Part shown: in pieces, positions 1-42,245 of the stretch
Layout of the letters: every line of letters begins with the position of its first letter
How positions within the stretch are numbered: position 1 is the first letter of the stretch
IMG/VR virus record: IMGVR_UViG_3300022852_000152
Coordinates: 1-42,245 of that record
Direction: 5' to 3' (one strand)
DNA length: 42,245 nucleotides
Source of the DNA: a virus
Taxonomy: Duplodnaviria; Caudoviricetes
The notes under the pieces: model-generated
The model's input: the letters and a program-made list of their open reading frames with translations, nothing else
What the model was told of the DNA's origin: nothing
Databases searched by the model: none
Program-made: the position numbers and the translations under genes

Positions 1-1311
1 ATGACTAGACAAAACCTCACATTCCGTGGCGCCGCCCCCACTTGGGCCAATGCATGCGTAGGAGACAATGGAAGTCCGAGCTATGTTGAGTACGCTCGCG
101 GCTTCTCCAAAGCCGCAAACATACTAACCACAATCGTACTGGAGAATCACTCTACAACCTTAACAACTGATGAGTTTGTTTATCCGATATGCTTCAACAT
201 GCGACATTCAATTGAGCTCCGACTAAAAGGAGCAATTGAATCACTACAAATACTCGCCACACTAAAGGGTGAGCGCTTGCCATTTAACTTAAAAGACACG
301 CACGACCTCAACAAACTCTGGTCATTCTTTAGAACCGAATCAGCCCGAATCGACAATCGCTTCCTGAGAATAGCGTCACAAGTTAACGACACCATTACTG
401 ATATCGCCGACGTAGACCCCACCGGCCAAACATTTCGATATCCGTTTAACACAAAATCTGTAAAACACCTAGCAGATGTCTCCCTCATAAATTTCGCCGT
501 TCTACTCCACAATTTCACTGAGCTTGAAAAAGGTTTAGAAGACCTCTTGAATCTCTATGAATGGCTAATAGAAGAGTACAACCACTCAAACCTCAAAGAA
601 ATCCAGCGCAACATAATTTTCGCAATAGCCCGTAAGCTGCCTAAGCGAGAAGACTGGAGCAACCGAACATTTAATGATATTAAGACACAGCTCAGAGAAG
701 AGTTTTCACTTTCAAGCAATCAGCTCACCAAAGCTATAAATCTCATTGAAAACGACTACTTTCTTTCTCAGCTAATTGGTATAGAAAAGCCTCTACTGGG
801 TATACGCGCCGAGCAGATTGAACTTTTTGTAGCGGCATGGATGGTAGATAATGCAGACCTAAAACAGCACCCTCGACCAGAGCAAGATGAAGAGGACACC
901 AGTTTACTCTCAAGCGCCAATCTTGCGGAATTTCTACGCCGCCCAAGAGCTGACTGGAAATCTATTGAGCACATTGCGACACCAGAATCAACTGCAGGAC
1001 TTCATGCTTTATTTTATTTCGCTTATGACTTCCGCTTCTCAGAATACTACACAAAAATCTATGACCAAAACCTTCGCGAGATGAGCATAATTGCAAACAA
1101 CAGCCCGGAAGAATTGACAAACGAATTACGGCATATTTTTGAAAAGGCGAACTTTATTTATCATCTAATCCAATCGCTTTACATACTGGGCCATGCTTCG
1201 CTAGCAGAAAAGATAATCGCAGAACACGAAATTGAGCATGCCATCAGCTGGTTATCGGAAGCGAGAAAGGGACAGCTCTTGGAGTATCCAGTATACGCTC
1301 AGTACCCTTGA
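1..1311 (+). CDS. Hypothetical protein with N-terminal HEPN-like domain (candidate defence/toxin moron)
   Basis: 436-aa ORF, AT-richer than the phage core. The N-terminal pattern RHSIELRLKG...THDLNKLW...DPTGQTFRYP resembles the E-x-x-LK / HDL / RYP signature of HEPN-fold proteins. No canonical Rx4-6H motif seen. Starts at the window edge. Confidence 0.5.
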   Translation: MTRQNLTFRGAAPTWANACVGDNGSPSYVEYARGFSKAANILTTIVLENHSTTLTTDEFVYPICFNMRHSIELRLKGAIESLQILATLKGERLPFNLKDTHDLNKLWSFFRTESARIDNRFLRIASQVNDTITDIADVDPTGQTFRYPFNTKSVKHLADVSLINFAVLLHNFTELEKGLEDLLNLYEWLIEEYNHSNLKEIQRNIIFAIARKLPKREDWSNRTFNDIKTQLREEFSLSSNQLTKAINLIENDYFLSQLIGIEKPLLGIRAEQIELFVAAWMVDNADLKQHPRPEQDEEDTSLLSSANLAEFLRRPRADWKSIEHIATPESTAGLHALFYFAYDFRFSEYYTKIYDQNLREMSIIANNSPEELTNELRHIFEKANFIYHLIQSLYILGHASLAEKIIAEHEIEHAISWLSEARKGQLLEYPVYAQYP

Positions 1312-1558
1312 TGAATATGAACTAATTCGCACTTCAGATTCATAGTTTGTCATTGGTTCTGCCTAGACGGTACAGCCTACTTCTCGCTCCGGCCCGACAG
1401 GCCGAGCCGGGCTGAGTTACCACGGCTAATCCGCTGGAGTGTTAAGACCAGCGCTGGCGGCCAAGGGGTCGAGGTTCTTCGCTAGGCGCGTCGCAACTGC
1501 CTAGGAGCCACGCCCAGCCTAACACCAGGAATGCCTACCATTTGATCGAGTTACCAGA

Positions 1559-2830
1559 TCAACGAACCTTCCACAGCTGATCAATGCGGGTTGTGTAGGA
1601 GTGGCTCATCATTTCCCGGCGCATCCCCCAGTCGGGGGTGCGGGGGACGGTTGCTGTGTGCATCGTGCCTGTTCCATACTTTCCGTTAATCTGGTCCAGC
1701 ACCGCCATCAGCCGGTCACAGGCCACCGGCTGCGTGACCGCAAACAGATCATCAGTAAACTCACCGGGCTGCCGCAGATCCAGCAGCAGCACCTCTGCCT
1801 TGCTGTATCGGAAACCAGGACGGTAGATCCGCTCAACTGCCTCGGTAGCCGCCCGCGTGAGCAGCAGCGTGTCATTGGTGGGATATGGCAACTCGACCAA
1901 CGCTCCCTGCGCATAGCGAGCCTCATCGGGGTTAAACATGCCGGTGCGGATGCTCACCCGGATGCGCTTGCATACCGACCCCTGAGCACGAAGCTTTTCC
2001 GCTGCGCGCCCGGCGTAGGCGGCCACCGCCTGCTTGATGGGTGCGATCTCGGTCAGGCGCTTGCCGAACATCCGGCTGCAGCAGATCTCCTGCTTCGGCG
2101 GGTCATCCTCCTCGAGCTCGAGGCAAGGGGTGCCGGCGAGCTCCCTGGCCGTCTTCTCGACCACAACGCTGAACTTCTGGCGAAGCGTCCACGGGTCAGC
2201 TTGGGCAAGGTCCATCGCCGTGCGGATCCCCATGGCCTCAAGGTGCGCGGTCATCCGCCTACCAATCCCCCACACTTCCTTGACCTCGGTATTACGCAAC
2301 ACCCAGTCGCGCTTGAAGGAGTCACAGATATCGACCACTCCTCCGGTCTGCGCCTGGAGACGTTTCGCGGTGTGGTTGGCCAGCTTCGCCAAGGTCTTGG
2401 TACGGGCGATCCCAACGCCTACCGGAATGCCGGTGCATCTGAGGATCTTGGCGCGCAGGTCACGGCCGAACTGGGTCAGATTGCCTGGGATGCCGGTGAG
2501 GTCGGCGAAGGACTCATCGATCGAATACACCTCAGCAGCCGGCACCATCGCTTCGATCAGTGACATGACGCGCTCGCTCATGTCGCCATACAGCGCGTAG
2601 TTCGAGGAGAACGCCACGATGCCATGCCGACGCAGCTTGTCTTTGGCCTGAAAGTAAGGCTCACCCATTTTTACGAACGGCTTGGCATCGTAGGATCTGG
2701 CGATCACACAGCCGTCGTTGTTGCTCAGGACGACTATCGGCGTCTTGGCCAGATCAGGCCGAAAGACGCGCTCGCAGCTCGCATAGAACGAGTTACAGTC
2801 GATGAGGGCGAACACTTGGTCATTGGGCAT
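1559..2830 (-). CDS. umuC: DNA polymerase V subunit UmuC (RulB-like Y-family polymerase)
   Basis: ALIDCNSFYASCE, VVLSNNDGCVIARS, YSIDESF and C-terminal W-x-MRREMMSHSYTT motifs; coupled to umuD. Confidence 0.95.
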   Translation of the reverse strand: MPNDQVFALIDCNSFYASCERVFRPDLAKTPIVVLSNNDGCVIARSYDAKPFVKMGEPYFQAKDKLRRHGIVAFSSNYALYGDMSERVMSLIEAMVPAAEVYSIDESFADLTGIPGNLTQFGRDLRAKILRCTGIPVGVGIARTKTLAKLANHTAKRLQAQTGGVVDICDSFKRDWVLRNTEVKEVWGIGRRMTAHLEAMGIRTAMDLAQADPWTLRQKFSVVVEKTARELAGTPCLELEEDDPPKQEICCSRMFGKRLTEIAPIKQAVAAYAGRAAEKLRAQGSVCKRIRVSIRTGMFNPDEARYAQGALVELPYPTNDTLLLTRAATEAVERIYRPGFRYSKAEVLLLDLRQPGEFTDDLFAVTQPVACDRLMAVLDQINGKYGTGTMHTATVPRTPDWGMRREMMSHSYTTRIDQLWKVR

Positions 2831-3248
2831 GGTCGCGCACGCTGTAGCGAACTATGCCCCAAATCACCAGGTCGTCGCCTTCCATGACATGGCGAGGCGG
2901 ATAGGCGGGATTCTCCGACTGCAGGATCAGCACGCCGTTACGGCGATACAACCGCTTGCACACCGGCTCAGCATTGATGGCTGCGATCACGATGTCGCCA
3001 TGCTCAGCCTCACTGCTACGGTCTACGATCAGTAGATCACCCGAATAGATCCCTGCGCCCTGCATGCTGTCCCCTTCGACCTGAACCAGGTAGACATGGG
3101 GCGCACGGAGATCGAACAGCTCATCGAGGGAAATATGTCGCTCAAGGTGGTCTGCAGCCGGCGAGGGAAACCCAGCCGGCACGCGGAAGGAATACACGGG
3201 CAGCAACGCCGGGCCGCCCGTCGGTGTACCTAGGAAGGTGATTGTCAT
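2820..3248 (-). CDS. umuD: DNA polymerase V subunit UmuD (RulA-like, S24 peptidase)
   Basis: VPAGFPSPA cleavage region, GDSM (Ser) and VCKRL (Lys). Start moved to ATG 3248 (142 aa) because the longer ORF start overlaps the LexA box. Confidence 0.93.
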   Translation of the reverse strand: MTITFLGTPTGGPALLPVYSFRVPAGFPSPAADHLERHISLDELFDLRAPHVYLVQVEGDSMQGAGIYSGDLLIVDRSSEAEHGDIVIAAINAEPVCKRLYRRNGVLILQSENPAYPPRHVMEGDDLVIWGIVRYSVRDHAQ

Positions 3249-3269
3249 GAGGAAACGGTCCGAAGCAAA

Positions 3270-3285
3270 CTGTATATACATACAG
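3270..3285. promoter_or_regulatory. LexA (SOS) box between divergent umuDC and SRAP genes
   Basis: CTGTATATACATACAG = CTGT-N8-ACAG, a near-consensus gammaproteobacterial SOS box. Confidence 0.9.
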
Positions 3286-3353
3286 TTAACTGTCAGATTG
3301 TTCCTACGTCAATGGTCGGATGCGAAGCAACCGACGAGCGCTTGAGGTGAGTT

Positions 3354-4049
3354 ATGTGTGGGCGGTACTCGATCTACGAAAGCATGGACCACTATCTCCA
3401 GCAATTGTCGCTGGACCTGGTGGTGATCGATGGCTACGACCATGAGCGAATCAACCGCTACAACGTCGCGCCCTCCACCCAAGTCGAGCTGATTCGACCA
3501 GTCGACGGAGGGGTGAGCGTAGATCGAGTGAAATGGGGATGGGCGCCCTTTTGGGCGAAGGCGAAGCGTCCCGACCCGATCAATGCACGGGCCGAGACGG
3601 TAATGACGGGGAAGTTCTTCAAAACGCTGTGGCCGGGAGGCCGGGCTTTGGCGCCTGCGAATGGCTGGTTTGAGTGGATGCCAGATCCCGCTGACCCGAA
3701 ACGCAAGCAGCCCTACTACATCACTGCCGCAAATGACGAGCCCTTGTATTTCGCGGCGCTGGCCGAAGTCCACCCTGGTCTAGAACCAGATGACCGGGAT
3801 GGCTTCGTCATCATCACCGCTGCCGCTGATCAGGGGCTTGTCGATATCCACGACCGCAAGCCGCTTGTTCTCACACCTGCGCTAGCCCGCGAGTGGCTTG
3901 CCCAAGCCACCACGCCCGAACGAGCCGCAGAGATCGTTCGTACAGGCTGCCGGCCAGCTGCCGACTTCAAGTGGTACCCAGTTAGCAAGGAGGTTGGCAA
4001 TGTCAGGAATCAGGGCGAAAACCTAATTCAATCAAAGATCAACGCCTAA
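3354..4049 (+). CDS. SOS response-associated peptidase (SRAP/YedK, abasic-site protecting)
   Basis: N-terminal MCGRY (catalytic Cys2), RYNVAPS, INARAET, GWFEW, IHDRKP; RBS GAGGTG upstream. Confidence 0.95.
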   Translation: MCGRYSIYESMDHYLQQLSLDLVVIDGYDHERINRYNVAPSTQVELIRPVDGGVSVDRVKWGWAPFWAKAKRPDPINARAETVMTGKFFKTLWPGGRALAPANGWFEWMPDPADPKRKQPYYITAANDEPLYFAALAEVHPGLEPDDRDGFVIITAAADQGLVDIHDRKPLVLTPALAREWLAQATTPERAAEIVRTGCRPAADFKWYPVSKEVGNVRNQGENLIQSKINA

Positions 4050-4119
4050 GAATGCCTCATGACAAGGCTCGTACAACCCAACAATCTAAAGTCTTCGTTC
4101 GCCTGGCACGGTCTAAACA

Positions 4120-4574
4120 CCTAGATTTCTTCGCTTGGTTCGTACGATCCAAAACCTAAACCTCCTCGTTTGGTTCGTACGATCCAAAACCTAAACCTCC
4201 TCGTTTGGTTCGTACGATCCAAAACCTAAATTTCTTCGCTTGGTTCGTACGATCCAAAACCTGATCTTCTTCGTTTGGTTCGTTCGATCCCAAACCTAAA
4301 CCTCTTCGTTTGGATCGTACGATCCAAAACCAAAACTTCTTCGTTTGGTTCGTTCGATCCCAAACCTAAACCTCTTCGTTTGGATCGTACGATCCAAAAC
4401 CAAAACTTCTTCGTTTGGTTAGTTCGATGCCAAACCTAAACCTCTTCGTTTGGATCGTACGATCCAAAACCTAAACTTCTTCGCTTGGATCGTACGATCC
4501 AAAACTTAAACTTCTTCGTTTGGATCGTACGATCCAAAACCTAAACCTCTTCGCTTTGTTCGTGCGATCCAAAA
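4120..4574. repeat. Tandem array of 13 x 35-bp units, each with a 20-bp palindrome
   Basis: Exact 35-bp period from 4120, consensus CCTAAACYTCTTCGTTTGGWTCGTACGATCCAAAA. The core TTTGGATCGTACGATCCAAA is its own reverse complement. A degenerate unit lies at 4085-4119 and a partial one at 4575-4580. Confidence 0.98.
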
Positions 4575-4850
4575 TCTAAAGAACTTAAAGCAGCTTCCAA
4601 ACAAATTTAAACCCGGTATTTAAGGGTATGCATCGCACCGGCACATGATGGAAGATTATTTTTTCAATCCGCGCAAACCCGCATTCACAAAGGGCTACAG
4701 CGAATACCCCCTACCTACACCGACCATCATTCAACACCACCCTATTGACGAAAATTTCTAATAAGAAGAATATCTAATTCGCCGTAAGCACATCAAAAAG
4801 TCGACGCCACCTGAATGCGACGCCGCATCCTATCGCCCGGAGAAAGACAC

Positions 4851-4943
4851 ATGATTCAAGTCTACGCAGAGATCGCACTTGAGTTAATCAAATTTATCAA
4901 CAACCTCTTGCTTCAATTTTCGGGGTGCACCCCATGGAGTTAA
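4851..4943 (+). CDS. Putative 30-aa small protein (MIQVYAEIALELIKFINNLLLQFSGCTPWS)
   Basis: ATG at 4851 with GGAGA at 4839-4843; TTGACG at 4745 in an AT-rich upstream region; stop overlaps the MTase stop (TTAA). Too short for the ORF track. Confidence 0.4.
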   Translation: MIQVYAEIALELIKFINNLLLQFSGCTPWS

Positions 4944-5734
4944 AACAGTTGCCCAAGACCGGCAGGCTGCCAGTTCATGATCACCAACTCACCCGTCACC
5001 TCAGCTTTGCACTGCCGTTGGTTCGTGTTGCTGTATCGGATATCCAGGCTTTCGAAGTGGAAACCATCGAACGCCCTGCGGATGTCCGGGTGATCGTTGA
5101 TGCTCACCATCACCCTGCCCTTGCAGCGTCGCATGAAGTCAGCCATGCGCTCGTACTGCTCGAATGGAAAGTCGAGCCCATAGCCGGCGGTCTGCCAGTA
5201 GGGCGGGTCCATGTAGAAAAACGTATGTGCACGATCATAGCGTTCGGCGCAATCGAGCCAGGAGAGGTTCTCGACGTAGGTGCCAGCGAGGCGCTGCCAC
5301 GCAGCTGACAGGTTCTCCTCGATGCGCAGCAGATTGATCGCGGGCCCAGTGGTAGCGGTACCGAACGTCTGCCCGGTGACCTTACCACCGAAAGCATGCT
5401 GCTGGAGGTAGAAGAACCGTGCAGCGCGCTGGATATCGGTCAGCGTCTCGGGGCGGGTCATCTTCTGCCACTCGAAGATCTGCCGCGAGCTGAGCGCCCA
5501 CTTGAACTGGCGCACGAACTCTTCAAGATGGTTTTGGACCACTCGATAAAGCGTGACCAGGTCACCGTTTAGATCGTTGAGCACCTCGACCGGCGCAGGC
5601 TGGGGGCGCATGAAAAACAATGCAGCGCCCCCAGCGAAGACTTCGACGTAGCATTCATGAGGAGGGAAGAGAGGGATCAGGCGGTCGGCCAGGCGGCGTT
5701 TGCCACCCATCCAGGGAATAATTGGAGAGGTCAT
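4940..5734 (-). CDS. Phage DNA adenine methyltransferase (Dam/D12 class)
   Basis: PWMGGKRRL, YVEVFAGGAA (SAM binding), EVLNDLN, FFYMDPPY (catalytic). Target specificity cannot be determined from the sequence. Confidence 0.92.
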   Translation of the reverse strand: MTSPIIPWMGGKRRLADRLIPLFPPHECYVEVFAGGAALFFMRPQPAPVEVLNDLNGDLVTLYRVVQNHLEEFVRQFKWALSSRQIFEWQKMTRPETLTDIQRAARFFYLQQHAFGGKVTGQTFGTATTGPAINLLRIEENLSAAWQRLAGTYVENLSWLDCAERYDRAHTFFYMDPPYWQTAGYGLDFPFEQYERMADFMRRCKGRVMVSINDHPDIRRAFDGFHFESLDIRYSNTNQRQCKAEVTGELVIMNWQPAGLGQLF

Positions 5735-5751
5735 AGGTTCGCAAGTCTTTA

Positions 5752-5767
5752 CTGTATGAATAAACAG
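5752..5767. promoter_or_regulatory. LexA (SOS) box upstream of the adenine methyltransferase
   Basis: CTGTATGAATAAACAG = CTGT-N8-ACAG, 17 bp upstream of the MTase ATG. Confidence 0.8.
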
Positions 5768-5884
5768 GTGTTAGGCTCGCCGCGCTTTGTGCACAGAGCA
5801 GGAGCCCAGGCTGGACTTGCAGGAATGGTCTGCGGGTTCGGCGGGCCGGGCTGGGTGTTGACGCACCCACCCGGCTCGCTCCTT

Positions 5885-6442
5885 TCACTGGGTGACTTGG
5901 CGCACGTAGGCCTGGCAGGCCTTCAGCGCAATCAGTCCTCGGTCACCTTCGTCGGTGATGACGATAATTCGTTGAGCATGCGCTGGCTCAAGGTAGGCTC
6001 GTATGGAGCCATGTACCACGCTTCCGGCGCCGGGGGTTTCTCGCACCCCACCGTCACAACCCTGGGGGGCAATGGCTCCGGCGTCGACAAGTACTGACAG
6101 CCGCAGGTCAGCAGTAGCAAGCCGGTCCCGCAGGCGAGCCTGAGTTTGTTGAGCATCGCTCATCTCCTTCCAGTGTGTTTGTGCCTGCTCCTGAAGGCGG
6201 TCCTCGAAGTCGCGCCTGGCATCTTGCTGTGCCGCCAATTGGTCGAGCGCAGCCGCAGCCGCAGCCTCGCGCTCGCGGCCATGTGCTCGATCTTTCGCTG
6301 CCAACTGCCGGTCGTAGTCCGCAGCCTGATCGGAAAGCCGCCTGCCATAGTCGTTCGCTTGCCACAACCACGCTCCACGGCCACCCAAAACTAGGCCGAG
6401 CAGCAGGGCGAGCACCGCAAGGCGCCAACCCACGGCATTCAT
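5885..6442 (-). CDS. Rz-like inner-membrane spanin
   Basis: N-terminal TM helix, coiled coil, C-terminal ALKACQAYV; follows the endolysin with a 4-bp overlap. Confidence 0.85.
   Translation of the reverse strand: MNAVGWRLAVLALLLGLVLGGRGAWLWQANDYGRRLSDQAADYDRQLAAKDRAHGREREAAAAAALDQLAAQQDARRDFEDRLQEQAQTHWKEMSDAQQTQARLRDRLATADLRLSVLVDAGAIAPQGCDGGVRETPGAGSVVHGSIRAYLEPAHAQRIIVITDEGDRGLIALKACQAYVRQVTQ
5932..6156 (-). CDS. Rz1-like outer-membrane lipoprotein spanin embedded in Rz
   Basis: Nested alternative frame; signal peptide with lipobox-like LLLLTCGC; Pro-rich mature part. Confidence 0.75.
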   Translation of the reverse strand: MLNKLRLACGTGLLLLTCGCQYLSTPEPLPPRVVTVGCEKPPAPEAWYMAPYEPTLSQRMLNELSSSPTKVTED

Positions 6443-6990
6443 TGCAGGACCTCCAGCGCCCGCTTGTAGAGCGCCTGGCGATCCTCCAGGCCGTTGGTAC
6501 CGCCGTTGATCTTCTTCGTGATGGCAAGGAAGTCGCCTTTGTCAGCGAGGCTGTTGAGGCCCGTCTTTTGCCAATACCAGCCCGCCGACATTGAGGCGTA
6601 GACCGGGTGCTCAAGTAGCTCCGGCGTCGAAAGCAATCGGCTGTCACCGAACAGCGCCTGGCTGCAGGCTTCGTAGTTGGCTCGCCCAGTCACCTGAATC
6701 AAGCCCCGCCCACGGTACTTCTGGCCATCTCCGTCTGCCTCGGGCGTGTTACCCAGGCGCTGGGCCAAACGGCCAGTGTCGTACTTCGACAGGTATTGAT
6801 CGCCGCCCAGCTCACGCACGAAGCGCAATTGACCAGACTCGTGGCCAACCTGGGCGATGAAAGCCGCCATGCGCAGAGGCGTGATGATCGCGTACTTGCC
6901 CATCGTGGCGTTGAGTCCAGGAACAAAAACGCCGGCTTGGCGGCCGGCGTGTGGAAGGATCTGCTGTAGTTGTTGGACCGTTATGCTCAT
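6439..6990 (-). CDS. Endolysin, glycoside hydrolase family 19
   Basis: AFIAQVGHESG, YRGRGLIQVTGRANY, ITKKINGGTNGLEDR. Start MSITVQQL at 6990 with RBS GGAGA (183 aa). Confidence 0.92.
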   Translation of the reverse strand: MSITVQQLQQILPHAGRQAGVFVPGLNATMGKYAIITPLRMAAFIAQVGHESGQLRFVRELGGDQYLSKYDTGRLAQRLGNTPEADGDGQKYRGRGLIQVTGRANYEACSQALFGDSRLLSTPELLEHPVYASMSAGWYWQKTGLNSLADKGDFLAITKKINGGTNGLEDRQALYKRALEVLQ

Positions 6991-7015
6991 TGCCTTCTCC
7001 ATTGTTGTGAGGTGG

Positions 7016-8062
7016 TTACAACTGCTCAACTCTGAGCGGCTTGTCTGTTTTCTTTTTCTTCTTGCCCACGGCCTTGGCCTTGCCTTTCTTGCCGCCATTG
7101 CACTCGACGGTGGTGGACCAGCCGGACTGGGTGAATACCTGTTCCACGCTGTCGACCAGATAGTCGCCGTCGAGGCCTGACTTGAAGCCCTGGGCATTGA
7201 TGCGGCGTTCGGCAAACATGTCGGTGCGGCCGACCATCTCGAAGCGCACACCGGCAGTACTGCGGTTGAACGCCGCTAGCCTCGCCTTGGCGGCTTGCTC
7301 AGCCGCCGATTTGTTGGGGTAGATGTGACGATCTGTATGCACGCCAGGAAGGCCGTCAGGCGCTTCGTCGTTCCCCAACTCGACCACCTTCAGCTCGCCA
7401 GTGCTTTTGTCCTGATGCTTGGTCTTGACCGCCTTCTGTGCACCTCGATCACCAAGCCTGAACGAATAGCGACTGACGTCTGGTCGCGAGAGCGTGATTA
7501 CCGACAGTGCCTTACCGCTGGCCGTCTGATTGCCCTCCTTGGGCATGACTAGCAGCTTGGCGTCGGCCACCTTGGCGGTGCAGTCGTACTGCTTGGCCAG
7601 GCGGGTGATGAAGTTAAAGTCGGACTCGTTGACCTGATCGATCCGGGGGACTTTGGTCTGAACTGAACAGACCGGCGTCCAGCCGTTACGGGCAGCCACG
7701 TCGCGCACGATCTGAGCGAGCGGCACGTTCTCCCAGCTTCCGCTGCGCGTGGTCTTGCCGGTACCGCGCATGTCGCTGGCTTTACCTCGAATCGTGAGCG
7801 TGTCAGGAGGCCCGGTCACTTCCATCTCGTCCACGGTGTAACTGCCCAACCGCGCCAAGGACTGATCCGAATAGCCCAGGTAAACCTCGATCTTGGCCCC
7901 ACGCTTGGGCAGCGTTACCAACTGTTCACGGTCATCGATGCGCAATTCGAATTCATCGGAGTCCATGCCGGGCTTATCCGAGGTGCGCAGCAGTATCAGC
8001 CGGTCGTTGATCAAGGTCGTGATGTCCTTTCCATCAGCGACGATTCGAAACGTCGGTTTCAT
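7016..8062 (-). CDS. Phage late control/baseplate hub protein D (P2 gpD-like)
   Basis: DQVNESDFNFITRLA motif, 348 aa, position after tail X. Confidence 0.85.
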   Translation of the reverse strand: MKPTFRIVADGKDITTLINDRLILLRTSDKPGMDSDEFELRIDDREQLVTLPKRGAKIEVYLGYSDQSLARLGSYTVDEMEVTGPPDTLTIRGKASDMRGTGKTTRSGSWENVPLAQIVRDVAARNGWTPVCSVQTKVPRIDQVNESDFNFITRLAKQYDCTAKVADAKLLVMPKEGNQTASGKALSVITLSRPDVSRYSFRLGDRGAQKAVKTKHQDKSTGELKVVELGNDEAPDGLPGVHTDRHIYPNKSAAEQAAKARLAAFNRSTAGVRFEMVGRTDMFAERRINAQGFKSGLDGDYLVDSVEQVFTQSGWSTTVECNGGKKGKAKAVGKKKKKTDKPLRVEQL

Positions 8063-8080
8063 GCATGCTCCAGATATGAA

Positions 8081-8103
8081 GAACCCCGCACTAGGCGGGG
8101 CTC
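8081..8103 (-). terminator. Intrinsic terminator-like hairpin in late operon
   Basis: GAGCCCCGC-CTAGT-GCGGGGTTC followed by TTC on the minus strand. Confidence 0.5.
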
Positions 8104-8123
8104 GGTATAGGATTTGCGGGATC

Positions 8124-8330
8124 TCAATCCCACAACATGACGGACTCGATCTCTGGCGCCGGCAGATCCGGCAAGGTGATCAGCAGGCCCGCCCGATAGG
8201 GCTGCGGCTCATCTGCCAATCCTTGGTTCGCCTCCAGAACCGCTTCCACCGTGCCGGTCAGATGGCCGTAATAGTGCTGGCACAAAGTGTCCAGCAGATC
8301 CCCCTCAGACGTTCTGCAGGTCGTCGCCAT
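8124..8330 (-). CDS. Tail protein X (LysM-like, P2 gpX)
   Basis: 68 aa, GDLLDTLC..YYG, VLEANQGLA, ends LWD. Confidence 0.88.
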   Translation of the reverse strand: MATTCRTSEGDLLDTLCQHYYGHLTGTVEAVLEANQGLADEPQPYRAGLLITLPDLPAPEIESVMLWD

Positions 8331-9150
8331 ATTTCACAAACTCCAAAGAGAACGATTGTTTGCGGGGGATCCCACCGGCGAGCAGCACGGACTGCTCTTC
8401 TTCCACGCTGGTCAAGCACCAAGTACCCAGCACCGCACCGAAACCGGTCACCAGGCTCACCGGTCCCAACTTCCGGCCAATGCCGCGCAGCGTGTCCAAC
8501 TGGGCGATGCCGCCTTTGAAGGCTGGAAAAATCACGCCCTTAATGGTCAGCTTGTCCTCGCCCTGGCCAACCGCCTGCTGCGCGATGTCACGGGTCAGAC
8601 GCTCCTGGCCAGCCCAACGAAAACCCGTCTGCCGACGCAGCTCGTCGAAGGCTGCTGTATCCAAGTTGAAGTAATAGGGCTTCGCGTTCGGCTCGAGCGG
8701 CTGCAGGATCAGCAGATGCGGAAAAGGCTTTACCGCCTCGGCCGCAGGAGTGGACCCTGGACCTAGAGCCCCCGTTGGCAGGATATTGCCCAAGGCCGGG
8801 CTGACTTGGCCTGCGATGCGGTTGATAGCCGCACCCGCCTTGCTGGCCTGTTCCTTGAGCGACCCTAGGCGATCCTGCACCTGACCTGCAGCAGTGACAG
8901 CCCGACCGTAGGTCGAGGCCACCCCCCCGACGGTGGACTGCGCTGCATTGATCGCCCGCATGGTACGTTGCAGCTTGGCACCGACGGCAGGCCCGATGAA
9001 GGGCACACCTTCAAGCTCAGCCGCCGCTCCGGACATATCGCTGATCGCCCCATTGAGCGGTCCCAACATCCCATCGAGACTGGTCCGCCCAGCCTCCCCC
9101 GCCGCAATCAGTGATGACAACGCTGATTTCATTGCCTCCATGTAGGCCAT
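8305..9150 (-). CDS. Tail protein with C-terminal P2 gpU-like domain
   Basis: C-terminal RWAGQERL..AQQAVGQGEDKLTIKG...GIPRKQSFSLEF; position after the tape measure gene. Confidence 0.8.
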   Translation of the reverse strand: MAYMEAMKSALSSLIAAGEAGRTSLDGMLGPLNGAISDMSGAAAELEGVPFIGPAVGAKLQRTMRAINAAQSTVGGVASTYGRAVTAAGQVQDRLGSLKEQASKAGAAINRIAGQVSPALGNILPTGALGPGSTPAAEAVKPFPHLLILQPLEPNAKPYYFNLDTAAFDELRRQTGFRWAGQERLTRDIAQQAVGQGEDKLTIKGVIFPAFKGGIAQLDTLRGIGRKLGPVSLVTGFGAVLGTWCLTSVEEEQSVLLAGGIPRKQSFSLEFVKYGDDLQNV

Positions 9151-9159
9151 GGCACCTCC

Positions 9160-11808
9160 TTAGACGTGAGCAGCATCGAACAATTGCGTGGCGGCCTGAC
9201 GGGACGACCGCTCGCGCTCCCACTGCTCCCAACTGCCACGCAAGCGGGACTCCAGCAGGCCAAAGAGCCGGTCAGGATCTCGGGCATCCCCCTCAATCGT
9301 GAACGACATGCTAGGGGAATAGGCAAACGACTGATCGATCTTCGGTGCTTCGGTCTTGGGCGCCGCGGCCTTGGCGATCTCCGGCACACTTGGCGCGGGC
9401 GGGGTCGCCTGGACTATCTCGCGCACTACATCGCCCGGCGCGGGCGGTGTCTTACTTGCCACCGCTTCGGGCTTGTCCTCGCCGAACCATTTCTTGCCGA
9501 GGAAACCGCCCATGAACTCCCCGCCCATACCGCCCAGCGCAGCACCGATGGCGCCACCAATCACTGTGCCGATCACAGGCACCACCGAGCCAATCGCTGC
9601 ACCCGCCGCCCCACCTGCAAGCGCACCAGCCAGACCGCCAGCCGCGCCACCGTACCCCTCGGCTTTTTCATCCTGGGTCTCAGCGTTCAACGCGGTATCA
9701 ATAACTCCGATACCGGCATCCAGCAGATTACCGCCAGGCACACGCTTGGCGATTTTGGTCATCCCACGAATACCCCGCACCGTTTTACCCAGGTCACCTA
9801 ATCCACCGCTCACCGCAGCGGGTGGCACGGTCGGCAAACCTGCGCCCGGCGCCAAGGACACCGGCGCCCGGACAGGAACACGCGGCGCAGCGGCAGGACG
9901 CCGTGCTCCGGCCGATGCTCCGGCACGGCGATTGCGCCGACGGCGAGCCCGGCGCCCCCGGGCAGGCTCACCAGGACCAGAGTTGCCAACACTGCTGCCG
10001 ATCCGACCGAATGCATCGGCGTTGACCACGAAAACGCGCTGCGGGTCGTTGCCAAGGACAGCGCCGGCATCGTTGCTTGCCGGGGCACCAAAGACCTTAC
10101 CCAGCACGCCCAGGCCTGCGTCTACCACTTTGTTGCCGGTCTTGGGCAACGCGACATCACCTACCGCGCTACCAGCACCCCGCGCACCACGCCGCCCCAT
10201 AAGAGTCCCGCGAGCGACGTTGAATACCCCGCGCCCGACCTTGACCGCGCTGGCCGCAGTGAGAAGGCCAATCACGGCGGCCGTAACTCCAGCGACCCCC
10301 AGCACCACCATCGGGAGCTTGTCCGACAGACCTGTGATGCCCCGTGCTACCCAGGTCAAGCCCTGAGCCGCAGCATCCGTCGCCGGGCGAATGGCATCCC
10401 CGATACTGCGCATGGAATCGTTCGCGGCCTGGGCCAACTCCGCCCAGCGCTGCGCGGAAGTCTCACGCCGTTCAGCCAAGTTCTTGTCGAGGATGCCCGC
10501 GACCTTTTCCGCCTCAACCGAATCAGCTTTGAGCGTGTCGTAGAGCCCCCGATTCTGCGCATAAGCAGTCAGCGCGGCCTTAACCTGCATGTCTGCGAAC
10601 AGATCACCTGTACGCAGGGTTTTTTCCAAGGCCTCTAACGCCGCCTTGGCCTTCACTGGATCGGCCTCTTTGTCGATCTTGGCCTGGGCTTCCTGCATCT
10701 TCTTGGCTTTCGCCGGGTCCGTCGCCTGCACATACTTCATCGCCAGGGCCATGGACGACTCGATAACGTTCATGCCCTTCTGCAGACCAGTGTTCAGCGA
10801 GGCTTGATAGTCGATGCCCGCATCCGCATAGGCCTTGACCACATCGCCAGAACCAATCTTTTCCATCCAGTTCTTGAAGTTATTCGCCGCCTCATCCGAG
10901 CTGCCCGCAGTCTTCATCTGGACCTGCAGCATTGCGCCCAGCGATGACACCGAATCCAGGCCAGTGATGCCGTTCTTCTCCATCCCTGCCAGCAGCTGTG
11001 GGAACCACTTAGCCATATCGCTGGCCTCAAAACTGCCCGCCTGGCCTTGGTAGGCAATGGCCTCCAGCGCCTGCTGCATCACCTTGGGATCGGTAATCTT
11101 GGCGTTCTGCTGCAAGGCCATGATCATGCTAGCCGTGTCGACGCCCGAGGATCCTTGGCCGACGGCAAACTTGGCCGCCGTCGGTGCATACGCCATGGCG
11201 TTGTCCAACTCCATGCCGGCGCCGACCAGTTGATTGATCAGATCAGCGACGTCATTGCGCGCCATGCCGGTATCGTTGGCAGTGCTGATCACAGTGCGGC
11301 TGAGCTGCACCTCCTCGGGTGTGTTGGCCACGTCCGCCTTGATCGCAATGTCACGGATGATCGACTGATAGTCAGCACTGATGGTCGTCGGAATCGCCGT
11401 CAACCCGCCGCCAACAATGGCTTGGCGAACGCTGGTTGCGAGCGCAGATTTGCCACCACCGATCTGTTGATGCCCTTTCAACTGCAGATCGGCGGCCTTG
11501 GCTTCTCGGCCGAGGCGCTGATATTCACGCCCGAGCCGACCAACCTCGACGCCCTGCTTACGCAGGGCATTCAGGTTACCTTCGAGTTTGCGCTGCAGCT
11601 TATCGGCCCCGGCTGCTCCGGTATCGTGTGCTCGCTTCCACTCGTCGCGCAGCTTGATGGTGTCGCCAATGGTGCTTTTTAGCACCTTGGCCTTGTTGCC
11701 TTTAGCCTCGAGCTTATTGATATGACCCGAGACGGTGTTAAACGCGGCGCCCATCGATGATGCGACGGCGCCACCGATTACCAGCGATAACGCCAGCTTG
11801 CCTGCCAT
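9160..11808 (-). CDS. Tail tape measure protein
   Basis: 882 aa, Ala/Gly-rich helical protein with GSFEASDMAKWFP core; follows the tail chaperone. Confidence 0.9.
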   Translation of the reverse strand: MAGKLALSLVIGGAVASSMGAAFNTVSGHINKLEAKGNKAKVLKSTIGDTIKLRDEWKRAHDTGAAGADKLQRKLEGNLNALRKQGVEVGRLGREYQRLGREAKAADLQLKGHQQIGGGKSALATSVRQAIVGGGLTAIPTTISADYQSIIRDIAIKADVANTPEEVQLSRTVISTANDTGMARNDVADLINQLVGAGMELDNAMAYAPTAAKFAVGQGSSGVDTASMIMALQQNAKITDPKVMQQALEAIAYQGQAGSFEASDMAKWFPQLLAGMEKNGITGLDSVSSLGAMLQVQMKTAGSSDEAANNFKNWMEKIGSGDVVKAYADAGIDYQASLNTGLQKGMNVIESSMALAMKYVQATDPAKAKKMQEAQAKIDKEADPVKAKAALEALEKTLRTGDLFADMQVKAALTAYAQNRGLYDTLKADSVEAEKVAGILDKNLAERRETSAQRWAELAQAANDSMRSIGDAIRPATDAAAQGLTWVARGITGLSDKLPMVVLGVAGVTAAVIGLLTAASAVKVGRGVFNVARGTLMGRRGARGAGSAVGDVALPKTGNKVVDAGLGVLGKVFGAPASNDAGAVLGNDPQRVFVVNADAFGRIGSSVGNSGPGEPARGRRARRRRNRRAGASAGARRPAAAPRVPVRAPVSLAPGAGLPTVPPAAVSGGLGDLGKTVRGIRGMTKIAKRVPGGNLLDAGIGVIDTALNAETQDEKAEGYGGAAGGLAGALAGGAAGAAIGSVVPVIGTVIGGAIGAALGGMGGEFMGGFLGKKWFGEDKPEAVASKTPPAPGDVVREIVQATPPAPSVPEIAKAAAPKTEAPKIDQSFAYSPSMSFTIEGDARDPDRLFGLLESRLRGSWEQWERERSSRQAATQLFDAAHV

Positions 11809-11825
11809 CGACTACCCCCTTGAGC

Positions 11826-11942
11826 TCAATCCGTGAGCCACCAGCACATGTCCGACCAGGGCATGAGTGTGATTTCAGCGGCCGAAAAGCCCAGCTCTTT
11901 GGCTAGACGTTTGGCCATCCTTTTCTGCAACTGGGGGTCAAA
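11826..11942 (-). CDS. GpE'-like tail chaperone extension (probable frameshift product)
   Basis: The +1 frame after the chaperone reads FDPQLQKRMAKRLAKELGFSAAEITLMPWSDMCWWLTD*, matching the P2 gpE' pattern, and fills the gap to the tape measure RBS. Confidence 0.65.
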   Translation of the reverse strand, partial: FDPQLQKRMAKRLAKELGFSAAEITLMPWSDMCWWLTD

Positions 11943-12240
11943 GCTCGTCGTCCTGCAGAAGACGAAAATAACCGGCCTGCAGGCGGGTATAGTCTTTCAG
12001 GGCCAGGCCTTCGAGATCCTTCACACCGACCTCGGCGAGACTCGCGAACAGGTTCAATTCGCGCTGTTCTTCATCACCGCTCCCAGCCTGAGCGCTGCGG
12101 ATGTCGCGCACGGTTGGGGCGCGTAGCGAGAGCTGGTCAACCTGAACACCATTAGCCTCTGAAGGCTTGCTCAACCTGACCGTAACGCGGTCGGCGTGAA
12201 GGGTCATCCAAGTTGGAGGGGTCTTGATTTTTAGAGCCAT
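11938..12240 (-). CDS. Tail assembly chaperone (gpE/gp41-like)
   Basis: 100 aa, LSLRAPTVRD, DYTRLQAGY; lies between the tube and tape measure genes. Confidence 0.85.
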   Translation of the reverse strand: MALKIKTPPTWMTLHADRVTVRLSKPSEANGVQVDQLSLRAPTVRDIRSAQAGSGDEEQRELNLFASLAEVGVKDLEGLALKDYTRLQAGYFRLLQDDEL

Positions 12241-12270
12241 GGTTATAAGTCCTGATTTGAAAGAGAGGGG

Positions 12271-12780
12271 TTACAGGCCCAGGGCCTGACGTTGCGCCAT
12301 CAGTTGATCCACGCCGTTGATCACGCGCTTCATGCCGAGGGCGTCGATCTCGTAGATCAAGCGGCCATCGACTTCGAGCTTGTAATAGGTCACGGCGACG
12401 TTGTGCTTGATCTCGGCCTTATCGCCAGGCTTCCAGTCACCCATGTCCACCTCTTTGAGGCTGCCACGCAGTGTGACTACAACAGGAGTGACCCTGCCCT
12501 TCAGGCCCTTGAAGGCGCCCCGGAATGTGCCGTTGAAGGCGCTGCCGTCAGCCAGGCCAAAAAACTTCAGGGCTTCGCGCCGCACCCCGGTGGTGGTGAA
12601 GCCAGCCTCCTGTTTCTCCATGCCTTGGTCCATCTCGACCGGCATATCCATGCCACCCACACGGTGCTCTTCCATCTTGAGCGTGAGCTTGGGCAGGGTC
12701 AGGCTTGGCACGTCACCTTGAAAGCTGACGCCATCGACGAACAGATTCAGGTTTGCCAGGGTTTCGGGAATCATTGCCAT
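12271..12780 (-). CDS. Major tail tube protein (P2 FII-like)
   Basis: 169 aa, LTLPKL...GGMD, YYKLEVDG..IYEID, INGVD. Confidence 0.92.
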   Translation of the reverse strand: MAMIPETLANLNLFVDGVSFQGDVPSLTLPKLTLKMEEHRVGGMDMPVEMDQGMEKQEAGFTTTGVRREALKFFGLADGSAFNGTFRGAFKGLKGRVTPVVVTLRGSLKEVDMGDWKPGDKAEIKHNVAVTYYKLEVDGRLIYEIDALGMKRVINGVDQLMAQRQALGL

Positions 12781-12792
12781 GCGATGCGCTCC

Positions 12793-13959
12793 TTAAGCGG
12801 CAGACGACAGAACTTCGGTCAGCCATTGGTTGGTGACCTCTACGCGGAAATTGGGGTTTTCAGCAGGCGGGACATCGGTGAAGCGAATGTTCCAGTACAC
12901 CTTGCCCTGCTCCAGCTGGCTGGCCGTGTTCAGCTCGGTGTCGGCGTAGACCTCGAAGTTGATGATTGCGCCCTGGTTCTTGAGGTCGCGCATGAACGCC
13001 TGCAGGCCTTCAGTCACGTCCTTGACATAGGTCGCGGTGATCGAGCGGTCGACGGCCCACTTGTGGCCGTACAGGATCGCGTCCATGACGATATCCATGG
13101 TCCGCACGCGGGTGACGAACGCCCATTTGGCATCACTCGACAGGGTGCGGTTTCCCCACAGTCGGTAGCCGTCATCGCGAATGATGGTGGCGATATTGGC
13201 GTTATTGAGCAGGTTGGCCCGGCACGTCTCGTCGCCGTCCAAGAACTCCACCGGGCGACCAGCACCGGTGATGCCCACGAATTCTTTGTTGGATGGCGAT
13301 GCCCAGAAGCCGTACTCGTTGTCGGTCCAGGCGAACAGGCCGGCGACCCAGGCCGAGCCGGGCGAATCAACCGTCGCGCTCGCTTCGGTGTCCCAGTACT
13401 TAACGCCAGGGTCGACCATAAACGCACGCTTGGCACCGAACTCGCCCGCGTAGGCAATGGCGGCCTCGTCGGTGGTGTTGGGGCCGTCGATGATGGCGAT
13501 TCCGCGCAGCTTGTCAGCCAACGCCACCAGGGCGGTACCGACTGCCGGGGTTGCGCTGTGCTTGGGGGTCACCAGTAGCCGCGGCTGGGCGTTGAACCGG
13601 CTCTTGCCATCGAGCAGCGCCTGCAGGCCGGTACGCGTGCCATCGACCAGAACGCCGCCAATGATCGCCGAGGTCTGCTCGGCAGCGTCCTCCAGCTTGG
13701 CCACCCCGCACGCGACGATAACCGCCTGGGCGCGGGTGTAGATGGCCCGGCAGGCCTTGGTGATGGCCGAGTCAGGACCGAACGCGGCCACCGCCTCGCG
13801 CTCGCTGGTGATCAGCACCAGGTCATTGGCTTTCGCGGTGGCGTCCGCGCCAGGGGTGAAGGTATCGACCAAGCCAATGATCGAGGACGACGGCAAGGCG
13901 ATGGTGCGCGCCCCGGTGTCGACATTCGTTACGGTAACGCCGTGAAAGAAACCGCTCAT
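12793..13959 (-). CDS. Tail sheath protein (P2 FI-like)
   Basis: FFHGVTV, GFWASPSNK, GYRLWGNRT, FTDVPPAE. Confidence 0.93.
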   Translation of the reverse strand: MSGFFHGVTVTNVDTGARTIALPSSSIIGLVDTFTPGADATAKANDLVLITSEREAVAAFGPDSAITKACRAIYTRAQAVIVACGVAKLEDAAEQTSAIIGGVLVDGTRTGLQALLDGKSRFNAQPRLLVTPKHSATPAVGTALVALADKLRGIAIIDGPNTTDEAAIAYAGEFGAKRAFMVDPGVKYWDTEASATVDSPGSAWVAGLFAWTDNEYGFWASPSNKEFVGITGAGRPVEFLDGDETCRANLLNNANIATIIRDDGYRLWGNRTLSSDAKWAFVTRVRTMDIVMDAILYGHKWAVDRSITATYVKDVTEGLQAFMRDLKNQGAIINFEVYADTELNTASQLEQGKVYWNIRFTDVPPAENPNFRVEVTNQWLTEVLSSAA

Positions 13960-14020
13960 AGAGTCTCCAGATACGAAAAGGCCCCGCGTCAGCGAGGCCA
14001 GAGGGGATGCAGCAGAAAAG

Positions 14021-14043
14021 AAAAAGCCCCGTCAGTGCGGGGC
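14021..14043 (-). terminator. Intrinsic terminator after tail fibre genes
   Basis: GCCCCG-CACTGA-CGGGGC followed by TTTTT on the minus strand. Confidence 0.65.
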
Positions 14044-14044
14044 G

Positions 14045-14482
14045 TCATTGGGTTTGTTCGGCGATCCAGGGTGGCGCCACTGGGCGATAGTCGCTGTAGG
14101 GAAAACGACTGTCTTGCGGCCAGTCGCGTAACGACTGGCGATAGACCAGCAACGCGGTGAATTGCTCAGCGGCCAGCGTGGTGGGGAGCTGCATGTCCTG
14201 CTCATCACGGTGACGCGTCACCAGCCACTCGGTTGAAGAAACTTCGCCATCTCGCCAACTGCGCTCGACTGCTTGAAGATCAGCTATGTTGGTCGGCTTG
14301 TACGCGGGCGGATCGATTAGGATCGGCAGACCTTCGGCGTCATGGCTTCTAACCTTACCCCTCTCGGGATTGGCGATGGTCGCCTGATACAGCTCCTCGC
14401 TTATCTCCCTAGCATCATCCGGGATGTCTTCGTGGACAGCTGGCAAATAACAACAACCTGTCCTTGCGCTATACAACCTCAT
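14045..14482 (-). CDS. Tail fibre assembly chaperone
   Basis: 145 aa, WLVTRHRDE, YRQSLRDWP, RPVAPPW; directly after the fibre gene. Confidence 0.82.
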   Translation of the reverse strand: MRLYSARTGCCYLPAVHEDIPDDAREISEELYQATIANPERGKVRSHDAEGLPILIDPPAYKPTNIADLQAVERSWRDGEVSSTEWLVTRHRDEQDMQLPTTLAAEQFTALLVYRQSLRDWPQDSRFPYSDYRPVAPPWIAEQTQ

Positions 14483-14493
14483 AAAACCTCCAG

Positions 14494-16461
14494 TTACTTA
14501 CCAATAGCGAGCCAATACAACGTTCCCGCCACAACAGTGGCAGTGGTATCGCGTGCCGCGATGGTCACGCCAACGTTAGTACGGGTGAAACCGTTCAAGT
14601 CAGGGGTAGTTGTTCCAGCGTCGGAAATGCATTGCACGTTGTAGCAGGCGCTTGGAAACGCGATATTGAACGGGACGTTGGCTCCCACATAGTTCACTGC
14701 CTCACCGTGGGCATACCCTCCCCACTGAATCACCAGCCCGCCTAGCCAAGACGGAAAAATGATGTAGCCATTAGGCGCCAAGCTTGCGGAAAAGCCTAAA
14801 CGCATTGCCTGGAATACCCGTAAAGGCGACATCATTTTGTTAGTTAGCGCACCCGCCTCCGCCTCGGTTTGACTTGCAAACTCAAGGGTTCGAGTGGTCC
14901 ACGACGCTTCCCACTCAGACCACACCCCCAGCTCATGCCGGTTGCGCGTCCATAAGTTCGCTGGTACGGCAGACCCACCGTCAACAATCGCAATCTGCGC
15001 CGATTGTTGGCCTGCGGCTCGCTCTATGTGAATCAGATGGTAAGACCCAGGCTTTGGGCAATTGAGCCCTGACGGCACCCGGTAAATGCCTGTTCTCGAA
15101 GCTAAATCAGCACCTGGAATGTCAGTCCCTGGGGCACCGATTCCAAACAAAGCCATAGCACTGCGAACGAAAGCGGTAGTCGCGATGGACGTATCGCTAT
15201 CGTTCGCAGCCGCAGTCGGTGCCTTGGGGTCGCCGGTCAAGATCGGGTTGGCCAATGGCGCCTTCAGGGCCAGAGTGTTGGTCATGGTGGCTGCGAAATT
15301 CGGGTCGTTTCCGATAGCCGCCGCCAATTCGTTAAGCGTGTCTAGGGCTGCCGGCGAGGATGCCACCAGATCCGCTAGAGCTTTCTGCACAAAGGCCGTG
15401 TTGGCCAACTGGGTAGAGTTGGTCCCAACAGCAGGCGTCGGCGCCGTCGGCACCCCGGTTAGGGCCGGACTGGCCAGCGGCGCTTTGAGTGTCAGCGCCT
15501 GATCAACCTGAGTCTTGGTGTATGCATCAGTCAGACCGTAGCCTGCCACCGTAGTCGGGTTGGTCGCAGCGATCACACGCCCCTGCGCGTCAACCGTCAC
15601 ACTCCGATAAGTACCCGCCGTCACACCGGTACGGCCAAAGGCCATTTCAAAGGCAAGCGCTGTCACGCCCAGGGTGATCGGTGCATCTGTGACCAGCTGC
15701 CACGCGCTATCGCCGTTGATCGTACCGCGCTCGACCTGCACCAGCAGGCCAGGGGTAACCTTGGCGCTGGTGTCCGCATCGGCGCAGCGCGCCCAGGGAC
15801 CACCGGCCACGGCCAGATATAGACCATTGTCCTTGGCGGCGGCTTGGTTCTTCACCAGCACGCGCGAACCGGCAACCAACGCTACGCCGTCGACCGCCTG
15901 CAAACCGCTCAGGGTGATAGCAGCCGTCGTGGCGGCGACTACCGAGTGTTTGAAATCCTGCTTGGCCAGCTCTTCGGTCACCCATTCGCGGGTGGCCAGC
16001 ACCACGCTTGGATCGATCTTGAGTTGCACATTGCTAGAGCTGCTGACGATCAGGTTTAACCGCACTACCTGGGTACGCCCCGACCCCTGACTGAGCAGCG
16101 GCTTGAAGGTCGGCGCGCAGTTGGCCACCGCCACCATGTCGCCGTCAGCATCAAACAGGGCAATCTCGCGAATCCAGCGGCCGCCCACGTCGGCGGGAAT
16201 GACCTGCTCAGCGACGATCACCGCATTGTTCTTGTCATCGACCTTAAGCTGATTGAGCGGCGCCCGGCGCCACTCGTTGAGCAGCGAGGTCCAGGCCGCT
16301 GTCGGCATCGGCAAGGGCGGGTTGTCCACGCCTGCGGGGTTGCCATCGCCAACGGCCATTTGCGTGATAGTCCAGGGAATGCCCAGCGCATCGGCGTTGG
16401 CCTGCTTGGCCGCGCCGACGTTGGTCAGGATCGCGTAAAACTGTGAGGTCTGATCAACCAT
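14494..16461 (-). CDS. Tail fibre protein (P2 gpH-like N terminus)
   Basis: AILTNVGAAK, VGGRWIREIAL, IDPSVVLATR; internal APLASPALTG repeats; C-terminal NGYIIFP..LVIQWG. Start MVDQTSQ at 16461. Confidence 0.88.
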   Translation of the reverse strand: MVDQTSQFYAILTNVGAAKQANADALGIPWTITQMAVGDGNPAGVDNPPLPMPTAAWTSLLNEWRRAPLNQLKVDDKNNAVIVAEQVIPADVGGRWIREIALFDADGDMVAVANCAPTFKPLLSQGSGRTQVVRLNLIVSSSSNVQLKIDPSVVLATREWVTEELAKQDFKHSVVAATTAAITLSGLQAVDGVALVAGSRVLVKNQAAAKDNGLYLAVAGGPWARCADADTSAKVTPGLLVQVERGTINGDSAWQLVTDAPITLGVTALAFEMAFGRTGVTAGTYRSVTVDAQGRVIAATNPTTVAGYGLTDAYTKTQVDQALTLKAPLASPALTGVPTAPTPAVGTNSTQLANTAFVQKALADLVASSPAALDTLNELAAAIGNDPNFAATMTNTLALKAPLANPILTGDPKAPTAAANDSDTSIATTAFVRSAMALFGIGAPGTDIPGADLASRTGIYRVPSGLNCPKPGSYHLIHIERAAGQQSAQIAIVDGGSAVPANLWTRNRHELGVWSEWEASWTTRTLEFASQTEAEAGALTNKMMSPLRVFQAMRLGFSASLAPNGYIIFPSWLGGLVIQWGGYAHGEAVNYVGANVPFNIAFPSACYNVQCISDAGTTTPDLNGFTRTNVGVTIAARDTTATVVAGTLYWLAIGK

Positions 16462-17065
16462 GGTGTACGTCCAGATAGTCAATTGTGTGATCGCGGCCAC
16501 CGCGCCCAATCTCGCCAGTGACTTCAAGGTCAGCGGCTTGCGGCGGGTAAACGTCGAGTTCGTCGCCGTCGTAGATCGACGGGGCTATGTACAGGCGGCC
16601 GGTCGCCTCCAGGCTGATCGCCAAGCCGATCATGTGCCGGCTGACTGGCCGGGCGTCATCGATCAGCCAGGTCAGTTCCTGATAGGTTTCTTCGCTGATA
16701 CCTTCGTCGGTTACGCCGACCTTGAGCGAGAACGTTCCCGGCACGCCCTTGGGTTCGGTCTGCCACCACTCGACCACCTCGATCAGGTAGCCAAACGGCT
16801 CGACCACCCGACGCAGCGCGCCGATGGTTCCTTTGTGGGCATGGATGTAGAACGCCGAGCGGATCACCGAGCGCTTGATGAATTCCGGCCAATTGTCATC
16901 CCAGCGATCCACCGACCAGGCCCATGCGAGTTGGTACAGCAGGTGCGCCGGGCAGGTGTCGGGGTTGTACAAGGTGCGCAAGGAAACATCAGTGGTTTCA
17001 GCGGTCGCGGCCTCCATGGCGCGTTCCAGCGGCGTACTGTTGAGCGGCAGAAGACTAGTCATCAA
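16454..17065 (-). CDS. Baseplate/tail protein I (P2 gpI-like)
   Basis: SLLPLNSTPLE, LAWAWSVDRWD, HKGTIGALRR. Confidence 0.9.
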   Translation of the reverse strand: MMTSLLPLNSTPLERAMEAATAETTDVSLRTLYNPDTCPAHLLYQLAWAWSVDRWDDNWPEFIKRSVIRSAFYIHAHKGTIGALRRVVEPFGYLIEVVEWWQTEPKGVPGTFSLKVGVTDEGISEETYQELTWLIDDARPVSRHMIGLAISLEATGRLYIAPSIYDGDELDVYPPQAADLEVTGEIGRGGRDHTIDYLDVHHG

Positions 17066-17943
17066 TCACCCCGCTCAACGGTGAAGCCCTCGCACCAGGC
17101 CGCCTGGGCCTTGGTGGGCCGGATATCAACCCAATCCGCGATCTCCACACGGGACACCCCGCCGATATGCAACTGCGCATCTATGGCCGACCTGGCCACT
17201 TCCACACCGAGCCGACGGCGCGGATTCATCCAGGCCTGAAGGCGCGCTCTGCACTCGGCAAGCACGGCTTCGTTCTCCGGTCCGTTTCCGGACATGTAGA
17301 CCTTGGCGTCGATCCGGTACGGCAGGATCTCAGCGCTTTGCACCGTGAGGCGATCAGCCACCGGCCGTATGTCATCGTCGCTGAGATAAGCGTTCACCGT
17401 GGCCAGTAGCTCGGGTGAAGCTACGCCATTCCCCTCCAGGGCCAGCACGGTGACCACCACCTCGGCCGGGGCCGGGCTTTCCGCTGTGGCGTCGGCCACC
17501 AGGCCGGAGGCATTGCGGGCGTGTAGTATGTAGCTGTTACGCGGCCCGGCCGTGGTCAGGCCTTCATAGACCAACTGCACTCGTTCACGCAGGGCGTCGT
17601 CGGCCTCGAGCACAGCCGGCACGGGAGGCACCGCGCTCAAGTCCTCGGCCTGGATCACCAACCGCTGAAGACGCACGTTGGCCGCCAACTGGTCAAGATC
17701 CGAGCCCGTGGCGAAAGCCAACATAAGCGCCTTGCCCGCATCGTTGACCCGCGCCCGGTTGGACAAGCGCCGGTAGGCAACCAGTTCCAACAGCTTGGTA
17801 ATGGGATCGCTCTCCACTAGAGCCGACCAGTTATCACCCATGCCCTCGCGAAACGCCGCCAGATCTGCTTGATACAGATCCTCAAAGTCGAGGTCCTCCA
17901 GCACTGCGGGTGCCGGCAAGGCCGTCAAATCAATCGTGCTCAT
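17062..17943 (-). CDS. Baseplate protein J (P2 gpJ-like)
   Basis: IDLTALPAP, ESDPITKLLE, TTAGPRNSY, RPVADRLTV; start at ATG 17943 (293 aa). Confidence 0.9.
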   Translation of the reverse strand: MSTIDLTALPAPAVLEDLDFEDLYQADLAAFREGMGDNWSALVESDPITKLLELVAYRRLSNRARVNDAGKALMLAFATGSDLDQLAANVRLQRLVIQAEDLSAVPPVPAVLEADDALRERVQLVYEGLTTAGPRNSYILHARNASGLVADATAESPAPAEVVVTVLALEGNGVASPELLATVNAYLSDDDIRPVADRLTVQSAEILPYRIDAKVYMSGNGPENEAVLAECRARLQAWMNPRRRLGVEVARSAIDAQLHIGGVSRVEIADWVDIRPTKAQAAWCEGFTVERGD

Positions 17944-18266
17944 GCGCTCACCTCGATTACCACGCCATCGCCAAGGTAGGCGCCGGATACCTCCAGCGTG
18001 ATCTGCCCCCCCAGCACAGCCACCACCCGGACGCGCTCCAATTTCAAGCGCGGCTCCCAGCGCCCCAGGGCACGAGCGACTTCGGCCTGTACGGCGCTCT
18101 TCCACCCTTCGTTAACGGGAAGGTCGACATAGCGGCGCAGTTGGCTGCCGTACTCTGGGCGCATGCGACGACTGCCGACCGGCGTGGTCAGAATGTCTTC
18201 GATGGACTGCCGCAGATGGTCCTGGCCGGACAGCGGCTGCCCCGTGCGGCGGTCCATTCCGATCAT
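17940..18266 (-). CDS. Baseplate wedge protein W (gp25-like)
   Basis: GMDRRTG, HLRQSIEDILTTPVGSRRMRPEYGS, RWEPR; start at 18266. Confidence 0.9.
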   Translation of the reverse strand: MIGMDRRTGQPLSGQDHLRQSIEDILTTPVGSRRMRPEYGSQLRRYVDLPVNEGWKSAVQAEVARALGRWEPRLKLERVRVVAVLGGQITLEVSGAYLGDGVVIEVSA

Positions 18267-18270
18267 GGCG

Positions 18271-18495
18271 CTACTCCTGCACCCGCTCGAAGTCCGACCG
18301 CTTGCGGAAGAAATCGATGGCCGCCGCGTCATCACCGGCTACCGTCACCTTCATCTGCTGCACTGACATGACGCGGCGATCCGGCAGGATCAGCGTGCGC
18401 GACTTGTACTGCTTATCAAGGAAGGTAACCGGCGTCACTGGCACCGGCTCGGCCGCCTGCTCGTCAGGCGGCGTGGCATTGTCTGTTTTGGCCAT
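18271..18495 (-). CDS. Hypothetical phage protein
   Basis: 74 aa from ATG 18495 with AGGAG RBS; fills the gap between V and W. Confidence 0.6.
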   Translation of the reverse strand: MAKTDNATPPDEQAAEPVPVTPVTFLDKQYKSRTLILPDRRVMSVQQMKVTVAGDDAAAIDFFRKRSDFERVQE

Positions 18496-18511
18496 GCTGT
18501 GCTCCTGGCAT

Positions 18512-18532
18512 AAAAAAACCCGCAGATGCGGG
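18512..18532 (-). terminator. Intrinsic terminator after baseplate V
   Basis: CCCGC-ATCT-GCGGG followed by T7 on the minus strand. Confidence 0.7.
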
Positions 18533-18538
18533 CTTGGT

Positions 18539-19099
18539 TTAGTGTTTGTGGTTGGCCGTGTTGCCGGCCGTATCGATGATCCGACCGCCACCGTTGATGT
18601 CTCCGGTGACCTGCAACGCCCCATTGATCAGCACGTTACCGGTCAACGTGATGGTGCTGGCCTGGGCGGTGATGGCATCGTCGGCGACGACCACCCTGGT
18701 ACCGCCCACTTCGATAGTGACGGTGCCGGTGGGCACGGTGATCGTGTAGCTCTTAGCCTGCCAGTCGTAGACCAGCGCGCCACCGTCATCGAAGCGCCAG
18801 ACCTCGACGTGGTCGCGGTTGTCCGGCTGGGCACCTGCGTTGCCGTACAGCCCTGGCACGAAGGTGCCCTGCGCCGGTTCACCGCTGGGACTGACCAGCA
18901 CGCCCTGTTCGCCCAGACTCGGCGCTCGCCAGTGCCGCGCCTTGCCGGCAGCCTGGCTGTGCCAGCGCACCCAGGCGCTGGTCCAGTCACCACCGTCCGA
19001 CACACGCACCATGGCGGCGGCCAGATCGACCGCCACCACTCGGCAAGGGATGATCAGACTGGAGAGCATGCGGTCATGCTGCGCGCTCGCATAGCTCAT
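18539..19099 (-). CDS. Baseplate spike protein V
   Basis: WRAPSLGEQ, FDDGG.LVYD, C-terminal HKH metal-binding motif. Confidence 0.9.
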   Translation of the reverse strand: MSYASAQHDRMLSSLIIPCRVVAVDLAAAMVRVSDGGDWTSAWVRWHSQAAGKARHWRAPSLGEQGVLVSPSGEPAQGTFVPGLYGNAGAQPDNRDHVEVWRFDDGGALVYDWQAKSYTITVPTGTVTIEVGGTRVVVADDAITAQASTITLTGNVLINGALQVTGDINGGGRIIDTAGNTANHKH

Positions 19100-19629
19100 T
19101 CCATGGCCTCCGGAGACTGGTACTGATGCTCGCTGCCTGGGCCGGTATCAGGACTGAATCCGAACACCAGGTTGCCGGGTGGCTCAACAGGCCAGGGCCA
19201 CTCTTCCTTGCCGAGGTAGATGATCTGCGTCCACTCCACCACCCATACCGCAAAGCTATCTAGCTCGGGCCGGCTCCAGTCACGCTCGGCTCGCACGAAC
19301 TGCGCGGGTTCGACGGGCAAGCCCCAGGTCTGCAAACGCAGCAGCACTGCTATCTGAGCTGCTGCGTAGGCCGCGACATGGAGACAGTTATCCTCTTCCT
19401 GACCCACAATCACCCGCGCCTCGAAGCGCGCTTCAACAGCGGTCTCACCCGTGCCAGGGTCTTTGTCTGCATCATCGAAGCCAGCCAGTTCGAGGACCAC
19501 TGCCGGTGGCGGCACAACGTCGATACCGCCTGGCATGGTTCCGACGTATTGCAGACCAGGGACCGCCTCCCGTATATGCCCCTCAATGGCGGCATACACC
19601 TGGCCAAGGGGAATGGGTTCATCATCCAT
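19096..19629 (-). CDS. Putative tail completion/terminator protein
   Basis: 177-aa acidic protein coupled to both neighbours; assignment rests on position only. Confidence 0.55.
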   Translation of the reverse strand: MDDEPIPLGQVYAAIEGHIREAVPGLQYVGTMPGGIDVVPPPAVVLELAGFDDADKDPGTGETAVEARFEARVIVGQEEDNCLHVAAYAAAQIAVLLRLQTWGLPVEPAQFVRAERDWSRPELDSFAVWVVEWTQIIYLGKEEWPWPVEPPGNLVFGFSPDTGPGSEHQYQSPEAME

Positions 19630-20290
19630 TGCCTGTTCTCCGCAGGTACTTAAGCAGCTCGAAGTTCAGCTCCTGCTGCATCACCTCAAGCAACCTTTGA
19701 TGGGCACGCTGGGTCCATGCCTCGAAGTGCGGCCGGACATCCTCCAACGAGATCTTCGCCTTCGCCAAGGGGAACCGTCCGATGCTGGTCGTCTCGGCGA
19801 TCCAGCCGGTGCGGGCCTTCTTGCGTACAGTGATTAAACTCTCGGGGTAGTCCTCATCCGTGAAGTGCTTGCTCCCTGCGCGGATCCAGATATCCGCGCT
19901 ACTTCCATACACCCGCTTGAAAAAAGCCCCCTGATAACGCCGACCGGCCACCGATACTCCAGATCGCGTCTGCCTGGGGCGGCCCGCCCGGCTGGCCTCA
20001 ATGGGGTTGATGCCAAACCACAACTTGCCCTGACCATTGCTGTCCGTGGGATAGGACATCAGGCGTTGACGAACCGCAGCGATGGCGATGCGCTCTTGTC
20101 GCCCCACCGACCGAGCGATGTGTGTTCTGAGCCAAAGGAGGGTTTTGTTAATGGCTCGCCGCTTCGCTGCAGTGACAGCTTTCGGCACCAACCGGCCGAA
20201 GGCCTCGAACCCCTTTACATCCTTCGGGCTGGCTTGCAGCGTGATCATTCCGGAGTCGGTCGACTGTATATGGTAACTACCGATGCTCAT
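19622..20290 (-). CDS. Minor tail protein (lambda gpZ-like)
   Basis: Basic protein, RAINKT..WLRT, YQGAF; position after the head-tail joining gene. Confidence 0.65.
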   Translation of the reverse strand: MSIGSYHIQSTDSGMITLQASPKDVKGFEAFGRLVPKAVTAAKRRAINKTLLWLRTHIARSVGRQERIAIAAVRQRLMSYPTDSNGQGKLWFGINPIEASRAGRPRQTRSGVSVAGRRYQGAFFKRVYGSSADIWIRAGSKHFTDEDYPESLITVRKKARTGWIAETTSIGRFPLAKAKISLEDVRPHFEAWTQRAHQRLLEVMQQELNFELLKYLRRTGNG

Positions 20291-20601
20291 GGCGATTTCC
20301 TCAGAATCAATGTGACCAGACCATCACCACCCGGCTCGATGTTGGTGATGGTGTAGTTGCCCCCGCCGTCCTCTGGGGGCAAATCGACAGTCACCTTCTG
20401 CTTAGTTTCGACGCCCGCCTTGTCTCCAACACGGATTACCAGGTGGGGTTCGCGTAAACCCGTACGGATCTGGCCAAGCTTGGGTTGCAACCAAGGCGCC
20501 GAAAACATGCCGAGCACCTCGCGGCCCTCGATAAGCACGGTGTCACCTAGAACCTCAAACACCGTGTCATCGACGTCTTCAATCAGGTCCCGGAAACCCA
20601 T
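20287..20601 (-). CDS. Head-tail joining protein
   Basis: 104 aa after the capsid gene, ends EPGGDGLVTLIL. Confidence 0.65.
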   Translation of the reverse strand: MGFRDLIEDVDDTVFEVLGDTVLIEGREVLGMFSAPWLQPKLGQIRTGLREPHLVIRVGDKAGVETKQKVTVDLPPEDGGGNYTITNIEPGGDGLVTLILRKSP

Positions 20602-20602
20602 C

Positions 20603-21598
20603 TCAGAGGGTCAAACGAATGATTGCGCGGGGCCGGGTGCAGATGTGCAGCGGGTTGGACTGCGCTTCACCGGCTACGCCTTTGCCGAATGGCATCTCTT
20701 CCAGCTTGCTGTAATAGGGCAGGCCCTCGGTGTTGACCGTTTCCATGTAGTCGGCCGGCGCATAGACCGAGAGGAACAGGTCCGACACGCCCTCCGGCAC
20801 CAGGCGAGCCTCGTCGTCAGCGACAAACGGAACTCCCGATACCTTGCCGCGATAGCGCTCCCAGGCGATACCACCGAAGTCGAAAGCTTCCCGACCATCA
20901 CCGCGCAGGGCGGCGGCCTGCTGACTGCCCTTGTAGGTATCGACCACCGACTTGTGAGCGATCAGCTTTTTCCAGTAGTTCTTGCCGCAGAACGCCCGAG
21001 CGCCGGTGGTGGTGACGTTGCCAAGTGCATCTTCCTGCATGTCCAATGCCTCCACGCACTGGACCTGCACGTTCGATTCCGGATCATTGAGCCCCATCGC
21101 CAGGGTCTGGCGGGACACCCCAAAGACCTTGTAGATGTCCAGCAAAACCGTGGATCCGTCAGCATCGAGCACCTTGCCGTTGACTGCACCCATGCGGTGG
21201 TATTCGTGGGTGGCATCCAGCTGACGTTTTGCCTTGGCCAGGCGTTTGTTCACCACGTCCTGCACGGCCTGCAATTCGGTAAGCGTACCGAATGCACGGA
21301 TGCCCTGAATCTCGTCCGCTTTGATCGCGAAACGCTGCGGCAGGTGCACCGTGTTGAACGGGATCAGGGTGCGCTTGCTGCCGGCGACCACCAGACCGGA
21401 AACCCCACGCTCACCCGCTGGCACCAGGGCCAACGTATCGCCGTCTTTCTCGATCTGTACGGTGAGGGTTGCGACCCCCTCTTCTTGGAACAGCCCAAGG
21501 GCCGCCAGGCGACCTGGTACATATTCTTGTTCGTTGATAGCTGCGGTCAGTGCAGCAACGCCGAAAGCATCGTCTTGGAAAATGGCAATCTCAGCCAT
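20603..21598 (-). CDS. Major capsid protein (lambda gpE family)
   Basis: 331 aa, LTAAIN, ADEIQGIRAFG, EAQSNPLHICTRP. Confidence 0.92.
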   Translation of the reverse strand: MAEIAIFQDDAFGVAALTAAINEQEYVPGRLAALGLFQEEGVATLTVQIEKDGDTLALVPAGERGVSGLVVAGSKRTLIPFNTVHLPQRFAIKADEIQGIRAFGTLTELQAVQDVVNKRLAKAKRQLDATHEYHRMGAVNGKVLDADGSTVLLDIYKVFGVSRQTLAMGLNDPESNVQVQCVEALDMQEDALGNVTTTGARAFCGKNYWKKLIAHKSVVDTYKGSQQAAALRGDGREAFDFGGIAWERYRGKVSGVPFVADDEARLVPEGVSDLFLSVYAPADYMETVNTEGLPYYSKLEEMPFGKGVAGEAQSNPLHICTRPRAIIRLTL

Positions 21599-21616
21599 GG
21601 GTGTACTCCAGAAAGT

Positions 21617-21640
21617 AAAAACCCCGCTCGCGGCGGGGTT
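21617..21640 (-). terminator. Terminator-like hairpin between decoration and capsid genes
   Basis: AACCCCGC-CGCGA-GCGGGGTTTTT on the minus strand. Confidence 0.55.
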
Positions 21641-21660
21641 GAAGAAATGAGTGGGTTAGG

Positions 21661-22008
21661 TCAGCGCAAGATGATGAAGTGCGCAGCCAGAGCTTGCTCT
21701 GCATCGGCGTCGAGCCCGGTCAGCAAGGCTTCATGAACCTCTGCCAGCCGCACCACCGCACGGCCACGACGCACCGTGTCGGATTCACCGAGCGAGCCGT
21801 AGAGAATGCAGACGGCCTTCTCGCTGCCATCTTCGGCAGCTGGGTTGTAAGCAACGAATTCGCCGGTGGCGGTGACCAAACCCAGCACTTGGCCGGCGAC
21901 CAGGGCCGAGCCGGCCGCAACGTTGATGGCTTCGCGAGAGATCTTCCCCGCCCCTTCGGAAAGCAGGAACTCACCGGCATGAACCGGTTCCTGTTGGATG
22001 CTACTCAT
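21661..22008 (-). CDS. Head decoration protein (lambda gpD-like)
   Basis: EFLLSEG, SRE, GQVLG, DGSE.A; lies between the protease and capsid genes. Confidence 0.85.
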   Translation of the reverse strand: MSSIQQEPVHAGEFLLSEGAGKISREAINVAAGSALVAGQVLGLVTATGEFVAYNPAAEDGSEKAVCILYGSLGESDTVRRGRAVVRLAEVHEALLTGLDADAEQALAAHFIILR

Positions 22009-23156
22009 GTTCGTGCTCCTTTAGTGGCGGCCTGCCGGCGGGCAGCCCAGATGTTGGAAGGATTGGGTAGGTGAGCCTTGACCTTATCCGGCTCGTCATC
22101 GGCAGGCGGCAGGCTGTTGTCGATCTCGAAGCCCTTGCCGGAGCCGACCAGCTTGTCGAAAAGACGCGCCCGGACAGCAGCCGTGTCCAACCCAGCCGAC
22201 ACGAACTCAACCGCCATTTCGGGCAAGCGGGCCGCGACGCAGAGGTCACGCACAGACTTTGCCCGGCCGAGGGCGGCCTGTACCGTGGCTTCGTCCGCAA
22301 GCTTGGTTGACGCAATCAAAGGCTCCACCAGATTGCTGATTCCCGCCTCGGCGCAAGCCTTGGTGATCAACAAAGCTAGGGCCGTCGAATCGGCCACTGG
22401 CGGCGATGGGGGTTCGCTAGTGGGACTGGGATCAGCAGGAGGCTGCTGCTCGGCTCGGCTAGCCTGGAGCTGATCGAGCAGTGCCTGCGGCGTATTTCGG
22501 TAGCGGGCCATGGCGGTGCCCTGCCCCAGGCACGCCTGTACCTTCACCCCACTGCCGACTTCATCAGCCAGCCCCAGCGCCAACGCCTCTTGAGCTGTGA
22601 GCCAAGTTTCATCGTTGACCATACGGCGGAGCTCGGCTTCATCGATCTCCGGCGCCTTGGCCTTGTAGGCTGCGATGATGACCTCAAACGCCTGGTCGAG
22701 GACATCAGCCACCCGGCGCAGCTCTTCAGCATCGCCCCCTGCCCAGGTATAGGGGTTGTGAATCATCAACATGGCATTGGACGCCATGACCACACGATGT
22801 GCCCCGCACACCGCCACGCTACCAGCGCTGGCAGCTAGTGCATCGACCCGGCCCGTACAGCGCTCACCCAAGCGGTTTAAAGCGTTGTGGATAGCCAAGC
22901 CCTCGAACAGATCGCCGCCATTGGTGTTGAACGCTACCACCACGGGCGACACGCCATCGTCGACCGCTTTGAGGTCTTGGATAAACTGGTTGGCGGTAAT
23001 CCCCCAGCCACCAATCTCGCCGTAGATGTAGACCTCGATCACATTGGATTCGGCTTCACCTTCAGCCGCCGCCGAAATCGTGTACCAGTGCTGATCCTTG
23101 ACCTCGGGCGCGTTTTTGGCCTTGTTGAAGATACGGAATGGCATCAGCGGTTTCAT
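22005..23156 (-). CDS. ClpP-related head maturation protease/scaffold
   Basis: IYGEIGGWG, NTNGGD, LAASAGS (Ser), MIHNP, ETWLTAQEA. Confidence 0.92.
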   Translation of the reverse strand: MKPLMPFRIFNKAKNAPEVKDQHWYTISAAAEGEAESNVIEVYIYGEIGGWGITANQFIQDLKAVDDGVSPVVVAFNTNGGDLFEGLAIHNALNRLGERCTGRVDALAASAGSVAVCGAHRVVMASNAMLMIHNPYTWAGGDAEELRRVADVLDQAFEVIIAAYKAKAPEIDEAELRRMVNDETWLTAQEALALGLADEVGSGVKVQACLGQGTAMARYRNTPQALLDQLQASRAEQQPPADPSPTSEPPSPPVADSTALALLITKACAEAGISNLVEPLIASTKLADEATVQAALGRAKSVRDLCVAARLPEMAVEFVSAGLDTAAVRARLFDKLVGSGKGFEIDNSLPPADDEPDKVKAHLPNPSNIWAARRQAATKGART

Positions 23157-24646
23157 GTTTTCCCCTTATCGTCGGGCTCGTCAGGCTCATCATCGATAGC
23201 CGACAAGCTTCTGTATTTCAGGCCCAGGCCCTGCGCCCGAGTAATGTCTGCAGCGTTCTCTTCATCCACAATCTCCGCGTCGGTTCCAGAACGTAGGCAC
23301 ATCTCGCTGCGCGAGGTGAACCCTGCCGCCACTTCGAGCATGCGCGCCTGTACGTCCTGCACCGGCTGAATATATGCCCAACCCTGCGGCACCCAGCGGG
23401 TACGCAAGTATTCGCGGCGGCGATCTACGTAGTCGGACAGGTCCAAAGCCCCGGCGAGGACGGCCATGTCCATCCAGGCGCTGCGCACCGGGCGGCAGAG
23501 CTGGTGGACATAAACGGAGAACTGCAATTGCTCGAGGCGGCGCCGGAACTCGTTCAACACAACCCGAATGACCCGGTCGTTAACGCCCCGCATATCCCCG
23601 GTCATTAGCTCGTAGGGCAGGCCTGCACCGGCGGCTGCAGCCATCAGCTGCTGACGCATGAAGTCCGGGTAGTTGTTGCCCCCATCGGGCGGATCGGAGA
23701 ACTCGACCTGTTCGCCTGGCCCTAGCTCCTGCATGGTGCCCGGCTCCAGCGCGACCATCGGCGTGAAGGCGTCGCGGTCGTGCACCACTGGCGCTCCGGT
23801 GAGCATGTCCATGGGCGGGGCTCCTGGCCCCTCCGGTGCCGGCTTACGAACGAAGCCCGCGAACAAGTTGGCCACTTCCTGCCGGAACAACACCGCGTCG
23901 TCGTAGTTGTCGAGACTGCGCAGGCGCTTCAGGATCGGCGCCAACCTCGGCACCCCTCGCAGCTGTCCTGGCTCCAGCGGCTCGAAGATGTGCAACATCT
24001 GCTCAGCGGGTACCCGTACCACTGGGTTGTAACCCGCGTTGAGCGACGCCTTGTCACTAGGGTGGTTTCGATAGCACCAGTAGGCCACCCGGCGCCCAAG
24101 GCTATTGAACTCAATTCCGGCACGGATCACGTTGCCGGAGCGGGTTACCTCGAACTTATCGTGAGGAACGAACTCGGGGGCAAGGCACTGCAGTTGCAGC
24201 GGTACCGCCAAGCCATCCTCCAGACGCCGAGGCCGCAAGCGGACAAAGCACTCGCCTGACTGCTCGACTGTACGCGCCACAAGTGCCTGCTGGCCGTAGA
24301 AGTCCGTACGCTCATCGGCGTCCGACTCGTCGACCCAATCCTCCCACAGCACCTGCATTGCTTTGCGAAGGGCCTTATCGAGAATGCGCGGCTGCGGAGT
24401 GATCCCGGTACCGATCAGGTTACTGACCCGTTTGTCGATCACGTTGGCGGCGTACGGGTCGTTGCGCACCGCAGCGCGGGAGCGTGAACGCAGGTTGCGC
24501 AGCGCCGGCATGATCAAGCTGTTAGGGCCGGTATCCGGCGCTTCCCAACTAGAAGAACGCCGCCCTTCGGCGGCGCCCTCGTAGCTGGCCTTGATTCGTT
24601 CCGGCACCAACAAGCCGGAGCGGGTGGAGATGTAACGCCCGCTCAC
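23153..24646 (-). CDS. Portal protein, lambda family
   Basis: LRSRSR..VRNDPYA, GIEFN..GRRVAYW, GQLRGVP, GLPYELMTGD. Confidence 0.93.
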   Translation of the reverse strand: MSGRYISTRSGLLVPERIKASYEGAAEGRRSSSWEAPDTGPNSLIMPALRNLRSRSRAAVRNDPYAANVIDKRVSNLIGTGITPQPRILDKALRKAMQVLWEDWVDESDADERTDFYGQQALVARTVEQSGECFVRLRPRRLEDGLAVPLQLQCLAPEFVPHDKFEVTRSGNVIRAGIEFNSLGRRVAYWCYRNHPSDKASLNAGYNPVVRVPAEQMLHIFEPLEPGQLRGVPRLAPILKRLRSLDNYDDAVLFRQEVANLFAGFVRKPAPEGPGAPPMDMLTGAPVVHDRDAFTPMVALEPGTMQELGPGEQVEFSDPPDGGNNYPDFMRQQLMAAAAGAGLPYELMTGDMRGVNDRVIRVVLNEFRRRLEQLQFSVYVHQLCRPVRSAWMDMAVLAGALDLSDYVDRRREYLRTRWVPQGWAYIQPVQDVQARMLEVAAGFTSRSEMCLRSGTDAEIVDEENAADITRAQGLGLKYRSLSAIDDEPDEPDDKGKT

Positions 24647-24849
24647 AGGCCCTTACCTCCGTGATAAAGCCGGACCACGCGGGAGCGCGGGCCAGTTGCC
24701 TGGGATAGTTCCGTACGGATCAGATCGCGAGCCTTGATCAGCTCGTCGACCGTGCGATATTCGACAGTGCGGTCGCTGTAGCGAACGATCTTCTCGCCAC
24801 GCGCAATCGCACGCTCGACAGCCGCGAGGTGTGCCTGGGTGTATGCCAT
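24643..24849 (-). CDS. Head-tail joining protein (lambda gpW-like)
   Basis: 68 aa, DRTVEYRTVDEL; lies between terminase and portal. Confidence 0.8.
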   Translation of the reverse strand: MAYTQAHLAAVERAIARGEKIVRYSDRTVEYRTVDELIKARDLIRTELSQATGPRSRVVRLYHGGKGL

Positions 24850-24850
24850 G

Positions 24851-26896
24851 TCAGCGTCTCTTCAGGTAACCGCTGCTTGAGCTGCGGCGTTGCATTGGTT
24901 GAGGTGCCGGGCAAGGCGACGGCGGTTGTGGTGGCGGCGGATCGTTGCGCTTGATCGGAGCAGGTGGTGAAGCCGGTAAGGCGTCTTCTTCGTCCTGATC
25001 ATCCGCGTCGGGCTCAGGGGCCTGGGGCCGGGCTGTGGGCAGTTCGTTCTGCTCGAACAGGTTGGCCTGCGCGAGCGCCTGGCGAAGCTTGTCCCAGCCC
25101 TGCTCTCCGTACCTGTGCAGGCCGAGGAAGTTAGCCATTGCCAGGTTGTACACCATCAGGTCGAGCGCTTCGTTGCGGTCTGCTTTGCCCTTGACCCACT
25201 CGATCCGTTTGTAGCCCTTCACGTAGCGGGCAATCTTGCGTTCAGCCACACACTGCTGGAAGAACTCATCAGGCAGGTCTTTGGCAAAGTGCAGCGCGCC
25301 AGGTCCGGTCTCGAAGCTGTAGCGGTTGTAGATCCAGTCCTTGGCAGTGTCGGTACCGACGATCCACAGCTCGGCGCCATTGCGTTCGGTCTGACCTTTC
25401 CAGGTCACGTCCACTTGCGATGGGCGTTGGGCGATCACAGGTCTGCCCGGTTTGCTCGCCCCTTTAAGTGCGAACACGTTGCGCCAGCGGCGCACGCGGG
25501 TGAACTGGTATACCTCGTGAGTGTGGTGACCACCGGAGTCGATACCGGTAGCCAGAATCCCCATTCCCACGCCGCAAGGATGCCGGTACCGAACCTTGAT
25601 ACGCTCGTCCAGCACTGCCCAAGTGCGCTCGTCGGCTGGGTCGCCAGGAATCACCTGGTGATCAACGACCCAGCGCTCCATACCAGCGCCCCAGGCCATG
25701 ACCATCAATTCGAGACGATTGGCCTGCACGTCGACCGAAGCCGTCAAAGCAAGTGCACCCACAGGTAAGGTGCCGAGTACGTAGTCCTCTTGCAGCGCAC
25801 GTGCCTGGAGTACCTCGGCCTTGGTTTGCTCGACGGCGCTGTCCCATACCTCAGCTAGGCGGGTGTTGTAGAACACCTGCATAGGCTCTAGGTCGCCGCG
25901 ATCCTGCGCTTTCTTGGCTTTCTCGTACTGCTTGGCCAAGTCGGACCAAGACACCCAACCCAGCGGCGAATAGAGCGCGTTAAGGTGGAAGCCCACCGTC
26001 TCCCCATCGCCCTTGGAATGGGCGCGCCATTCGCCCTTGGCCAGCATGTCGCCCTTGTGATGCTCTTCGATGAGCACATCGCACTCGGGGCCAGCGCACT
26101 GGTAATGCACCGTATTGAAGTCCGCCGAGTACAACAGGCGCTCCCACTGCAGCACCTGCATGTGGCCGCATGTAGGACACGGAACGTAGTAGTGTCGCTG
26201 ATCGCTCTGTTGGAACAGGTCGTCGATCCGGGACGCCCCCTTGATAGTGGGCGAGCTGGAGAAATAGAACTTCGCATTGCGGCCGAACGTACTCCCACGG
26301 GTTTCCGCGAGCTCGATAGGGTCGCCCTCCTCGTCCACGTCCACGTCCCACCGGTCAATCTCATCCCCGTAGACGAAACGCGCCGCCAGCTCAGCCAAGT
26401 TGGAGGCCGAGCCAGCCGTCGTCGCGTAGAGCGTGCCACCCTCGAACTCCTTGGTATCCATGGTGTTGCGAGAGTCGCGGGAGCGGTTGGCGGCGACACG
26501 TGCCTTCAACTCCGGAGTGACGTCGATGGTCTTGCCGATCCGGGACGAGACCCGCTTGGCAAGCGCTAGGCTCGGCAGCAGCGTCAGGATATTGGACGGC
26601 GACATGTGGATCAGCGCCCCGATCCAGTTCAGTGCGATCTGCGTTTTCATCAACTGCGAGGCAACCTTGGTGATCACCCGCTTACAGGGGTGAGCAGGTG
26701 ACAGGCAGCGCATGGGTTCACGGGCATACGGCGTACGGTCGGTGCGGTATTTGCCGGGCTCGGCGGCGCCAGTGTCACGCGGAATCCGCATGTACTCGTC
26801 CGCCCACTCATCGACCCACAGCTCAGGGTCGGGCTTCAGCCCTCTGCAATACGCCCCACGGTACGCCTTAGTACCGTCTGCGTATCCGGTAGGCAT
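24851..26896 (-). CDS. Terminase large subunit (lambda GpA family)
   Basis: RTPYAREPM, ASQLMKTQ (Walker A variant), YGDEID (Walker B), SSPT, VPCPTCG, VDVQ, RNEALD. Confidence 0.95.
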   Translation of the reverse strand: MPTGYADGTKAYRGAYCRGLKPDPELWVDEWADEYMRIPRDTGAAEPGKYRTDRTPYAREPMRCLSPAHPCKRVITKVASQLMKTQIALNWIGALIHMSPSNILTLLPSLALAKRVSSRIGKTIDVTPELKARVAANRSRDSRNTMDTKEFEGGTLYATTAGSASNLAELAARFVYGDEIDRWDVDVDEEGDPIELAETRGSTFGRNAKFYFSSSPTIKGASRIDDLFQQSDQRHYYVPCPTCGHMQVLQWERLLYSADFNTVHYQCAGPECDVLIEEHHKGDMLAKGEWRAHSKGDGETVGFHLNALYSPLGWVSWSDLAKQYEKAKKAQDRGDLEPMQVFYNTRLAEVWDSAVEQTKAEVLQARALQEDYVLGTLPVGALALTASVDVQANRLELMVMAWGAGMERWVVDHQVIPGDPADERTWAVLDERIKVRYRHPCGVGMGILATGIDSGGHHTHEVYQFTRVRRWRNVFALKGASKPGRPVIAQRPSQVDVTWKGQTERNGAELWIVGTDTAKDWIYNRYSFETGPGALHFAKDLPDEFFQQCVAERKIARYVKGYKRIEWVKGKADRNEALDLMVYNLAMANFLGLHRYGEQGWDKLRQALAQANLFEQNELPTARPQAPEPDADDQDEEDALPASPPAPIKRNDPPPPQPPSPCPAPQPMQRRSSSSGYLKRR

Positions 26897-26900
26897 AGGC

Positions 26901-27479
26901 TCATCTCGGTGTCATGGCTCTTTCGAGATCGGCGTCGTTCATCTTCGCGGCGTCGATGAAAACGCGGCGGAAGGTGTCGGTAAGGTGTTTTTCGATTTCC
27001 CAGGGGTCGGTCATGCCAGCCAGTTCGGCGGAGAGCTGCGGCGTGAGCCCAAAGAACTGGTCACGAAGCATCCGGCCCGACGAGAAAGCGGCGTCTTCCA
27101 CCGCCAACCGGTCGACGAGGCTGCCCTGGACCTTTAGGAACTCAGCCTCGGCCAGCTGCGCAAGGTAGTACTCGCGATGCGCCTTCGCCTTCTGGAAGTT
27201 GTGGGGACCAGCAGCCATTAGGTCCGGCTGCTGCACCGCAGGTGTGTCGCCCGGTTGAAGCTGGCTACGCACGTCCCGATCTATCCTGCCTTCTTCGTGC
27301 CGGGCCGCGACGGCGGCCTTGCTAGGATCGGCCGATTCGGCCAGCAGCGCGTCGGTGGCCTCGACATCGACCTTTCCTTCGTCAGTCAGTACCAAGCGCT
27401 CCTGCTTGGCCAGTTTGGAAACGTAGGATTTCGACCACCCGTGCAGGGCAGCGAACTCCGATTTCGTCAGGTGTGCCAT
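26901..27479 (-). CDS. Terminase small subunit
   Basis: N-terminal wHTH (KSEFAALHGWSKSYVSKL), GKVDVEAT; directly upstream of terL. Confidence 0.85.
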   Translation of the reverse strand: MAHLTKSEFAALHGWSKSYVSKLAKQERLVLTDEGKVDVEATDALLAESADPSKAAVAARHEEGRIDRDVRSQLQPGDTPAVQQPDLMAAGPHNFQKAKAHREYYLAQLAEAEFLKVQGSLVDRLAVEDAAFSSGRMLRDQFFGLTPQLSAELAGMTDPWEIEKHLTDTFRRVFIDAAKMNDADLERAMTPR

Positions 27480-27490
27480 GTCAGAACATC

Positions 27491-27620
27491 CAGTTCACCC
27501 AATGAATTCAGGGGGTTAACCAGTTCACCGCAGTTCACTAAGCTGGTGAACCTTCCGCTAACAAAGAATCGCGGGTTCCCAGTCCCGTACCCGGTCAATT
27601 TCGCCAGGGTCCCCGGCCCC
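27491..27620. other. Probable cos/packaging region
   Basis: Non-coding gap upstream of terS, with CAGTTCAC at 27491, 27521 and 27531 and inverted GGTGAAC at 27545; lambda-type terminase. Confidence 0.45.
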
Positions 27621-27639
27621 CGCCAGGCTGGCCGCCGGG

Positions 27640-27987
27640 TCACTGGCCCGACTCGCCGCCCCGTGGCGGCATCTCGCAGACGCCCAGCCGCTTGGCGGCC
27701 CAGCGTTCGTAAAGCCCGATGGCCACATCGGCACCGGCCATCGCGGTGAGGCAGCCGATCCCACCTGCTGTCCAGATCGACACGCCCGCCGAGTAGAACA
27801 GCATGATGGTGGACAGCCCACATACAATGCAGGCACCCGACCTGAGCACTACCCGGCGCACCAGGGACCAGCCACTGACACCGGCTTTGTCAGCCCGCCA
27901 CATTTCACCCGACACACCGCCGACCAGGGAAAGCACGATCACTAACCAGATCGGCATCTCAACTAACGCTTGCTGCTCACTATTCAT
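27640..27987 (-). CDS. Holin
   Basis: 115 aa from ATG 27987 (RBS GAGG), three hydrophobic segments, GGVSGEMWRADK; first late gene. Confidence 0.8.
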   Translation of the reverse strand: MNSEQQALVEMPIWLVIVLSLVGGVSGEMWRADKAGVSGWSLVRRVVLRSGACIVCGLSTIMLFYSAGVSIWTAGGIGCLTAMAGADVAIGLYERWAAKRLGVCEMPPRGGESGQ

Positions 27988-28022
27988 GGAGGCCTCATTG
28001 GCAAAGCACAGCGCCGGAAATA

Positions 28023-28050
28023 GAAAACCCCGCCGTTTGGCAGGGTTCTC
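28023..28050 (-). terminator. Terminator in late leader
   Basis: GAGAACCCTGCC-AAAC-GGCGGGGTTTTC on the minus strand, upstream of the holin. Confidence 0.6.
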
Positions 28051-28194
28051 AATGCACCGACTGGTCGGAGCGGGTTGCACAGCACAGTGCTTGTAGGGGA
28101 AGCGCCTAAGCGCACTTTTGATATCGTGGGGCCTTTTTACATGCCTCCGGAAAAACCGAAAAGTGCCTATTTACGGTACGTCGCAATGTGGTAG

Positions 28195-28743
28195 CTATGT
28201 CGCATCAATGTTACACACAAGTCGCATAGCCACCCGACGAACGGTCTGCTGGCGAACCCGACCAGCTCGAGCGGACAAGATGGCAAACACTTGTAGGTGC
28301 AGGGCTTTAACCCAGTTACGATATGTGCGGTCAGCATCCTCGGCCAGCCCTACCTCACGCATTTGCTCGCGTATCGTGGCCCCATGCAGGTAGCGAAGCT
28401 GAGCCAGCTTGGCCAGGGTTGCCCCCCGCGCATCACGTCGCTCCAGCTGGACTACTGCCGCATCAACTTCTGCAGCCGCGTGATCAAGGCCGGCACCGCC
28501 AACCAAGATCCGCGCACCCGAGGAGCCGCCACGCGGCGCAGCCCCTTTCCATTCCATGATGCTACCCATCTGGCTGCCAAGACTGGCATCCAGTCCAAGC
28601 TGCTCTCGGCGCTCGCCCCAATGCTTCATCAACTCCCCGATCAGTCGCAGGCGCTCGGTTTGGTCAATGAGCTGTGCCACTTCGATCCGGTGCAACATGA
28701 GTTCCGCCTGGGACTGGATCCGTGACCCCTGATTATTCGTCAT
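28195..28743 (-). CDS. Putative late-gene regulator/antiterminator (Q/PA0613-like)
   Basis: 182 aa from ATG 28743 (RBS GGGGGG); LMKHWGE...LRYL...RTYRNWV..LH HTH-like C terminus; position between replication and late genes. Confidence 0.55.
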   Translation of the reverse strand: MTNNQGSRIQSQAELMLHRIEVAQLIDQTERLRLIGELMKHWGERREQLGLDASLGSQMGSIMEWKGAAPRGGSSGARILVGGAGLDHAAAEVDAAVVQLERRDARGATLAKLAQLRYLHGATIREQMREVGLAEDADRTYRNWVKALHLQVFAILSARAGRVRQQTVRRVAMRLVCNIDAT

Positions 28744-28763
28744 TTGTAGCCCCCCATGCACTA

Positions 28764-29053
28764 CCCAACACACATTCAGCGAACCCAACACATACCCAAC
28801 ACGATTAAAACTCAATAAATTCAATGGATTATTAGTAGTTGTGTTGAGTGTGTTGGGTTTGTTGAGTTTTTCAGTGTTCGCATAGCTTTTATCTGAGTCG
28901 CCAATGAAACCGCCAAAACCGTCGCGCCTGCGCGTGCGCGAAAGCAAACCCAACACACCCGCCACGGACCCCGTACACGGCACAGTTAAAGCGACCCGCA
29001 CCCGTGTTGACCCCGCAATACCAGCGCAACACAAACCCAACACACCCGACACG
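28764..29053. repeat. Iteron-like repeats, probable replication origin
   Basis: CCCAACAC at 28764, 28784, 28795, 28949 and 29036; inverted GTGTTG(A/G)G at 28841 and 28850; AT-rich core 28804-28840. Confidence 0.65.
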
Positions 29054-29066
29054 CATATCGGCGTAC

Positions 29067-31844
29067 TCATGCGGCAAGCCCTTTAACGTGGTCCCAAGCG
29101 TCAACGTTCCATCCAGCAAGCTTCGCACTGGCACGCCATTTGACGACGGTCTTGCCCAGCTCGGCCGCATCTAAGGAAGGGGGCAGGGAAGGATCCCCAT
29201 CACTCGGGAAGAAGAAAGCCGCAAAGCGCCGGTTGTTACCATCGGTCCAAGGGACAGCTCGAGGAGTCTTCTCCACCGTCGCGCTGATCATCAAGGAGAA
29301 CTTGGTCTGACTCATTGAGTGCTCCTTGTTGCGCGAGCACCATTCGATGAAGAGCGCATACACATCGCTGGTGAGACAGCAGCCCCAGAGGTCGTGCCCG
29401 AGTTCGCCTGTGCGCCAAAGACTGAGGAAGGTCTGCCAAGCCGTTCGGCTCAGCGCTACTAGCCGCTGACGGGCCTCGGTTTCAGGCGGCCGAGTGCGCT
29501 GGTCGAACTCACCCAGCTCAATGTTGAGCAGCCAACCGTACAGAGCAGCCACACCGCCGCCAGCCAACTCCCTGCTAATCGCCTTCTGTCGCTCAACCGG
29601 CAGCGTTTCCATTGGCCACATGACCAACATTCGACGGTCGCTATCGCTGATCGGCCAGGGCATGATTTCGTTGCTCAGGAACACCGCGTTCATATGGTTG
29701 GCCTCCTCCCAACCATTGATGAACTTCGATTCCATCCGCACCGTTTTGCCGGTGATCATGTGCTTGATCTTGCCCACTTGGTTGTAACGCTGATCGCGGC
29801 TGACAACTTCCTCGAACACAGCCCAGAGCTTGCCGCTCTGCCAGGCGTTGAAGCTGCCCTCCAACTGCGTCTGACCTACGACTGCGGCGTATTGGCCATA
29901 GAGCGCACCAAGTACATCAGCGAACAGAAGGCTCTTACCTGACCCTTCCATGACCGAGTGCGCCAACACAGCGGTGTCCATCTTGGCCCCCATGTGCTGC
30001 AGCGGATATGCGAGCCACTTCGTCAGCCAATCAACCTCGACCTGGTTATGGTTACAGAGGAACGAAATCAACCAGCGTAGGTTCTCGCAAGCGGCATCAT
30101 CGCGCACCGGCTCAAGGGGTAAACCTTCGAAGGTATTGATGTATTCGTTGGGATCCTTCTTCATCGCGGGGTCAAACACAATGTTGTTAACGTCCACCAC
30201 CCGCCGATCCGGACTATTCAGCCACCACTTGTAGTCCTCCCCGATGGCCATCTTCACGGCGCCTTCAGGGATCCGGCGCTTCTTCTCACAGTCCCAAACA
30301 TCTTTGGTCCCGTCGATGTACACGTAGCGCTCCAGCGGATCGAGCTTCAGCGCCCCACCCTTTTTCGCAGCCATGCGCCGCACCTGATCCAGCTCTTGGG
30401 CTTTCTCGGGCGCGATCAGCTTCTTATCGGTGCGCTCCATCCACGCCTTGGCCACAGGCTTACCCACCAATGCCTCGAATCCAGCCCGCTTCATGGGCTT
30501 TGCCTTATCCAGATCCCACACGCTGGTGGTGCCTTCGATTAAGGCAAAGCGCCGCAGCGCATTCTTGATTTCGGCGCCTTCTTCCCCCGCTCCCCCGTCG
30601 GCCGAGGAGCTGGCCGGGCTGGCTGCTTCGTCTTCCGATGGGGCGTGGGGAAGGTCTGCCGCAATGAGATCGGCCAACTCGTCGAGCGAGACAGCTTGTG
30701 CAGACGCATCATCGGCCGATGGGACGCGGGAAAGCTCACCAATAGGGGGCGGTGATGGCGGGCGCGACTTTGCATCAAGGCCGAGGATCTTGGCAGCTGC
30801 TCTCGTAGCCGCCCGCTGATCTCCACCGTGCATCAGGGTGCAAAACACGTCGAACGCATCATTCTTGTGGCCATTGGCCAACGGATCGGAAGTGTGGTGG
30901 GAGAACAACTTCCCGTCGGTGATTGTTACGCCCGGCATCCCCGAGCTGCTATGCGGGCTAAGCCATTTGCCGTCGATACGCTTGTAACCATGCGCCTCGA
31001 TCATCGTGGCAATGTCATGCCGCCGGTTGAATTCCGGAATGACCTCGGGCAACGGATCGCCTGATCGAAATGCTGGAGCGGGCACTGCGGGCATCGGTCG
31101 AGGCGGTGCCACTGCGGGCATCGGACGCCAAGGGCACACGGCCTCCCCTTTCGGCTTGAATTCATCCCACCCCTGCCAGATGGTCAGCAACTCAGCAGGC
31201 AACTCAGGTAGGCCACCAGCATCCGGCGCCTTGCGCCAGGTGTACGGTTTTCCTGTACCAGGGTGAATGGATGGCGGCAGAACGTCCTGCACCAGGCCAG
31301 CACGCAGTTCGAACACCGTGATTCGCTTGAACGGCTCTGCCGCCATACGGCAGGCGTCCGCTCGCTCTGCATTACCCTCAGCAATCGCGGCCTCGACCTG
31401 AGCCATGATGCCTTTGTAGATCGTACCGTCGGGGTCGTGCTTGTTCGGCCATACCAGGGCATGGCGGCTCAGATCAATACCATCAGGAACACGGAACATC
31501 ACACGAAACCGCGCCGGGTTGCCCACTGATGTCGGGTACGCCGCCGCGATGGCGTCAACGTCGATCCCCAGCACTTGACTGAGGACCATCCGCGTTAGCT
31601 CGACGTCGTCGACATCAAGCGAGCAGACACCACTCGGCCCAAGCACGACACCGAGGTTGTGCTTGGGCCGCTTTGTCCAGAACGCTTCTGCCTCGGCCAC
31701 TTCCGTGAAGTATCCGCCAGGCTTGTTCCAGCCCTTGCCCTTCGGTCCTTTCTCGCCTGGCTCAATAGGCACCAAGGCGAGGCCGAAGGTTTCGATGTAA
31801 CGCCGCGCCCATACAGCGGTGGTCGGTCCTTGACGCTCAGTCAT
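29067..31844 (-). CDS. Bifunctional primase-polymerase fused to SF3 (D5-like) helicase
   Basis: N-terminal Prim-Pol (KGPKGKGW, HNLGVVLG..CSLDVD, VLPPSIHP.TGKPYTW); C-terminal EGSGKS Walker A, VFEEV Walker B, FLSNE, DRR. Confidence 0.88.
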   Translation of the reverse strand: MTERQGPTTAVWARRYIETFGLALVPIEPGEKGPKGKGWNKPGGYFTEVAEAEAFWTKRPKHNLGVVLGPSGVCSLDVDDVELTRMVLSQVLGIDVDAIAAAYPTSVGNPARFRVMFRVPDGIDLSRHALVWPNKHDPDGTIYKGIMAQVEAAIAEGNAERADACRMAAEPFKRITVFELRAGLVQDVLPPSIHPGTGKPYTWRKAPDAGGLPELPAELLTIWQGWDEFKPKGEAVCPWRPMPAVAPPRPMPAVPAPAFRSGDPLPEVIPEFNRRHDIATMIEAHGYKRIDGKWLSPHSSSGMPGVTITDGKLFSHHTSDPLANGHKNDAFDVFCTLMHGGDQRAATRAAAKILGLDAKSRPPSPPPIGELSRVPSADDASAQAVSLDELADLIAADLPHAPSEDEAASPASSSADGGAGEEGAEIKNALRRFALIEGTTSVWDLDKAKPMKRAGFEALVGKPVAKAWMERTDKKLIAPEKAQELDQVRRMAAKKGGALKLDPLERYVYIDGTKDVWDCEKKRRIPEGAVKMAIGEDYKWWLNSPDRRVVDVNNIVFDPAMKKDPNEYINTFEGLPLEPVRDDAACENLRWLISFLCNHNQVEVDWLTKWLAYPLQHMGAKMDTAVLAHSVMEGSGKSLLFADVLGALYGQYAAVVGQTQLEGSFNAWQSGKLWAVFEEVVSRDQRYNQVGKIKHMITGKTVRMESKFINGWEEANHMNAVFLSNEIMPWPISDSDRRMLVMWPMETLPVERQKAISRELAGGGVAALYGWLLNIELGEFDQRTRPPETEARQRLVALSRTAWQTFLSLWRTGELGHDLWGCCLTSDVYALFIEWCSRNKEHSMSQTKFSLMISATVEKTPRAVPWTDGNNRRFAAFFFPSDGDPSLPPSLDAAELGKTVVKWRASAKLAGWNVDAWDHVKGLAA

Positions 31845-32044
31845 CGGCCCCACTCCCGCAGCTCTTGGCAGCTGACGCAGGTTTCACAACCTGCGACAGC
31901 TTGCTGCCGCAGGAGCGGGATCGGCTCGTCGCAGTCGTCGCAGAACTGGGCGCTGGGTTTGGCAACCTTCAGTGTTTGCCGCTTGAGGGACGCCTGAAGG
32001 AAGCACTCCACCAGGTCATTGGCGATATCGGCAGCATCAGCCAT
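31841..32044 (-). CDS. TraR/DksA C4-type zinc finger protein
   Basis: MADAADIAND, CDDCDEPIP.LR, CVSCQE; 67 aa from ATG 32044. Confidence 0.88.
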   Translation of the reverse strand: MADAADIANDLVECFLQASLKRQTLKVAKPSAQFCDDCDEPIPLLRQQAVAGCETCVSCQELREWGR

Positions 32045-32525
32045 TGATGCGATCCTCCATTGCCTGACGAGCACCCGCCATGATCGCGAGCACCTGACGG
32101 ATTACATCCAGGCCCCGTTGTTCCAAGTCCAAGACTTCCGGCAGCGTCCAAATGTTGTCCGAGGCGCCATCATGGAGGCTACCTACAAACTCACCAGACT
32201 CCTCAAGGAGTCGCGCAACTCCCTGCAAAGCATCGTTGGTGGCCGGCACCGGCTCAGGGCGGTACCACACAGCTCCCGCGGGGCGGACCAGAGCGTCGAG
32301 CAGTCGGGGATCAGCCGTCCACTGCACAATCTCTTCAAGCTCATCTGGGGTCGGCCAGCGGCGGTCTTCATTGTGGTGAAGCTTTTTCTGCAGGGTATCC
32401 ACCTCAAGGCCCATGTCGAAAGCCAGCCGGGTAATACCGCCGTGATAGTCACGACCTGCGCGATAGAGCGCCTGTCGCAAGGTGAGAACCGGGCCAGCGC
32501 CCGGCAAAAGATCAATCCGACTCAT
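32037..32525 (-). CDS. Phage regulatory protein, CII family
   Basis: GGITRLA.DMG, TLQKKL, LL.ALVRPAG; position after cro. Confidence 0.72.
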   Translation of the reverse strand: MSRIDLLPGAGPVLTLRQALYRAGRDYHGGITRLAFDMGLEVDTLQKKLHHNEDRRWPTPDELEEIVQWTADPRLLDALVRPAGAVWYRPEPVPATNDALQGVARLLEESGEFVGSLHDGASDNIWTLPEVLDLEQRGLDVIRQVLAIMAGARQAMEDRING

Positions 32526-32651
32526 AACCGTAAATCCTAGGTTTACGGTGTAGCCACAAGACAGGGTAACCCCTATCCTACAACCACGACCGTACTGTGC
32601 TGTGCGACGTCGTAGCTGGGCTGGGGAGGTGAGAGGCCCCAGTCCAGCACC

Positions 32652-32876
32652 CTATTGTTTTGCTTGCCTCAGATATCCCCAATCGATGTCCGGACGCAGT
32701 GCTTCACAAGGAATTACCCCACCCGTTTCTCGATCCAGGCTGACAGCCAGACCGGCACCAGCCCGACGGTTGCCGTAAGCCACTTGCTTGAGCTGGCCTA
32801 CAGATGTGCCGCAAAGGCTCGCGAAAGCCTCAAGCCCCTCCTTGTCCATCGTTTTTAAGTACTCGCTAAGCGTCAT
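32652..32876 (-). CDS. Cro/YdaS-like HTH regulator
   Basis: 74 aa from ATG 32876 (RBS GGAGGT); FASLCGTSVGQLKQVAYGNR, LRPDIDW; divergent from CI. Confidence 0.85.
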   Translation of the reverse strand: MTLSEYLKTMDKEGLEAFASLCGTSVGQLKQVAYGNRRAGAGLAVSLDRETGGVIPCEALRPDIDWGYLRQAKQ

Positions 32877-32895
32877 AGACACCTCCATAGGCGCT

Positions 32896-32954
32896 CAGAT
32901 TAGCAATTGCTAATTAGCAAAACAATAGCATCTCGTAATTTACTGTTTGCTAAC
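32896..32954. promoter_or_regulatory. OR-like operators and cro promoter
   Basis: Perfect palindrome ATTAGCAATTGCTAAT at 32899-32914, degenerate copies at 32924 and 32939; minus-strand TTGTTT-17-TAATCT promoter. Confidence 0.75.
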
Positions 32955-32973
32955 AGAAAGCAATCATCGGCGC

Positions 32974-33678
32974 ATGGACATCAACGAAAGGCGTATCGCC
33001 TCCCTCCGAAAAATCATGGGTACCCTGAGCCAGAAGGAATTCGCCGAGGCTCACGACCTGGACGCGTCGTATCTGTCACAACTGCTGAACGGCCATCGCA
33101 AGCTGGGGGAAAAGGCAGCGCTCAATCTCGAGCTCAAGATCGGGCTCATAGCAGGGACGCTGACATCTCCTCGCTCAGAGGAGTCCCCCATCGCAGCCCC
33201 AGACAACGTGGTTCGTCTGCCCACAAGGCAGGCAAAGGACAAGAACTTCGTGGTGATACCGCACCTCGATATCGCGGCGTCTATGGGGCATGGCAAGGCA
33301 GCCCCGGAAATGCACATTGAAGTCATCCGCGACATGACAGTTCACCTCGACTGGCTCAGGATGCAGGGCCTGAGCTTCTCGAACATCGATAATCTGGCGA
33401 TCATTACTGGCGACGGCGATAGCATGTCAGGCACGTTCGCAGACGGAGACGCACTTCTCGTAGATCGCGGCATCACTGACGTGAAGACTGATGCTATCTA
33501 CGTTTTTACGCTGGATGGCGACCTCTACATAAAGCGCCTCCAACGCCTTACTGGAGGCCAACTCCGGATGATCTCAGACAACCCTGTCTACCCAGCGATC
33601 ACTATCGACGAGTCGATGATCGACCGCATGCATATTCAAGCTCGCGTACTGCTCGCCTGGAACGCTAAGAAACTTTAA
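32974..33678 (+). CDS. CI-like repressor (XRE HTH plus S24 peptidase)
   Basis: SQKEFAE..LDASYLSQLLNG HTH; ASMGHG cleavage region; GDSM and YIKRL catalytic dyad. Start ATG 32974. Confidence 0.92.
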   Translation: MDINERRIASLRKIMGTLSQKEFAEAHDLDASYLSQLLNGHRKLGEKAALNLELKIGLIAGTLTSPRSEESPIAAPDNVVRLPTRQAKDKNFVVIPHLDIAASMGHGKAAPEMHIEVIRDMTVHLDWLRMQGLSFSNIDNLAIITGDGDSMSGTFADGDALLVDRGITDVKTDAIYVFTLDGDLYIKRLQRLTGGQLRMISDNPVYPAITIDESMIDRMHIQARVLLAWNAKKL

Positions 33679-33736
33679 CGCCACCTTATGCTGTGACCCA
33701 CCAGCTTCCCGCTGGAGCACAGCCACGCCCGATCAA

Positions 33737-33779
33737 TTTAGCATTTGCTATTGATATCTCGATTAGCCTTTGCTAATTT
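33737..33779 (+). promoter_or_regulatory. OL-like operators and early promoter
   Basis: TTTAGCATTTGCTATT (33737) and ATTAGCCTTTGCTAAT (33762) overlap TTGATA-17-TAATTT. Confidence 0.78.
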
Positions 33780-33817
33780 CAGTCCGTGTCACCCTCTCAC
33801 ATCAAGGACACGGACCA

Positions 33818-33982
33818 ATGAAATCAGCACAGTACAATGCACCTCGAGCGGTTCTTCTCCATCCCACCACCTGCAGCAATCTGGCAAAAATTCGGACCTT
33901 CCAGCGGCTTACCGGCCTGCTGGTTGTTGTCTCCAGCTCTGGTAAAGCCCACGCGATTCCTTGTGCTGGAGGTGCCGCATGA
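33818..33982 (+). CDS. Hypothetical early protein
   Basis: 54 aa from ATG 33818; ATGA-coupled to the next gene. Confidence 0.55.
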   Translation: MKSAQYNAPRAVLLHPTTCSNLAKIRTFQRLTGLLVVVSSSGKAHAIPCAGGAA

Positions 33983-34488
33983 GCGAGTTCAACATACCTC
34001 TTCACCGGGTCATGCTGCTGCAACAGACCCTTGAGAGCGGCGGCACTGCTACGTGCCAACTGCGTCGACCTGAGACATCCGTGGACGCTCAGATCGAAGT
34101 CGAGAACGACGACACGACCCACCACATTAAGGTGACCCTCGGCCCGATCGCTAGCTCACTCGCATTGAATCGCGACCCTGTGACCAAGTACCAGCAGCTG
34201 CGCGACTTTATCCAGGACTTTGCCAATGGCCGGGCTGAATCAGCCGCTCAATCGGAAGAAGTGATCGCGCTGATGGAGGCGCAAGAGTGCGTGGACGAGG
34301 TTATCTCAGCCGGGCAGATCGCTTACGTCATCACTACCCTCAGCCCAGAACGTCCTCTCGGCGCGGTGGTGACCAACGCCATGGGCGAAATCTGCGCGGC
34401 GGCTACAGGCGTGTGCAAAGAGCATCTTGCAGAAGTTGTGCGTATGAAGCTCCAGCCTGCCCATGAGGGGCTCGGGGAGTGCGCATGA
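33979..34488 (+). CDS. Hypothetical early protein
   Basis: 169 aa, RBS GGAGG, ATGA overlaps at both ends. Confidence 0.7.
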   Translation: MSEFNIPLHRVMLLQQTLESGGTATCQLRRPETSVDAQIEVENDDTTHHIKVTLGPIASSLALNRDPVTKYQQLRDFIQDFANGRAESAAQSEEVIALMEAQECVDEVISAGQIAYVITTLSPERPLGAVVTNAMGEICAAATGVCKEHLAEVVRMKLQPAHEGLGECA

Positions 34489-34730
34489 GCACTCTGGAAC
34501 AACTACGCAGCCAATGGACGACCCCCTGCCCCACTCTGACTGCGGTAAGAGAGCACTACTTCCCTCATATCGGCTCAGACCGGCGCTTTAGGGAGCTAAT
34601 CCAAAAAGGCGAGATCCAGCTAACGCTGAAGAAACTGCACAACTCGGCGAAGGCGCAGCACGTGATCTACCTGCACGACCTTGCCCTGTACCTCGACAAC
34701 CAGGCCGAACAAGCGAAGCAGTCGGCCTGA
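34485..34730 (+). CDS. Pyocin activator PrtN-family protein
   Basis: 81 aa, LTAVREHYFPHI, SAKA...IYLHDLALYLD pattern. Confidence 0.7.
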   Translation: MSTLEQLRSQWTTPCPTLTAVREHYFPHIGSDRRFRELIQKGEIQLTLKKLHNSAKAQHVIYLHDLALYLDNQAEQAKQSA

Positions 34731-34814
34731 ATCTGGCGGCCCCGGCCATCAGGGGCAACGGCTCGCCACCACCTCTCACCCTCACCGGTGACGGGCCACT
34801 TCGGAGCACAGCAC

Positions 34815-35330
34815 ATGCAACCTCATCAATACGCACTCGGCGCCGGAATCCTCTGGCTGATCACGCTCATCGTCATCCCTTACCTGATCACGAAAGCCCG
34901 TGCCCGCGCTTTCAATAGAGGCCTGGAGACAGGCAAGTCTACCCAGAATCACGCGACCCGATTACAACTCAAGGAAGCCACGCAGGCGTTGCAAGATGTG
35001 CGGGCAGAACTTCAGCTAACCCAGCAGACCTGCGAGGAGCAACTTACCGCCAGGCAAGCCAGCATCGACGTACTCAAGGGAGTTATCACTGAGCTCGAAG
35101 CTCGAATCATGTCGTACACCGGGATGGCGGTGACCAGGGCAGACTACGACTTGCTGACTAAAGTTGCCGAGACATTGCGACTCACCCTAAGAACCATGAA
35201 AGCTTTGAAGTCTGAGCAGCAGGCGATTCTGGCGGCCAATCAGGCCCTCAGCATCGATTCGCTCGCCATGCGCGTCCATTCCCAACTGCGCTCCACCCCT
35301 GCCACGGCAGCCACAGTGGAGGCCGCATGA
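34815..35330 (+). CDS. Membrane-anchored coiled-coil hypothetical protein
   Basis: 171 aa from ATG 34815 (RBS GGAG); N-terminal TM helix followed by heptad-like sequence. Confidence 0.65.
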   Translation: MQPHQYALGAGILWLITLIVIPYLITKARARAFNRGLETGKSTQNHATRLQLKEATQALQDVRAELQLTQQTCEEQLTARQASIDVLKGVITELEARIMSYTGMAVTRADYDLLTKVAETLRLTLRTMKALKSEQQAILAANQALSIDSLAMRVHSQLRSTPATAATVEAA

Positions 35331-35692
35331 AACGAATCTATATCTCAGGCCCCATGACCGGCCTACCAAACCTCAATTATCCGGCCTTCAATGCTGCTGC
35401 AGATCGGCTTCGCGGGGAAGGTTTCGAAGTCGAGAACCCCGCAGAGAACCCGGAGCCCCCATGCGGCTCATGGGTCGGTTATATGCGCCTCGCCATCGTG
35501 CAAATTGCTCGTTGTGAAGGGCTGCTGTTGCTTCCCGGCTGGCAGCACTCCAAGGGGGCGAGACTTGAGCTTTACATCGCCCAGCAGCTCGGCCTGCAGG
35601 TGGCATCTCACTGGGACAGCCGAGCATTGGCCAGTCTTGTGTGGCATCAAGTCCCTACCAGTGGCTTCGACCTCGGAGGACAAAATGAATGA
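35327..35692 (+). CDS. DUF4406-like protein
   Basis: RIYISGPMTG...NYPAF...ENPA, LLPGW..SKGARLE. Confidence 0.82.
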   Translation: MKRIYISGPMTGLPNLNYPAFNAAADRLRGEGFEVENPAENPEPPCGSWVGYMRLAIVQIARCEGLLLLPGWQHSKGARLELYIAQQLGLQVASHWDSRALASLVWHQVPTSGFDLGGQNE

Positions 35693-36455
35693 GTTGGCTC
35701 TTTTCGCAGGCGCTGGTGGAGGAATACTTGCCGGCCACCTGCTCGGGTGGCGCACGATTTGCGCAGTTGAACGTGATGCCTACGCCGCACAGGTTCTGGC
35801 GCAACGACAAACCGATGGATTACTCCCGCCTTTCCCAATTTGGTCTGACGTGCGCAGCTTTGACGGCCGACGCTGGAGAGGCCTTGTTGACGTCGTTTCT
35901 GGAGGCTTTCCATGCCAGGACATATCCGGCGCCGGTCCCGGTACAGGCATTGAAGGATCGCGCTCTGGCCTCTGGAAAGACATGGTTCGAATCATCGGCG
36001 AGGTATTGCCGAATGACGTCTACCTGGAGAACTCACCAATGCTTGTGGGCCGAGGACTTGCACTGGTCCTCGGTGAGCTTGCCGAAATGGGGTATGACGC
36101 GGAATGGTGCTTTGTTTCAGCAGCAGATCTCGGAGCGCCCCATAAACGGGATCGGATCTGGCTGCTTGCAAAGAAAATCGAAGAAAACACGGATGTACTT
36201 CTGGCCCACGCCAGTGGCGAGCATGGCCAAAGGCTCTTCACCGAAAGCACTCACCCGCAAATCGGGTGCCGATCGATCCAACGATCGCCTAGATCACGCA
36301 GTGATGGCCCTGCACTGTGGCCAACCGAACCCGGCGTGGGTCGAGTGGCTCATGGGGTGGCCTTCAGGATGGACCGACTTAAAGCCCTTGGAAATGGCCA
36401 GGTTCCACGAGTGGCAGCAACAGCATTCCACGGTTTGCATTCAGGTCAGTGGTGA
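35685..36455 (+). CDS. Phage DNA cytosine-5 methyltransferase, alpha part (motifs I-VIII and X)
   Basis: LFAGAGG, SGGFPCQDIS, LENSP, PHKRDRIW, LKALGNGQVP; motif IX missing. Start ATG 35685 with RBS GGAGGA. Confidence 0.88.
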   Translation: MNELALFAGAGGGILAGHLLGWRTICAVERDAYAAQVLAQRQTDGLLPPFPIWSDVRSFDGRRWRGLVDVVSGGFPCQDISGAGPGTGIEGSRSGLWKDMVRIIGEVLPNDVYLENSPMLVGRGLALVLGELAEMGYDAEWCFVSAADLGAPHKRDRIWLLAKKIEENTDVLLAHASGEHGQRLFTESTHPQIGCRSIQRSPRSRSDGPALWPTEPGVGRVAHGVAFRMDRLKALGNGQVPRVAATAFHGLHSGQW

Positions 36456-36468
36456 GGCAACAGCATGA
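35689..36468 (+). CDS. Overlapping +1-frame polypeptide carrying C5-MTase motif IX (beta part)
   Basis: 259-codon open frame with WPTP...NPAWVEWLMGWPSGWT; ATGA-coupled to both the upstream and downstream genes. The true start may be internal. Confidence 0.65.
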   Translation: MSWLFSQALVEEYLPATCSGGARFAQLNVMPTPHRFWRNDKPMDYSRLSQFGLTCAALTADAGEALLTSFLEAFHARTYPAPVPVQALKDRALASGKTWFESSARYCRMTSTWRTHQCLWAEDLHWSSVSLPKWGMTRNGALFQQQISERPINGIGSGCLQRKSKKTRMYFWPTPVASMAKGSSPKALTRKSGADRSNDRLDHAVMALHCGQPNPAWVEWLMGWPSGWTDLKPLEMARFHEWQQQHSTVCIQVSGEATA

Positions 36469-36752
36469 AAGAAATCAACGCTGCAATGTTCTCCAGCGCT
36501 TTCAACAACAGTCCGGCGACATATCTCGGAGAATTACTTACCGACAATGAAGTAGCCAGCATTACTGGCTACCAAACACCCTCCAGGCAGATACAGTGGC
36601 TCGCCTCTAACGGCTGGCAGCACGTTCTCAATGGCGCCAGACGACCAGTCGTGGGACGACTTTACGCCCGTCTCAAGCTGGCCGGTCTGAAGCCGTCTGA
36701 AAAAAATGCCGTGACCGAGACATGGACGCTCGATCTGGACCGAGTGAGCTGA
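36465..36752 (+). CDS. Excisionase-like protein (DUF4224-like)
   Basis: LLTDNEVASITGY...QIQWL..NGW...RPVVGR; directly upstream of the integrase. Confidence 0.75.
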   Translation: MKEINAAMFSSAFNNSPATYLGELLTDNEVASITGYQTPSRQIQWLASNGWQHVLNGARRPVVGRLYARLKLAGLKPSEKNAVTETWTLDLDRVS

Positions 36753-36755
36753 CAC

Positions 36756-37823
36756 ATGCGCTTGAAAAAACCACGTAATCGTGATCTGCCGCCGCGAATG
36801 CTGCGGCGGGTCCGGACGTTGAAAAGTGGAAAACAATGGATTGGATACTATTACGACGGGCGCGATGAAAATGGCAAGCGTGTCGAGATCCCGCTCGGCA
36901 CTGACCTGGACGTAGCCAAAATTGAATGGGCCAAGCTTGATCGCAAGGCTGTGCCGAAGATCACACGACTGCTTGGAGATGTCTTCAACCGGTATGAAAG
37001 GGATATCATCCCTGGCAAGATGCCACGTACTCAGAAGGACAATCTGCTGTCACTGAAGCAACTCCGAGCAGCATTCGGGGATGCACCGATAGATGCCTTA
37101 ACCCCACAGATCATCGCTCAGTATCGAGATAAACGGTCGGGCAAAGTGCGCGCCAATCGGGAGATCTCCCTCCTATCTCACATCTACAACATCGCGCGGG
37201 AATGGGGGATTACGGAAAAAGAAAATCCTGCGGCTGGCGTACGAAAGAACAAAGAGCGGCCACGCGACTTTTATGCTGGTCCCGAAATCTGGAATGCCGT
37301 GTATAAATGCGCGACAAGCGAGTTGCGCGATGCTATGGATCTGGCTTACCTAACCGGCCAGCGACCTGCCGATGTCCTCTCGATGAGGGCCGAAGATTGC
37401 ATTGACGACTACCTTCAGGTTGCACAAGGCAAGACATCCAAGAAGCTGCGAATTGAGCTCCGCTCTGGAGACCAGGTGAACCACCTTGGCCTTTTAGTAA
37501 AACGACTCTTAACCCAGCGACAAGAGCGCAAAGTTCGGAGTCCATACCTGATCACCACACAAGACGGTAGGACTGTCACCGCCTCCATGCTTCGACTTCG
37601 CTTCGACGATGCCAGAAGGACTGCGACCGGGCATGCCCTTGTAAATGAAGACAAGGTTCTGGCGGAGCAGATTTGTCAGTTCCAATTCAGGGATATTCGG
37701 CCCAAGGCGGCAAGCGAAATCGGCGATTTAGGTCACGCAAGCCGCTTACTGGGTCATACTGACAAACGCATTACCGCCACAGTGTACCGACGAGTGGGGG
37801 AAATCGTAAAACCGACTCGATAG
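36756..37823 (+). CDS. int: Phage integrase (tyrosine recombinase)
   Basis: AYLTGQRPAD (Arg), QGKT (Lys), FRDIRPKAAS, LLGH, TATVY (Tyr). Confidence 0.93.
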   Translation: MRLKKPRNRDLPPRMLRRVRTLKSGKQWIGYYYDGRDENGKRVEIPLGTDLDVAKIEWAKLDRKAVPKITRLLGDVFNRYERDIIPGKMPRTQKDNLLSLKQLRAAFGDAPIDALTPQIIAQYRDKRSGKVRANREISLLSHIYNIAREWGITEKENPAAGVRKNKERPRDFYAGPEIWNAVYKCATSELRDAMDLAYLTGQRPADVLSMRAEDCIDDYLQVAQGKTSKKLRIELRSGDQVNHLGLLVKRLLTQRQERKVRSPYLITTQDGRTVTASMLRLRFDDARRTATGHALVNEDKVLAEQICQFQFRDIRPKAASEIGDLGHASRLLGHTDKRITATVYRRVGEIVKPTR

Positions 37824-37830
37824 CTAATTT

Positions 37831-37855
37831 AGAGCGGGGTGCACCACCCCGCTTT
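37831..37855. terminator. Hairpin terminator between convergent int and cargo operon
   Basis: AGCGGGGTG-CAC-CACCCCGCT followed by TT. Confidence 0.65.
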
Positions 37856-37876
37856 GAGTCTGGACTTACAGCTAAT

Positions 37877-39130
37877 CTATTGAACGATGCGCATGGTATC
37901 GATCTTAGCTTGCTGCTCCGTTACCCAATCATCATAAGTCTCAATAGAGTACCTCGCGCGCCTGAGCAATTCTTTTGACCTTGCCAAGGCCGACTGGTAA
38001 TCAGCATCATTTTCGGCCAAGAACGTATCCAGGTTAACTCCATTCATGGTCGACTCGAACGCTCGACGAGCTTGCTTAGCAAATGCCCTTTCAACTCGGT
38101 CGCCCGCCCCCCCACCAACACTTGATAAGCCGGTGGGGTCTACTCCAGCAGGCGGCAATCTCGAACACCAAAATGAAATTGATGCCATATCAGGAACTGC
38201 ATCTTTAGACTCCACATGATACATATAAGGCTTATGCATATGAGACTCGCTCTTATAATCACCCGAGAGTAATAAACGCAACTTCCAAATACCAAACGAT
38301 GCAGTGAAGCAGTTCATATGCTGGAGCGAAGTAAGTGTCTCCTGACTCAACTTCATCGGATGAACCGAGGCGGGATCTATCCCCATACGCCCTGTCAGAA
38401 ACTCGATTAACAAATCTGGCGAGACAGCTTCACCAACAGACTTCATCAACTGCAAAAATGCGTCAGCGTCTACTTTCTCCTTGTTGGTGCGAGTAGTTAT
38501 GAAGAACAACCAAGGCTCCGTTCGACAGAAAGCCTGATGCACGAAGAGCTTGTGAATTGCTGTATAAAGACTATTCCAGGTGCCCGGCTTATACCTCGCA
38601 AAAGAGGCGCACAGGTCAATGTTTACAACATCAAATGACTTATGAGGCGCCAACACCTGTTGACTCGCAATAGATTTATCATCACACAAGCTTTCAAACC
38701 GCTCAGTAATCAGCGTACTTTCTTGATCAACGTACTCCAGCGAGCGGACTTCATTTAAGGACAGCGCCTGTTCTGCTAAAGCATCATGGCTATCACCGTC
38801 GATATAATTAAGACCTAGAAATTTGACCTTAACATCCATCTCTGTGCAGACATCTTCAAGGGCACGAATATCCAACAAATCCACACCAGGAAGGCTTAAG
38901 TATCTCAAAGAACGCTTCTGCTTGGACAGCTCTAGGTTACCAATAATGCCCTTAATTAGCACTCCCCATTGTTTATCTCGAATCCACTGTTTCCGAGGTT
39001 TGTGCCATGGGGCAAAGTCGACCTTCAGCATGGGAGCAGTATGGACTGTGACTTTAGGTGCTACACCTTCGAGGAAGGCGGAATCTGATGAAAACGGATC
39101 ATTATCGTCTCTGACGTCCATATCAGTCAC
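37877..39130 (-). CDS. Hypothetical protein with possible SAM-methyltransferase-like fold
   Basis: 417 aa; YLSLPG..LLD and FDVVNIDLC resemble Rossmann strands 1 and 4. The GTG start overlaps the upstream TGA (GTGA). Confidence 0.5.
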   Translation of the reverse strand: MTDMDVRDDNDPFSSDSAFLEGVAPKVTVHTAPMLKVDFAPWHKPRKQWIRDKQWGVLIKGIIGNLELSKQKRSLRYLSLPGVDLLDIRALEDVCTEMDVKVKFLGLNYIDGDSHDALAEQALSLNEVRSLEYVDQESTLITERFESLCDDKSIASQQVLAPHKSFDVVNIDLCASFARYKPGTWNSLYTAIHKLFVHQAFCRTEPWLFFITTRTNKEKVDADAFLQLMKSVGEAVSPDLLIEFLTGRMGIDPASVHPMKLSQETLTSLQHMNCFTASFGIWKLRLLLSGDYKSESHMHKPYMYHVESKDAVPDMASISFWCSRLPPAGVDPTGLSSVGGGAGDRVERAFAKQARRAFESTMNGVNLDTFLAENDADYQSALARSKELLRRARYSIETYDDWVTEQQAKIDTMRIVQ

Positions 39131-41184
39131 TTCCTAATCTCCAGAACCATAACTTCTAGAATGGCTGAAATTAACTCCTCCAGCTTATCCTTCGGCAGGT
39201 AACGATCAACTCCATAAGCACTTAAAATTGAAGCAAGAGCCTTGGCCTTTTCCTCATTAAGAATTTGTTGGACCTTTTCTTTAGGCGTAGAATTCTTAGA
39301 CTTAATAATTGGCGCAAGTGCTTTATCTCTATTAAGCTCAAGCGTAGCAGACTGATCCGAGATAGGAATTTCACTCTGAGCAGGCATCACCCGGTAGATT
39401 ACTTCTTTTGCTGAAATGGGTGCCAGGCCGGCACTCTTTATCTGTTCCGCTACAATATTATGCAGCTCAGCAAATGTTTGATTTTTTCTCTCTTCAAGCG
39501 CACTTCTACTAACCGCACTTGACAAATACTTATGCTTATTCATCAGCTGCCGTAAAGCAGTATGCAGCCAATTCTTGATTATCTGATAGTGGGGATGTGA
39601 AACATTGAAAGACTCTCTGTCGATATTGAGAGCAGCATCCAAACCTTTGATCACAAAAATCTCTGCAGAGATTTGCCGCAACCGTGTCAGTTCGGAAACC
39701 TGATACTTTAAGAAGCTTTCATCAAACAAAGTTCCGCTAGCACCATTAATCCTTATAAGCACGCCATTATGTTCTTTGGGGACAACCTTTTTTGTCCAGT
39801 AAAGATATGCCTCAAACTCTAACTCCCCACCACGATACTGTTCGGGTATCTCACTCAAATCAGGCTTGGCTCTACCTACAAACACTAACGGCTGACTCAC
39901 CGCATGATCAAGAGGCTTAAACTTACCATAGCTCAGGGGGCGATAGAGGCGAACACCATCGACGTACACATTGAATTCAAGGGAGTGGGACTCTCTAGAC
40001 TTTAACTTATAGCGTTGCGCTATAGTCTGATCGCCCTCAAGCATCACATCTACCGCAGCACCGCGGCGTTTGTTATCAATTTGGAAAATTGATGCTCCGT
40101 CGTTACCATCAATATCAAAAGGGTGCTTCTTAAGATATGGCAGCGGCAGAGAGAGGCTCAACACCCACAGCATCCTTAAATAATAATCAAGATGCTCTTG
40201 AGTACTGGGCCCTTTACTGGATCGATCTGTCTCATTTAACGATGATGACAGCTTATCCACCAAGGCACGAAACTTCTCATCCGCAGGTGTATTGTTGTCC
40301 CATGGTAGAACAGAAGGCTTACGAACTAGCCCATGTACAACATCAATTTCACCAATATGGAAAAGTGGCTCACGGATATTGATACCACCTTCAAAACCAT
40401 CATCTTCGAAGGCAACTGCGAGCTCTGCCTCGACCTTTGCTTCATCTTCTTTGGATACGTCGTTTTCCAGCTCGTGCTTTTCTCGTAACGCATCCCAAGT
40501 CATCTTGGAAAGTAGCGATTCCTTAACATGATCACGCAGATCAAGGAGCAAAATTTCGGTCCCATGCGAGTCAACATCATCCGCATCGACAAACTTAATG
40601 TGAACCTCGCCAGTAACAAACTGCTGACCTTCCTCTTTTTCCAGAAGGGCTTCAGACTGAGGCATCAGCAAGATATCACAGTATATCCTCTTATTACTTC
40701 CTTTAACTTTTGAAATAATAACGACATGATGAGTGATCTGGGAGACGGAGAACAAACCAATACCCAGCTTACCGATAAGGGGACGACCTGCTTTACTTTT
40801 AGAAGGATCTTCCTCACTCGAGATCTGGTGGGCTTGCCCTTGCTTGGTGCGCTTTAAGCTTCCGCCTATATGGCAAATCACGTGAGCCAATGTTTCCTTG
40901 GTGAGCCCACGACCATTGTCACGTACGGATATTTTAGAGAACCGTGGAAAATCAGTTTCAACTCTTACTTCTGTCGCGTCGGCATCATATCCATTGGCGA
41001 TTAGCTCACGAAGAGCAGAAGCCGGATCACGATAAATCCCATCCGTGATGCGCGCAAAAACCCGCTCATCGGTCATGAGTCTGGCCTTTACAGTGCCACC
41101 GCTACCAATCGCTTCATCCAGCTTCTCATTGATGAGCGCTTCTGAGTCATCGGTAGCGTCAACTGCATCTAATGAAACGTCCAT
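39127..41184 (-). CDS. GHKL (MORC/Hsp90-like) ATPase
   Basis: LRELIANGYDADA, VRDNGRG, GKLGIG and HGTEI correspond to GHKL motifs I-IV; 685 aa. Confidence 0.88.
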   Translation of the reverse strand: MDVSLDAVDATDDSEALINEKLDEAIGSGGTVKARLMTDERVFARITDGIYRDPASALRELIANGYDADATEVRVETDFPRFSKISVRDNGRGLTKETLAHVICHIGGSLKRTKQGQAHQISSEEDPSKSKAGRPLIGKLGIGLFSVSQITHHVVIISKVKGSNKRIYCDILLMPQSEALLEKEEGQQFVTGEVHIKFVDADDVDSHGTEILLLDLRDHVKESLLSKMTWDALREKHELENDVSKEDEAKVEAELAVAFEDDGFEGGINIREPLFHIGEIDVVHGLVRKPSVLPWDNNTPADEKFRALVDKLSSSLNETDRSSKGPSTQEHLDYYLRMLWVLSLSLPLPYLKKHPFDIDGNDGASIFQIDNKRRGAAVDVMLEGDQTIAQRYKLKSRESHSLEFNVYVDGVRLYRPLSYGKFKPLDHAVSQPLVFVGRAKPDLSEIPEQYRGGELEFEAYLYWTKKVVPKEHNGVLIRINGASGTLFDESFLKYQVSELTRLRQISAEIFVIKGLDAALNIDRESFNVSHPHYQIIKNWLHTALRQLMNKHKYLSSAVSRSALEERKNQTFAELHNIVAEQIKSAGLAPISAKEVIYRVMPAQSEIPISDQSATLELNRDKALAPIIKSKNSTPKEKVQQILNEEKAKALASILSAYGVDRYLPKDKLEELISAILEVMVLEIRK

Positions 41185-41195
41185 GTATCTCCCCT

Positions 41196-42245
41196 TTAAA
41201 AAAGGAACTCTTTAAAACACTTGGCCAGTGCTGCTGCCACAGGCGGAGGCACCGCGTTAGAAATTTGCTTCACTTGGGCACTCAAAGTCCCCATCAGTCT
41301 ATAGCTATCTGGGAACCCCTGCAGCTTCATAGCCTCATAAATGCTCAACCTACGATGTCCGTCGGGATGGACGTGAATCTCCCTGTTACCGTAAGCAACC
41401 GTCCGACTGGGCCTTTTCCAATCTAGCTTAATGAATGAGCGCCCACCAGCGGGCATTTCTCCCGTCAAGAATCGTTTTGACTTTGGCTTCATCGTCCAGT
41501 GATTAGGATGGAATGGTATAGCATCGCTAATATTTTCACGGCTGTAGTAAACTGGTTGCGGAAAACCAAATATCTCGTCCTCTACAGTCCTGAATGTTTT
41601 AACTTTCGCCTCAGGAAAAGTGAATATCCCTGTCTTTTTTACATCCTTGCTAATCCCCGCAATAAAATACCTCTTGCGATGCTGAGCAACACCAAAGCCT
41701 GATGAGTTGATTTCCTCCTCATATATAATAAAATTTTTTGAAAGGCTTGCACGAAGCATTTCCAAAAAATCTACATTCTTCTTCGCCAAAATTTCAGGAA
41801 CATTCTCAAACAAAAAGAATTTTATCTTTGATTTCTTATAGAAGTAATTAACGATTTCCGCATACTTAACGGCGAGCTGATTTCTGGGATCACTATGACA
41901 CCTGCCCGTATTAGCTCTTGAAAAGCCTTGGCAGGGAGGCCCACCAATAATGCCGTGGATAGCGCCCTCAAAGCCGGGCTCAAGCACGGAGCGCCTGTAG
42001 AGCTCTTCAGGTGACGTCTCCAGCAAATCGACCTTCGAAGCCCTTTGCCCTGGATGGTTATGATTATAGGTCTCCACAGCGTAGCGATCGTGATCAGCAG
42101 CGAAAGCAACATCAAACCCAGCATCAATGAACCCCAGGTCCAATCCACCAGCCCCGCAAAAAAGGCTAACCAGCTTGGGCTGCTGCGAAGCAGGACCGCT
42201 CTCGGAGCGCGCCCACTGCAGGCACTCCGATCCATTTTTACTCAT
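41196..42245 (-). CDS. DNA cytosine-5 methyltransferase
   Basis: LFCGAGG, GGPPCQGFS, FENVP, QHRKR, RRLSIYEAMKLQGFP, QISNAVPP: complete motif set. Start is at the window edge. Confidence 0.95.
   Translation of the reverse strand: MSKNGSECLQWARSESGPASQQPKLVSLFCGAGGLDLGFIDAGFDVAFAADHDRYAVETYNHNHPGQRASKVDLLETSPEELYRRSVLEPGFEGAIHGIIGGPPCQGFSRANTGRCHSDPRNQLAVKYAEIVNYFYKKSKIKFFLFENVPEILAKKNVDFLEMLRASLSKNFIIYEEEINSSGFGVAQHRKRYFIAGISKDVKKTGIFTFPEAKVKTFRTVEDEIFGFPQPVYYSRENISDAIPFHPNHWTMKPKSKRFLTGEMPAGGRSFIKLDWKRPSRTVAYGNREIHVHPDGHRRLSIYEAMKLQGFPDSYRLMGTLSAQVKQISNAVPPPVAAALAKCFKEFLF

Follow-up and report, generated by a model that had tools for sequence, protein, structure and literature searches.

Does an array of 13 closely similar 35-bp units, lodged between two genes of a prophage, stand on its own or belong to something larger, and what would recognize it? 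The preliminary description of this locus had presented the array as lacking an obvious partner and had offered three readings: an RNA processed into hairpin units that acts as a decoy or antitoxin, a set of DNA sites for a dimeric protein, and a cruciform-forming tract.

The array within the prophage

The window, by which we mean the whole stretch of 42,245 nucleotides that was analysed, is a complete provirus record. Its gene set is of Pseudomonas type, with umuC/umuD and a SRAP gene at the left, a D12 adenine methyltransferase gene, lysis genes, a P2-like tail, a lambda-like head, a primase-helicase, a repressor and an integrase, and from this gene content and from relatives we infer Pseudomonas as the host genus. 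The array shares an AT-rich insert (44% GC, against 60% GC for the prophage) with a short peptide ORF, whose stop overlaps that of the methyltransferase gene (Table 1). The LexA-box-like sites were located by a pattern based on the LexA consensus.

Table 1. Features in and around the slot that holds the array (positions in the window)
Feature	Position	Strand	Basis or remark
LexA-box-like site near SRAP gene	3270-3285		pattern search
SRAP (HMCES/YedK-like) gene	3354..4049	+	PF02586; left boundary of cargo slot
Two eroded units, left edge of array	4063-4082 and 4098-4117	.	13/20 matches each; spacing 35 and 36 bp
Array, 13 x 35-bp units (15-bp linker + 20-bp palindrome each)	4119..4573	.	repeat analysis
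Promoter-like site	4745..4773	+	inferred; -35 TTGACG at 4745-4750, weak -10 candidate GAATAT at 4768-4773
Terminator-like hairpin inside peptide leader	4802..4825	-	G-U pairs form only on minus strand
30-aa hydrophobic, amphipathic peptide ORF	4851..4943	+	GGAGA RBS at 4839-4843; predicted type I-like toxin
D12-class adenine methyltransferase gene	4940..5734	-	PF02086, PADLOC MTase_II; right boundary of slot
LexA-box-like site before methyltransferase gene	5752-5767		pattern search

All 13 units are in register, with 87% matches and 0% indels, and no second tandem array occurs within the window. Most of the preliminary account of the array holds: the 13 units at an exact 35-bp period without indels are found at 4119-4573, inspection of the units gives perfect palindromes in units 6, 8, 10 and 12, the linkers are conserved between units so that there are no unique spacers, and stops in every frame of both strands leave no ORF, which also rejects a hidden coding repeat. 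The start proposed for the array, 4085, does not stand, since the 13 intact units begin at 4119 and 4085 falls within a stretch of two eroded units to their left; a 13/20 match of the kind seen in these units recurs at 4 of 35,840 other plus-strand positions of the prophage. At palindrome position 6 the majority base is T (8/13 units), so the perfect palindrome is the minority form.

An identical array is present in metagenome contig L097, which is possibly the source or a sister assembly and thus not independent of the window, and unitigs from runs X1, X2 and X3 cover pieces of the array without mismatch, none spanning the whole. Given these copies, the earlier concern about an assembly artefact does not apply in the sense of an assembly-only array; the copy number of 13 is the assembled count, with no record spanning the array. 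Runs labelled as RNA (X2-X4) yield contigs of 63-71 kb that cover genes and intergenic DNA alike, and therefore look like DNA and give no indication of expression.

Exact-pattern scans detected no relatives of the array in viral contigs, one unrelated archaeal repeat in 185,579 species genomes, and five loci in metagenomes, namely the identical copy and four low-complexity repeats. A periodic-pattern search gave 12 repeats, all unrelated to the array, and a profile match in L021 was set aside as it lies in a gene start and is unrepeated. The BLASTN search proposed in the preliminary description was negative for phages, with nothing at E 0.01 among 50,697 phage records and only four weak chance matches at E 10. 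A BLAST search of plasmids gave seven records at E 10. Taken alone, the rarity of the array would fit a repeat confined to a single strain, the sign by which a neutral repeat was to be known.

Elsewhere in the window, a fused primase-polymerase/helicase gene for replication (29067-31853, minus strand) is combined with the lambda-like head and P2-like contractile tail. Directly past the integrase, positions 37877-42245 (minus strand) code for a C5 cytosine methyltransferase, a 685-aa GHKL-ATPase protein with weak matches to type II restriction enzymes, and a 417-aa ORF without a family, a locus at the prophage edge that appears restriction-modification-like. An ORF of 436-443 aa without a Pfam, PHROG or PADLOC family is found at 1-1311 (plus strand) of the window and at 546-1787 (plus strand) of L097, and is preceded by a HEPN/RES-domain gene that lies outside the window; the two genes point to a possible defence island around the prophage.

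The array heads a conserved cassette

Loci for comparison were taken from viral contigs through the best 80 of 167 SRAP relatives and the best 80 of 599 confirmed methyltransferase relatives (about 1,900 estimated). The gap between the two genes is 6-36 bp in 29 of the 77 loci that have both, some of which are duplicates; the others hold cargo. This slot (L013-L180) is a cargo hot spot that takes up small genes, toxin-antitoxin-like pairs and multi-gene inserts of up to 4.3 kb.

The view that the array has no partner is not upheld, as its right flank contains, at 170-370 bp, a promoter-like site and an ORF of 30 codons. Ten slots, including that of the window, follow one layout of repeat tract, AT-rich spacer, TTGAC hexamer, short leader, RBS and a hydrophobic ORF of 20-34 aa that ends at the methyltransferase stop. 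Among 91 de-duplicated SRAP/methyltransferase loci, ten have the peptide and non-triplet repeats, one has the peptide only, two have repeats only and 78 have neither (L073 and L177 are one contig, which makes 9 of 90 with both); Fisher and Rayleigh p-values are inflated because the cassettes are related and because the peptide profile had been seeded from repeat-bearing slots.

In view of this seeding, two further scans were made without gene information. An 8-mer repeat-only scan returned 54 loci, 18 of them beside SRAP or the methyltransferase, and the peptide is in place in all 18 (the profile detects 17 and inspection by eye adds L230; 12 are new and 6 are re-finds or duplicates). A 16-base box-only scan returned 34 loci, and the 17 with two or more boxes consist of 12 cassettes (7 new), four protelomerase neighbours and one contig end, while the 17 single-box loci are neither cassettes nor protelomerase neighbours. 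This brings the cassettes to 30, that of the window and 29 further ones, some of them close kin, of which 23 form the set described below and 7 more enter the spacing analysis. In all cassettes observed, the array precedes the peptide promoter; in L145 the peptide stands without repeats and without a known site. One sister cassette searched against phage records gave no match. Judged by this comparison, the array forms the variable upstream part of a conserved cassette whose last element is a small predicted peptide gene.

Promoter, leader and peptide

All 23 cassettes have a TTGAC hexamer 95-290 bp ahead of the peptide start, and 18/23 conform to TTGAC-N18-TAnnnT, a pattern that the weak -10 of the window falls outside; a simple promoter scan did not call the promoter-like site of the window. 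The minus-strand hairpin in the leader of the window would end methyltransferase read-through antisense to the peptide ORF. Across the set, minus-strand terminators occur in only 5/23 cassettes and, after shuffling, the minus strand folds better than the plus strand in only 15/23, with no consistent strand bias, and a family-wide antisense antitoxin is not supported. Terminator-like plus-strand hairpins precede the RBS in five of the 23 (L151, L152, L207, L233 and L141), the one in L141 scoring on both strands, and the leaders of L141 and L185 are about 250 nt long. These plus-strand hairpins suggest attenuation or a short leader RNA.

The peptides are 20-34 aa long, with a best 17-residue Kyte-Doolittle mean of 1.25-2.39, and are mostly amphipathic (moment 0.33-0.82). 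Sister peptides are only 17-32% identical to that of the window, and the cassette peptides may represent several families. No peptide has a Pfam match, and the 11 members compared with NCBIfam have none there; the exact peptide of the window is absent from a collection of 15 billion sequences. A profile search of 1.84 billion representative proteins gave five matches, of which the four looked up are family-like and unnamed or hypothetical, and in Atlas a sister peptide reached one unnamed cluster with a score of 0.76, below the lead threshold.

The palindrome matches a plasmid SprT box

The second of the earlier readings, DNA sites for a dimeric protein, is supported and becomes specific here, in that the palindrome matches a site at plasmid sprT promoters. 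Its form, TTTGG(A/T)T-core-A(A/T)CCAAA, is present in the units of the window, and two of the seven plasmid records contain exact copies: one of 22 bp in Agarilytica plasmid pSU3, 12 nt before the start of an SprT-like protease gene, and one of 21 bp in a Rhodanobacter plasmid with no sprT gene in the 8 kb examined. Plasmid pVIM-20710 carries two variant copies, 33 bp apart, ahead of its SprT-like gene, and this segment matches 165 plasmid records, 13 of them from Pseudomonas. In eight of the nine plasmids examined, which include five that match the pVIM-20710 segment and one Xanthomonas match, the SprT box directly precedes a sprT gene, operon or remnant; the non-exact boxes have 2-4 mismatches to the window palindrome, and in pPL2 the box pair overlaps a -35/17 bp/-10 promoter. 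Other copies on the plasmids are located in the direction of mobC, behind stbC or ahead of small regulator genes, and 2/9 of the viral-contig matches to the box precede sprT. The plasmid search with the Xanthomonas match gave 148 records, 141 of them from Bacillus, and those listed share one partial in-gene match.

The exact CGTACG core is confined to the Agarilytica and Rhodanobacter plasmids among those examined, and the four Pseudomonas plasmids examined have variants with a TGTACA or TGYRCA core. The A/T variation at array position 6 recurs there or at its mirror position in two Pseudomonas plasmids. A restriction-site decoy was rejected, as the remainder of the prophage shows no depletion of GATC, GTAC or CGTACG. 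The fixed unit length had been taken earlier as a hint of selection on spacing; the 16-23 substitution events and zero indels in the history of the array, which shows two-unit duplications, are too few to show this, and native box pairs, spaced 22-34 bp and not 35, lend it no support either.

A SprT-like gene is absent from the window, which makes its copies orphan sites. As sprT is the one gene common to nearly all box-bearing plasmids compared, the SprT-like protein or a co-inherited factor likely binds the box. KorA-like proteins were rejected as binders because no box precedes their genes in the plasmids scanned, and the 76-aa gene that precedes sprT in the Xanthomonas plasmid is without relatives in the eight others. 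The available text of PMC7414963 treats mpR as a gene of unassigned function, and a literature search over titles and abstract openings, with few subscription journals, yielded no description of a sprT operator.

An Aliivibrio plasmid (L093 4926-5345, NZ_LR721753.1) has an iteron-like array of twelve 34-bp units upstream of an RctB-like replication gene, with single core copies nearer to that gene. It matches the window unit at 67% without the palindrome and has no relatives among plasmid records, for which reasons its likeness to the window array is probably due to chance. In another prophage (L254 1780-2560), an AT-rich insert between a umuC-like gene and SRAP includes one SprT box, other short palindromes and a short ORF with a hydrophobic start, the box lying downstream of that ORF; this insert is possibly a rearranged relative.

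Sister cassettes carry other foreign sites

The KorB operator occurs in 7/23 cassettes and not once in 1,161,885 bases of other loci. It is always present as a single copy per cassette, and six of the seven sites match the 15-base form, five of them exactly, with the operator sequence as given in the available text of PMC11790492. A family search of the window ORFs detected no korB.

A second type of site consists of 8-bp repeats that match those that flank the parA promoter and precede the small partner gene in a group of Pseudomonas-like phages, and also those beside parA/RHH pairs in Erwinia and Klebsiella plasmids (BLAST E 0.03 to 1, weak alone). The tetramer boxes with AT-rich spacers of TP228 parH have the same 8-bp period in the accessible part of PMC3130281. 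In Pseudomonas-like phage contigs (L184, L189, L196, L210/L211, L221, L228/L229, L231, L232 and L234), inverted 8-bp arrays flank the parA promoter and a small partner gene, and these contigs bear further arrays elsewhere. None of the window ORFs scanned is a parA/parB, ParG or ParM/ParR gene, and the array was ruled out as the phage's own partition centromere since partition genes do not adjoin it; the phage has an integrase.

A third type is a 32-bp repeat containing a box that also occurs in linear Pseudomonas phage-plasmids, where it flanks the telomere next to the protelomerase gene. This box occurs in 7/23 cassettes and in none of the background loci, and several cassettes combine par-type 8-mers with telomere boxes. 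L207 holds about 35 plus 9 repeat copies. Other motifs recur in smaller groups: GATATCC repeats in L089, L195, L208, L220 and L233, an inverted motif of the GCGAACGC type in L017, L141 and L185, TACGTA-containing 8-mers in L062, L182, L192 and L230, and TTTGTAC-type tracts in L062 and L195.

The telomere boxes also have a regular placement. In 15 cassettes their spacings are 31, 32 or 41 bp in 24/24 cases, corresponding to three or four helical turns, and the distances from box to -35 hexamer, 19 distinct values between 51 and 176 bp, fall into a single helical phase (R = 0.79 at 10.5 bp). Native spacings of the same box include 23, 24, 28, 35, 40 and 46 bp. The cassette lineages differ from one another by whole turns, although they are related and the p-value is inflated by this kinship. 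In the window, the 35-bp repeat amounts to 3.33 turns, so the units do not lie on one helical face, and the nearest unit is 191 bp from the -35 hexamer. Placement on one helical face, 50-180 bp ahead of a promoter whose spacer is suboptimal, is more typical of activation.

Proposed function and alternatives

Comparison of the cassettes shows that foreign-element sites, a promoter-like sequence and a peptide ORF form a fixed module, in which the sites appear to be exchangeable. For this module we propose, as a prediction throughout that we hold to be evenly balanced, a tripwire that would be set off when proteins of an invading element occupy the copied sites, freeing a type I-like toxin. The array would be the sensor half of the prophage cassette, and a plasmid-coded protein, possibly the SprT-like protein itself, would dock on the palindrome of the window. 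At rest the peptide promoter would be quiet, most simply owing to silencing of the AT-rich insert by MvaT/H-NS-family proteins and to the suboptimal 18-bp spacer, and upstream occupancy would switch it on through counter-silencing or DNA bending, so that unrelated proteins could all act as triggers. In principle, counter-silencing can be brought about by an arbitrary bound protein, according to the available text of PMC12239563. The peptide, a predicted membrane toxin, would then stall or kill the invaded lysogen. In the window, the LexA-box-like site before the methyltransferase gene and the minus-strand terminator would together give an SOS-induced antisense transcript across the peptide ORF, and such methyltransferase read-through may spare the phage during its own induction.

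Three considerations favour toxin activation: a single KorB site makes a poor sponge but can serve as a sensor, helical phasing implies that the sites act on the promoter, and only an indirect route can be common to unrelated proteins. The mimicked proteins, KorB and ParG-like proteins, are known as repressors, and activation by them therefore needs such a route. Against the tripwire stand the two of 91 loci that have repeats without the peptide, the peptide of L145 without a repeat, and, in the window, a weak -10 off the family pattern and units that are unphased.

In its broader form, which we advance more tentatively, DNA itself would serve as the immunity sensor, with swappable operators, centromeres and telomere boxes on the face of a toxin promoter that trip abortive arrest. 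If so, new specificities would arise as further binding sites are captured and amplified, and the site library would be a protein-free record of past invaders. To our knowledge, known defence sensors are proteins or guide RNAs. The apparent recognition element of the cassette is instead DNA taken over from the invader, which phages can exchange while keeping the promoter-peptide unit in place. A cassette that works as proposed would provide compact protection against plasmids and phage-plasmids, with specificity changed in a new way, and its targets would be maintenance proteins that are hard to change: KorB of broad-host-range plasmids, partition proteins and protelomerase-region binders. It would also offer a direct handle on the binder and role of a widespread plasmid SprT box. 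Gene-based defence mining misses cassettes whose only ORF has 20-34 codons.

An unlikely alternative, which nonetheless accounts for part of the data, is that the copies form a sponge or incompatibility site which titrates the repressors or partition proteins of the invader, so that costly genes are derepressed or the element is mis-segregated and lost, with the peptide as a separate passenger. High copy numbers, 13 in the window and about 35 plus 9 in L207, suit titration; centromeres express incompatibility (Dam and Gerdes 1994, as cited in the available text of PMC5016525); and the unphased units of the window and the array-free peptide of L145 point the same way. It leaves unexplained why the sites are almost always linked to the peptide, why each cassette with a KorB site has only one, and why telomere boxes are phased to the -35 hexamer. 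Even if the array is a sponge, prophage-borne mimics of plasmid cis-sites appear undescribed in the literature searched.

Rather improbable in our estimate is that the sites do control the promoter and that binding represses it, or that the peptide is non-toxic. A labile inhibitor could be lost, for instance, a signal could tip the prophage to induce, or a membrane peptide could block entry. The sites are repressor operators in their native setting, and KorB silences promoters at a distance in the portion of PMC11790492 available. A non-toxic peptide would agree with the lack of a toxin-family match and with the terminator-like plus-strand hairpins before the RBS in 5/23 cassettes, by which a short RNA may be the main product. 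Repression is countered by the face-of-helix placement with a suboptimal spacer and by the fact that the search for a downstream target gave no candidate, and a non-toxic role by the size, hydrophobicity and amphipathic moment of the peptides, which fit type I toxins. That the array is a neutral relic without a present role, left by a plasmid promoter fragment that was captured and then multiplied through slippage or unequal exchange, agrees with its two-unit duplications, its eroded edges and the restriction of the exact array to the window and one identical copy; at least five unrelated site types before the same kind of gene, absent from background, make this improbable.

An RNA decoy or antitoxin processed into 35-nt hairpins is very improbable. 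Both strands do form far more stable folds than shuffled sequences (z about -11 and -10), which self-complementary units in an array would produce in any case, but pair-breaking substitutions are uncompensated, Rfam at gathering thresholds gives 0 matches for the array, a simple promoter scan calls no promoter into it, a cognate nuclease gene is lacking and the palindrome is already explained as a double-stranded operator. The first of the earlier readings is thus left without support, and the third, the cruciform tract, is unnecessary.

Comparison with known systems

Among RNA-based systems, ToxI and pseudo-ToxI repeats and RNA anti-CRISPRs have units of 34-36 nt, like those of the array. The array differs from them in having no Rfam match, no ToxN or Cas gene and no compensatory changes, its unit being a copy of a plasmid operator. 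The search of the window confirmed the earlier statement that it holds no cas or ToxN gene. For type III toxin-antitoxin systems (ToxIN/CptIN/TenpIN), no endoribonuclease gene lies directly downstream of the repeats, and a CRISPR array or RNA anti-CRISPR was rejected on the conserved linkers together with the Rfam and cas results. A VIPR vrRNA was rejected as well, since tandem GGYNN is absent and at most 12/90 pentamers conform in any register. The VIPR solo vrRNAs and decoy REP sites, as far as the available text of their description goes (10.64898/2026.10.15.759431), are likewise non-coding repeats in a mobile-element conflict with a decoy logic; the array is without a GGYNN register and reads as double-stranded DNA sites rather than guide RNA.

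Partition centromeres offer likenesses in form. The 8-bp-period repeats of the sister cassettes resemble the type Ib centromere TP228 parH (PMC3130281), and the window, with a short inverted repeat inside longer direct repeats, is laid out like the type Ia array F sopC (PMC5016525), both as presented in the accessible portions of these sources. The window differs from both in having no partition genes and in a palindrome that maps to sprT promoters and not to par loci. The KorB operator O_B of IncP-1/IncU plasmids, in the available text of PMC11790492 and PMC7414963, is the same 13-15-bp palindrome as that in 7/23 sister cassettes. O_B belongs to the plasmid backbone, whereas in the sisters it lies within the prophage cargo slot; it is absent from the cassette of the window.

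The promoter-peptide unit is closest to type I toxin-antitoxin systems, which also have a small hydrophobic ORF with an RBS. Type I toxins of the DinQ/TisB/Ibs kind are hydrophobic, amphipathic single helices of 20-35 aa with a structured leader, possible antisense control and an SOS context. By analogy, the cassette resembles them in peptide size, amphipathic helix and structured leader, and differs in that its peptides match no described toxin family and no conserved antisense RNA was found among 23 cassettes. We know of no type I toxin system with an upstream array of foreign operators.

In satellites and mobilisable islands such as SGI1/AcaCD, and in PICI derepression, DNA sites of one element read the protein of another, which is also what we propose, by analogy, for the cassette. 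In SGI1/AcaCD and PICI the site answers one cognate activator and triggers excision, whereas in the cassette many unrelated repressor, partition and telomere sites appear interchangeable before a peptide gene. A literature search over titles and abstract openings, with few subscription journals, yielded no description of such a cassette. By analogy, the cassette family, with a mechanism proposed from its sequence, combines the traits of a type I toxin locus with those of a helper-sensing promoter, belonging in full to neither class.
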